Source of the DNA: Octopus vulgaris | Lineage: Eukaryota | Length of the DNA: 64,000 nucleotides | Assembly: GCA_951406725.2 (NCBI GenBank) | Contig: OX597828.1 | Coordinates: forward strand, 70,184,001 to 70,248,000 | Direction of reading: 5' to 3' | Shown here: piece by piece, positions 1 through 64,000 of the stretch | How the letters are laid out: each line of letters opens with the position of its first letter | Numbering within the stretch: the first letter of the stretch is position 1 | Notes under the pieces: model-generated | Told to the model about the DNA's origin: nothing | Seen by the model: the letters and a program-made list of their open reading frames with translations, nothing else | Databases searched by the model: none | Made by a program: the position numbers and the translations under genes

Positions 1-449
1 GAGGAACCAAGATGTGAAAGGCAAAATGTTGGTTTTTATGCTGCTTACCACCTTGATCTACATGAAATGCTTGCCAGGAATAAAAATTGGTAAATCTTAA
101 AAGTCAATGGACCGGTAATTCCTAAAGAGATATAGCCACGGAAACTTGTCAATATTGTGATATTAGAAGACATTTTGGTGCTTACCATTTCAACTATGTG
201 ATAATACATTTATGTTTTAGACTATTAGATTGTTTTACACACATAATCATCATCATCATATATGTACACTTGCTAACAAAGTTCTACATACAAGAATAAA
301 TTCTAAACAATAACACAGCCCCAAATTTAACCAATAAAAATTTCTCCAAGACACCTTTCCATAACAACCAACTCTAAAACCTAATTACCACTCCATTAAA
401 AAAAAACCTAATCAAGGAAGATTTTCACTCAATAGACACTATGCATCGT

Positions 450-489
450 AGTCTGATGATGGCTTAACTGACAAAACTTCAAAGTTGTT
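450..489 (+). ncRNA. Degenerate hammerhead remnant (GAAACTTCAAAGT family)
   Basis: AGT-CTGATGA-TGGCTTAACTGAC-AAAA-CTTCAAAG-TT. GAAA box reads AAAA. Same stem III as at 27918 and 62857. Confidence 0.4.
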
Positions 490-501
490 CAAGAATAGTA
501 A

Positions 502-534
<33 letters not shown>

Positions 535-794
535 CTACTAATATAGGATGAAGTTTTTTTACAGAAAAAAATTTCATCAAGAAAAAGTGGCAGCATATTA
601 AAATACCTTTAAAGGTTAGAATTATAAACAACTTATAAACAAGGGCAAAAGAAAATTAATTCTATGCCAATATGCTGATAACAGACTTTTAAATTGTCAA
701 TTTCCACATATCATTATATACCCACTACAGAAATACGTTGTGCTGAAATCGAGGAAAGCTAACCAACAGAATTTTTTTTTTTTAAAGTTCGTTA

Positions 795-853
795 TTTCTA
801 TATTGAATCAATTTCAGAATTAATCTCATAGATTTTTTCCTCATCAGTAGAAA
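795..853 (-). ncRNA. Type I hammerhead ribozyme motif (left arm)
   Basis: Minus strand: TTTCTA-CTGATGA-GGAA(AAAATCTATGAGATTAA)TTCT-GAAA-TTGATTCAA-TA-TAGAAA. 6 bp stem I, extended stem II, short stem III, AUA cleavage triplet. Confidence 0.75.
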
Positions 854-1342
854 ATACGATAAGAAATAAATGAAATACTTACATGCGCCCATGGAAAAAA
901 AAAAACGAAGCAAAAGTCATGGGTACATATAAGTACCCCAGATATATCTAAATATAAAATCCTTTGGTCAGCTTCAGCACACGTGTGAACTGTTCTCCAC
1001 CACAGCTTATAGTGGTTACCAGTCCCTATAGCGAATGCCCTTGTTTATAAGTTGCTTATAATTTTAACCTTTAAAGGTATTTTAATATGCTGCCACATTT
1101 TTTGATGAAAATTTTTTCTGTAAAAAAACTTCATCCTATATTAGTAGTAGAGTTATCACTATTCGCTATAGGGGCTGGTAACCACTATAAGCTGTAGTAG
1201 AGAACAGTTCACACGTGTGCTGAGGCTAACCAAAGGATTTTATATTTAGATATATCTGGGGTACTTATGTGTACTCATGACTTTTGCTTCGGCTTTTTTT
1301 TCCATGGGCACATGTAAGTATTTCATTTATTTCTATTTGTAT

Positions 1343-1401
1343 TTTCTACTGAGGAGGAAAAAATCTATGAGATTAATTCTGAAATTGATTCAATATAGAA
1401 A
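1343..1401 (+). ncRNA. Type I hammerhead ribozyme motif (right arm)
   Basis: TTTCTA-CTGAGGA-GGAA...TTCT-GAAA-TTGATTCAA-TA-TAGAAA. Differs from the left copy only at the freely variable N7 core position. Predicted cut after 1395. Confidence 0.75.
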
Positions 1402-3333
1402 TAACGAACTTTAAAAAAAAATTCTGTTGGCTAGCTTTCCTCAATTTCAGCACAACATATTTCTGTAGTGGTTATATAATAATATGTGGAAATTGACGAT
1501 TTAAAAGTCTGTTATCAGCATATTGGCATAGAAATAATTTTCTTTTGCCCTTGTTTTATAAGTTGTTTATAATTTTAACCTTTAAAGGTATTTTAATATG
1601 CTGCCACTTTTTCTTGATGAAATTTTTTTTCTGTAAAAAACTTCATCCTATATTAGTAGTATATATATATATATATACTACTATATATATATATTACGGA
1701 GATGTACTCGCATAGCAAGTGATTTGATCTGAGATCGTGTGCTGGAACGAAAACAATTGCAGCGTGGAAGGTGTTTGTAAGCCATTTAAGAAACACACAA
1801 AAGCCGTTCGATTCACTTCAACATTTAAGTTCAACATTTACACTTCAACATTTACACTCATCACAGGTGCACTTTATGGATCTGAGTGAAACTAAGCAAT
1901 AATGTAGCTTTACATTTTTTTTTTAAATAACACAGAAAACTTTGGGAGAAATTTGGTTGCTATTTTTAGCTGGTTAAGTGTCACAGCAACTCATCGTTTA
2001 TACTGTTGTGGCACTTAGTCTATAGCTAAGGCATGATGATGATTATCATCATCATCATCCTCATCAACAACATCTTCCCTTGACACCTGTCTTTCATGCT
2101 TGCATGGGTTGGATGCTTTGACAGGATCCTATAAGTCAGAGGACTTGCCATGCTCCAGCTGAGCCACATACACCCAGCATGGTCTAGCTGTGTTTGTGGT
2201 AAATAGACACAACTGGAAGTGAAGTGATGAACTACTGAATTCTACATAACACTAGACACAGATGTATTGGTCTCCACTGTCAGCAGTGGGAGTACTGTGT
2301 AGCTGATGAGTGTTTTCTTCATTTTTAATGAGCTAAATTTAATCGGTTTGCTATCTTGTTAATTACCATAAAGTTGGAAGCTTTCATTGGCGCCATAGTG
2401 AAAACGCTTACGGTTCATATTTACAGGAAAGACATGCTAGAACTCTATCACACCATCACACCGTCACACCTTCCTGGTGAATTCTGTTGCCGTGTGAATG
2501 TTCTCTGCACATTTAACAAGAGGAAGAAGAACACAAAGTGGCAGAGTAAGGAATGGGTGGCAGAACAATACGTGAGGAAGTATAATGATGCTTGATGTTA
2601 TACGTGAAAGTGAAACTAGGAGACATACATGTTTTGAGGAAATCAACGAAAATAAACAACAACAACAACAAAACAGAAAGGTAGGGTGGAGGTTGGGGTG
2701 GGGAGTGGGGTTGAGGTGGGGGGAGTAAAGTTTATCTCCAATAATTTTGAATTTGGCATTTAGCTAATCCCTTTAATGTTTTTGATATGTTTTAAATAAT
2801 TAATGATGCCTGGAAAATTCGTTGTATAACAAATAATTAGTTATTATTTGCCAACCTGTTTTCATTTCCTCGGTTTTGTTGCTAGAAAAATTTTCAGTTT
2901 AAAAGATTAATGAACAGAATGAAGAGAGCTGTGACTTACATAATAGCAAAGACTCGTTAGTTTGATGAAGTTAGCCTCAAAACTCATTCTCTCGTCTTCG
3001 TTCAACAGAGAAATAATCAATGACTGTATATTTTAAACTGTTTTTTTCTCCCCTTTTCTTTGCATTTCATCTACTTTCCTCCTCTCCTCCGTTTCCCCCC
3101 CCCCCTACATTTTGCAATCAATCTATGTTTCTCGTGACCTGACTGCCTCATTATATATACACATACTGACAAGCACATATATATACTGGAGTTCATTATA
3201 CACCCACAAACCCATACGGCACACAGCTTGTTATACGCCCACAAACATGTATACAGCACATGTGTAGAGCTTATGAAAATGCTAATGCAAACACAGGAGA
3301 AAGTTGCAGACATCGATTGTACCGTTCGCTGCC

Positions 3334-4215
3334 ACCACCGCCGCCACCACCGCCACCACCACCACCGCCACTGCCACTGCTGTCGTTGCCATACACCACT
3401 GATACTAATACTACCATCGTGACCACTTACCATTGTGATGTGCTGAGCATTGTGATTGTAACTGCTCACCGTCGACACTACCACAACTACCACCATGACC
3501 ATGGACTGCTATCACTCTTAGAACCACATGCATCGCCACCACCACCACTATCGCCACCACCACCACCACTATCGCCACCACCACCACCACTATCGCCACT
3601 ACCACCACCACCGCCATCACCACCATTCATCCTTTGCATAACTGTCACTACTGTCCTCACCACCATCACCATCACCATCATCATCATCAATATTATCACC
3701 AACACCACATTGACCAGCATCAACCCCCCACACACACACAAACACCACCACCACCAATTACCACAGCCACCATTGCTATCATTTAAACACTCATCACCAT
3801 CATCATCATCATCTAATACATGTCCACCACCACCGCCACCACCACTATCATCACCACCAACAGCACCAATGCCACTACAACTATCACCACCACAGCCACC
3901 ATCACTACCACCACCACAGCCATCACTGCCACTACCACCACCACTAACACCACCACCACTACCACCACCACTACCACCACCACTACCATCACCACCACCA
4001 GTCATCACTATCACCACCACTACCACCAGCACCACAGCCACCATCACATCACCACCACAATCACAACCACCTCCACCACAATCATCGGCACCAGTGACAC
4101 TACCACCAACACCACCCCCATCAATACTGCAAGTCCACTGACCCAATCACCAAAACCACTACTGCCATGCCAACACCGTTTACCTTAATCACCCTGCCCA
4201 CCACCACCACTACAA
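3334..4215. repeat. (CAC/CAT/ACT)n low-complexity trinucleotide array
   Basis: Degenerate CCA/CAT repeats, which produce the Pro/Thr/His/Gly-rich pseudo-ORFs in all frames. Confidence 0.9.
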
Positions 4216-4389
4216 TTAAAACTGATTGCATTGCTAGAAGTCATTGGTGGATCTTCCAAGATATAATAGACTTGAACAACAATTTGGACAGAGAAAGGAA
4301 CTTATATACACTCACAGTGTTTATAAACACATTGTGGGTGCAGATACACACATATATACATACACATGCACACATACACACATATATGC

Positions 4390-4406
4390 ATCTATCTATC
4401 TATCTG

Positions 4407-4472
<66 letters not shown>
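4390..4472. repeat. (ATCT)n microsatellite
   Basis: Direct reading. Confidence 0.95.
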
Positions 4473-4474
<2 letters not shown>

Positions 4475-4494
4475 GCAATCTGTCTAGTCTATTA

Positions 4495-4893
4495 TTCTTT
4501 TACTTGTCTCAGTCATTTGACTGCGGCCATGCTGGAACACTGCCTTTAGTTGAACAAATCGACCCCAGGACATTTTCTTTGTAAACCTAGTACTTATTCT
4601 ATAGGTCCCTTTTGCCAAATCCCTAAGTTACAGGGACGTAAACACACCAACATCGGTTGTCAAGCGATAGTGGGGTACAAACACAGACACGCAAATATAT
4701 AGATACATACACACACACACACACATATACACGATATGCTTCTCTCAGTTTCTGTCTACCAAATCCACTCACAAGGCTTTGGTTGGCCCAATGCTACAGT
4801 AGAAGATATTTGCCCAATGTGCCACACAGTGGGACTGAACCTGGAGCCATGTAGTTGGGAAGTGAGCTTCTTATCATACAGCCATGCTTGTGC
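4495..4893 (-). mobile_element. tRNA-headed SINE family A (CORE-like CCTTGGGCAAGT box, internal (CA)n)
   Basis: Minus-strand head resembles a tRNA with A/B boxes. Further copies at about 7850-7985, 8551-8862, 9845-9935, 10798-11185, 18465-18870, 26940-27458, 40103-40270, 43580-43965, 44560-44770, 51995-52412, 56610-57030 and 57355-57500. Confidence 0.85.
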
Positions 4894-5680
4894 CTATCAA
4901 TATATATATATATATATATATAGTCTGAAGTTTTACATATGCTTTTCCGCAGTGGCACTGGTTGGATGAGACTTTTGTGTCTTTGTTTATAGTGAATGTT
5001 GGCAACCGGAAGAGCATCTGGCTGTAGAAAATCTGCTTCAATGAATTCCATCTGAGTGGCCCATGCAAGCATTGAAAAGTGGATGTTAAAATGGTGATGA
5101 TTTTGATGATGATGATGTGTATGTGTGTGAGTATGTGTGTGTGTAGGTGTGCTTATATGTGTGTGTTTCTTTATATTTAGCATTGCACAAAAGTTGCAAT
5201 CTAAGAGAAGTGTTATTGACAATTCTTCTATCAACAAATCATCTGCTTACTTGAAAAAGTAAGGTTTTGCGACAAGAAGGGCACCTGGCTGTAAAACAGG
5301 ACCCATGCTAATGATACTGGATAATATAATGAGAGATAAATTGTTGGAAAAGAGAGGATGATCATGCCTGGATTGCCTTTGATTACACATAAGCTTGGCC
5401 AGGGATATTTTGGTACTAAACAACAATATGACAATGAATGCAAATGTATAAATCTATAGGGTTTCTTGTAGTTTTCAGTAGGAAATCTTTTCCATCTGTG
5501 TGTATGTGTGTGCATGTGTCTGTGTGTATGTACGTATGTATGTACATACCTACATATGCATATACCTATGTACTTCTCTTTCTCTTTTTAATTTCAGAGT
5601 ATATTTTGACCGGTCACTCACTGACTTGGTAGTAAGGTTGTGAAGGAAAGTCTCTTGTTTTGTTCATCATCCTTTAAATT

Positions 5681-6060
5681 TTAGGAAAGCTTGTACATTT
5701 TTATAGTCCTCAATATCATGATCCTCTGTAGTGTATGAATTAAGGATTTGCATGCTCTCCCCAAGATCCCAAGTTCAGCCATACTTTGCTCCAGACAGGT
5801 CGGTATGTATCCTGTTGCTCCAATAATTATAGGAATGAAGCTGAAAGTGTATCTTGGGTCCTGGATTTGCAAACTCCTTATCAATGGTCCATAAATGTCC
5901 TCTTTCTCTTCTATCTTCCTAACCACATTGGTGTCCAGAGGGCAGCTGATTTCCGCAACAGTACATATCTTTTCTTTGTAATCCCACCACAATAATATCT
6001 AACCAGTTGTTCCAGTTAACCTGGTGGCTGTTTTAATTTTTAAGTTCCACCAATATTCTT
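5681..6060 (-). mobile_element. Non-LTR retrotransposon 3' fragment, restriction-like endonuclease (R4/Dong-type)
   Basis: Translation EYWWN..IKTAT...WWD..EKICTVAEISCPLDTNVVRKIEEK..Y...FIPIIIGATGYIP matches the REL endonuclease C-terminus (E-x-S-x-P, K..EK..Y, IPIIIGA.G). Frameshifted. Confidence 0.75.
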
Positions 6061-6471
6061 TTGACCGATCAGTCTCAATATTTATATATGATGTATATAT
6101 GACTGTATGTAATTATGTATGTGTGTATATGTACACAGCCAGTGGGTAGATTTTATTTGTTGCCCAGTTTAATACCATTAGCTGGAATTAATTAACTAGA
6201 AACTCTCTCAGCAGCATTGATTGAAGTAAAGCCGTGCACAATTATATTTAACACACTCTTGTACACCCTCACATGGACAGACCTTTGCTGCAGAAACTGT
6301 CTTGGGAGAGAAATTCTTCTAATAGATAATATGTGTGTGAAAAATACATCATGCTGGGTTATGAATGGCATCATTAGATTGTACTATTTTACGTTTCTGC
6401 ATTGTTACGCTTCATCTGCTACAGACATTGAATCCATCATTTACAGCCCCATAAGAATTCTGTCCTTGTAT

Positions 6472-6693
6472 TTAATCCTTTAGCTTTCAGATAATTCTGT
6501 CAAATATTTATTTATTCACATTGTTTTAAATTAACCATTCATTAACTCACAGCTTTGAGATTTCAATTATGTGATTGCTTATTTTTAGAATGACATTGTA
6601 GGGTAGGTGTGAGAGGCTGGATCTGGCTGGTTTGAACATAAAACAGCTGGAACATTTGGGCATGATATGACCAATTTAAACGCTAAAGGGTTA
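6472..6693. mobile_element. piggyBac-type MITE (~220 bp)
   Basis: Ends TTAA-TCCTTTAGC ... GCTAAAGGG-TTAG, i.e. CCCTTTAGC-like TIRs with a TTAA-like TSD. A homologous copy lies in the opposite orientation at 32750-32965. Confidence 0.65.
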
Positions 6694-6827
6694 GACCGCT
6701 AATAGTAGATTTGCTGATGTGTGCAAAGCTTATCAAGCTAGAGTTAATTAACTAGAGGCATACTAAGTAGCAATGATTAAACAGGTGTTTACTCACAAAT
6801 TTGAAAAGACTTTCATTGTAGAAATTG

Positions 6828-6829
<2 letters not shown>

Positions 6830-6859
<30 letters not shown>

Positions 6860-6978
6860 CTTCTTCTTCTTCTTCTTCTTCTTCTTCTTCTTCTTCTTCT
6901 TCTTCTTCTTCTTCTTCTTCTTCTTCTTCTTCTTCTTCTTCTTCTTCTTCTTCTTCTTCTTCTTCTTCTTCTTCTTCA
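6830..6978. repeat. Pure (CTT)n/(GAA)n tract, ~49 units
   Basis: Direct reading. Confidence 0.95.
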
Positions 6979-7677
6979 TCATCCTCGTCATCGTCATCAT
7001 CATCTCCATGAGTCTTGCCATCATCATCATCATCTCCATCATCAGCACTGTTGTTCTCATCATCATCATCATCACTATCATCATCCCCTTCACCACCACT
7101 AACAACAACAATACCACCATCATTTTTACCACCACAACCACCACCGTCACTCCCACCACCACAGTAGTTCTTATTATTGTTGTTATTGTTATTATTATCA
7201 TCTTTATTTTGGTGTGTTACATGTGATTTCTACATCGCAGCATGTGTTAGAAAGTTCTAGAACACGCCATATTTGCATGCGTCTTCATCTATTAGACTAA
7301 ATGTCATGATATAATTTGATAAAACCAATAAAACAATGATAGATAGAAACCAAGACAGAGATCTTAACCGTTGCATCAATCATCAACAGAGAGAGATGCC
7401 AATTAATGTATTATTCACGAAACAATTCCACAATGGTCTTTGGAAACGGTAAAACTTTTATCCTTATTTACTTTCATATTTGTTTTTATATTATAATGGT
7501 GAAAAATAGCAATGGCGGTGGTCACAGGTTTCCAATGGACTAATCACTGATTCACAGCATTTCTGACAGTGAGAGCGATAAGGGAGTGGTTGTTACGTGG
7601 TGCAGAACAAATATCATAGAACAATTGTTTCTTTCTTTTTCGTTTGTTTTCTTGAAAGATTCACACACACACACACA

Positions 7678-7726
<49 letters not shown>

Positions 7727-8224
7727 ACACACATGCACACATACACACACACACAAACACACATGCACAGATGCATGCATGTACACACAGGCATATACGT
7801 ACATAGACACATGCATACATACATGATGTGCACACGTTCATATACATATGCATGAGTGGTAATATATTTACTCCCTAACCACATGGTTTTGAGTTCAGTT
7901 TGAATGCTTGGCACCTTGGCAAGTGTCTTTTGCTACTGCCCCAGGTCAACCAAAGCCTTGTGAGTGGATTTGGTTGAGAGACGCCCATCATTCATCCATC
8001 CATCCATCCATCCATCCATACATACATACATACATACACACACACACATACATACATACATACATACATACATACATACATACATACACACATACATAAA
8101 TACATACATACATACACACATACATACATACATACATAAATACATACATACATACATACATACACACATACATACATACATACACACACATACATACATA
8201 CATACACACATACATATGTATATG

Positions 8225-8538
8225 GAGGAGCACTCCATCAGTTACAATGATGAGAGTCCCAACTGATGCAATCAACAAAACAGCTTGCTTGTGAAATTAA
8301 GGTACAAGTGGCTGAGGACTCCATAGACACCTGTACCCTTCATGTAGTTCTCAGGAAGGTTCAGTGTGACACAGAATGTGACGAGGCTGGCCCTTTTGAA
8401 TTACAGGTACATTTTTGCCAGTGGACTGGAGTAACGTGAAATAATGTGTCTTGCTCAAGGTCACAATGTGTCGCCAGGAATTGAACTCACGACATTGCGA
8501 TCATGAGCGGAATGCCCTAACCACTAAGCCACATGCCT
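8225..8538 (-). mobile_element. tRNA-headed SINE family D (GTGTCCTTGAGCAAGACAC box)
   Basis: Head GGCATGTGGCTTAGTGGTTAGGGCATTC...GAGTTCAATTCC on the minus strand. Copies at 18096-18280, 36980-37110, 57075-57350 and 58872-59035. Confidence 0.8.
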
Positions 8539-9980
8539 ATATATATATCTAAAGCACCACCTTTAGCCAAAGAAATTGATCCCAGGACTTATTCTTTGTA
8601 AGCCTAATACTTATTCTATTAGTCCCTTTTGCTGAACTGCTAAGTTCAACACCAACCTCAATTATCAAGTGATGGTAGTGGTGGTGGTGGTGGGGGGGGG
8701 GGCAAGGGCTTGTTTTCAGCTTCTGTCTACCAAATCCACTCACAAGGCTTTGGTCGGTCCAAGGCTATAGTAGAAGACACTTGCCCAAGGTACCATGTAA
8801 TGGGACTGAACCCAGAACTATGTGGTTGGGAAGCAAGCTTCTTACCATACAGCCACACCTGAACCTATATATATCATCATTGCCATCATTAAATGTTCAT
8901 TTTCCAAGCTGGCATGGGTTGGACAGTTCACCGAGAGCTGGCAAGCTGGAGAGCTACACCAGGCTTCGTTTGTCTGTTTTGACATGGTCTCTATGGTTGG
9001 ATGCCCTTCCTAATGCCACACACGTATTCACATACACACACACACACACATATATGTGTCTGGTGCTGGTACCATGTAAAAGCACCTGTGCTGGAGTCAT
9101 GTAAAAAAAGGAACCTGTGCAGGTGTCGCATAAAAACTCCAGTACCGGTGCCATTTAAAGGCACCCGTGTTGGTGCCAAGTAATAGCATCCATGCTGGAG
9201 CCATGTTAAAGCACCCAGTACGCTCTGTAAAGTGGTTGGGGTTAGGAAGGGCATAGGAACCCTGCCAAAACTGATAAATGGAGTCTGGGTAGCTCTCCAG
9301 CTGGCCAACTCCTTTCACATTGTCCAACCCATGCCAGCATTGGAGAATGGATGTTAAAAGATGATGACGATGATGATGATGATATGCTTAGCAACAGTGT
9401 CATTTTATCTATGTCCCCATGACTCAGCAATTCAGCAAATGAAACTGATATATTATGTTCCAGACTTAAAATAAACGCTGTGGATCAATTTGTTTGACTA
9501 AACCTACAGAACAGTGCTCCAGCATGATCACAATCCAACTAAAAGAATATAAGAGATATTTGATAGGCTTCTACACAGTTTCCATTTGTCAAATTCCAGT
9601 CATAAAATATTGGTTGACTCAAGGCCATTGTAGACACGTGCCCAAATACTGGCACCTGACGGGGTCGAGCCTGGAAGCTTGTGATTGTGAAGAAAATTTC
9701 TTCATCACACAGCCACCTTATAGGATCTGCCCAAACTAAATTTGATCACGAAGACAAATTGTTGAGAGGAAGGAAAGCAATTAATTAAGAATTATTCATT
9801 GTAAATATTGGAAAAGCAATAAATTAGAAACACAATTATCTGCACGGCACCTTGGGCAAGTCTTCTACTCTAGCCCCCTTACCAACCAATAGTTTACGAG
9901 TAAATTTGATTGCCAGAAACTGTATGGAAGCCTGTTATGTGTGTGTGTGTGAGTGTGTGTGTGTGTTTGTAAAGAATGTG

Positions 9981-10020
<40 letters not shown>

Positions 10021-10797
10021 TGAGAGGAAGCAAAGCAATTAATTCCCAATCGTTCGTTGTAAATATTGCAAAAACAATAAATTTGAAGCTCTCTTGTAAT
10101 TATTGGATTAGCCAAATCTATAGATCACCGATTCTTTTGCTTCTTAGGCGCATCTTTCTTAGTTCCGAATCCAGTTCCCCCAATGTTCATTTTACCTTTT
10201 ATCCACCTGGGAGAGATAAAACAAAATATCAGTGAAATACTGGGGGTAAATTCCAACTTTCCACCTTTGTGATGTTTGTGGCTTGGCACTGATTTAAGAA
10301 ACAAAATTTTGCAAGTTTCATTTAAAAAGGAAAGGGAGAGTAGGGAGTGGAGACACACCATAGGGTGAGCCGGAATTATCATCATCATCATCATCATCAT
10401 CCAGTGTTTTAAACCTGGGTTTTGTCCCCGTTAATGGGGTGGCCAGATCTACCTCAATGCCATAGCAACTGAGGTAGGCAGGTGCAGTCTACCCCAACCT
10501 TTGGGCTAGCTGGTGTCCATCCTCTTTGTTATCACGAGGCTTTTTTGGAGTTGGTTTTTCTACGTGGCGAATGCCCTTGCTTACCCCGAACCTCAGTTTC
10601 TAGACATGAGTAGTCACAAGACCAAGGCCTCTACCGAAGTTTTTAAGAAATCAGGTGGAAAACTAGCTCAGGAAATCAGGGACACTACTCCCTAAGACCC
10701 CTTTCAGAGCCCCCCCCCCCCTGCCTCACTTATTTGTTATTTTTCTTAATATGTTTATTTTATTTCTTAACATTTATTGTTATCGTATTCTTTTTCT

Positions 10798-11185
10798 TTT
10801 ATTCTTTAACTTGTTTCAGTCATTTGACTGCGGCCATGCTGGAGCACCACCATTAGTCGAGCAAATCGACCCCAGGACTTATTCTTTGTAAGCCTAGTAC
10901 TTATTCTAGCGGTCTTTTTTGCTGAACCGCTAAGTTACGGGAACACAAACGCACCAGGTTGTCAAACGATGTCGGGGGGACAAACACAGACACACAAACA
11001 CACACACACATATATATATATATACATACGACGGGCTTCTTTCAGTTTCTGTCTACCAAATCCAGTGACAAGGCTTTGGTCAGCCCGAGGCTATAGTAGA
11101 AGACACTTGCCCAAGATGCCACGTTGTGGGACTGAACCCGGAACCATGAGGTTGGTAAGCAAGCTACTTACCACACAGCCACTCG
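10798..11185 (-). mobile_element. SINE family A, near full-length copy
   Basis: High similarity to 4495-4893 and 26940-27458, and retains CpGs. Confidence 0.85.
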
Positions 11186-11339
11186 TACGCCTTTTTTTTT
11201 TTTGTTTTAATTTCACAATCCAATTTGCATATCTCTTACCTACCACTTTTTTTTCCTTTTAAATTTGTCTTTCTAATGTCATTTTAACAGTCCACTCTCC
11301 TAGCATATTAAATAAATTATTATTATTTTTATTTTATTA

Positions 11340-12045
11340 AGGTGGTGAGCTGCTGGCATTATTAGCACACTAGGTGAAATGCTTAGTGGTATTTTGTATT
11401 ACATGTTCTGGGTTCAAATTCTGCCAAGGTCAACTTTGCCTTTCATCCTTTCGGGGTCAGTATATTAAGTACCAGTTAAGCACTGGGGTCAATGTAATCA
11501 ATTTATTCCCTCCCACAAAATTTCAGGCCTTGTACCTATAGTAGAAAGGATTATTAATATTATTATTATTCTGATGGCAAGTTGACAGAATCATTACTGT
11601 ACCGGACAAAATGCTGCCAAGTGTTTTCTCTATCTTTATGTTCTGAGTTCAAATTATGCTGAGAGACATTGCCTGTCATCCTTTTGGGGGTCAATAAAAT
11701 AAGTTCCATTTGAGCACCAGGGTCAATGCAATCAACTTACCTCACTACCTACCGAAATTGCAGGCCTTGTGCCAAAATCTGAAACCATTATCATCATCAT
11801 CATCATCATCATCATCATCGTTGTCGTCATCATCATCAGTATTAATATTATTAAATTGTCAAGTTGGCAGGAATGTTAGTGTATTGGCCAAAATGTTTAG
11901 ATGCATTTGTTCCAACTCTCAGCATTCTGAGTTCAAATTCTGCTGAGGTCAACTTTATTTTACATCTTTTCAGGATTGATAAAATAGAGCACTAATCGAG
12001 TACCCCTTAAAATTGCAGGCCTTGTGCCAAAATTTGAAGCCATTA
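11340..12045 (+). mobile_element. Tandem cluster of three SINE family B copies (Meta-domain-like GCCTTTCATCCTTTCGGGGTC...AAGTACCAG)
   Basis: Three head-to-tail copies separated by (TTA)n/(CAT)n tails. tRNA-like B box GAGTTCAAATTC. Confidence 0.8.
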
Positions 12046-12430
12046 TTATCATTATTATTAATGAAGGCTGACCAGTGGCTAAACAACCACCACACCATCT
12101 GTCCTACTATGTTTAAAGCATTATTACCACCTATCTATCCTTTAATGTATTTTATTTGACCAGAAGCTAGTCCCCAGCTTATTTACCTTACAGGAAATAT
12201 TTCTTAGTTTCTCCTATAATTAATCAATATAGGAAAGATAGAGGGGGGATTTATTGATTTTTTTTTCTCTTGTCTGTAGACCACACCTAGTGAAACCTCT
12301 TTGTCTTCACCATAACTCAAGATCTACTGAAACTAAGCTGTCTATTCTTAGCAGATTACTACTTCATTCATCAGCCTCAACACACACACACACATGTATA
12401 AATTTATATATACATGTGTGTGTGTATATA

Positions 12431-12470
<40 letters not shown>

Positions 12471-12998
12471 TATGTATGTATATATATATGTATCTATTTA
12501 GGTGTGTATATGTATATTTACATGTGTTTATAATATGTGTGTGTGTGTGTGGGTGTGTATTATAGTATGTGTATTATAAGATATATATGTATGTATGCTT
12601 TTGAGTATAAATCATAAGTCGTTTTATTAATAGAGTGTTATTTACTAAGTGGGAGTACACCACATACGATACGATACGTTAGAGAGAGGAAAGAGGGGTG
12701 TGTATAACATATAAAATTGGCCATATATCATGGGATGATGTTTTATATATATATATATATCTAATCAGGGTGTATATATCATGCTGTGATCTTTATAGAT
12801 CTAGCGGGGCAGGGGTGTACTTTCGGTATTGTTGTTTTCTGTTACTCAAACATCAATTTCGGTGAAACAATAAACAAAGCATTTTCAATGACAATCAAAC
12901 GTGTTAATAAATTATGTATAAATTGTGATATTCATAGTGAGAATATAAAAGCGTATTGATAATAATGATAATGATAATAATAGTAATAATAATAATAA

Positions 12999-13092
<94 letters not shown>

Positions 13093-13190
13093 TAATAAAA
13101 ATAATAATAGTAGTAATGATAATGATAATGATAATAATGATAATGATAATAAAATTGATGTGTACATTTTACAGTGTATTTGTTTGAAAG

Positions 13191-13260
<70 letters not shown>

Positions 13261-13271
13261 TATCATTATTA

Positions 13272-13319
<48 letters not shown>

Positions 13320-13321
<2 letters not shown>

Positions 13322-13955
13322 TAGTCTTATTTTCATTATGTGCTTTCACTGCACTACCGAGTGCAGCTCTGTGTGCCTTGGGTACGTGCTGTGCTTTGTT
13401 GTGGTGTTGCTATTTTCACTGTATTGAAAGTATTTTACGCAGGATGCATGCAGTGCCTAATGGTGCTATTTTCTGTATGTTATATTTATTCGTAAGTCCT
13501 GGTGTTTCTCTTATGTATTTGTCTGTATGTTTTTTTTAATTATATTGTCATCTGTTGGGATTGATACATCAATTAGAAGACATTTTTTTTATGATCTCTG
13601 ACAACTATATCTGGTCTATTAGCCTTGATCTTTCTATTTCTGTGTTTTGGCATATCGCAGAGTATAATTGCTTTGTCATTTTCTGACATCTTTCCTGAGG
13701 TGTGCCTATGCCATCTTTTTTCTGTTATCATTCCATAGCGTTGGCATAGCTTCCAATGTATATAGCTCCCAATTCTGTCATGTCTGAGTATATTCCTTTT
13801 TAGCTGGGGCTGGGCAGCCAGAGACAATATGATTTATTGTTTCTTCCCCATCACCACATATTCTGCAGTTACTTATTGTATTTATCTTAAGTTTCAACAC
13901 ATTTGGTTCATCACAACAACTATACACAGGGAAATATTGTATTTTGTTGATTTTT
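13320..13955 (-). mobile_element. R4/Dong-clade LINE 3' fragment (CCHC knuckle + REL endonuclease) ending in (TAA)n
   Basis: CRICGDGEETINHIVSGC, RHDRIG..IHWKLC, KANRPDIVVRD, LIDVSIP and ..LGTA.ILRK.LS motifs across frameshifts. The 3' end runs into (TAA)n at 13260-13318. Confidence 0.85.
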
Positions 13956-13959
13956 GTGA

Positions 13960-14175
13960 GGCCCACCTGACTGGCTCCTGTGCCGGTGGCTTATTAAAAG
14001 CACCCACTACACTCTCAGAGTGATTGGCATTAGGAAGGGCATCTAGCTGTAGAAACCTTGCCCGATCAGTTTGGAGCCTGGTGCAACCTTTTGCCAGTCC
14101 TCAGTTGAACTGTCCAACCCATGATAGCATGGAAAGCAGACGTTAAACAATGATGATGATGATGATGATGATGAT
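13960..14175 (+). mobile_element. SINE family C with LINE-like 3' end and (GAT)n tail
   Basis: GGCATTAGGAAGGGCATC...CCAACCCATG..AGCATGGAAAGC.GACGTTAAAC(GAT)n. Many copies, e.g. 8870-9020, 9190-9380, 18280-18460, 21750-21960, 22175-22330, 29080-29300, 31015-31280, 44230-44480, 50570-50760, 53570-53710 and 61980-62265. Confidence 0.8.
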
Positions 14176-14299
14176 GTTCATAGCATATCAATGGTTGTTA
14201 ATGAATACCCCCACCCAAACCCTACTTGTTCACATGTGTCAGGTTTCTGTTTAATTATTTGGTGACTCTGGCTGTTGTATTCTTAGGGAATAACTTAAA

Positions 14300-14530
14300 G
14301 GGCATTTAAAACATTTGGTCTTTTCTGCCCCCTTTATTCTGTGAAGTAGAATGAGTATCATATTACACCAACTTTTAGGGAATTTGTTTCCCTTGGAATG
14401 AGCATTGAAGAGTTTGGCAAATTCATCTAATTTAATAGCTTTTACTGCATTTTTTTTTAAAACATCAGGTGTGTTGTTTTGTCTCAAGGCTTTAAGTCCC
14501 TTCAGTTGTTTAACTATGAGTTCTACTAAA
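14300..14530 (-). mobile_element. LINE (RTE-like) reverse transcriptase N-terminal fragment
   Basis: ..QLKGLKA.....PDVLK....FAKLFN.....FPKSWCN..LILLHRIKG resembles the KAPG.D..E.LK / LFN / P..W / LL.KKG block preceding LINE RT. Confidence 0.6.
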
Positions 14531-14545
14531 TCATCATCGTCATCG

Positions 14546-14596
<51 letters not shown>

Positions 14597-15493
14597 CCGT
14601 CATTGTCATCATCATCACTATCATCATTGTCATCATCAACATCACCACCACCATTGTCATCATCATCCTCATTGTCGCCGTCATCATCATCATCATCATC
14701 ATTGTCATTATCATCAGTCACCATCATCATCATCACCATCACCATCATCATCATCAACATCATCATTATCATTATCGTCGTCGTCGTTGTCATCATCCTC
14801 GTCATCATCATCATCATTGTCAACATTTGTCTTCCATACTGACATGGATGCGACTGAGACATATTGTTTAATTTCTAGAACTTGTAACCTCAATTACTGT
14901 GTGATACCACCTTCTGTTACTGGAATCGAACTCCTTCGGCAGAACTCCAGGCATTCCATGATCCTAATTCATGTATTTTACGACCATTCCACTTTTGTCT
15001 TTTAACGTTTTCATTTGGGTTTTTCCATTCGTTATTTCTCAAACAATTCCTTTAATTCTTCTGTTCACCCTATTTCACTAACCACTGCAGCCCAATGTAC
15101 TATAACGACTACTACGACCCAGTTTCCCTCCCCCCCCCCCACCACACACTAAATCATCTTTTGCCACCACTGTAATTCTTACACCCTTGTTTCTCTACTC
15201 TAACCACACCCCTTTTCTATGGTGCATCAATACTGCATCCTCCATTTACAAACTCCAAATAGAAAATTGCCTTTGGCAGTTTCTAGTTAAACATTCTGAC
15301 ATGCCCCGCTCAAAGCATTTACATATTCTTCAGCATGCCATATATATGTATAGACACACACATATACATATATACATTCATATGTACACACACACACACA
15401 CACACACACATATTTATATATATAAAATCATGCTGCACAGCACACGGTGCTATATATATATATACATTTTAAACAATACTATACAATATGCAG

Positions 15494-15562
<69 letters not shown>

Positions 15563-15951
15563 CACATATATACAGAGTGGTCGCTAGAAAAGCTGAAAAT
15601 TCGTGAAATGCTGATATATGTTTCCACAAGATCTATTTGAGGTAAACAGTAAGCATAAAATTCTCCGCTTTTCTAGAAACCACCCTGTATGTATATATGT
15701 GTGTGTGTGTGTGTATTGTACACCCTCATGATCATCATCATCATCACCATCATCATCATTTACCATTCACTTTCCATGGTGATATGGGTTGGATTGCTTA
15801 ACTGGCTCTGATGTACCTCAAGGTTGCATCGGGCTGCAATCTCATCTTTCGCATGGTTTCTATAGCCGGATGCCATTCCTAATGTCAACCACTTCACACA
15901 GTGTAATTCTATATCTATATAACAAACAACACTATTTAATACAATGATATA

Positions 15952-15995
<44 letters not shown>

Positions 15996-16170
15996 ACATA
16001 CTATGTAGCAGTACAATGTATATACACATATATGTATGCATTTATGTGCATAAGTATATATGTATGTATATATATCTGTATGCATGTACATATATACATA
16101 TACATATATATATATGCACACATACATACATACAAACATACAAACATACATACATACATACATACATACA

Positions 16171-16202
<32 letters not shown>

Positions 16203-16248
16203 AATTAAGTACATATATTTATATATAAATATATCCATACAGCAATAA

Positions 16249-16294
<46 letters not shown>

Positions 16295-17084
16295 GCATAT
16301 ATGTATGTGCGCGTGTATATGCACATATATAAATACATATATATATGTATGCATGTATATGTGATGTGTGTGTGTGTGTGTGAAAAACAACACCCAAAAA
16401 AGACAAGAAACTGTATACACCTACAGAGAGTATCAATGAAATCATTGATTGACAAAAAGTAGCAAATCCCTAATTAATCAATTATATTTGTAATTTTAGT
16501 CCATAGCTTAATTGCTTTCGTTGCTATGTGCACCGCTTGGTTGCTTGGTAAGCATCATAGAATTAGTGTGAGCTGGAAAGTGTGAGAAATAAAAAAAAGA
16601 TGTATATATATATATATGTGTGTGTGTGTATATATATATATATGTATATATATATATGCATATAGATATAAATAAATAAGTACAAACCTACCAGATACAC
16701 CAAACTGACTTGACTATTCAATAAGCAAGAACTTGTTTTACCTTCTCACTCAACTACCTAGCGATGTACCCCACATGCATGTGTGGGATGTACATGCATA
16801 GCTGTGTGTGTATATGCTCATAAGACACACACACATATATATGCATGTATGTATGTATGTGTATATATATATATATATATGTATGTATATAAGACATATA
16901 TATATGTATATATGACATATATATATGTATATATAAAACATATATATATGTATATACATATGTGTGTATGTATATATATATATATAAGACACACATATAT
17001 ATATTTAACACATATATATATATGTTTATGTATATAAGATACACACGTGCACACTCACATATATATATGACATATATATATATA

Positions 17085-17125
<41 letters not shown>

Positions 17126-17359
17126 ACATACACACACACACACATATATATATATACATACATACATATATGTATACATATATATATATATATATGAATG
17201 TGTATATGTGTATATATATATATATATGAATATATGCATATATATGTATGTATATTTGCACACACACACACTGTTTATATACATTTACACTTTTATATAC
17301 ATATATATACGTATATCATTCATATACATATACTCTTACATTCATATATATGAATTGAA

Positions 17360-17400
<41 letters not shown>

Positions 17401-17501
17401 CATTTATGTAGACATAATCCATCAGTCCAAAAGTGAAAAAATAAAAAGTTTTCTCCATCTCTCTCTCTCTCTCCTGTCCCTTCATTCTCTCTCTCTGTCT
17501 A

Positions 17502-17533
<32 letters not shown>

Positions 17534-17598
17534 CTGTCCCTTCATTCTCTCTCTCTGTCTATCTCTTTCTCTCTCTCTCTCTCTCTCTCTGTATATAG

Positions 17599-17795
17599 GG
17601 AATGTGGGATAAATGATGTAGAGGCTTCTAAAATTGAATTAACAACTTCCCTTGACAAAAGCAGCGCAACAACGACAACAACAATAGTAACACTGTTCTT
17701 CTTAATAATAGTAATAATAATAAAAGCAACCGCTCCACCACCCCCGCCTCCTGCATCTCCTGAAAAAGAAAAGAAAAAGAAGAAAAACAAGCAAG
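17599..17795 (+). CDS. Possible internal exon (unverified), low-complexity Pro/Lys-rich peptide
   Basis: (CT)n-TATATAG acceptor, open frame ECGINDVEASKIELTTSLDKSS...PPPPPPASPEKEKKKKKNKQ, and donor CAAG|GTTAGC. No recognisable domain. Confidence 0.2.
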
Positions 17796-19515
17796 GTTAG
17801 CATGAATAGATTTGAACAGGTAAACTGTGTAGTGTGAAGTTGTTTAGGCGGCAGAATAACAGAATCGATTTTATTGAGTGTTTCATTGAATGTATCGCGT
17901 ATTGGGTCATAGCAATCCTTCATAGAAGCTTGCTTTACAAACCCTTTGTTCACTGGTCGCATGTGATGGTCGTTGTTGGTCACTATTTGTAGCTCTAAGC
18001 CTTTACCAAGTGCTAACTATTGCTGACTATTGACTTTATCAACTACACAATTTTCGTTTTGGTTTCTATGGCAGTGGTATTTGGCTGCTTGTGAAGGCAT
18101 GTGGCTTAGCGGTTGGGGTAATCGGCTCATGATCTTTAGGTCATGGGTTCAATTCCTGACAGCACATTGTGACCTTCAGCAAGACAATTTATTTCACATT
18201 GCTCCAGTTCACTCTGATGGCAGAAATGAGTACCTGTAATTCAAAGGGGTCAGTCTTGTCATTCCCTTTGTCATGCTGAATCATCATCATCATCATCATC
18301 GTTTAACGTCTGTTTTCCATGCTGGCATAGGTTGGACGGTTTGACTGGGGACTGGCAAGCCAGTAGGCTGCAGCAGGCTCCAATCTGATCTGGCAAGGTT
18401 TCTACAGCTGGAAGCCCTTCCTAACACCAACCACCCTGAGAGTGTAGTGGGTGCTTTATCTTTTCACTTTTATTTGTTTTAGTAATTAGACTGTGGCCAT
18501 GCTGGGGCACTGCATAGAAGAAATTTTCATAGTCAAATTAATTGAAACCAGTGCTTGCATTTTATAAGTCTTGTTCTTATTCTGTCAGTCTCTTTTGCCG
18601 AACTGCTATGTTATGGGGATGTAAATACACCAACACCAGTTGTCAAGCAGTAGTTGAGAACAAAGACACACACAGAGACACACATGTACATGTATATATT
18701 TACATGACGGGTGCCATTCATTTTCTGTCAAACAAATCCATCACAAGGCTTTGGCCAGCCTGGGGATACAGTAGATGGCACTTGCCCAAGGTGTCAGACA
18801 CTAGGACTGAACTCAATACTCTGTAATTGGGGAGCAAACTTCTTACCACACAGCCACGCCCTCACCTATACAAACCCTATAATAATAGATCACCATTATC
18901 CAGTCTCACAAATCAAGAATCTACAGACATCTTGTATCGAGTGTCACAAATCTTATAAATTAGTTGATGTCCAATATCTTCTGTCCTCAATTTCACAATA
19001 AATGTCTATCCTTTTCTATAAAGTAACCGGCACCCTCCAGCCCTACAACCCCATTTAACATGCTACCCATTATTTCAGCTCTCAAGTACCATAGTTTATA
19101 ATAAGAATCAATACCATTCCATTGTTTAATCTCTTATAACACTATTGAGCTAATACTCCATACATTATCACACCAGCAACCCCCATCTGCCCATAATGAT
19201 AGCCTCTAGAAGTGTTATCTCTACTGACAACTGGGCCGTGCCTGGTTCAGCAAAATCCAGTGAATTTAGTCCATATTGGAGAGACTGCTTGCTGGCTACG
19301 GTGATAAAAATCACAAGTTATTATATATTGATCTTATAAACTTCCCCTTCTGTTATCTGTCTTCTATCGGTTAGAGTGAGGTCACTCAGTGAGCTATTTT
19401 ATTGCAGTTTTAACAAGTAAGATAATTGAATCAAGGCTATAATTTCTACCCAGTAAGTTAATCCATGCCAGAGAATTTGGCAGTAATACTCACCATTGTA
19501 TTAACTGTGTGTCGC

Positions 19516-19547
<32 letters not shown>

Positions 19548-19722
19548 AGAGGGAGAACAATTATTGACTTGTAAAAGGAAGCTGTTGATGTTTATTTCAA
19601 ACCCATCCTATCAATACTTTAATAGATCAATCAATCTATCAATAAAGACACTACGATAAATGAACTAGAAGAGAAGAAGCGAAACACCAGCAAACACACC
19701 AAAAACAAGCAACCGATAACAA

Positions 19723-19889
19723 TGATAATAATAATAATAATAATGATAATAATAATAATAATAGTAATAATAATAATAATAATAACGATGGTGATAATGA
19801 TGATGATGTTGATGATAATGATGATGATGATGGTGATGGTGATGGTGATGATGATGATGATGATGATGATGATGGTGATGGTGATGATG

Positions 19890-19973
<84 letters not shown>

Positions 19974-19986
19974 GTGATGGTGATGG

Positions 19987-20032
<46 letters not shown>

Positions 20033-20048
20033 GATGATGATGATGATA
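19723..20048. repeat. (AAT)n-(GAT/GGT)n compound microsatellite
   Basis: Direct reading. Confidence 0.95.
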
Positions 20049-21453
20049 AACTAAATAAACATGAACTCTACTTCCAGCTTCCTCTCCCAGTTCTGCAAAC
20101 TTTCTCTTTTTCTGGCAGCCGTAATCATAAAGCCATAAAATTCGCTATTTCTCTGTTGGCAGCCATGTTTGTATGTGAAATTTTCTCGAAATCTCACATC
20201 TAATCATTGTTTGCAAACCTTGTGTCACATATTCAGTGTTGAGGGTTAATGGTTATGGCTAAAGGTCAGGGTGAGGTTTTGGGGGCAGGGTTATAGTTAC
20301 CGACTGACAGTGTCGCATTCTCTGGGGGGATTATTAGCATCGTTATTGGCAGAATTGTTTGAACATCAGAGAAAATGCCTTGTGACATTTGTTCTTGCTC
20401 CGAGTTCAAATCCTATCAAGGTCAAGCCTTGCCATTCAGTTTTTTTTTTTTTGTTGATTTTTTTTGAGTGTCAATAAAATAAAGTACCAGTTAAGCATGA
20501 GACTGAACGGCATCTACAAACACCCTCCCCTCAAAATAGCTGGCCTTGTAACCTACATCAGAAACCATTAGCATATAACACTGTTTCATTATATTTATAT
20601 CAGTGGTTGAAAAACTGCTGTTGTTGTTGTTGTTGAGACCCATGATCAAAGTCAATCCAGACATGATCATCTCATCTTTCAGTGGTGGTGGGATGACTAT
20701 CTAGGGTTGTATTATTCTAATAATCTACTCCCTTTCATTAAGATGGTTGTGTGTGATTTGAAAAAGAGTAAGAGAAAGATTTTGCTACTATTTCTAGCAG
20801 ATGAAGCGACCACATAGAAGCACAATCCTAATGGAGAATTAACGAATTAATGTGTAATTGATGCATAATTAAGGAATTAATGAATTATGAGTTATATGTC
20901 AAACATGTCTCTAGGCCTAAATAAACATCTTTCCCTCGTCAGCTTATCACCATGAAATTGTACGAAGTAGATTAAGTGAAACCTATCTTCTGGGATGACA
21001 TGACAAACTACTGTAGGCAACATTCTCAGATATGTAATTGCCTGTCAAAGAGTGGCGGCACATTGAAGTAGGTGGAGGAGCTCAGGTTGTGCCTCTTCAT
21101 AAGTGTTTCAGTTGTTTTGACCAACAGAACCTCCTACTTAACTCTACATAGGTATTTCAAATTTTTGCCACAAGGGCAGCTTGGGGGAAGTGGGGATAAA
21201 GCGATTACATTGACCCCAGTGTTCAACTGGTACTTATTTTATCGACCCCAAAAGGATGAAGGGCAAAGTCAACCTCAGCAGAATTTGAACTCAGAACGTC
21301 GCAGCAGACGAAATACCACTCAGTGTTTCGCCCGGCATGCTAATGATTCTACCAGTTCACCACCTTATTTAATTCTATATAATAACAGTTGATATAGATG
21401 CGCATTATTTGGTTGGCTTATTTCTCCAGTCATGCTTCACATTGTGTAGAGGA

Positions 21454-21494
<41 letters not shown>

Positions 21495-22581
21495 AAAAAG
21501 AGATACAGAGGGAGTTGACATATGTTGAAGTTGAGACAGAAACATTGAAATTGAATACCCCACATTCTCACACACGTACGCACACATATTTACACTTCCA
21601 CACTTAGAGTTTAATTAGAAGGATCATCTTGTCAAACATTTGGTTGGGAGAGGTAAAAAGCAACAGGTTTACACAGCCACATCTGTATGTGTAACTGCAT
21701 GCACACACACACACACACACACATGTATTCACATTATCATCGTGATCTTTCAATGTCTGTTTTCCATGCTGGCATGGGTTGGATGGTTTGACCTGAACTG
21801 GTAAGCTGCACCAGGTTCCAGTCTGATTTGGCTTGGTCCCTGTAGCTGGATGCCCTTCCCAATGCCAACTGCTTTACAATATGTGGTACAAGCTTTTAGT
21901 GTGCCACCGGCATGCGTGCACCTATGTGACACTGACACGAGTGCTTTTTATGTGACACCAGCACGATTTTATGTGAGTGTATATATATTGAGAAAAGAAA
22001 GTTGTCAGAATTTTGGAAAAAACGTGTCAAATAAAATTTTCTGAATGTACAAACAGCTTGTTCATTTATATAAAACAGATGTTTTTGGTGGGTTTTGTTT
22101 AGAAGAGAACTTTTTTTTTTTGGTGAGGTTCCATGACAACGAAGATGGATAGATAAAAATATTGGTAGGCTGAGAATTGGCAAGCCAGGAGGTTGCACCA
22201 GGCTCCAATCTGATTTGGCAAGGTTTCTACGGCTGGATGCCCTTCCTAATGCCAACCACTCTGAGAGTGTAGTGGGTGTTTTTAATAAACCACCGTCATG
22301 GGAGCCAGTCAGGTGGCACTGGCATCAGCCAGGAAAAGTATACTTCCAAAGTTGGCTGTTATATGATGATTAACACTTCCATTGCATCACAGTGAAGGTA
22401 ACTGAGTATCCCACCAGAAGTTCATGTACTTTTAGTGAGGCAGGGTCAAGGTTATTACTATCTGACCAGATTGGGTAGTTTGAATTACAACAACTGTCCA
22501 GCTTGTATTATGAGTGGTTAGGGTGGGGAGGTGGCAGAATCATCTGGGCACAGATGATTACATTATTTGTTCTTGTATCAA

Positions 22582-23190
22582 GGTGGTGAGCTGGCAGAAT
22601 CGTTAGCACTCTGGACAAAATGCTTAGCAGTATTTTGTCTGCCCCTATGTTCTGAGTTCAAATTCTGCTGAGGTCAACTTTGCCTTTCATCCTTTTGGGG
22701 TCCATAAATTAAGTACCAGTTGGACACTGGGGTTGATGTAATCGACTCATCCCCACCTCCTCAAGCTGCCCTTGTGGCAAAAGATTTGAAATTATTATTC
22801 GTTCTTGTATTATTTAAGGTGGTGAGCTGACAGGATTGTTAACACGCTGGGCAAAATGCTTAGCGGCATTTCGTCCATCTTTACGTTCTGAGTTCAAATT
22901 CTGCCAAGGTTGACTTTGCCTTTCATCCTTTTGGAGGTCAATAAAAATAAGTACCAGTTGAGCACTGGGATTGGTGTAATTGATTTAATCCCTCTTCCAA
23001 ACTTGCTGGCCATGTGCTGCTAAAATTTGTCCTGGTTCGTTCTTTATGTCCTGACTTCAAATCCTGCTGAGTTCAACTTTACCTTTCATCCCACCAGGGT
23101 CAATAAAATGCCAGTCAAGATTTGGATTCAGTGTAATCAACTAATCCCCTCCCCGCAAAATTGCTAGCCTTGTGCCTAAATCAGAAACCA
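22582..23190 (+). mobile_element. Tandem cluster of three SINE family B copies
   Basis: Repeated GGTGGTGAGCTG.CAG.AT.GTTA.CAC...GAGTTCAAATTCTGC..AGGT..ACTTTGCCTTTCATCC units. Confidence 0.8.
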
Positions 23191-23674
23191 TTATGATATA
23201 GTGGTTGAGTATTCCATAGTCAAGTACTAGTTAGACAAGAAAATAGGTTTTCTATTTTGAGATTTCTTTCAAAGACCAATAACTATTGCAGCAACAACAA
23301 CAACAACAAACAACAATAATAACTACAACAACAACAACAGCGGCAGCAGTTGAAGCTGCAGCCATACAACTGCAAGATAACCGTGCGTGTCTCCATATGT
23401 TTGGCAGTCAGACTGTGCAGACTGTGCAGTGTTGTGCAGGTCTGTGCTGCTGGCTGCATGTGTGGCTGTGAGACCAGACCGAACGTCTCTCGTTTCAACA
23501 CTTTGTGCGGTGTGAGAGATGCATCAGTGATCACAGAACGATCAAAGCCGAATCATTCCACAGAATAAACTCATTTAACCAATTCTTTCTGCAATCATTT
23601 GTTTTCCTGCAAGCAGGAATGTTCTGGAAGGTGCACAGGTGGGGGAAGAGGAACAGGGGGACTAAGTTAAAAGC

Positions 23675-23705
<31 letters not shown>

Positions 23706-24282
23706 ATGCATGCACACACACATACTCACATGCACACACACATCCACACACATTCACTCACATGCACACACACACACATGCACACCCACGCACATTCACT
23801 CACATGCACACACACACATACATGCACACACTCTCACATTCACACACATATACATACTCACACACACACATGTATGAAGATGGTGAGGGAATAATAATTG
23901 GTCAACATGTAGGACCACTGAACCATCTCACAACAACAGCCAACCAAATGTTTTGTTTAGAATTCCAATTTCTAACACTTTTGGAAGAAGATGAGTTACA
24001 GTGGCTCTCCAGTTAGAGTGTTGGATTGGCTATATGGAGCATTTACTGTGTTCCACACCAAACTTCTTAACGTACAGATGAGTTCTGTTAGTATGTTCAG
24101 GTTGTCCATACAACACTGCTGTGTTGGTTTCTGTTACATATAGCTATACATACATACATACACACATACATACATACATACATACATACATACATACACA
24201 CATACATACACACATACATACATACATACATACATACATACATACATACATACATACATACATACATACATACATACATACA

Positions 24283-24318
<36 letters not shown>

Positions 24319-24934
24319 TACATATAGTTAATCCAAACATGAAAACACAAAGAGAAAACACAACAACGCGAGGACGTGGAACAAGTATAGTATTATTGGA
24401 CGCTCAGGAAAGAAGGAAAGAAGGAGGGTTTATGTATATTTTTTCAATGTGTACAAATAACAAGGAAAATTAAATAAATAGTTACCAGTGTAGCAAAAAT
24501 TCACATAAGTACCAAGGATATTACAGCCTAGTTATAAAGGTAGAAATTCCAGGGTTAAGTGAAATATTTTTGTATAACATAGATAAATTAAGAAATGGAG
24601 ACAAATGTAGGTGTTATTCAAATCTTTATACTTCCAACATATGTTAAAAAAAAAAAACATTGAGATTATTCTGGAGGGAATAAAAATGATGTAAAACAAT
24701 GCAATCATCTTGTCAGTATTATTTCTAAATCTCTCAAAGGGAGACATACAATAACATTTCTTTCTTTAAAGAAAAATTTAATTGCCAACATAATATGGCT
24801 GTCCTGTAAGGGATATTGTTACTGTTTATTAGCCCCAAGAAACATCCTTTCTAGCTGGCTATACAACACATTATCAGTGTCCTTATATTTTTGAACTGGG
24901 AATTCAGCATCCCTGCCCCAGCACAAGACAACAT

Positions 24935-24975
24935 CTGTGGACTGGTTTCAGGGTTATTGCTCTTCATCAACACAG
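24935..24975 (-). ncRNA. Minimal type I hammerhead motif, C3U variant
   Basis: Minus strand: CTGTG-TTGATGA-AGAGCAATAACCCT-GAAA-CCAG-TC-CACAG. 5 bp stem I and GUC triplet. Confidence 0.55.
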
Positions 24976-25090
24976 AGTAGATGCTTGGCTAGATGGCATT
25001 CAAACATAGATTTCAATATGACACACAGCCACTGATCTATAAATAGAAACAGTATTATTTCTAAATCTCTCAGAAACTTTACTATATATA

Positions 25091-25152
<62 letters not shown>

Positions 25153-25523
25153 TTTCTTTGTTTATTGTATAAGCAGTAGTCAGAATTTCTCAGGTTTAGG
25201 AGAATTTTCATATAGGTTCAGCAATTTAATTCTAATTATATTCTGCCATAGATCAATGCACATCAGTCTTTAAAACATACCAATGTATCAGTCGTTAAAA
25301 CATTAAAGCATATTAAAAACTCACGAATGCACAAATATATAATAATCTAATACACATATATAAATAGATGAATGTAAAATAGGTAGAACGGCATTGTAAA
25401 AATTGTTAAGAATAAAAGTATGACCTTACAAAAAGGTGAATAAAGTAAAGTCTTCCAAAGAGTGAATAAAAGAACATTGTAGCATTGAGGTCTCTCTCTC
25501 TCTCTCTCTCACCCTCCCTCCCA

Positions 25524-25555
<32 letters not shown>

Positions 25556-25667
25556 CATCATCATCATCATCATCATTTAACGTCCGCTTTCCATGCTAGC
25601 ATGGGTTGGACGGTTCAACTGGGGTCTGGGGAGCCCGAAAGCTGCACCAGTCCAGTCAGATCTGGCA

Positions 25668-25704
<37 letters not shown>

Positions 25705-25776
25705 TATATGAATTTTTTGTGTAAAGAGATAAAAAAACCAAGGCTGTATAGATATTAGAGCATTTATAAATAGAAG

Positions 25777-25831
25777 GTCTTACAGCTGTTTCTAGAATAT
25801 TAATTAATAATAATATCCCTTCATCAGAGAC
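25777..25831 (-). ncRNA. Minimal type I hammerhead ribozyme with palindromic stem III (CAGCTG)
   Basis: Minus strand: GTCT-CTGATGA-A-GGGATATT(ATTATTAATT)AATATTCT-A-GAAA-CAGCTG-TA-AGAC. Lies within a ~210 bp element (25708-25920) between (TA)n tracts. Confidence 0.8.
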
Positions 25832-26284
25832 GGTGTGAGAGGAAAAGTTAAGTCATAGTTAGTTTGGTCTGTCTATAGCACTTATTCAGCACTTTGGGTC
25901 TCAATGACACCATTATCTCTTATATATATATATATACATGTATGTATGTATGTATATGATGTGGCAATGCTTCAACAAGTAAAAGCTCTCAATCAGCTGA
26001 GAGAGTAAAAAATAATCTTAAAAAGAAAAATCACAAATCTTGTAAATACAGCTACCCAGGGTTTCCTGGTTGAAATAATAATTTATTCTGCCATTTATCA
26101 AGCTGAAAACAAGACTGTTTATCAGTTGTCGGTTGAGCAGATAATGTTTAAACAAGAGAGGCTTGTAAAGAAGAAAGCAAAAGGGAAAAACCTCATTCCT
26201 TGTCTTTGTGTATTCATTGTGTTTAAAATATGTTCAGTGTGTATATATATGTACACACATACATATATGTTTGTATGTATATGT

Positions 26285-26321
<37 letters not shown>

Positions 26322-27890
26322 TACATACACACACATATATGTGTATGTATGTGTGTGTATGCCTACATGTATGTATGTATACAAATTTCCAGTATTGAGT
26401 ACTCTCTTTCCTTTTTATTTACACTCAAATGCTTACATATGTATACATACACACACACTCATGTACTTACACACATATGTGTGAATGTGCACACATATGC
26501 CTCTGTGTATGTGTGTACAAGTACACATGTGTGTGTGTGTGTATGTACATATGCAAGGAACACTTTACGTTTAAGAAGTGCTTCAACTGTTATTGTTGGC
26601 TGTTATCGTGTAGTGGTTAGGATTAAGATTAAGCCTAAAAGATAATGTTTAATCCCTCCTTAAATATTGCCCTGAACCCACTTTCAAAACAAACAAATTT
26701 AAAGCCCAAATAATAATGAAGATAATCATGATAATAATAAGGATGGTGATGATGATGATGATGACGATGATGATGATGATGATGGTGATGATTATAATAA
26801 TAATATCTAATGTTTGAATTATAAAATAACAATTTGATGATGAGGGTCTCATTTGATATTGTGAGTGTGTATATAACTTGGCAGGGGTATATATTAGGTG
26901 TGTATACCATGGTGGTACACTATTGTATGTACAATCTTTTATTCTTTCACTTGTTTCAGTCATTTGACTGCAGCCATGCTGGAGCATTGCCTTGAACAGT
27001 TTTTAGTTGAACAAATCAACCCCTGCCCTCCACAGGACTTTATTTTTGAGCCTAGTACTTACTCTATTAGTCACTTTTGCCAAACCGCCAAGTTACAAGG
27101 GAGGGATGTGAACACACCAGCACCAGTTATCAAGCAGTGATGGGGAGGAGGGGAACAGACGTAGACACAAAGACACACACATGGATACATACACATTCAC
27201 ATACACACATACATACATGCATACATACATACATACATACATACGTACGTATGTATGTATGTATGTACGTATGTATGTATGTATATATGTATGTACAACA
27301 GGCTTCTTTCAGTTTCCATCTACCAAATTGACTCACAAGGTTTCAATTGGCCTGAGGCTATAGTTGAAGACACTTGCCCAAGCTGCCATACAGTGGGACT
27401 GAACCTGGAACCATCTTGTTGGTAAACAAGCTACTTACCACACAGCCATGCCTGCACCTTGTGTATAGTTGTCGTAAGAGCTACTTAACTTTAGAAACTG
27501 TTATGTCCCTTGTAGCCTCTTAGGGTACCATACCAGTAATACTTGTGGATGACATTCATTCATCTTAATAAATGTTAATAAATTTCTCGACAAAGATTTA
27601 TTTGTTGTGGGATTTTTGATTGGACGCTCTTCCTGTCACCAACCCTTATCTTTTTCCCAAGTGAACGATGTCTTTATTCCACAGGTCTTTGTAAGGAGCA
27701 CTCACAAAGGTCAACAAGGAGTGTCCCCATTAGCAATCAGTACTACTTTGAGCATAGAATATATAAGTCTGGATGTATACACAATGTGATTGCATACACA
27801 CACACACACACACACCTGCACACACACATGAACATGCACACACACATGAACAGACACACACACGCACACCTATACATATGTACATATCAG

Positions 27891-27930
27891 AGTCCGATGA
27901 ATGGTGCATGATCAAAACTTCAAAGTAACT
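27891..27930 (+). ncRNA. Degenerate hammerhead remnant (GAAACTTCAAAGT family)
   Basis: AGT-CCGATGA-ATGGTGCATGATC-AAAA-CTTCAAAG-TA-ACT. Stem I AGT/ACT is kept and both core boxes are mutated. Confidence 0.45.
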
Positions 27931-28056
27931 ATCATTCCTTGTAAAATTATATTAAATATATACACACACATATATGTATGCATGTATGTATGTGTGTATG
28001 TACATACATGTGTGTGTAACCCATGCCAGCATGGAAAGCAGACATTAAACGACAAC

Positions 28057-28089
<33 letters not shown>

Positions 28090-28100
28090 ATATATATAGG

Positions 28101-28444
<344 letters not shown>

Positions 28445-29322
28445 TTAGTTGAGTTAGGGAGTAAAATAACCGTCTAAGGGATAGAAGTATCCTTTATTCT
28501 ACAGTATGGGTATATTACCTATGTTTAACCCATGGGCATACATATGCAGGCATATTATGCTCATAAGTTATAGGTGAAGACAAGGGTAAACATAGGTTTA
28601 TCAAGAATCCAAATTTAAAGAAGACAGGAAATGGAGAAATATCGATGAACAACAATTTATTTACATCAATTATTATTATAAATAATGATTGAATGAATAA
28701 ATAATAATTCATTAAAGTCAATTGTTGTTCATCAATATTTCTCCATTTTCTGTTTTCTTTATGGTTGAATTATAAAATAACAATTTGATGATGAGGGTCT
28801 CATTTGATATTGTGATATTGTGAGTGTGTATATATAAAATGAGTACCAGTTGAACACTGGGGGTCATCCCCTCCCACAAAATTTGAAACCATTATTATTA
28901 TTTTTATTATTAATTAGTGTTCTCAATCAAGATGAACACTTTTCATTATCTCATACTGAACTGCAAACTTATTTCACCCAAACTTTGGTGATATATCCTC
29001 ATCATCATCCTCATCATGATGATCATCATAATTATCATAATTATCATTATCATCATTATCATCGTCATCATCATCATCATCATCATCATTTAACATCCAT
29101 CTTCTACACTGTGTTGGGTCGGGCAGTTTGATAAGGAACTGGCAAGCCAGAGAGCTGCACCTGGCTCCAGTTGTCTGTTTTGGCATGGTTTCTACAGCTG
29201 GATGCCCTTCCTAATACTAACTGCTTTACACAGTATAAAGGTTAGGGTTAGGGTTAATGTAAAGGGTGCTCATTATACAACACCAGCACAAACGCTTTTC
29301 ATGTGGTGTCAAGTACATTGCG

Positions 29323-29722
29323 GAAAATAACAAATTTACAGATTCAGAAATTTCAAATCTTTTAAGAGAAGATATCATAGAACTGAGAAATTCACCATGG
29401 CATTGCTACAAGTTTTGATTTTATTGGTAATTCCAGTAAGAGAAAGGCTTTTAGTAGATTTCTCTCAGACTATTAACTGTTTTATAGAGCTTGAAGCTTA
29501 CCCAGTTCACTGTATAGATCAATAGATCAATAATATTTCCAAATATATAAATATTATAGCAGAATTGACCTCGGTAACACTTTATTATCAAGTTGGTATC
29601 TGTGGAAAGACCATAATAGAGCTTTGCAGGCAGCTGGGGGTCTGTTTCAATTTAGTTGCGATTCTATAGACATCAGGAATGGTCTATCAGTGTTTCAGTA
29701 GGTCATCAATGATTTTTATCAA
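29323..29722 (+). mobile_element. Decayed Ty3/gypsy reverse transcriptase fragment
   Basis: Translates across stops and frameshifts to FTDSEISNLLREDIIE..NSPW...RLLVDFSQTIN.F.ELEAYP...ID..INNISKY.YYSRIDL...YYQV...GGLFQF...NGLSVFQ, the characteristic gypsy RT motifs. Confidence 0.8.
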
Positions 29723-30250
29723 CAAAAATATTCTAGAAAGGTCATCATCATCATCATCATCATCATAACAACCACTACTTCCATCACCACCACCACCACC
29801 ATCACCACCACCATCACCATTATCACCCCCACACACACACACACAACAATGTAGTTGCTTTTGCTTTTGATACCATCATCATCATCATCGTCATTTTAAT
29901 GTCTACTTTTCCATGCTTGCATGGGTCAGACAGGGTGTCCGTGAAGCAAATTTTCTAAGGCTGGATACTCTTCCTGTCACCAACCCTCTCCTGTTTCCAA
30001 GCAAGGCAATATTTCCCACTTGTCCTGACATGTTTGCAACGGAGATTTGCAAACAAAAAGCAATGCTAATTCCAATTCCAGTGATGTTTGACAGCAATCA
30101 GTACGTAATATCAAGACTAAGAGACAGAACCCTACACACTTCCATGCACCCACTTGCCCCTTCTCAGCTTATATCTGAGTAGTCATGTAGTGGTTCTACA
30201 GAAAGAAACCCATTCTGATCTGGCTCCTTCTCCTATACTCTTAACCCTAA

Positions 30251-30305
30251 TCACCTGATGAAGATGCCCAATTTGGGGTTCATAATCTTGAAAGCAGCCT
30301 AGTGA
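30251..30305 (+). ncRNA. Atypical hammerhead-like motif
   Basis: TCAC-CTGATGA-AGAT(GCCCAATTTGGGGTTCATA)ATCT-T-GAAA-GCAGCC-TA-GTGA. Stems I and II pair, stem III is weak. Confidence 0.5.
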
Positions 30306-30726
30306 CCTTACTTATGCAGGTAGCATGTGAAAATGCATCCAGTACGTGGTACAAAGTTGTCAGTATTAGGAGGGACATCTAGTGACATAAATCATGCCAA
30401 AACAGTTCCCGGGGCATGAGGGGCTCGTTGGATTTTGCCAAACCGTCCATCCAATGCCAACATGGGACATGGACATTAAATGATGATGACGATGGTAATT
30501 GTTATACATACATGCATAAATATATGCATATGTACATATACATACATGCATGCATAAATATAACCCCAACCATGAAAAGTGGTTGGTGTTAAGAAGAGCA
30601 TCCATGCCAAAACAGACCTTGCTGGTGCTGGTGCTATGTAAATTGCTCTGCTTATTCTCTTGAAGGGCTTCTGCCACTTCAACGTGCTCTGCATAGTTTC
30701 TTCCAAACATGCTATGGTTTACCTAC

Positions 30727-30869
30727 CTTGTGATATATGTAATTCAAAATTTGAATCATAAGTGGAACCTGTAGAACTTGTGAGGCTAACTGAAATCATG
30801 TTTTTGAATGGCAGGAAAGATATGGTTTCTGCAAGAATGTAAAGCCAGTCCAAAATGATAAGCAGACAG
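30727..30869 (-). CDS. Possible antisense-strand exon (unverified)
   Basis: Minus strand acceptor TTTTATGATTTTCAG and donor CAAG|GTAGGT. One open frame: CLLIILDWLYILAETISFLPFKNMISVSLTSSTGSTYDSNFELHISQ. Confidence 0.25.
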
Positions 30870-30922
30870 CTGAAAATCATAAAATAGATTAAACCCACTT
30901 TTTTTGTATTAGAACACTCATA

Positions 30923-30975
<53 letters not shown>

Positions 30976-30981
30976 CCACCA

Positions 30982-31012
<31 letters not shown>

Positions 31013-32169
31013 CATCACTATTTAACATCCACTTTCCATGCTGGCATAGGTTAGATGATTTGACAGGAGCTGGCAAGTCAGAGAGTTACACCTGGCTCCA
31101 ATTGTTTCTATGACTGAATGCCCTTCCTAATGTCAACCACTTAACAGAATCTACTGGGTGCTTTTTACACGGTGGCAGCACCAGTGCTTTATATGTGGCA
31201 CCAGTACAGGTGCTTTTTACATGAATTCAGCACAGGTGCCATTTATGTGGTACCAACACGAATGCTTAGTACATGGTACCAGAATCGATGTTTAATAGCC
31301 CTAACCAATTGTGAAGACTTCAAAGTGTGAATGACTTCATAGATTAACCAAAATTTATAAACCAGACAAGTTTAAATTGATAAATCCTATTTTCAATAGA
31401 ATTTATAATGACTATTTTTCAATTAGTTGTGTAATATCAAGTTTGTAATTAATGACTAATCTGAACATGTTTAATATTGTAATTGCTTAGATCAAAAAAT
31501 AAACAGCGAATAGATTTAATATCTTAATGTATTTGATAAACAAGGGTAAAAGTATTTTAAAAAATGTGTATTAATATACACACATAGTAATAATTTATTA
31601 AATTGGTGGTGGTGGTGGTGGGGGGGGGGTTGCATGATGTGATAAAAGCTGGCTTATCTGAAAAAAGGCAAAAAAGAAGCCTGTTATGTTCCTTACATCT
31701 TCTTTCAGTACCATACCAGCAACAGCTGATGCTGATGTTGATATATGCTTGTCTCTTTTAAATGGATTATAGGATTATATCTGGAACTGGCTATATCATG
31801 ACATATATATCTTAGGCGGACTTGTTTTTGTGTTTATTATAAAAGGGACTTTATTGTGCGTGTGTGTGTGTATGTGTGTGTGTGTCTATAAGAAAGGGAG
31901 ATACATTGAATGTGGTATATGTAAGACATGGAGAAATCTGAATTGAGTGTGAATACACGAAGGAGCTTTAATGAGCAAACACACACATACACGCACACAC
32001 ACATACACGCACACACACATACACGCACACACACATACACGCACACACACATACACGCACACACACATACACGCACACACACCTGTGTGTGTGTGTGCGT
32101 GTGTGTTCATTCATTGATTAGTACTAAATTTAGCAAGAGATAAATATCTCTACTGGTGTTATACACGGA

Positions 32170-32334
32170 CTACTTCAAGTTTCATGCTTGGATAGTGGGC
32201 TTGCATGGCATACTGGATACAATATGGCAATCATTCAGGCTCAAACACCATGGTTAGTCAATGTCAGTTACCAGATTATACATTATACAAGCTCATTCAA
32301 TTACTATACTATCCAAACATGAAACTTGAAGTAG
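32170..32334. mobile_element. MITE-like element with 27 bp inverted repeats
   Basis: CTACTTCAAGTTTCATGCTTGGATAGT (32170-32196) versus ACTATCCAAACATGAAACTTGAAGTAG (32308-32334), one mismatch. Confidence 0.6.
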
Positions 32335-32749
32335 CTCAGGTATACCTGCTGTATTCATTAAAAGAGACCGCTCTTCTCTTGCTGATGTTATTGTTGTAAA
32401 ACCCTACATGAAAACCCTACTTGATGCTCCTTCCTACCACGCACACTCCTGTTCAGAGAATATTCTTTTTCATGAAGATATTATCAACATGTTACATAGC
32501 ATGCCCCAGCTGGGTCTCTATAAATAATAACCATGAGAAAATTCTCAAGATAGAAACAAGACAGAAGCCCATAGAATGGATTGTGATTGCAATTCTAAAG
32601 GTACAGCTTTGTCACACTGTGTTATGATGATCCTGCCTGTGAATTACATTAAGGGAAATCTTGTCTGATGGATATTCAGCCACTTACATTGGTAGTTTGG
32701 TTGATTGACCAACAGAACACACAGGTCTGAAAATTCTGACCCACACCCA

Positions 32750-32965
32750 TTAAGCCTTTAGTATCTAACCCAAATATTCTACTTCCTTATTTTCAAACTG
32801 GCTGGATCTGGCCTCTCACACCTACCCTGCAATGTCATTCTAAAAATTAAACAATTCCATCTTTGGAATTTTTAAGCTACAAATTAATGCATAAAGAATT
32901 TTTTTTTTAAATGCGAATAAATAAGCATTACATTTCGGCAAAGTAATCTGAACACTAAAGGATTA
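32750..32965. mobile_element. piggyBac-type MITE, second copy
   Basis: Reverse-complement homolog of 6472-6693. Ends TTAA-GCCTTTAG ... CTAAAGGA-TTAG. Confidence 0.6.
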
Positions 32966-33938
32966 GAATAGGGTGTGATTTGAGATAGACCTGGTTGTTA
33001 TTTCTAGCTAGTTGTGTGACTACATAGATACTCCCACATTGGGAGCATTGTTCCTGCTGCTGTTGTTGTTGTTGTTGTTGTTGTTGTTTAGCCACAGGTC
33101 AGTCTTGATCAAGCAGACCTATGATAAATGGCAATCCACCCATGACCATCCTGTCTTTTATCCTATGCACTCAGAAATCAGCCACACATTATCCAACTTG
33201 CCCTGTTCAAAGACAGCAAGGTGTGACTTTTAGGGAGATTTGGTTGCTACTTCTTGCAGGTTGCATGACCACATAGAGACTATCTTGTTGGTTCATGCTG
33301 TTGTTTGTTGTTGTTTGTTGTTGTTGTTTGTGTAGGGTTCTTTGTTTATGTTTTTATTGGGACTAAATGGAGGGGTGGTGTATGGGGAGGAGTGGTGTTA
33401 TACTATAACACTGGTGGTGGTGATGGTGGGGGAGGTTTGACTCTACATGCAGTGACAGGAACTGTGTGGATTGCAGTTAATGAGGTTATTGATGCTGCTA
33501 TAAAGATGGTGGAGGTGGAGGTGATAGTGGTGGTGGGTGTGTCATAAGTGATGGTGAGATTTATACGGTGGTGGTGGTGGGTTTGATGGTGTTGGTGTTG
33601 TGGTTGTAGCGTGGTTGAGGTGTTGGTGGTGTTATAGCAGAGGCGGTAGTTGTGGTTGTGGTGGTGGTACTTGTTCTGGTATTGGTGGTTGTAGTTGCAG
33701 CTGGAAGGGATGTTACGGTGGTGGTAATGTGGTAGTGGTGGTGGTGGCAGTAATTGTAGCGGTTGTAAAGATGGTAATGGTGGTTGTATTGTTTGATGGT
33801 GGTGGTGGTGGTGGTGGTGATGGTGGCAATGGTGATTGTGGGTGGTGGGGATAAGGATAATGAGGGTGGTGGTGGTGGTGGTGGCAGTAATGTTTACTTG
33901 TGGCAGTGATGGTGCTGGGTGAATGAACTGTCGTAGTT

Positions 33939-33976
<38 letters not shown>

Positions 33977-34010
33977 CGTCGTCGTCGATGTCGAAAGAGA
34001 GCGGGAAAAA

Positions 34011-34069
<59 letters not shown>

Positions 34070-34654
34070 GTAAAGCTTGAAAGGTAGTGTGTTATATCAA
34101 ACAGCAGAGTTTCTCCACTTACCACTGGAAATCAATGATTCGAGAAGAAAGCTTCAGTTTCATGTCAGACTTGCTTGACACCTCTCATTGATAACATGAG
34201 CCAATAAAAATACTACAGCCTCCCTCCTCCAAGTGGTCTCCAGATCTGCTAGAAATAGCAGCCAAATCTCCACCAAATCAAACAATCTGCTATCTAAAAT
34301 AAGGATGTGACAACACACGATAATGTGGACCTACATATTGTTAAATGGTGGCATTGCCACTGTTGGAATGTCTGTGATTCTGGCTCTGTTTCATCAGGGA
34401 CAACCTGGGGTTAAACATCATCATTACTATGTTTATTGATAGGTATTAGATGAACACTAACCTTAATACTTGGTGGGAAAATCAATAAATGTACTTGTAG
34501 TTCCTTATATAATATTATGTCATTAATTTTAGGGGATTTTTGACTGTTGGTGATAGCAAGAGAGGGGAGGGGCATTAGTTGGGACTAGAGTGAAGACTCC
34601 AGCTTTATATTTGTTAATCTCACTGAGCCTATAATCTCTATGCTATATATATAT

Positions 34655-35240
34655 ATAATTCACCAAAAATTAATTTGCAAAGGTGTCATTAATTCTATTA
34701 TTATCCAATGTAACTATTTAAAAAATGATAATAACAGAATCAGTGACACAGGTGATAGCAGGCCAAAAATAGCATTAAATAGCCGAGGGATTAAAATAAA
34801 TCAAAGGACATACTAAGTATGTCTACCTGCTTGAAATAACAGTCAAAACCCTTATTAAATCGCCAAAAATACACTGATGAAAACTACAGAAATCAAACAA
34901 AGGCAAAATCAGGTTAAGACAATCTACTAACATACATTTAAGTATCTGGACTCACGTGGACCGGTTTCTGCCCTGGCAAAATAAGCCTTAGCTTCTTCAG
35001 CACTCGTTACCATGATTAGAGATTCCCAACCCATCGTTTTGAAGTCTGTGCTGCAACTGATTCGTTTCGCGCCGAAGTCACGGCAGCCACCTGTGTAAAA
35101 TAATCTTGATACAATTTACGAGAAAAATAATTCACCAAAAATTAATTTGCAAAGGTGTCATTAATTCTTTTATTATCCAGTGTAACTATTTTTAAAATGA
35201 TAACAGAATCAATGACACAGGCGATAGCAGGCCAAAAAAA
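34655..35240 (-). mobile_element. Non-coding hammerhead-bearing element: 472 bp unit + ~115 bp terminal direct repeat, in (TA)n
   Basis: 34655-34769 is repeated at 35127-35240. Central HHR. TA repeats on both sides. Confidence 0.75.
34956..35003 (-). ncRNA. Minimal type I hammerhead ribozyme with palindromic stem III (CCGG), GUC site
   Basis: Minus strand: GTG-CTGAAGA-AGCTAAGGC(TTATTTT)GCCAGGGCA-GAAA-CCGG-TC-CAC. Confidence 0.75.
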
Positions 35241-35756
35241 TATATATATATACGTGTGTGTGTGTGTGTTTGTGTGTACATATGTGTATGTGTTCATGTA
35301 TATATGTATGTGTATATATATGTGTGTGTATACATATGAATGTATTTGTGTGTGTGTATATATGTAAGTAGAAAAATGCACTTTTATATTCAGACAAGTG
35401 TTCTCAAGCTTGGTTGTTAAAATTTATATTTATGTGTGTATGTATGTATGTATGTATGTATGTATGTATGTGTGTATATATGTATGTGTGTATGTATGTA
35501 TGTATGTATATATGTGTATATGTATGTATATCTGTGTGTATATGTATGTCTGTATGTATGCATGTATGTATGCATGCTTCATACACACATACACATGTAA
35601 ACCTAAATACTATAAACGCATACATGGCAAACCTAACTATTTCTCCATAGATTGAAAGAAACCATGAACCGCCATTCTTGATTTTCAAATCTTATTGGTG
35701 TCTACATTATTGACCAATCCCAGAGAAATATGCAGCCAATGTTTATATATAGAGAA

Positions 35757-35987
35757 GGCGGCAAGCCAGCAGAATCGTTAGCACGTCAGGTGAAATGCTT
35801 AGAGGTATTTTGTCTGCTACTGTGTTCTGAGTTCAAATTCCACCGAGGTTGACTTTGCCTTTCATCCTTTCGGGGTCGATTAAATAAGTACCAGTTATGC
35901 ACTGGGGTTGATGTAATTGACTTAGTCCCTTTGTCTGTCCTTGTTTGTCCCCTCTATGTTTAGCCCCTTGTAGGCAATAAAGAATTA
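35757..35987 (+). mobile_element. SINE family B full-length copy
   Basis: GGCGGCAAG..CAGAATCGTTAGCACG...GAGTTCAAATTCC...GCCTTTCATCCTTTCGGGGTCGAT...AAGTACCAG...AATAAAGAA. Confidence 0.85.
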
Positions 35988-36339
35988 AATGTTTGTATAT
36001 ATATGTGTGTGTGTATGCATGTGTGTGTGTGTGTATGTGTGCATGTGTATGTGTGTATATAAAGATACATAATGCAAGTACGTTTAAAATCCAAGCTGTG
36101 TCCTCTAGAAGTTCATCTGCTTATTGCAGTATTCCAATTTTGTTTGCAGACATCAAATTTATGTGGAATATGCATAAGAGTTGAAAATTCTGGGAATATT
36201 ATTTTGGCAAAGTAATTATATATCAAAACTAGAGATTGGAAAAATGGCAAATGAATAATTCTAAAATTAATTTTAGTACTATTTGGTAAATAATGCCAAA
36301 AGAGAAAATTCCAATCTCCTGTTCTGATATTTGTCTGTT

Positions 36340-36386
<47 letters not shown>

Positions 36387-39184
36387 ATATATGTATGTAT
36401 GTATATATATATATCATCGTCAGTCATCATCACCATCATCATCAGCACCACCACTATCATCATCATCATCGCCATCATCATTATCACTATTATCATCATC
36501 ATCATCCCCATCATCATCATCCCCATCATCATCATCACCCTCATCATCACCACCACCACCACCATCATCATTGCCATCACGATCATCACCATCATCACCA
36601 CCACGGTCAACATCAGCAAAAAACTGAAGGCTTTGTGGCATTTTCTTGTCTTTTTCTCTGTCATAAACACTTCAAACATCAATGTTTGAGATTCATTTGA
36701 AACATCTAAGCAACCTGTAGCCTTGTTATTCATAAATTGTGATATAATTAATTAATATATATATATATTCATATACATATACATATATATATATATTAAA
36801 ATATTCATAAATTCTGTTTATAGAAGTATTATTGATTTTTACACATCTGCCATTAACATCACCAGTAGCAACCCCGAAGTGACCCACCCTTACTAATTAT
36901 TAACTCCCACAACACTAAAATCAACAACCCATATGTGACCCCTCCCTAGATATTTACATTTCTACAACTAACACTGTCAGCATGTGGCCTAATGGTTAAA
37001 GTGCTAAATTCACAATCATTACATCATGGGTTCAGATCTCAGGCTACACAGCACACTGTGTCCTTGAGCAGGTTACTTCATTTCATATTGCTCAAGTACA
37101 CTCAGCTGAGAAAGAATATCATTAACATCTTCAGGTTAACCCTGCTATAGACTAGTGTCCTGTCCATGGGTCTGTCTAATCCCAAACACCTTGAAAATCT
37201 GCATGAGCTCTGGTCTCATATGCCCTGTAGGCTTTGAGGCCCATCATTGAACATCACCAGCAACAAGCACAAAGTGACCAACCCCACCAAAGTTTTACAC
37301 AGGTGTGGTCATTACCACCACCACTGCCACTGCAATCACCACTAATAACAGCTGCCATATTTTACACCTCTCTGAGTGTTACCAATGACAACAATAACAA
37401 GTGTTCCACCATCCGCCCTCCTCCACCAATTTTCGGTATTTCTGTTACTAAGAAAAAACAATGCCTGACTAATTCTTACATATCTACCACATTGACTATT
37501 GTTACCACCACCTCTCTACCATTGTGACCACCACCACCACCAAAAGCAAGAATCACAGCAACAGCCGTTCAAGAATTTGGACCTTGAGATCTCCATTTCC
37601 AGTGACTTCGAGGGCCACCTTCCAGTGGTGTTGGGCATCAACAAAGAGCCCTCGACTACAACAAGACAAGTTTTTTTTTCCAAGGTCTGGGGTCTCCTGC
37701 TCCTAAAGCCCTAGACCATCACCTAATCACACTTACCCGTTTTGTTGCTTAACAACAACAACAGCAACAACAAACACCCTGTCATCTACAATTATTTTAT
37801 CTCTACCATTATGACCACTATCAGTACAACTACTACCACCGCCACCACCACCACCACAACCACCGAGTTCTGTTCCTTTCTCGTGAATAATTCACCAAAT
37901 TCTCACTGGTTTGTCACAGCATAACGAACTGCAAAAATTAACACTATGATAATAACACCTCTGTAACACTGTTGCATCACCAATGTCACTACATCATGAC
38001 AGCATTGTTACATGTAACATCACTGTAACACCACTATAGTTGAACTATTACACCACTGTAACACAACTCTAGTTCTACTGTAACACAACAGTGACAGCGC
38101 TGTTACGTGAGGAGGTATCTATGACAACCAGTGATGGTGCCTCTTATAGAACACCACAAGGGAGAATTTAGGCGGTTGCTGGGGCTGTTAGATATGGTAG
38201 CCAAATTAACCTCAAGTCATGTCTTACTACCTTTCATAATAAAAAGGATACCTGAGACAATGTGATGCTGGACATGCACAAAAGACAGGATGGTCATGGC
38301 TGAAATGCTTTTGATCATGGTGAGTTTGCTGGACCACAGCTGACATGAAGCACAATGCCACCACCACCACCACCAACAACAACAGCAACAACATTTACAA
38401 CAACAATATCAACACCAAGTTTGCTGCGTGGTATGACAACTTGTGTTGCAAGTCGTATTCACCCAAACACAGTCAATACACCAATGAAGCATGACAGCAA
38501 TACACATCCACATCAACCACACACACACCACCACCACCACCACCACCACTACCGCCACTCTACACACCATTGTCCTCTACAATCACATGGTCAACTCACT
38601 GGTTACACTCCTTTCTATGTGTATTATTATTCGCAGAATTATCGACAAGCTTTCCATTCTTAACCCTCACTCTCTTTATCTCCCTCCTACCTCTCACCTG
38701 CTCCTTCTCTCTATCTTTCTTTCTCCTGCCCCGCCCCCTCTCTCTCTCTTTCTCTCCGTTTTTCTCTCTCTTCCCCTCTCTCTCTCTCCGATATTAATGG
38801 CAAGAACCACTTTCTCCATAATATTTGGCCAATAATAACGTGTCCGGCTTTTAGCTTGGCTTTTAGTTAGCTACAACCATCTATTATCTGTATGTGTATG
38901 CATCGTGTGTGGGTGTGTGTGTATGTGCATACATGCATGTACATACATGCATGTACATACATACATACACACATACATATGTGTGTGTGTGTGTGTGTGT
39001 GTGTGTATTACATTATATTGTATTATATGTTACACAAACACACGCATTTATGCATACATGCACTCCTCCCACACATCCATATGTGTGTGTGTGTGTGAAT
39101 AGGAAGATAGATAGATAGGTTAGTAAATAGGTAGCTAGCTAGCTAGCTAGATAGATATAGATAGATAGATAGATAGATGGATAA

Positions 39185-39269
<85 letters not shown>

Positions 39270-40273
39270 AAGACAGACAGATATAGTCCTTAGAACTTCA
39301 CCAAGTTTTCAATTTTACCATTTCCTTCCCTCAAGAATTTGAGGTGTGAAGAATTATTAACAAGTCTTTTTGAAACATTCCAGTAAACACCTCAAACCTG
39401 ATGTCTCACCTGGAACAGCCTGATGATGGTCAGATTTCCCACATATTCAGGACACACTGGACATCTAGAGTGGCCTGAATCAGAACCTGTGGTAATTTGT
39501 TCACTGGTCATAAGCTACTCATCTTTACTTGTAATTTATTGGTTTCAGTCGCTTGACTCTGGCCGTGCTGGAGCAGGCAGTCAGATGTCTCTGGAGTGGG
39601 ATGAATCAGAACCTGTAACCATTTGTTCACTAGTCATAAGCTACTCATCTATACCTAATCTTTTACTGATTTCACTTGGTGGATTGTGGCCATGCTGGGG
39701 CACTGGTTTCCAAAATATTTTCAATTATTGATAATATTTTATTGACTTCGAATGCATTCAAGGCAAGGCAAGTGGACTCAGTCCAGATTTGATCTCAGTA
39801 TGTGAAGACATGTAAACAAACACCACATGGTGTTTTGTCTGATGCTCTACCGATTCTGCCATCCCTTCAACACCCACTGCTCTCAGTTGATACCCCCTAG
39901 ACTGATTGTGGATTGTCAGATCTTTGGTGAGAGCAGACTTGCAGTAACAGTGACTTCTGAAGTTCCTCTTTTTGCAGAATTGCAACAGATGTGAAATTAA
40001 TATGCCACAAACATTCTGCTTTCAACAAGACAAGACAAAGAAACCATCCATACAACAAAAGCTTCCATGGAGGTCGTTAGAGAAATAGTTACCTTCAAAG
40101 TAGGAGCAGGCATGGCTGTGTGGTTAAGAAATTTGCTTCCTAGCCATATGGTTTCAGGTTCAGTTCCACTGTTTGGTACCTTGGGCAATTGTCTTTTACT
40201 ATTACTACAGGGTGAACAAAAACTTGCAAGTGGGTTTGCCAGATAGAAACTGAAAGAAGCCCATCGCATATGA

Positions 40274-40305
<32 letters not shown>

Positions 40306-40803
40306 TGCATGTAAATGATGGTCCACAATGTGATGGTTGCAAAAGAGCATCATTGTCATACAAACAATGTTGTTCATTTCTGATCTTTTGTGGAAAACGT
40401 ATGTGGTTATGAGGAAATATTACCTTGTTTGAAAACAGGTGAAGGGTGATGATAAGAAGGGCATCCAGCCATTGGAAATTTGCCTCAGCAAATTCCATCT
40501 GACTCATGCAAGTATGGAAAAGTGGACATTATATGATGATAATCATGATGACTGTTATTGCTGCTTCACTATCTGTACCCTAATTGTAAGTTATCATTTA
40601 TATTCAGAGGAACTAATACTCCACTCTACACACTCTGTTAGTGAATTACCATTTATACCCATAACTGGTACCCCACTCTATGTATCTTGATTGTCTGCTG
40701 AACTACAACAGGCTACTTAGTCCTAGACTAGGTACCCTAGTAGTTTGTTATCCATTATACTTATAGCAATTGATACTTCAGTTTATGTACCCTGGCTATG
40801 GAT

Positions 40804-40847
<44 letters not shown>

Positions 40848-41871
40848 TCACACACACATACACAGATGGCACAAACATAGCCATTGTTATTAAGACGTTC
40901 ACTTCACAACTGCTTATTCTCAATGTTGGTATGTTGAGGCAAGTTCTACCATGTTCTAGAACTTAGTGGAATTTTCCAGATGGAGATAGTGCAGAAACTC
41001 ATCATGTGTTTGTGCGTGTGTGTGTAAACATATATATAAATGTATATATGTATACATTAAACCTGCTATTATTATAAATTTGCTACTATTTTCATTTCTT
41101 TTTCTCTCCTGTCTCTTATTGCTTTTACTTCTCTTTCATGAACAACATAACACAAAAACATTCTATCCTTTTCTATTCTTTTCATTCAACACATCTATTT
41201 TTCACTCACAAATGAAGATGACATGGTAATATGTACCATGCTCTTGCTAACTGTTTTAGGTGACTAAGTAGTTAGAAGCAGATACAGACCCACCTGTGGC
41301 CCTCTGGTTCTTGATCCAGTGGACTACCACAGATGTGGTGGCAGGCAACTGGTATTCATTTACAACTAAGTAGACTGTTGAATCTGAAATGAAGTGCCTC
41401 GCTAAAGGACCCAGGATCTAACCCATGACCTTGAAATCATAAGGCTAAAACCTTGACCACTATGCTACATCCCTATTTATACACATGTGTGTGTGTGTGT
41501 GTGGTGTGTGCACACGTGTGCTCACATATCTGTGTGTGTGTGTGTTTATACAGATCTAAAAGCTCGTGTTATTTATGTTGTGTTTGTTTTTATCTCCTGC
41601 CACTTAACAGTTTGACAAAGAGAGAGCAATAAAATAATTATCGACAGAAATATGTACCTGAGTCAATATAATGGGCAATGCCCCAGTATGGTCATAGACT
41701 AATAACAGACACCAGTGAAAGAATAAAAGAGCATGTGTGTGTGTGTGTCTTTTTATATATTTTCTTCTAGCTCTTTGGTTATAAAATTCTGTTTACCAAA
41801 AAATCTAGAATATTTTCTTTCTAATGGATTTTACCATCCACCATGTCCACCCTCCCTCTCTTCCTTCCTTC

Positions 41872-41903
<32 letters not shown>

Positions 41904-42027
41904 GTCTTTTTGCTTTGTTGTCTCTTTCCCTCTCTCCTGCTTTTTTTCTCCTTCTATCTATCTCTCTATATAACGATATCCCTATCTTTGTCTCTGTCTG
42001 TCTGCTTGTCTGTCTGTCACTCTCTCT

Positions 42028-42127
42028 CTCTCTCTCTGACACACTCCTTCTCTCTCTCTCTCTCTCTCTCTCTCTGACACACTCCTTCTCTTTCACTCTC
42101 TCTCTCTCTCTCTCTCTCTGACACACT

Positions 42128-42162
<35 letters not shown>

Positions 42163-42166
42163 ACAC

Positions 42167-42201
<35 letters not shown>

Positions 42202-42522
42202 ACACTCCTTCTCTCTCACTCTCTCTCTCTCTCTGACACACTCCTTCTCTCTCTCTCTCTCTCTCTCTGACACACTCCTTCTCTCTCTCTCTCTCTCTAA
42301 CACACTCCTTCTCTCTCTCTCTCTCTCTCTCTGACACACTCCTTCTCTCTCTCTCTCTTTCTGACACACTCCTTCTCTCTCTCTCTCTTTCTGACACACT
42401 CCTTCTCTCTCTCTCTCTCTCTCTCTAACACACTCCTTCTCTCTCACTCTCTCTCTCTCTCTGACACACTCCTTCTCTCTCTCTCTCTTTCTGACACACT
42501 CCTTCTCTCTCTCTCTCTCTCT
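42028..42522. repeat. Composite minisatellite GACACACTCCTT(CT)n, ~15 units
   Basis: Constant 12-mer separated by variable (CT)n. Confidence 0.9.
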
Positions 42523-42790
42523 GTCTACCTCTTTATCTGTCTATCTCTTATGTCAGCTGCACTGATATCAGATTGTTTGGGAAGAGGTATTTATCTAATT
42601 GATTACGCACACACACACATATGCACATACACACACGCATACACACACACATGTACCTATATACAAACATGCTCATAAATGCACTCATTGACACATATAG
42701 ACACATAAGCCTTCCCTCCATATACACACACATATATTGTTACACATTATGCACTCACCCTTTCAGATTATGATAGATCAATATAATTTC

Positions 42791-42795
<5 letters not shown>

Positions 42796-42824
<29 letters not shown>

Positions 42825-43092
42825 CTTCTTCTTCTTCTTCTTCTTCTTCTTCTTCTTCTTCTTCTTCTCCTTCTTCTTTTCCTTCTTCTTTTCCTTCTTC
42901 TTCTCCTTCTTCTTCTTCTTCTTCTTCTTCTTCTTCTTCTTCTTCTTCTTCTTCTTCTTCTTCTTCTTCTCCTCCTTCTCCTCCTCCTCCTCCTTCTTCT
43001 TCTTCTTCTTCTTCTTCTTCTTCTTCTTCTTCTTCTTCTTCTTCTTCTCCTCCTCCTCCTCCTCCTTTTTCTTCTTCTTTTCCTCCTTCTTC
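42796..43092. repeat. (CTT/CCT)n polypyrimidine array
   Basis: Direct reading. Confidence 0.95.
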
Positions 43093-43979
43093 TACACCAT
43101 TGTAGAAATTGTGATGATGATGATGTTATTCTTTCAACTATTCCATGTTAATGTATCCTATAGCACCACCACCACCATCCCCACCCATCCACTTGCGTTG
43201 CCTCGATGTTTGTGTTAAGATTGCCTTTTGGAGGGTGGGGCAGAAAATATAGAATTGCGTCTCTCTATACGACATCAGTCACTCATCGACACATTCTGGC
43301 TAAACAGGTTAAGAAGTTTGCAATCACAACACCCAGCTTCAATTCTGCAGCATGACATCTGGACCAGGACATCTGGAGCATGACATCTGGAGAAAGTGTT
43401 GCTATCTTTCGCTTTGGCTTACAACCTTCACCATGTAAGTGAAATTGAAGTAGATGGAACCTGTACTGAAGCTCATTGAATGGATTCTATGTGGAATTCA
43501 AAAGATCCATTCTTGTAGATCATTTCTGTCTAAGAGTATGCATGGTGTACCAATTCTGTGGAGTATTCAGTTGGACAACTAGAGCACTGTTACTGTGGCC
43601 AAGCTGGAGCAGTGCCTTGAAGGGTTCAGTTGACCAAATCAACCCCAGTATTATTTCTTTAAAGTCTGATACTTATTTTCTCAATCTCTTTTGGTAAAAT
43701 GCTAGGTTACAGAGACATAAACAAACTAACAACAGTTGCTAAGCAGTGTGGTGGTGGTGGGGGACAAACACAACCACATATACACAATGGACTTCCACAC
43801 AGTTTTCAGCTGCAAATTCACTCACAAGAGTGAATTTGGTAGACCAACTTTTTGGTCTGGTTCTTTAAATATAAAACACTAGCCTAATATGTTGCAGAGT
43901 GGGACTGAACCCAAATCTATGTGGTCACAAAACAAGCTTCTTAATCACAGTCATGCCTGCACCTGTGTGTGTGTGTGTG

Positions 43980-44023
<44 letters not shown>

Positions 44024-44073
44024 CGTTAGCCCCTACACGCAATTTTTTTCTCTCCTTGTTTCTTTTCTGTGTA

Positions 44074-44111
44074 TCTTTCTGTCGAAGAGCATAGGCTCAA
44101 AACGTAAAAGA
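44074..44111 (+). ncRNA. Degenerate minimal hammerhead (ACGT palindrome type) in a Penelope-like non-coding end
   Basis: TCTTT-CTGTCGA-A-GAGC(ATAG)GCTC-AAAA-CG-TA-AAAGA. Perfect stems I and II, both core boxes altered. Element 44018-44210 lies between (TA)n tracts. Confidence 0.55.
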
Positions 44112-44781
44112 CTTATTTTATTTCTATTCCTGAGCGCCATACTAATACATTATCTGTTTGTACTCCACCTGCCTTCGTCTTTTGTTTATTTTTGTAAACC
44201 TTCCCGTTATGTATATATATATATATCATCATCATCATTTAACATCTGTTGTCCATGCTGGCATGGGTTGGACAGTTTGACCAGGGCTGGTAAGCTGAAG
44301 GGCTGCACCAGACTCCAGTCTGATTTGGCGTGGTTTTCTATGACTGGTTGCCCTTCCTAATGCCAACCATTCTAAGAGTGTAATGGGTGCTGTTGTGTGC
44401 CACCAGCATGAGTGCCATTGCATGATACCAGAATCTGCCATGACTACAATCTCACCTGGCTTGATGGGTCTTCTACTCAAGCAAAGCATATCACATATTC
44501 TTTTATTCTTTTATATGTCTCAGCCTTGAGGTTGCAGCCATATATATATATATATATATATTTTACTTGTTTCACACATTAGACTGTGGCCATGCTGAAG
44601 CATCACCTTGAAGAATTTTTTTGCTAAATGAATTGACACCAGTATTTTTTTTTATTTTGCAAATCCTGCTACTTATTTTATCAATCTCTTTTTGTCAAAC
44701 TGCTAAGTTACAGGAACACAAACAAGCCAACACTAGTTATCAAATGGTGCTGGGGGGAACAAGCACACACACACCTATACA

Positions 44782-44812
<31 letters not shown>

Positions 44813-44905
44813 GTACATATGTACATACGTACTTACATACATACATACATACGTACATACATATGTACATACGTACATATGTACATATGTACGTACATAC
44901 ATACA

Positions 44906-44936
<31 letters not shown>

Positions 44937-44985
44937 GTACATACATACATATGTACATACGTACGTACATACATACATACATACA

Positions 44986-45016
<31 letters not shown>

Positions 45017-45100
45017 GTTTCTGTCTAATGAATCCATTCTGGGATGATGATCATGATGATCATGATGACACTAAATTCTACCATTTTCTGACAATTTCAG

Positions 45101-45320
45101 AGAAATCGAAGAGGACTATACAAGCTATGCGGCTGACATTGTTAGAAAATCTTCTTGGTCTGAGCTGGAGAATGAAGGCAAAACCATGTGTCCTATTTGC
45201 AATGTGAAGGAACTGAAGTTAAACTCTGACGGCACCAGAACTAACCAAAATGTCTGTAAGGACTGCCAAGAATTGACTTGTGATGATTGTGGTGAATATT
45301 CTGAGTCATTGTCAACCAAG
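45101..45320 (+). CDS. Internal exon encoding a Piccolo/Bassoon/RIM-type (FYVE-related) zinc finger, first six Cys; probable presynaptic active-zone scaffold
   Basis: Acceptor TTTTCTGACAATTTCAG and donor AAG|GTGAGT. 220 nt (1 nt + 73 codons), stop-free: EIEEDYTSYAADIVRKSSWSELENEGKTMCPICNVKELKLNSDGTRTNQNVCKDCQELTCDDCGEYSESLSTK. The CPxC..EL..N.N.CxxC-x4-CxxCG spacing matches zf-piccolo. Confidence 0.85.
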
Positions 45321-47532
45321 GTGAGTTAGTTACATGGAACCGTTTAACATTTCCTAGTCGGTGTGTCTCCTCTGCCTAGTTTTTCTGTATCTATGTAGTT
45401 GGTGTCATTTTATAGTTGGTGTCAGTAGATGATAGACATAGAGAACTAAAAAAAAAAATTAAATAAAATAAAAAAAAGAAAGAAAATAAAAAAAGAAGAG
45501 AAAAGCATTAAAATATTCAAAAGATATATATATAAAAAAAAGAAAAAAGTCATGTTTTGCTTTAAAAAAAATTGAAAATGAAATAATTATTTGAAAATAA
45601 AAAAGGAAAAAAGAAAGAAGAAATAAATAATAATTTGGGCCTGTTTCAGATGGATGACTGGGTGAATGGATGGTTGGGTGGTTGTATGAATGTTTGGATG
45701 GACGGAAGGATGGAAAATAAGAAAAAAGTAAGAAAGAAAAGAAGAAAGTAAAGAGTCTTATAAAGATCTTTATTATTTTTTTTTTCCTTTGTAGTTCTTG
45801 TGTGTTGTATGTGTGTCGTGTGTGGTGTTGTATATATTGTTACCATTCTCTTCTTTCATAGAATACAGCTTCCTTCCTTCTGCAACACAATGTGGCTGTA
45901 CTGTTTCCTTTTATTTATATATTTATCTTTCTAAAGTAAATTGTCAAACATTGCCAGATAAAGCGGAAAGTGGGACTTTTTTTTTTATGGTTTATTTGAC
46001 AAACAAACATTTAATATTTCAGCCAGGATCTTTCATCTGAGAGATGGGGGCCCTGTTTTTATGAAGAACTCATCCACTTGATACATTAAATATTTCATCT
46101 TCTCACACCTTTTGTTTCTTCCTTTCTATTAAAAAAATTTTTTTTCCTTAAATGATTTGGTCTGGAGGAAGGGACATTGATCAAGGTTTTTGCAGGCCAT
46201 CCAAGACCAATATAACACCAATATGTCTCTTTATCAAACTGACCCATACCAACATTGACTGGCATTGGTCATCTGAAATTAATTCTGCAGAATGTCTATG
46301 GTTAGTAGGAAAATATTTGAAGAAACAAAGCAATAAAAAAAGCAATAATTATAGTAACAAAAAAATTTTGTGTTGTAGAATTTCACCAGTTTAAGGTCTT
46401 AGAGTGTTGACCAGTAGCAGGACAGAGGCTGGAGTATTGACCTATTGAGTGAAGGTTGCAGTCTGACCAATAAGTGATGTTTGTATGCATAAGAGCAGGA
46501 ATGAAATTTGTTTAGGGGTACAAACCCAATTTTTCAGGAGGATGTTCAAAGTGTTTTAACTGTACCCCATAAATTTTAGGGGGAGCACTTGCAACCCCCA
46601 CACCCTCTGTTCTCAAGCCTGTGTTTGTACACTCAATAAAGTCTAAGAGATGGAAGGGGTGGAAGGGGTGTTTAGGCATCCCCAAAAAGAGAAGAATTGG
46701 ATTACTGACCAACATGTTGATGGTTCGACTACTGACCAACAGATGGTGTTTATGTACTCAGCAAGGAATGAAAGTTTGAACTAATGACCAACAGCATTTA
46801 TAAAAAAAAACTTTTAATAGAGCCTGGTCCAGCAGGGGCCATTTATGAGCTCAACATGGACGAAGGGCTGGAGTAGGAAAGCACTGAAACACTGCACAAA
46901 TGATACATCTTCTTTTTTGCTGTTACTCAGAGTATTCGAAACATAGCCAGCACTCCTATTCCACTGGTCAACAAATGAGATGTCTAGTTGTAATTTGCAC
47001 TTTACAAATTCCAGCAAAGATCTAAATTTGCAAACCTATTCCACCCAAGTCATTCTGGGTCCTTCAGATGTAAAAATATAATAGTCTTTCTTTTATTTTA
47101 CTGTTTTATAATCACACTGCAAAATGATATTGGTGAAGTTTAATGGTTAGCATTTGTTTTTACATGTCTAGATGCTCTTCTTACTGGTCCCTATTTCAAT
47201 CATGACAGAGAAAGATACTAACTATTGTCAGCCAGGTAGACTGAGGCTAGTCAGGGTTATACATACTTTTGCTTATGGCAGAGAAAGATATTAATGTTTC
47301 ATGATGAAGAAGAGAATACGCAGATTTGAACTCATGAGTTTACTGTTAGTCATCTTCTTACCATCAACACACCAACATTGCATTGCAGCAAATGGGCCTA
47401 AAAAATAAATTTCTATAAAGAAAGGAAATGAAAACAAATCCAAAAATTACAAAGTTAGGTTGTTTAATGATTTTAAATATATTATAAAACCTCTCTGATT
47501 AAACAAGCAACATCTTCATCTGAGACAAGTAA

Positions 47533-47565
<33 letters not shown>

Positions 47566-47625
47566 TTGTATATATGTGTATATATGTCTGTGTCTGTGTA
47601 TGTATGTATTTGTGTGTGTGTGTGT

Positions 47626-47685
<60 letters not shown>

Positions 47686-48178
47686 GTATTGTGGAACGGC
47701 AAGAAAATTACAAGTGAGTTGTTGTTTTAAATTGACATTAAGTGAAATTGGTAACGTGGAGAAAGATGATGGCAAGCGGCGCGAGGCCGGTTGTAGCATC
47801 TTTAGCTTCGTTAGTTGAATCAATAACTGAAATTGTTGCCAACTTCTCTTGTAATAATAATTCCAGCACACACTCTAACCCCTCCCCCTCCCCCATTCTC
47901 TCTCTCTCTCCCCCGCCATCCCACTCTCTCCCCCACCATCCCTCTCTCTCCCCCGCCATCCCTCTCTCCCCTCCGCCGCCATCTCTCTCTCTCTCTCTCA
48001 AAGAATTATCATATAACATCCTACATAGAACGGTGTACGTTACAAAATCAATTACAAGGATAATTTCTTGAAACTTTCCTCTACTTGTTCTTGACATTTT
48101 TTCCACTGTTTATGTTATTATTGTTATTGTTATCATTATCATCATTATCAAAGAAAAAATATCACAGAAGTGATAGAA

Positions 48179-48229
<51 letters not shown>

Positions 48230-49085
48230 GTTATTGTTATTATCATCATTATGATTGTCTTTGGTTTTTTCTTTTTTGGCATTGCTTTGAAAAATATTCT
48301 TCATATCAGTAGAATTGAAATAAACTGTTGTCTGTTGTGTACATAGGAAACAAAAACAAAAAAAAAGGGTAAAAAGGAAAGAAGAAAGGAAAAAAATAAA
48401 GTGAAACAAAGAAATAAGACAAAGGGAATATTATAGTTTTGGTTTTGTTATGAAGTAGATAGGGTGTGATTATGTTTGTGTCTGTTGTGAGGTGGAGTGT
48501 GTTGTGATGTAGAATTTTTTCTGAGATGATATTTGTTGTTGTTGGTGTTTGTTGTGGGATGGTGTTTGTAGTGATGTGAAACTGTTATGTTTTTTGTGAT
48601 GTGATGGTGTGAAACTATTTTGAGGTCATGTGAAACTGCTGCACTTGTGAGGTAGTTGCTAAAGTGGTTCTTATACAGTGGTCATCATTGAATGACCATT
48701 GTGTAATGGTGGGTGATTATGAAACAGTTGTTAAATAGCAATGTATCAAGCCTCACATTGGTCAATTAATCTATTTCTAGATTCTTAAGACCAATATACG
48801 AACACTGCACAACAGACAATTGACCAGCTTTTAACACCAGCATAACTAGTGCTGGCCACTCTGTTGCAACCACTTAGGCCAGCTCAGTGGTCTGAGTAGA
48901 ACTTCCTCTTGTCCTACCACCCTGAAAGGCAATATAGACATTCAGTATATATCCAACTTTCACCAACTGTCTACCCTACAACGTTTGCCAATATCTTTCC
49001 AGCCACTGTCTTATATATATATATATATATCATCATCATCATCATCATCACATCCGTTTTCCATGCTAGCATGGGTTGGACGGAA

Positions 49086-49141
<56 letters not shown>

Positions 49142-49163
49142 CATACATACATACATACATACA

Positions 49164-49199
<36 letters not shown>

Positions 49200-49208
49200 T
49201 TCATACAC

Positions 49209-49790
49209 ACAGGCATGTCAGAAGTAAATACACACCCTTGTAATCATTAGAATTTATTTAAATCTGAAATTATACATTCAAATTATTTATTTATTATCAT
49301 CATAATGTGAATATCTAATATTTAGTAGGCATGCCCTTTGCATTTTTCAATGCAAGGACCCTATTAGGCATGCTGCTGATCAGATGATAAACATTCTCTT
49401 GAGGAATTTCTTACCAAGTTTCATGTGGTAATCTCAAAAAGTCTGACTTTGAAGATGCTTTCTTGTTCTTCTTACAAAGTGACCTGTCCATTATACCCCA
49501 GAGGTGTTCTATAGGGTTTGTATCTGGTGATTGACTTGGCCATGGAAGCTTTTTAATGCCATTCTCTTCCAACCAGTCTTGGGTCTTTTTAGCCGTGTAA
49601 CAAGATGCCCCATCTTCGAAGACCATTGGAAGGAGTCTTTTCTGCAATATGGACTCATATTTATCTGAGCTTAGGTTGCCCTCACACTCCACCAGCTCTG
49701 ATTGGCCATTGCTCCAAATTGCTCCCCAGACCATCACAGAATAACCGCCATGTTTCATTGTGGTTTTTTGTCTGTTTTTTTTTGTAGTTT
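49209..49790 (-). mobile_element. Tc1-family DNA transposon 3' half (decayed DD34E transposase + TIR)
   Basis: KHGG.SVMVWGAI, (Q)DGA..., WPSQSPD.NPIEHLW motifs. Tc1-like TIR CAGGCATGTCAGAAGTAAATACACACCC at about 49210. Confidence 0.9.
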
Positions 49791-49829
49791 CAGCTCAGAG
49801 CTGCAGCCTTGCATTCATACATTCGTACA

Positions 49830-49960
49830 TGACAGGCTTCCATGGATACCCAGGAAAATAGGATATGAAATGTTGAAGGCTGACCTCAGGACTCTGAGCC
49901 TGATGGAGGAGATGAGGAAGGACTGGAGTCTCTGGTGATATTAGGTTCTCAAAAAGACTC
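49830..49960 (+). mobile_element. LINE (RTE-like) ORF C-terminal fragment
   Basis: PRKI.YEMLKADLRTLSLMEEMRKDWSLW resembles the PRKTW...DL..L.L......DR..W end of RTE ORFs. Confidence 0.55.
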
Positions 49961-52900
49961 TCCCTCCTCAGTAAAACCAACTTCTGGAAGTGCAGTTTTG
50001 TGCTCCCTATCCATGTTATAGTGAGTCCTCTACCCCCTCATGCATTATGCCTGCCTCTTCTCCTACCCTTGGCTCCTACAGACTACCCAATCATGTTATC
50101 TCTGCTGTCCTGTCCCTCCCATTGGCAGCTATCATCTTAACGCCCCCTTCCACACATCCCACCCCCTCATTCTTCTACATTCTTCTATCTTCTTCAGCTC
50201 ATGGTTTGCTGTTCATCCACCCTTCAACTCTACCCATTTTGTCAGTCTGCCACCCCATCCCTCATTCTCCTTCCCATACAATCTTGCAAACCACCCACCC
50301 AACCACCCACTCCTACTTAACTTGTGCCTTGGTGATGGTGGTGATGGTAGTGGTGGAGGCACTTGGGCACCTCGTCCACATCTCCTGCTGATCATTTTGT
50401 CTTTCTCTCTCTCCTCTTCCCCTATAATGAGGGAGCCATGCAGATTTCTTTGCAAGAACCTGCCCTGCCCACCTCTTCTCATAATAAGCTCTTCATGCCC
50501 TAGCATGCAACTGCCCCCCCCCCTCAACTCCCCCAGGTTTCATAGTCCTTCTAACTGCATCACAGCGTCAATAGTACAAGTGGCACATGAAAAGCACCCA
50601 GTTACACTGAAGTGGTTGGCATTAGGAGGGGCATCCAGCCTTAAAAGCCATATCAAAGCAGACACTGGAGCTCGATGCAGTCCTTGCACACATCAGATAC
50701 TCATCAAAGCGTCTAACCCATGCCAGCATGGAACAACGGATGTTAAATGATGATGGAGATGATGATCAATCCACTCACAGGGTTTTGGTCAGAAACACTT
50801 GTTAAGGGTGCCACTCAGTGGGACTGAACCTGAGACCGTGTGGTTGAGAAGCATCTTGATTGATCTCATGAAACGTGATCTTTTCATTCACTTTTTTATG
50901 TCTTCATAGAGTCACGTTTCCATCTCTTCCACCTCCTCCTTCTCCCTCCTCCTCCTCCTCCTCCTTCTCACCTGCCCCATCACCTCTTTCCCTATTTAAC
51001 TCTCTACCGACCACAATATCTTCTCACCTCAATACTTACCTGTTTATGTAGCTCTCTTCCTACTAAGCTACCCCCACCCACCCACCTTCCAACCAACCTA
51101 CCCTCCCACCTATCTCACTATCTCTATCAAGCTAATTTGCCATTGTTGCAGTAATTAATATTATCAAATATTGCCTCACAACTTATTCAGTTCAACCAAC
51201 AATGTTTAATTTTTGTTGTTGTTGTTGTTGTTGTTGTAGTATGATCTTGTTGTAAACAAAACAACACAAAAACACACAGATATAATATTCAACAATAACA
51301 TCAGCAACAACAACTTCTGTGTATGTCAATAAATTCTTTCATTATTATATTTATTTAACGATGCCGTGTTTCTTTTTGTTTTGTTTATGTATTGATTAAT
51401 TTTAATGTCCATTAATTTGGTAATCAACATTGATGGAATTAAAAGTCTTGGTAACTGTCAGTTAATGGACTCTGTTTCTCTGACTCAGTATGCTCATGGC
51501 ATTAGTTGTTCTTGTTGTTGTAGCTGTTGTTTCACCAAAGATAATGTTTGTTGTTGTTGTTGTTCTTGCCAGATTAACTTGGCTTTATTCTGGCTGACTA
51601 AATCTGTGGTTACGGTGCAACTTGAACCACACTCCCTCCATTCCACTCTCCACATCTTAAAGTGTAGCCATCACTCGTAAGTGAGTGTGCCTTGATAACA
51701 TGTACCATGCTTTCACTAATTGTTTTAGGTGCCTGAATGATCACAAGCAGACGTAGACACTTTGTTGGTGCTCCTACCATTTAGATTCAGTCACACATCC
51801 AAGACGTAGTATGAAGTTGAAAGGACCAAGAACTGCACCGATGCTCAGCCGGTTCTCTTCAGTTGAGAAGACAGGAGAAATATGAAGTCAGGTACTTCAA
51901 AGACAGACACACCCACGGTGCCCTTAATATAAAGCCATTCCTTAGCTTCCATTGTTGCATGTATTCAACAGCCACTGTTGTCTCTTATCTTCTATCTTTT
52001 ACTTGTTCAGGTCATTAGACTGTGGCCATGCTGGGGCACTGCCTTGTAGAATTTTTGGGGGGATTGAATCAACCCCAGTTCTTAAGTTTTTTAAGCCTGC
52101 TTCTTATTCTATTGATCTCTTTTGTTGAACTGCCAAGTTACAGGGACATAAACACACCAACACTGGTAGTTAAATGGTGGAGAGGGACAAGCACAGACAC
52201 AAAGACACACACACACACACACATACACACGCATGCACACACACAAACACGATGGGCTTCTTTCAGTTTCCGTCTCCCAAATCCACTCATAAAGCTTCGA
52301 TCAACATGGGGTTCAAGTAAAAGGTACTTGCCCAAAGTGCCATGCTGTGGGATTGAACCAGGAACCATGTGGTTAGGAAGCAAGCTTCTTACTACACAGC
52401 CATGCCTGTGCTTATATAAGTAATAAATATATATCATATATGTGATATAACACTTCCTCTTATGTAATATCCTGGTTTACATATATGATATACCACTTCA
52501 CACTATTCCAATGAAAGAGTTTCTGCATGGTCTGATGACTTGTTAGAAATAGCAATCAAATTATCCTCAAATCCCGCCCTTCAAAATAGCACACTGGAAA
52601 ATATTGTCCAAACCATATAATGCCTGTTGTTTATTGTGAATAATTCTTGACACTTCAAACGTTATGCTCTTATTCGAAAGAAACCACAAAAGTAAAAGAT
52701 TGGTTGAGCTCCAAAGATTCTTCACGTTTGAACAACATTGTTGCATGCAAGCAATTATGGTATCTGGCGCTTAGTTGCAACTTTTTCCGCCATGCTTTTA
52801 GGCTTGCCAATAATTTCTTCTCTTTTTATTTTTTTTGTGCATAATCATCATTTAGGCACCATAGGGTTAAATAGTAGCATCTCTTCGAGAAATGATGGTC

Positions 52901-53461
52901 GTGGCTGGAATGCCTTTGATCATAGGTCAGTTTGGACAGAACCAAATTCAAGCTAAGCAACAACAGCAACAACAACAACAATTCGTTATTGATGAAATAA
53001 AAGAAAAGAAAGGAAACTATAAAACTGGCCGATGTTGTTTGTTTCTGACATAAATCATCCCAAACTCGGCAGTAAAACACAATTGCAAGTAATTCACAGA
53101 ATCGGCAGCTGTAATAATGGCCAAGCCACATCACACGTGACAGTAATGTCTCCATCTAACATAACATACTTTATAATGGCAACGAGAAACAATTATCAAA
53201 TCATTGTCGTCGTCATCATCATCATCATCATCATCATCAGTTACATCCCCCCTCCTCCTCTCCTCACCTCCTCTATTCCACCTTCCTCCTTCTCCCCCCG
53301 CATCATCATCATCATCATCACAGCTTTCAGGTCTGCTTTCCCATGCTGTCATGGGTTGGGCAGGACTTTTCAGGCTGTTTTTACAGCCAGATATTCTTCT
53401 TCATGCCAACCCTTTTAGTAACCTCCTATGACATGGGTTTTACACTATGGGTTTTACACTA

Positions 53462-53540
<79 letters not shown>

Positions 53541-54040
53541 ATGTATGTTTATGTGTATATATATATGCGTTAGGAAGGGCATCCAGTTGTAGAAACTTTG
53601 CCAGATCAGGTTGGAGCTTGGTGCAGCCTTCTGGCTTGCCAGTCCTCAGTCAAACTGTCCAACCCATGCCAGCATGTAAAGTGGACATTAAACGACAATG
53701 ATGATGATGATATGCATGAAGTTGAGTGGTAAGAAGTTTGCTTCCCAACCAAATATTCATGAGTTCAGTCCCATTGCATGGCAGCCTTGTGAGTAGATTT
53801 GGTAGATGGAAACTGAAAGAAGCCCATCCTATACATATATATATATATATATGGTGGTGGTGGCAGTATCTAAGAGGACAGAGAAAAGGCTACTTTGTAG
53901 ATCTCCACACAATGGGAAAACAATTAAGTTAAGCAATTTGAGTCAAGTTGGAAAAAAATGATGCAATCAAAACATAGCAACACGTTACCAGCAGTGTATA
54001 ACAGCATCTGATGTCTGATCGATACCATCATACTGTGATA

Positions 54041-54092
<52 letters not shown>

Positions 54093-54152
54093 CAGGATGA
54101 GATTAAAAAAAACCAAGAATGTGAAGGTTTTCAGAATATTTATAAAGAGAAG

Positions 54153-54200
54153 GTCTTACAGCTGTTTCTAGGATATTTTATATATCCCTTCATCAGAGAC
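54153..54200 (-). ncRNA. Minimal type I hammerhead ribozyme, CAGCTG family (second copy)
   Basis: Minus strand: GTCT-CTGATGA-A-GGGATAT(ATAAA)ATATCCT-A-GAAA-CAGCTG-TA-AGAC. Element 54090-54460 is adjacent to (TA)n. Confidence 0.8.
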
Positions 54201-54478
54201 GGTGCGAGAAAATGTTTAAGTAATAGTTATAATAGAGAAGATATGAAATACAGAGTGAAGTGTAGGAATGAAAACAGACATGTGATACGTAAAGATATTG
54301 TATTTGCAGTTCTATTACTTAAGCAGAATGGTGTGGTGTATATGTAAGTTTCCTGTACCTTGTGTGTGAGTTCCAATGGTGTTTATAATTGGTCATTCCA
54401 AGCATAGAGTATTGTAAAGGGTGTTATTCAGTCGAGGGTTTTTTTTTAAGTGACTTAAAATTTACACACATACATATA

Positions 54479-54553
<75 letters not shown>

Positions 54554-54825
54554 AATGTTCTAATATCTACACAGCCTTGGTTTTTTTATCTCATTACACA
54601 AAAAATTCTTATGTATATATATAAACATATATATATATTTTCCATCAGTTGGAAAGTTTGACTGAGGTCTGGAGAGCCAGTGGCTATACCAGGCTCCACC
54701 CTGATCCAAGAGTGTAGCGGGTGCTTTTCACGAGCCATTGGCACAGGACCCAGTCAGGTGGACCTGGCATCAAGCACATTCAGATGGTATATATGTATAT
54801 GTGTGTGTATGTGTGTATAAATGTA

Positions 54826-54874
<49 letters not shown>

Positions 54875-54983
54875 GTGTGTGTATATATAAATGTATATAT
54901 GTATATGTATGTATATATAAATGTATATGTGTATGTGTGCATATATATACACACACACGCATATCTATATATGTATAAGTATG

Positions 54984-55025
<42 letters not shown>

Positions 55026-55081
55026 CTTATATATATGTATATATATACACACACAGACAAGCTCATATGCACACATATATT

Positions 55082-55290
55082 CTACTCCTTCAGTCATTAT
55101 CATTAACACGCGTCCGTAAGCTCATATATATCCCAGACACACATGAAATACACGTCTGTGAGTTATAAATCATTATGTCCGCCGCAAATACATCCCACCC
55201 AACCGACCGAGGTGTAGACAATACTTAAAGGAACTCTGCTTATTCCTCTTGTCTTCTCTGTCACTTTACCAATTTTTCTATTTTGTATTC
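55082..55290 (+). mobile_element. Possible decayed Penelope-like ORF C-terminus (GIY-YIG end)
   Basis: [32 protein letters not shown] is reminiscent of PLE endonuclease ends (..E..I....T.HP.G.N.D.G). Embedded in TA/CA repeats. Confidence 0.35.
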
Positions 55291-55499
55291 AGTTCTATTC
55301 TTTCACACCTGCCACAAACACATAGATGCAAAACCTACCTTGATGCCATAAATAGACGATTTCCATTTTACCGTTTCCTTTTAGTAATCTTTCAATGTCC
55401 AACTCAACAGTGTTAATATCTAGCAGACTCATCAATACATACATATATGTGTATGCATATGTGTGTGTATGTATAAATATGTATATATATACATATACA

Positions 55500-55531
<32 letters not shown>

Positions 55532-56776
55532 AGTATTATGTACGTATGTATGTATGTGTGTATGTACATACATACTTACGCATGTATGTGTGTGTGTATG
55601 TATATATGTGTGTGTGTGTATTTAAATCTAAGTATATGCATGTACATGCGTGTGGGCATGTATGTGTGTATGTGTATGTATATATATATATACATATATA
55701 TATTCATTTATTTATTTATATATATGCATGTGTATTTATGTATATATATATGTAAGTATATGTATATGTGTATGCATTTAAATATATGTATATATATATA
55801 TGTATGTGTGTGTTTGTATATGTATATATATATATATATATTGTATATGTATATATATATATATATAAATATATATTTGTTCATTTTATATATATATATG
55901 TGTGTGTATATTTGTATACATGCATATATATATTTGTTTGTTTTTCTTTTAATATATGTATATACATACATACATACATAATACACACACACACACACAC
56001 ACACACTGCTCTGGGGACTATTGCTCTTATTGTTCCAAAATTCCTCAGACTAATGAAAGCTGCCATTTCTCACGGATTCCCATCAACTTTCTACAATTAC
56101 TTGGTATAGTTCTATTAATTTATTGATCTTCCTTGAGAAAATAGCTTTCTCCCACTGAAGTCTGAAATTTCTTCAGGTTTTTCCACTCAAGCCACTTCCA
56201 GTGCCAAACAACTAATTGATTTATTCTACACAAATCAGGAGAGAAATCTGATGCATCTCAGTTACATTTCGGTTTATCCTGGCACCCGGTTATATAAATG
56301 GCACCAACATATAGCAACTGACCAGAACTAATTATTGGATTTACAATCTGAGTGTCCATTCTTGTAAGAATTTAATTCAAATATTCAGCATGATGGATCC
56401 TGTTATCCTTCCAATCTTTTATACCTAACTTACTAAATTTTGGCATCACAATATTTTCACCTTATGAATATTCTTTAGGCCCAACATAGTTCTGTCTGTC
56501 TGTCTCATGCAGACAGTGACTCCCAGTAGATGGTTAAACTTTGGAAGTTGTATTCATTCTGATGTTTTTCTTAATCTGAGAAATAATTGTTTAATGATTG
56601 CATGTGAGGGTAGGGATAAAATGGCTGTGTTGTTAACAAATTTGCTTCATAATTATGTGCATTCAGCTTCAGCCACACTGCATGGTACTGGAGCAAGAGT
56701 ATTCTACTATAATACTGGGCCAACTAAAGCCTTGTGGATTTGGTAGATGGAAACTGAAAAACCCAAACCCATCGTA

Positions 56777-56851
<75 letters not shown>

Positions 56852-57523
56852 GTGTGTATATATCGCTTGACAACCAATGCTGGTGTGTCTATGTCCCCGT
56901 AACTTACCAGTTCAGCAAAAAATGTGACAGAATAAGTACTAGGCTTACCAAGAATAAGTCCAATTTGCTCGACTAAAGGCGGTGCTCCAGCATGGCCGTA
57001 ATCAAATGATTGAAACAAATAAAAGAATAAAAGAAAAAAAATATCTATATATACATATATGCAACTAGCTGGTATTCTGTTGATTATGATGATGAGGGTT
57101 CCATTCATTTGATGAACGGAGGAGCCTGCTTGTGGAATTCATGTGCAAGTGGCTGAACACTCCACAGACACGCGTACCCTTCACATTGTTCTCAAGGAGA
57201 TTGAGCAAGACACAGAATGTGACAAGGCTGGACCCTTTGAATTACAGGTACTGCACATTTTTGCCAGGTGAGTGGACTGGAGCCCCATGAAATAAAGAGA
57301 CTTGCTCAAGCACTTAATGTGCCACTGGTAAACAGATTCACAACTACACATGATAGGAACTTCTGACTGCCAAATTCAGTCACAAGTCTTCAGTCGGCTC
57401 AAGACTACAGCAGAAGGCCCTTACCCAAGGTGTCACACAGTGAGACTGAACCTGAAACCATGTGGTTGAGAAGCAGGTTTTCTAACCACACAGCCATGCT
57501 ATATATTAAAAATGGGGAAGGAT

Positions 57524-57597
57524 GGTTTATGGGATTACTTTAGGTTTTCCATCCATAAAGGGTTTAGCTTTATGGTGTCTCATCAGATCCCAAAACC
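57524..57597 (-). ncRNA. Hammerhead motif with long stems, slightly defective junction
   Basis: Minus strand: GGTTT-TGGGAT-CTGATGA-GACA-CCATAAAG(CTAAACC)CTTTATGG-ATG-GAAAA-CCTAAAG-TA-ATCCCA-T-AAACC. Confidence 0.6.
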
Positions 57598-57617
57598 TGT
57601 TGGCCAAAGACCTCTTA

Positions 57618-57658
<41 letters not shown>

Positions 57659-58591
57659 TAGTTGAGTATCCTGTTGTTGCCAGGCAATTTTCACAATAGA
57701 ATACCTTTATTTCAATTATTTTATGAGAAACTGGTTAGAGTTAGCATCAGGAAAGGTAGTCAGTTGTAAACAAAACCTCAATAATATATTTATCTAACCC
57801 ATGCTAGCATGGAGAAACAGATGTAAAAAGAAATAAATAACGAACAATTTCAAATGTAAAAAAAAACTGGTATCAAAAGCAAAAGAAATATCTCAAAGTT
57901 TAGAGAAGTGATTTGGGAGGTTTTGTTATAGGTTTTGCCGTTTCACTTTCACATTAACAGTAAACTGAGTAACTGTATAATCTATTTGAAACCTGTAAGG
58001 AAAAATATGCTAGTAAATTACCTAAAATGTATCTCATTTGAGTGCCAGGAGTGGGAGGAAAACATAAATTGGTTCCAGAATTTAAATAATTTTTCGTTTG
58101 TTTGAGGACTAAAGAATTGTTTGAAAATCTGACGTGTCTTTCGATTGCGGAGGAGAATATTTTTAACACACCCATTCTTGAAAGGTTAATTTTATTTATT
58201 TATTTTTTTTGTTTTTTCTTAATATCCTAACCTTTTTAATCCAACACACTTCAGTGGTCACGCTTTTGGCAAACTTCTATTTCTGTGAAAAATATTCTTC
58301 ATTTTTACTATCTTTCACTCAAAATCTTCAATTACCTTCACAATTTTTTTTTTCATGTAAAAACATTTAATATAACAGACTCTCTGGCAAATGCCATTCC
58401 TTGCAGAATTCCTCCAGGGCAATAAATTGACAAAAAGCAATGATTTTAATCTATCTTCCAAGACTTTCATCTTAGATTTCATTTTTAACTTCTCTAAACT
58501 TAAAATACGGCTACATTCCAGCATTTCCTGCACAAAATGTCAACTTGGCAGAAGTCAAAACCATTATTATTATTATTATTTTAATATATAA

Positions 58592-59690
58592 GATGGTGAA
58601 TTAGTAGAATCGTTAGCATGCTGGGCAAAATGCTTGGTTTCATTTTGTCCATCTTTGCGTTCTGAGTTCAAATTCTGCTGAGGTCGACTTTGCTTTTCAT
58701 CCTTTCAGGGTCATTAATACAAGTACCAGTTGAACACTGGGGTCAATATAATCTATTTATCCTCGCCCCTGAAAATGCTGGCCTTGTGCCAAAATTTGAA
58801 ATTATCATCATCATCATTATTATTGTTAATAATATTATTATTATTATTATTATCATTATTATTAAAAGTGAAGGCACATGGTGTAGTGGTTAAGGTATTC
58901 GGCTCATGGTCACAAGGTTGAGAGTTCGAATTCAAGTAACACCTTTGTGTCCTTGAGTAAGACACTTTATTTCACATTGCTGCAGTCCACTCAGCTGGCA
59001 AAACTGAGTTGTACCTGTATTTCTAAGGGCCAGCCTTAATCTCTACTTTAAGGGCCACTTCAGACTGTTTTGTTGAACTGACATTGTCATAACTGACAAA
59101 GAGCTGTGTCACTACTACTACTGGTATTACTACTACTATTAGGTTGTATCTCATCCTTTGATATTGTCCTTCTTGTCTTAGACCCTTGTGGCCAATAACA
59201 GAAATCCTCCTCCTCATCATCGTCATCATTATTATTATGATTGTTATTGTTATTATTATCAAGGCATTGAACTGGTAGAATCGTTAGCATGCCGGGAGAA
59301 ATGTGTAGTGGTATTTTGTCTGTCGCTATGTTCTGAGTTCAAATTCCACCGAGGTCGACTTTCACTTTCATCATTTCGGTGTCAATGAAATAAGTACCAG
59401 TTAAAAACTGTGATCGATTGTCCCACTCCCCACAAAAATACAGGAATTGTGTCTATAGTAGAAAGGATTATTATTGTTGTTGTTGTTATTAAAGTGGCAA
59501 GCTAGCAGAAACGTTAGCACACTGGATGAAATGCTTAGCAGTATTTCGTCTGTTGTTACGTTCTGAGTTCAAATTTTGCCGAAGTTGACTTTGCCTTTCA
59601 TCCTTTTGGGGTCAATAAATTAGTACTAGTTAAGTGCTGGGGTCAATGTGATTGACTGACCCCCTCCCCACAAAATCCAGGCCTTGTGTA
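58592..59690 (+). mobile_element. SINE cluster (family B x3, family D x1) joined by (TTA)n tails
   Basis: B copies at 58592-58800, 59262-59468 and 59492-59690. D copy at 58872-59035. Confidence 0.8.
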
Positions 59691-59735
59691 TTATTATTAT
59701 CATTATTATTATTATCATCATCATTATTATTATTA

Positions 59736-59786
<51 letters not shown>

Positions 59787-59789
59787 GGA

Positions 59790-60130
59790 TGGATCTGGCT
59801 GTCAACTGAATCCATTGTGAAGATCACTCTGCCGCCTTCCTTTAACCAGGAAGGAAAGGCTGTGCTTATTTGCCTGGTGACCATGACAAAAAAGGTTGTA
59901 TGGTGGACGAGATTGAAGGGGCAGAAGCCAATCCCTGATCAACTTCTTCAAGTTGAGAAGGAAAATAAGGGTAGAGAGGGAAGTGTTGTCTTCTAGCCAG
60001 TTTGCTGAAAGGTGGATGGAAGTGGCAAGAATGGTGCAAGTGAATGGACCTGCCCTGAGCATAGGCTTGTAGTTGGAAAAAAGGAAAGGAAAAGAGGCAC
60101 CTGCCCCAAAAGTCAGGGTACCCATGGTCT
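59790..60130 (+). mobile_element. Decayed LINE AP-endonuclease fragment
   Basis: ..WT......PDQLLQV...  and ..EHRLVVGK resemble the ID.ILV and SDHRLVV motifs of APE domains. Confidence 0.4.
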
Positions 60131-60688
60131 TTTATGGAGTTTTTTCCATGAGCAGACATCGAACGTCTCCTCCCTACTGAGGATCACACATTGTTGATTT
60201 TTGAAAATTTTGTTAGTTTTGTTTACATTCAAAACCCTCACAACACACACACATTCTTTGCTTCATCCTGTGCTGTCCATAATGTTTGTCTTAATGTAAA
60301 CCTTTGTGGTTAATAAAGAAATTATCATCATCATCATCATCATCATTATTATTACTATTATTATTATTTATCTCAGTTCAAATTCTTCTGAGGTTGGCTT
60401 CGCTTTTCATCTTTTCAGGATTGCCAAAATAAGCATCACTTGAGTACTGGAGCCAATGTAATCAAGTAGTTGTCTCCCGCCAAAATTTCAGGCCTTTTGC
60501 CTATCATAGAATAGGATTATTATTGTTGTTGTCGTTGTTGCTGTTGCTATTCTTCTTATCATTACTTGCTACTTGAGCAAATTGTCTGCTTTCAACTCAA
60601 GTGCCAATCTCTGGCAGAAATCTTCTTCCTTTTTTTTTTTTCTCTTTTCTTTTGTCTTCTTATTCAAATGTTCAATAATGTTTAATAG

Positions 60689-60831
60689 ATACAGCACAGA
60701 TTTCTCGTTTGCCACTGAGTGGTCAGCTGATACAGTGCGGCAAAATCGAACTATTTCATTTGACAGTCTCGCAGACAATAACAACAACAGCAGTAACCAG
60801 ATTCTGAAGAAATTGGTGATGGTCTGCGGCG
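60689..60831 (+). CDS. Possible internal exon (unverified)
   Basis: Pyrimidine tract then TTTAATAG acceptor. Open frame YSTDFSFATEWSADTVRQNRTISFDSLADNNNNSSNQILKKLVMVCG. Donor GCG|GTAATA. CpG-retaining unique sequence. Confidence 0.25.
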
Positions 60832-61118
60832 GTAATAAAATAAAAAAATAAATAATAAGGGAAAGTCACATGATATTTTACATATTTTAACTTGATTAAA
60901 TAAAACAGTTCCACCATTTTGAATGATTCCAGCAAATTTTCTTGATTTGGTCAAATATATCTGCTACATAATTTGTTATTGAGTAACAGGATTTCCAGTC
61001 TTTTAGATCTAAGCTTCAAGCCTGTTAATTTACAAACACAAATCGTTTAGAGAATGTTTTAATGGTTTCCCTGACAGATCAATAAGTGAGCGATTCTAAT
61101 TATGAACATAACTACAAC

Positions 61119-61533
<415 letters not shown>

Positions 61534-61979
61534 GTTTCCCTGCATATTTATCTACTCATCTCTCTCTTTCTGTACACACACACGCACACACTGATATATA
61601 TATATATATACACACATATATACATACATGTATATATATATATTTATAGATACACACACACACATATATATATATATATAGAAAGACATAGATATATGCA
61701 TATATGTATGTATGTGTGAGTATATAAATATACGTGTGTGTGTGTGTACAAATGTAGTATCATATAAGTATATATTTACACTGGCACATAGGTATGTACA
61801 GACATAAATGTATATTTGCCTGTCATGTATATATCAAGGGGTGACATCCAGACAATATTATCACCCGATCGAAACAGACTTCACTGAATAATTAAACTTG
61901 TTCCTGTTGTTCATGATGTGGGTTGTCGAAACACAGTTTACTCACACAGCAATGATGTTATACTAAAAATATATAATCA

Positions 61980-62265
61980 TCATCATCATCATCATTTAAC
62001 GTCCGTTCTCCATGCTAGCATGGGTTGGACGGTTCGACTGGGGTCTGGGAAACCAGGAGGCTACACCAGGCTCCAGTTTGATCTGGCAGTGTTTCTACAG
62101 CTGGATGCCTTTCCTAACGCCAACCACTCCGTGAGTGTAGTGGGTGTTTTTTATGTGCCACCGGCACAGGTGCCAAGGGAGGCTGGCAATGGCCACGATC
62201 AGTTGGTGTGTTTTACATGCCACCGGCATGGAAGCCAGTGAAGGCAACGCTGGCATCGGCTACGT
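61980..62265 (-). mobile_element. SINE family C, well-preserved copy
   Basis: (CAT)n-TTTAACGTCCG...CCATGCTAGCATGGGTTGGACGG...GGATGCC.TTCCTAACGCCAACCACTCC. Confidence 0.85.
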
Positions 62266-62593
62266 ATGGATGGTGATAATGATGATATATCACGATATAT
62301 AAAAACAATATCACTAAAGGGCATTGTATGTAAGATTTCATTGGTGCACATGGTGCTCAAAACTGCACATGGTCAAGATATTTCATGCATGCAGCAAGAA
62401 ATAGTTTTTATGTCCACTTGTCAAAGAACGAGACTACAACTTCAACACTTTAATAATGACAGATGCTACAGGCAGGAACCGGCTTCCTTTTTTTGTCTCT
62501 AAGTTAACTACATTCATGATGGCAGACAGATATTTTATACATGTATATATATGAGCGTGTATAAACATGTGTGTGCATATAAGAATTATAATT

Positions 62594-62625
<32 letters not shown>

Positions 62626-62850
62626 CATATATACATATACACACACACATATATGTGTGTGTGTTGTGTGTGTATATATAAATATATATATACATATACA
62701 CACACACATATATATGTGTGTGTGAGTGTGTGTTGTGTGTATGTATGTATAGTTGAAAAGTGTGTTTTTACATACATGAAGACAAGTAGGCATTAACCAA
62801 CTACAGGACTCAATACAAGCGTAAGGCCTTTCTCTTTTTAATTTTACTGA

Positions 62851-62892
62851 CAGTAACTTTGAAGTTTCACTGACTATATGGCTTATTAAAAC
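62851..62892 (-). ncRNA. Highly degenerate hammerhead remnant (GAAACTTCAAAGT family)
   Basis: Minus strand ...TTAATAA-GCCATATAGTCAGT-GAAA-CTTCAAAG-TT-ACTG. First core box lost. Confidence 0.3.
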
Positions 62893-62983
62893 CACTGAAC
62901 AGATTTAATAAGCCAAATACTCAGTAAGCTTTTGAAGTTACAGTCAATGAAATTACAATACATATACATACATACATATACAT

Positions 62984-63138
<155 letters not shown>

Positions 63139-63591
63139 CTCTGTTCCTCTCCTACATAGTGTCGTTAGCTTTCAAATATTCAAATATTCCTTTCTACATT
63201 AAACATGTTGACACTATCTCAAATATTGCTTTTCATGTAGAGGTGTATTGAATTTCTTTAATGTCAAAACTATTATATTTCCCTACGGCAAGCAATTCTG
63301 CCAGGAGATCTGACTAGCAGATAGTATCAGCAATTTGGGAAAAACCAATGGAAGACCAGTTTCCTTGGTTCGATCGGAAAATCAACTGCTACCACCATCA
63401 CAACCGCCGCCACCACCACTACCACCACCACCACCACCACCATCACCACCACCACCACCACCACTGCCACAACCACCACCACCACCACTGCCACTGCCAT
63501 TACTTTGCCAACTAATGAACAACTTTGTGAATTTACTCAATGATTATTTCATCACTGCTTCAGCAAGTACTCCATTGAAGTGTGTGTTTCA

Positions 63592-63623
63592 CTGATGAGT
63601 TCATAATAATATTGAAACATGTC
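63592..63623 (+). ncRNA. Hammerhead core without stem I
   Basis: CTGATGA-GTTCATAATAATATT-GAAA-CATG-TC. Intact boxes, palindromic ACATGT and a GUC site, but flanks and stem II do not pair. Confidence 0.4.
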
Positions 63624-64000
63624 ACAATTGTTTCCCATACGTTGATGAAATAATTAAGATGAGGTTGGCATCTGGAAGGGTATCCAGCCTTAGAAAAAAT
63701 TGCTCCAACGTATTCTCATAGAAGCCATGCAAACATGGAAATATTGACCTTAAAACGATGTTGCTGATGATGTTGAAGATGAAGATAATGATGCTGATGA
63801 TGATGATATTAGTCGTTGACTTGTTTTGTTTTTACCTCCTGACTGCATAATTTAGCTGAGTTGATATTTTTATTGTCTTAAATAATCTCAGCTAACTTAT
63901 CTGTCTGTGTGTCTTTATATCTGCCTCACCACATATTATCATGTACTCATCTCTTTTTACATTGTTGTTGTTGTTGTCATTGTATGCTAGCATGGGTTAA

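Follow-up and report, generated by a model that had tools for sequence, protein, structure and literature searches.

The window, by which we mean the whole stretch of 64,000 nucleotides of Octopus vulgaris DNA that was analyzed, carries near its left end a palindrome built from copies of one 511-nt unit. The features of the locus are as follows.

502..532, no strand: left (TA)n target tract (tandem repeat of period 2 at 502-534)
533..1036, minus strand: inverted, 5'-truncated copy of the unit, unit 11-511 (blastn and alignment)
795..853, minus strand: type I hammerhead of the left arm, N7 = U, pair G10.1-U11.1, predicted cut after 801
1036..1149, plus strand: partial tandem copy, unit 396-511, pLTR-like, before the full unit
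1151..1661, plus strand: one complete 511-nt non-coding unit
1314..1319, plus strand: GTAAGT block, a possible splice donor, directly upstream of the hammerhead and present in all related families
1343..1401, plus strand: type I hammerhead of the right arm, N7 = G, pair G10.1-U11.1, predicted cut after 1395
1572..1661, plus strand: optional 90-nt tail, unit 421 to 511 (the two preferred 3' ends)
1662..1694, no strand: right (TA)n tract (tandem repeat 1660-1694)

The initial annotation had described inverted arms of about 500 bp in a (TA)n tract, each holding the same 59-nt hammerhead and differing from the other at many sites outside it, and the alignment and repeat tracts agree with this description. 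Aligned pairwise, the arms (533-1036 on the minus strand against 1161-1661 on the plus strand) agree in 478 of 510 columns and have 23 substitutions and 9 gapped columns, and blastn finds them 94% alike. From left to right, the palindrome consists of an inverted unit 11-511, then unit 396-511 and then unit 1-511. The center (1036-1149) is a third copy of the unit's last 116 nt, in direct orientation to the right arm, and overlaps the left arm by 1 nt (T1036) at the inversion junction. Because the center is a third, partial copy, the layout of inverted copy, partial tandem and full unit is that of a textbook insertion of a Penelope-like element (PLE). Both outer ends of the palindrome are the unit's own 3' end; on the left arm this is the "long" 3' end, and the tail is found on both sides (left: 533-622). 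Within the tail lie a short hairpin, ACC..GGT at 1578-1589, and the block ATGCTG(G)CCA at 1598-1606, both common to distant sister families. GC content in the palindrome region is 0.31. The right (TA)n tract is interrupted at 1676-1683 by TACTACTA, identical to the 8 nt with which the left end begins, which is possibly an aborted start or a target duplication. The unit was also considered as an intron, from GTAAGT at 1314 to an AG near 1587, and this reading was rejected, as no spliced copy was found in the 113 loci described below and no such joint in public contigs.

In the right arm, the hammerhead is composed of a 6-bp stem I (1343-1348/1396-1401), the core CUGANGA at 1349-1355, a stem II of 4 bp, internal loop and 5 bp followed by GAAA at 1381, and a stem III of 3 bp past A15.1-U16.1; the cleavage triplet AUA ends at 1395, the predicted cut. 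The left-arm hammerhead scores 94 bits with the family covariance model, whose alignment includes that sequence. Rfam returned no match at gathering score in the whole window, and 12 weak matches in positions 1-3000, with no hammerhead family among them. Free folding was rejected as support for the motif, since the sequence folds freely without it (z 0.0 to -0.9). As a monomer, the hammerhead is predicted to be marginal, at -1.4 kcal/mol against -9.2 for the best fold and with pair probabilities of at most 0.06. Its near-palindromic stem III is predicted to pair with itself at -6.7 kcal/mol, which would agree with the dimer model of these ribozymes outlined in the accessible text of PMC4209133.

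As judged from the sequences, the motif is supported by covariation rather than by Rfam. Sister families were found via loose ends in public contigs; the nearer ones are about 67-80% alike in their aligned parts and give 2,246 pattern hits, and a more distant one gives 1,192. The covariation set comprised 29 sequences of the 511-nt-unit family and the nearer sisters, which amount to about four lineages rather than 29 events. In this set, 95.7% of cells were paired compared with 29-47% in slid controls, and 13 of the 21 hammerhead pairs had changed on both sides, across stems I, II and III; further pair types showed no excess over shuffles in the same set. These compensatory changes between sister families indicate that the hammerhead motif is real. 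Furthermore, in 28 loci not picked by the core pattern, the stems differed at 1.9% of positions compared with 4.0% elsewhere (p 0.001). The core differed at 2.7% (11 changes over 407 positions) compared with the same 4.0% (p 0.24), and an intact core was absent in 7 of these loci. The motif is thus maintained in the source lineages and decays in the copies.

It was also claimed that the hammerheads of the two arms differ at N7 alone. The alignment agrees (843 T, 1353 G), although the further suggestion that this is a sign of selection on the present copy found no support. Taking the 23 substitutions over 501 columns as the background rate, the probability of no difference in the 58 other hammerhead positions is 0.065, and that of at most one in 59 is 0.24, both within chance. 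The two arms also have a C-to-T change at 1380/816 in common, which turns the family's G-C pair (C in 31 of 34 copies) into G10.1-U11.1. Since G-U and A-U are also present at this pair in sister families, the change need not be disabling.

Elsewhere in the window, the family covariance model gave no other copy. A different hammerhead family is represented by two truncated copies, both ending in (TA)n, at 54090-54300 and 25710-25870 on the minus strand; it has a CUGAUGA core and a palindromic stem III (CAGCUG), no similarity to the 511-nt unit, and a 21-nt motif with 388 exact hits in the genome. Just left of the left TA tract, CTGATGA and AT-rich sequence at 463-500 may be the decayed end of another element; as a hammerhead remnant it was rejected, as it fits neither the full core nor the fold. 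A 127-aa frame at 49414-49794 on the minus strand shows an apparent resemblance to a fragment of a Tc1/mariner DDE transposase.

Searching the animal's own 2.8-Gb genome with the 511-nt unit gave 2,294 candidates, of which 40 were scored and yielded 94 matches. The exact core pattern had 228 hits in this genome against 0 for its control, and a wider clan pattern had 2,125 against 7. The unit is therefore present in at least hundreds of copies, and probably thousands. Our literature search returned no paper on a 511-nt hammerhead family; Repbase, Dfam or the supplements of papers may already list it. We examined 113 distinct loci, 29 obtained by similarity (the present one included) and 84 among the first 100 pattern hits listed, with seven duplicate loci left out. 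It is important to consider that this sample is biased, as the 29 resemble the present copy and the 84 were picked for an intact core pattern. The layouts were head-to-head at 41 loci, tandem only at 35 and solo at 37; thus, the inverted form does recur among paralogs, as the initial annotation had proposed to check. The head-to-head share was 11/29 in the similarity-picked loci and 30/84 in the pattern-picked ones, a tandem piece was present in 65 of the 113, and 72 had no inverted arm. Both arms contained a hammerhead region in 14 of the 41 palindromes, with both cores intact in 9 (the present one counted); two hammerhead regions on the same strand occurred at 4 of the 113 loci, and two intact same-strand cores at 2. 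Arm lengths ranged from 26 to 822 nt among 154 arms, the maximum being 1.6 units, and in the 113 loci the 5' ends were spread across the whole unit. These results indicate that the palindrome is an ordinary decaying copy of a very common non-coding hammerhead repeat family.

The same data bear on whether the palindrome is a fold-back artefact of assembly. Long palindromes are prone to fold-back, and the locus is known from the assembly alone; nevertheless, 32 of the 510 aligned columns distinguish the arms, which have undergone CpG-type decay independently, the center is a third copy with changes of its own, and 40 other loci have the same layout at different breakpoints. An artefact is thus exceedingly improbable.

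The outer 3' ends concentrate at two sites 90 nt apart (unit 421 and 511). Among 154 ends, 64 lay at unit 505-511 and 52 at 413-428, that is, 116 at the two sites. A (TA)n repeat adjoined 57/64 and 47/52 of these, respectively (104/116), and 13 of the 38 ends lying elsewhere. Both ends fell at preferred sites in 19 of the 41 palindromes, and the other 22 had at least one end elsewhere. The 19 classed palindromes comprised 17 short/long pairs, 1 short/short and 1 long/long (p 0.0004), and the present copy is the sole long/long palindrome among the 41 inverted loci. As side observations, extra GTA repeats (1-10) precede the TA tract in 8 of 56 long ends (L006, L016, L021, L026, L046), which suggests slippage when reverse transcription begins, and different PLE-type families are often found end to end in one TA tract as separate insertions (L050/L062, L056/L061, L020, L169).

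The identical ends of the present copy in a TA tract would also be expected of a DNA transposon of the MITE or foldback type whose terminal inverted repeats measure 500 bp. However, two long ends occur at only 1 of the 41 inverted loci, no inverted arm is present at 72 of the 113 loci, the arms measure anything from 26 to 822 nt, and fixed inverted termini were not found on all full copies. Moreover, the hammerhead covaries, and together with the paralogs this contradicts the counter-case named at the outset, a family of DNA transposons with terminal inverted repeats and no conservation of the hammerhead. We consider the probability of such an element practically negligible.

The divergence of the arms provides information on how the palindrome arose. 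The distance between them is 0.044, below all 78 comparisons with other loci, and in every one of 17 palindromes whose arms overlap by at least 150 nt, the arm-to-arm distance was smaller than the median distance to other copies. As the arms are mutual closest relatives, a single event from one template lineage is indicated. Relative to the family majority, each arm has 13 substitutions, and 7 of the 26 are of CpG type; the present copy would accordingly have undergone neutral decay of about 2.5% per arm after insertion. A palindrome made in two steps, through a later insertion of an opposite copy or through rebuilding of one arm by fold-back repair or gene conversion, would explain the long/long ends seen at 1 of 41 inverted loci, and conversion could also give the C-to-T change found in both arms. 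On the contrary, there is no TA tract between the arms, the 1-nt junction overlap is within the range of other junctions, both arms are equally far from the family majority, and an independent second insertion is not expected to be the closest relative of the first copy. We therefore hold a two-step origin to be improbable.

Our preferred reading, to which we assign a probability of about 0.86, is that the palindrome is one insertion of a non-coding hammerhead family, copied from RNA and placed in a TA repeat by the enzymes of a PLE. PLE insertions, according to the accessible text of PMC8557442 and PMC3846280, combine a partial tandem with an adjacent inverted, 5'-truncated copy, often have the tail at one end, which is 30-40 nt long, and target (TA)n. 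The family shows the partial tandem, the variable 5' truncation, the head-to-head inverted copy, the type I hammerhead and the (TA)n target; the optional tail at one end is also seen in the family (17/19), though it measures 90 nt and the present copy has it twice. Thus, the recurring inversion (41/113 loci) and the covariation of the hammerhead agree with the proposal in the initial annotation of a non-autonomous version of the inverted-pLTR structure of PLEs. A target-site duplication is not readable inside (TA)n. Against the PLE reading, the short/long rule is broken here, which may reflect a second priming at the same site, conversion between the arms or two events.

Under the PLE reading, the endonuclease would cut both strands within the TA tract, and each DNA end would serve as the starting point for reverse transcription at an internal site of the RNA, an uncut tandem or a circle. 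One side would yield a cDNA of 500 nt and the other one of 625 nt, before both were joined head to head. The ribozyme would serve the RNA cycle of the family, as a dimer or with the help of protein, rather than the present locus. Several of these steps have a counterpart in work on a purified PLE protein, which cuts and extends both DNA strands on an uncut RNA template, and whose two internal start sites on the RNA define the tail (PMC11167929).

Comparison with described systems locates the family more precisely. As in the endonuclease-positive PLEs, so far as they are covered in the accessible text of Craig et al. 2021 (PMC8557442) and Arkhipova et al. 2013 (PMC3846280), a full unit follows a truncated tandem and an inverted 5'-truncated copy, the tail is mostly one-ended, the targets are (TA)n and a type I hammerhead lies in the repeat. 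Unlike the elements in those portions of the two papers, the 511-nt unit has no RT or GIY-YIG frame, its tail is 90 nt instead of 30-40, and the present copy has the tail at both ends. MRC1 of Chlamydomonas, as presented in the accessible part of PMC8557442, is similarly non-coding, has pLTRs and head-to-tail copies and depends on a PLE in trans; derivatives of this type share 3' sequence with a known autonomous family, whereas no alignable partner was found for the 511-nt unit. In the anole Poseidon element PAc (Frangieh et al. 2024, PMC11167929), two internal starts that define the tail fit our two end classes, and the model also fits in that both strands are cut and extended, the targets are AT-rich and the RNA template is uncut. 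PAc, however, is autonomous and its start sites are close together within the ORF.

Animal non-LTR retrozymes are the other group of interest, and have been proposed as non-autonomous PLE derivatives in the accessible text of PMC7229834 and of Li, Clavereau and Pollet 2026 (bioRxiv 10.64898/2026.07.22.740005). The family resembles those covered in the available sections of Cervera and de la Pena 2020 (PMC7229834) in its short, AT-rich, non-coding unit and its type I hammerhead with a short stem III, and 511 nt falls within the retrozyme range of 51-972 bp given in the same portions of PMC7229834 and the preprint. Unlike retrozymes as portrayed there, the family occurs mostly as dispersed 0.5-1.6-mers rather than multimeric arrays. 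The present locus, with one hammerhead per strand, does not have the "two consecutive units" that an active retrozyme should have under the rule in the accessible text of the preprint.

Lacking an ORF with RT and GIY-YIG, and with a longest ATG frame of 45 codons even when read as a circle, the 511-nt unit is, by its sequence, not an autonomous PLE. The genome does contain two young coding PLE families. The first is a two-ORF PLE whose 784-aa frame matches RT and GIY-YIG and is overlapped by an ORF1 of about 420-440 aa (L154:904-9582; L061:1781-4131, minus strand). It is very young, with dozens of protein-identical copies, and has the hammerhead core UUGAAAA, a compensatory U3-A8 form, in all copies seen; at L154, an inverted copy, a partial pLTR and a full unit extend over 8.7 kb. 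The second is a Hydra-like PLE (L062:6503-8564, minus strand; L250-L279), which has the Hydra-clade CxCX5C linker and no Pfam match, and is also very young, with a 2.59-kb tandem period, a frame of up to 717 aa, a hammerhead core that reads CCGAAGA (U4C) and a tail of 66 nt. Its short end, TTGTATA, resembles that of the main family, and a CCT..AGG hairpin then follows in both. All 7 of its resolvable head-to-head arrays had a short and a long end (30 loci fetched; an eighth array was unresolved). Coding PLEs of the genome thus show the same layout and end rule as the 511-nt family.

A partner that shares the unit was not found among the elements searched. The ends of the two young coding families do not align to the 511-nt unit, no PLE frame was continuous with a unit copy in the loci screened, and no coding element sharing the unit appeared in the two-ORF PLE, the Hydra-like PLE, the window's other hammerhead family or the two sister-family pattern sets. 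Candidates for PLE proteins number tens of thousands in the genome, of which the best 102 and the best 146 were scored, and tblastn of three PLE proteins against the window gave no hit.

The distant sister family mentioned above, a third non-coding one (L169:570-1420; L280-L309), has a period of about 480 nt, is laid out in the same way (inverted, partial and full), varies between C and U at core positions 3-4 and contains the same tail block. At least three diverged hammerhead families of 480-510 nt (about 70% or less alike) would then share the hairpin and block within a 90-nt tail, and we offer, as a tentative and rather doubtful idea, that this is the recognition signal for a dimer of a Hydra-clade PLE protein, which would prime the two DNA ends at two different RNA sites and so bring about the short/long rule, the long/long pair seen here being a symmetric misfire. 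If this were true, the family would be a minimal 500-nt substrate for studying PLE inversions.

The nature of the template was approached through the 5' ends and through RNA-like data, the latter being unstranded assembled contigs of four public runs, presumed to be RNA and derived from many paralogs. None of the 154 5' ends lay within 3 nt of the cut site (unit 243-249), where about 2 would be expected if ends were even, in a sample biased to intact cores, and cleaved linear RNA was rejected as the usual template on this ground. Together with the lack of any arm longer than 822 nt, this implies a template that was uncut or circular, and the data favor neither. A circular RNA made by the ribozyme, with reverse transcriptase running round it as in the retrozyme cycle, is a variant of the PLE reading that we find possible, though not the likelier form. 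Consistent with a circle, the arms run through the unit junction and an intact cut site, the tandem junction (1661->1153) is present in contigs of all four presumed RNA runs, which cover the unit, and type I hammerhead repeats of other animals make circles, according to the accessible text of PMC7229834. However, a transcript of the partial tandem explains the arm lengths equally well, only 4 of the 113 loci have two same-strand hammerhead regions, and an anole PLE inserts in vitro without needing hammerhead cleavage (PMC11167929). Contig ends at the predicted cut (1395), found in 3 of 32 listed contig pieces from three studies, were set aside because a family indel near 1365 makes a graph branch that ends contigs built on 31-letter words at that position.

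The same palindrome had been proposed to act as a switch, in which the RNA either cleaves itself or folds into a duplex of about 500 bp that masks the ribozyme. The predicted folds of read-through transcripts of the two strands (-773 and -782 kcal/mol, with 1349-1395 pairing with 847-801) agree with the duplex. The alternation does not follow: since transcription of either strand reaches the antisense arm first, the head-to-head geometry would mask read-through RNA nearly always. RNA begun within the element would lack the ribozyme's antisense, a matter of geometry, it would seem, and not of a device. Two intact cores, the predicted duplex and the fact that both arms changed at the tolerant N7 position might nonetheless suggest a selected RNA device toggling between self-cleavage and a 500-bp substrate for ADAR or Dicer. 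However, 9 of 14 comparable palindromes (in a core-biased sample) have both cores intact, and 6 more inverted pairs with two intact cores appeared among the first 100 of the 2,125 clan hits listed; the N7 difference is within chance; the core decays in copies not picked for it at a rate that does not differ from the rest of the unit; and no host gene is evident among the long frames of the window. A purpose-built RNA switch is consequently unlikely, and one under selection at this locus highly improbable. The long duplex would be a by-product of read-through transcription.

Signs of editing were weak. In the unstranded contigs, A>G and T>C places were about equal (13-16 and 14-17) and uninformative on editing. 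Genomic copies in sense orientation had 18.0 A>G against 14.2 T>C per 1000 (p 0.03), an excess too weak to accept editing of the template RNA, and the changes of the arms are mixed in type (A>G 5 of 26).

These results emphasize that the palindrome matters little as a locus, as it is one of probably more than 100 such palindromes, since the first 100 clan hits listed already include 6 inverted pairs. Seen as a family, the repeat contributes counts (17/19 here and 7/7 in the Hydra-like PLE) on how the tandem and inverted insertions of PLEs and their one-sided tail arise, and it ties a retrozyme-like repeat to the marks of PLE insertion. Cephalopods edit their RNA heavily, and in such an animal these palindromes, judged by their sequence, could plausibly be a bulk source of long double-stranded RNA.

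What the first reader, a model, noticed from the sequence alone, without database searches (positions are those of the whole stretch)
34655..35240. Unit-plus-115 bp terminal redundancy with one central ribozyme: possible footprint of reverse transcription of a circular RNA
Seen: a 472 bp period with a ~115 bp direct repeat at both ends, an HHR (CTGAAGA...GAAACCGGTC) in the middle, no ORF and (TA)n flanks. The element at 1036-1661, with no evident sequence similarity, has the same geometry (510 bp period, ~115 bp redundancy, central HHR). Established: retrozymes make circular RNAs via HHR cleavage and ligation, and PLEs form partial tandems. Inference: both are ~1.2 rounds of reverse transcription around a ~0.5 kb circle primed at TA repeats, i.e. 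candidate undescribed retrozyme families.
Basis: partly seen in the sequence, partly recalled or inferred. Interest (0 to 1): 0.75.

Follow-up and report, generated by a model that had tools for sequence, protein, structure and literature searches.

The report
Truncated Penelope-mobilised hammerhead repeats
Both elements are old, cut-short copies of scattered non-coding repeats that carry a predicted self-cutting RNA motif and were likely pasted into TA microsatellites by a Penelope-type enzyme, a known kind of parasite; their matching ~115-base end repeats are not a family trait, and an RNA circle as template remains possible but untested.

Summary
The geometry is real: period 472, 115-nt end repeat (92% alike), one type I hammerhead on the minus strand, TA flanks, no ORF.

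Both belong to dispersed families. The end repeat is not constant: 6-180 nt in family A, 13-508 nt in B, and most arms are shorter than one unit. The 3' ends are fixed: two sites per family, joined to (TA)n. Back-to-back insertions use opposite sites in 21 of 21 (A) and 16 of 17 (B) classifiable cases. A coding Penelope-like family in this genome also shows two ends and TA flanks. No coding partner sharing sequence was found.

For a circle: 107 scar-free crossings of the cut site, and 13 of 28 family-A arms stopping at the second start site. Against: A's ribozyme has A.A in place of the G-C pair closing stem II, two-ribozyme A copies are nearly absent, and no RNA data exist.

The circle model has been in print since 2014, and this scan has noted younger families of this kind in this genome. 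Verdict: new members of a known kind.

The parts
34655..35238 (-). Element A: one arm of 1.24 units (unit 472 bp; unit positions u360 to u472, then a full unit) of a dispersed non-coding hammerhead repeat family
   Evidence: 61 insertions analysed (two are segmental duplicates)
34655..34769 (-). 3' copy of the end repeat; it ends at start site 2 (u460-474), joined to TA
35127..35238 (-). 5' copy of the end repeat: the truncated upstream partial unit; its length varies between copies
34953..35006 (-). Predicted type I hammerhead: CUGAAGA 35000-34994, GAAA 34968-34965, palindromic minimal stem III ACCGGU, predicted cut between 34959 and 34958; A.A instead of G-C at the base of stem II
   Evidence: no Rfam hit
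34769..34806 (-). Start site 1 (u323-360, mode u337 = 34792): the other fixed 3' end of the family, internal in this copy
   Evidence: 45 of 88 arms end here
34683..34749 (-). Imperfect inverted repeat (u380-446) inside the tail between the two start sites
   Evidence: about 74% self-complementary
34644..34657 (.). (TA)n target at the 3' end of A
35240..35252 (.). (TA)n at the 5' end of A
1036..1661 (+). Element B, right arm: 1.23 units (unit 510 bp) of a second, unrelated family; ends at its site 2
533..1036 (-).
1338..1405 (+). Predicted type I hammerhead of B: CUGAGGA 1349-1355, stem III AUUG/CAAU, predicted cut after 1395
   Evidence: no Rfam hit
791..858 (-). Second hammerhead of B in the inverted arm (CUGAUGA at 847-841)
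502..534 (.). (TA)n flank of B, left
1660..1694 (.). (TA)n flank of B, right

Best explanation
Elements A and B are 5'-truncated copies of two dispersed, non-coding repeat families with a predicted hammerhead ribozyme, likely inserted into (TA)n by the reverse transcriptase and endonuclease of a coding Penelope-like element (PLE). SHOWN: dispersal; short unit with a recurring head-to-tail junction; two fixed 3' ends per family at TA; scattered 5' ends; back-to-back arms ending at opposite sites; two ends at TA in a coding PLE of this genome. INFERRED: the enzyme nicks both strands of a TA run and starts cDNA at two internal sites of the RNA, one per strand. Each cDNA runs backward until it stops. 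An arm that runs past one unit leaves an 'end repeat' whose length is only the overshoot, about 115 nt here by chance. One surviving arm gives element A; two arms give element B. The template held more than one unit of continuous sequence across the ribozyme site. A unit-length circle is my preferred form (about even odds); an uncleaved tandem transcript is the main alternative. UNTESTED: self-cleavage, circles, expression, and which PLE is the helper.
For: 3' ends: 78 of 88 A arms and 66 of 78 B arms end at one of two sites; 49 of 66 and 56 of 78 arms have TA directly 3'. Back-to-back insertions: A 21 opposite, 0 same, 3 other of 24; B 16 opposite, 1 same (this window), 8 other of 25. Control: a 781-aa RT + GIY-YIG family has TA flanks, ~456-504-bp terminal repeats and two 3' ends 40 nt apart, 18 and 7 rows, two loci fetched twice. 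This matches the PLE 'tail' and the two RT start sites shown in vitro (PMC11167929) and the TA targets and inverted 5' copies of PMC8557442. Hammerhead support: relative family A2 (unit ~476, 60% identical along the unit) has stem I CCACA/TGTGG against GCGTG/CACGT in A; B relatives swap stem I pairs. One template per insertion: repeats within an arm differ by 6.5% vs 7.9% between loci (A) and 6.1% vs 7.8% (B), closer in 27 of 33 loci, one tie dropped, p 3e-4. For a circle: 107 crossings of the cut site without an indel within 3 nt; 13 of 28 A arms that run back to site 2 stop there.
Against: No coding element sharing sequence with A or B was found, but only 30 of 148 GIY-YIG matches plus 14 stretches were examined, so the helper is unidentified. 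Against a ribozyme-made circle in A: A.A at the base of stem II in 30 of 30 parsed copies (unfiltered rows agree), where A2 has G-C. Stem III is minimal and would need a dimer, yet an exact search for two cores one unit apart gave 1 match, whose first ribozyme lacks its 5' half. In vitro, a PLE used uncleaved RNA and ribozyme mutants still inserted. The stop at site 2 is weak in B (4 of 32, p 0.07) and was noticed in the data, not predicted. Long arrays were not seen: the maximum is 1.38 units in A and 2.58 in a B relative.
Confidence: 0.85

Rival explanations
1. Same PLE-type insertion, but the template is an uncleaved linear transcript of a rare tandem source copy (2-3 units). No circle exists and the ribozyme is dispensable or decayed, at least in A.
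For: Two-ribozyme copies exist among B-type elements: 2.0, 1.83 and 2.58 units. Scar-free crossing is expected of uncleaved RNA. PMC11167929 found unprocessed RNA the dominant substrate. A's core is non-canonical.
Against: It needs sources that are regenerated, and no intact A dimer was found (exact match only, forward hits only). It explains stops at site 2 only through a transcription start or a bound protein there.
Confidence: 0.4
2. One reading: every insertion is about 1.2 rounds around a circle and leaves a fixed ~115-nt redundancy.
For: Both window copies have it. All 4 site-2 arms of A longer than 1.05 units stop at u339-392, near site 1.
Against: Redundancy is 6-180 nt in A (n=12) and 13-508 nt in B (n=29); 54 of 66 A arms and 49 of 78 B arms are no longer than one unit.
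Confidence: 0.05
3. The elements are pLTR/tail fragments of long coding PLEs, or local duplications.
For: Coding PLEs of this genome leave similar TA-flanked ends. GIY-YIG fragments lie near 3 of the loci.
Against: The short head-to-tail junction recurs in dispersed copies. The nearby PLE fragments are separated from the element or in opposite orientation. A2 keeps the same unit length at 60% identity.
Confidence: 0.06
4. Partial tandems arise when a new copy inserts into an older copy, because the endonuclease cuts AT-rich sites in the element itself.
For: The PLE endonuclease cuts ATT in its own pLTR in vitro. Both start sites of A carry ATTAATTTT.
Against: Repeats within an arm are closer than between loci, and junctions are seamless, without TA between units.
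Confidence: 0.08

Closest known systems
Metazoan non-LTR retrozymes (Cervera and de la Pena 2020, PMC7229834: passages and Discussion read; Li, Clavereau and Pollet 2026, bioRxiv 10.64898/2026.07.22.740005: parts 1-3 of 5 read)
   Same: Non-coding unit with one type I hammerhead, low GC (30-36%), head-to-tail junction, co-occurrence with PLEs; monomer-like dispersed copies; unit length within the 51-972 bp range of Li et al.
   Different: Mostly sub-unit to 1.5-unit arms instead of arrays; larger than the 170-400 nt RNAs of Cervera 2020; no RNA, cleavage or circle shown; neither window copy has two tandem ribozymes; no sequence link to a pLTR found.
Endonuclease-bearing Penelope-like elements (Craig et al. 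2021, PMC8557442: passages read; Frangieh et al. 2024, PMC11167929: parts 1-2 of 4 read)
   Same: 5' truncation, partial tandem, inverted 5' copy, (TA)n target, a tail at one end only, two fixed 3' ends.
   Different: No ORF; tail of about 90 nt (B) and 130 nt (A) instead of 30-40 nt; start sites about 170 and 270-300 nt past the predicted cut.
PLE minimal hammerheads (Cervera and de la Pena 2014, PMC4209133: parts 1-2 of 4 read)
   Same: Short palindromic stem III suited to a dimer; unpaired base after A9; the paper proposes circles as templates for more-than-unit reverse transcription.
   Different: A has a further unpaired A before G12 (or an A.A in place of G10.1-C11.1). B has a 4-bp stem III and a canonical stem II base.
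Non-autonomous Chlamys elements such as MRC1 (PMC8557442, passage read)
   Same: Non-autonomous PLE derivatives that form pLTRs and head-to-tail insertions.
   Different: Those lack canonical hammerheads and resemble their autonomous families at the 3' end; no such partner was found here.

Membership tests
Metazoan non-LTR retrozyme | Type I hammerhead in each unit | tested here: met
   Core and stems in A and B; compensated stem I in relatives. Rfam gives no hit.
Metazoan non-LTR retrozyme | Canonical core with G10.1-C11.1 | tested here: inconclusive
   Met in the B majority and in A2; A has A.A in 30 of 30 parsed copies; both window arms of B have G.U there.
Metazoan non-LTR retrozyme | Non-coding short unit, dispersed as a family | tested here: met
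   At most 75 aa stop-free; 61 and 50 insertions analysed.
Metazoan non-LTR retrozyme | Tandem copies with at least two complete ribozymes | tested here: inconclusive
   Not met by either window copy. Met by B-type loci L048, L198, L200, L201. For A one match with an incomplete first ribozyme; exact-match search, probably incomplete.
Metazoan non-LTR retrozyme | Self-cleavage and accumulation of linear and circular monomer RNA | not testable with these tools
   Only assembled contigs were available.
Metazoan non-LTR retrozyme | Sequence relation to the pLTR of a coding PLE (Li 2026) | tested here: inconclusive
   None among 30 of 148 GIY-YIG loci and 14 longer stretches.
PLE-type insertion | Fixed 3' ends with a tail at one end, 5' truncation | tested here: met
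PLE-type insertion | Partial tandem and inverted 5' copy; AT-rich or (TA)n target | tested here: met
   24 of 61 and 25 of 50 insertions are back-to-back; TA flanks.
Autonomous PLE | ORF with RT and GIY-YIG domains | tested here: not met
   No ORF in the units; a PLE protein finds no match in the window.
Plant LTR retrozyme | Type III hammerhead in two LTRs of constant length | tested here: not met
   Type I motif lies outside the end repeat; repeat length varies.

The most novel reading that the evidence does not exclude
A PLE enzyme dimer copies one unit-length RNA circle from two start sites at once, one per nicked strand. The cDNA from site 1 runs round and halts where the site-2 cDNA is anchored; the site-2 cDNA tends to halt after exactly one round. 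Family A records this: 13 of 28 arms stop at site 2, several joined directly to a short inverted site-2 arm, so that the two arms tile one circle. A would also have spread with an A.A at the conserved base of stem II, either an active variant core or proof that cleavage is dispensable.
Probability: 0.3. Interest if true: 0.65.

Novelty: new member of a known kind. Interest (0 to 1): 0.32.

Why it matters
How Penelope-like elements and animal retrozymes build their partial tandems is unsettled: circle, template jump or uncleaved multimer. These short families give countable rules that any mechanism must meet: two start sites used on opposite strands, seamless passage through the ribozyme site, and in A stops at the second start site. 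A ~0.5-kb unit is a convenient template for an in vitro test. The two copies in this window are old (5.4% and 2.7% substitutions between the end repeats), single-ribozyme arms and poorer test cases than the younger arrays noted elsewhere in this genome.

Tried and rejected
RNA: no RNA holder listed. Contigs of four runs (three guessed RNA, one of unknown kind) cover parts of A-like sequence but cannot show ends, strand or circles; not used as evidence. Rfam: the whole-window scan was swamped by microsatellite hits (150 of 294 shown); focused scans found no hammerhead; one search was an uninformative scan of a coding stretch. Folding: the isolated motifs fold no better than shuffles (z +0.6 to -0.8); circular units give z -2.3 (A) and -3.3 (B), but the antisense strands give -1.8 and -5.3 (40 shuffles), so this does not favour the RNA strand. 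Helper search: BLASTN and TBLASTX of both units against GIY-YIG loci found only inserted non-coding relatives; the A-like stretch beside one PLE turned out to be another short family, A2. Run-off at the ribozyme cut: none in A or B (0 of 144 5' ends within 5 nt). In A2, 6 of 27 arms stopped 0-7 nt past the cut (p 0.002), but a second sample gave 2 of 19 (p 0.44), and the spot holds an ATAT that can pair with the TA target; left as unresolved. The C-G/T-A swap in A's stem II (13 vs 14 of 28 parsed) is probably one subfamily event. Literature: 'retrozyme' + 'cephalopod' gave only PMC8557442; 'Penelope-like' + 'twin priming' + 'inverted' + 'tail' gave one review, seen as a listing only. The library lacks most subscription papers, and the preprint's supplements were not seen.

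Full report
Observation. Element A spans 34655-35238. Its ends align over 115 columns at 92% with a period of 472, and TA runs lie on both sides. The hammerhead core is on the minus strand: CUGAAGA at 35000-34994, GAAACCGGUC at 34968-34959, predicted cut between 34959 and 34958. Element B has the 510 period and 94% end repeat described, with its core at 1349-1395 on the plus strand. It also has an inverted arm at 533-1036 with a second core, so the whole insertion is a near-palindrome between TA runs at 502-534 and 1660-1694. A and B share no significant similarity. Neither unit is coding.

Families. The window lies in a 2.8-Gb, microsatellite-rich animal genome; earlier notes of this scan call it an octopus, which I did not check. 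Both elements are dispersed over many chromosomes. The first-look candidate numbers (1507, 2374) are not copy numbers; an exact pattern for A's ribozyme matched 39 places. I analysed the 30 best loci of each of five searches (for A; 10, 28 for B), 61 and 50 insertions after removing duplicates (two A loci are segmental duplicates). Two of these searches used the window's own elements as query and so favour long copies. Copies differ from the family majority by about 3-7%.

The 115-nt repeat is not a family trait. Positions below are unit positions (u) in ribozyme sense. Arms run from 0.05 to 1.38 units in A and to 2.0 in B; 54 of 66 and 49 of 78 are no longer than one unit. Among longer arms the overshoot is 6-180 nt (A, n=12) and 13-508 nt (B, n=29). 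A third family, A2, shows overshoots of 115-186 nt in the five loci where a self-match was found.

What is fixed. 3' ends fall at two sites per family: A at u323-360 (45 of 88 arms) and u458-u3 (33 of 88); B at u410-422 (24 of 78) and u505-u3 (42 of 78). TA follows directly in 49 of 66 and 56 of 78 arms. In back-to-back insertions the two arms end at opposite sites in 21 of 24 (0 same, 3 other) for A and 16 of 25 (1 same, 8 other) for B; the one same-site case is element B of this window. As a control, a coding family of this genome (781 aa, RT and GIY-YIG; Neptune-like by its linker cysteines, a label from recall) has TA flanks, terminal repeats of about 456-504 bp and two 3' ends 40 nt apart, with one back-to-back locus using both. 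Craig et al. describe TA targets, inverted 5' copies and a tail at one end (PMC8557442, passages). Frangieh et al. showed that a PLE protein cuts and extends both strands and starts reverse transcription at two internal sites that bound the tail (PMC11167929, parts 1-2). The insertions therefore bear the PLE signature. The helper is not identified: no shared sequence was found among 30 of 148 GIY-YIG loci and 14 longer stretches.

The ribozymes. Rfam misses both, and they fold no better than shuffles alone. Relatives support them. A2 (unit ~476, 60% identical to A along the unit) has a core at the same place, with stem I CCACA/TGTGG where A has GCGTG/CACGT, and the same two-part stem II. B relatives show other paired stem I sequences; stems II and III were required to pair by the filter, so only stem I counts. 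A departs from the canon: A.A stands where A2 has G10.1-C11.1, in 30 of 30 parsed copies. That such a change lowers activity is recalled, not read (one search gave listings only). Its palindromic minimal stem III is the type that needs a dimer (PMC4209133). The window copy also has a substitution in stem I.

Form of the template. For a circle: (1) 107 crossings of the predicted cut show no indel within 3 nt, and 0 of 144 5' ends lie within 5 nt of it, so cleaved linear monomer is not the usual template. (2) The repeats of one arm are closer to each other than to other loci in 27 of 33 cases (p 3e-4); inverted arms likewise differ by 4.6% vs 8.1% (A) and 5.9% vs 7.6% (B). (3) In A, 13 of 28 arms that run back to site 2 stop at u452-472, against about 7% per 20 nt overall (p 1e-8). 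Base-level reading confirms the stops, and in six site-1 arms a short inverted site-2 arm is joined on directly. Against or neutral: (1) and (2) fit an uncleaved transcript of a homogeneous tandem source as well. (3) was seen in the data, is weak in B (4 of 32, p 0.07) and modest in A2 (6 of 16 at u441-468 by hand count), and could mark a transcription start, a bound protein or an endonuclease site. Many back-to-back arms overlap in template, which needs two RNAs or strand displacement. Two-core copies are nearly absent in A (1 match, first ribozyme incomplete) and few in B-type elements (6 matches in 5 loci, up to 2.58 units); both searches were exact and returned forward hits only. Frangieh et al. 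found cleavage unnecessary in vitro and no RNA-seq ends at the cut. No usable RNA data exist here. I put the circle at about even odds.

Mechanism. The most likely course: a source copy with more than one unit is transcribed; the RNA, circular or uncleaved, binds a PLE protein; the enzyme nicks (TA)n on both strands and primes cDNA at site 1 on one strand and site 2 on the other; each arm stops early. Element A is a single site-2 arm that ran 1.24 units. Element B kept two arms, unusually both from site 2. Neither has two ribozymes in tandem, so neither can release a unit-length RNA by itself.

Known and new. Non-LTR retrozymes and their circles are described (PMC7229834), their PLE origin is argued in a 2026 preprint, and circle-templated more-than-unit cDNA was proposed in 2014. 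My searches found no paper on cephalopod retrozymes or on opposite-strand use of the two start sites, within a library that lacks most subscription papers. I had reached the two-site reading before seeing them; they are unchecked and count as no support.

Noticed in passing
L206-L265 (e.g. L215:1125-1781): Family A2: non-coding unit of ~476 bp, 60% identical to A, canonical hammerhead. 8 of 46 arms stop 0-8 nt past the predicted cut (6 of 27, then 2 of 19), at an ATAT that could also pair with the TA target.
   Followed up: partly
window 54196 (-), 25827 (-), 57586 (-): Three more hammerhead-like motifs in short TA-flanked fragments; the first two are alike and also show an unpaired A on both sides of stem II.
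   Followed up: no
L198/L203 (G000:C21:4588273-4589307), L200, L201, L048: B-type copies with two complete hammerheads; L198 has 2.58 units, 96% alike among themselves but 82% to the window's B. Candidate source loci.
   Followed up: partly
L091-L095 (e.g. L091:430-5672): Young coding PLE family: many copies with an intact 781-aa RT/GIY-YIG frame preceded by a second frame of 330-480 codons, terminal repeats 99-100% alike in three copies, TA flanks, 40-nt tail.
   Followed up: partly
L048:358-912, L028:609-1225, L092:5540-5982, L196: Further B-related short families at 65-78% identity with compensated hammerhead stems.
   Followed up: partly
window 49411-49794 (-): Fragment that reads like a Tc1/mariner DDE transposase (label from recall).
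   Followed up: no
L189-L191 (G000:C13:81.39-81.42 Mb): The same A insertion three times at ~10.7-kb spacing: a segmental tandem repeat.
   Followed up: no
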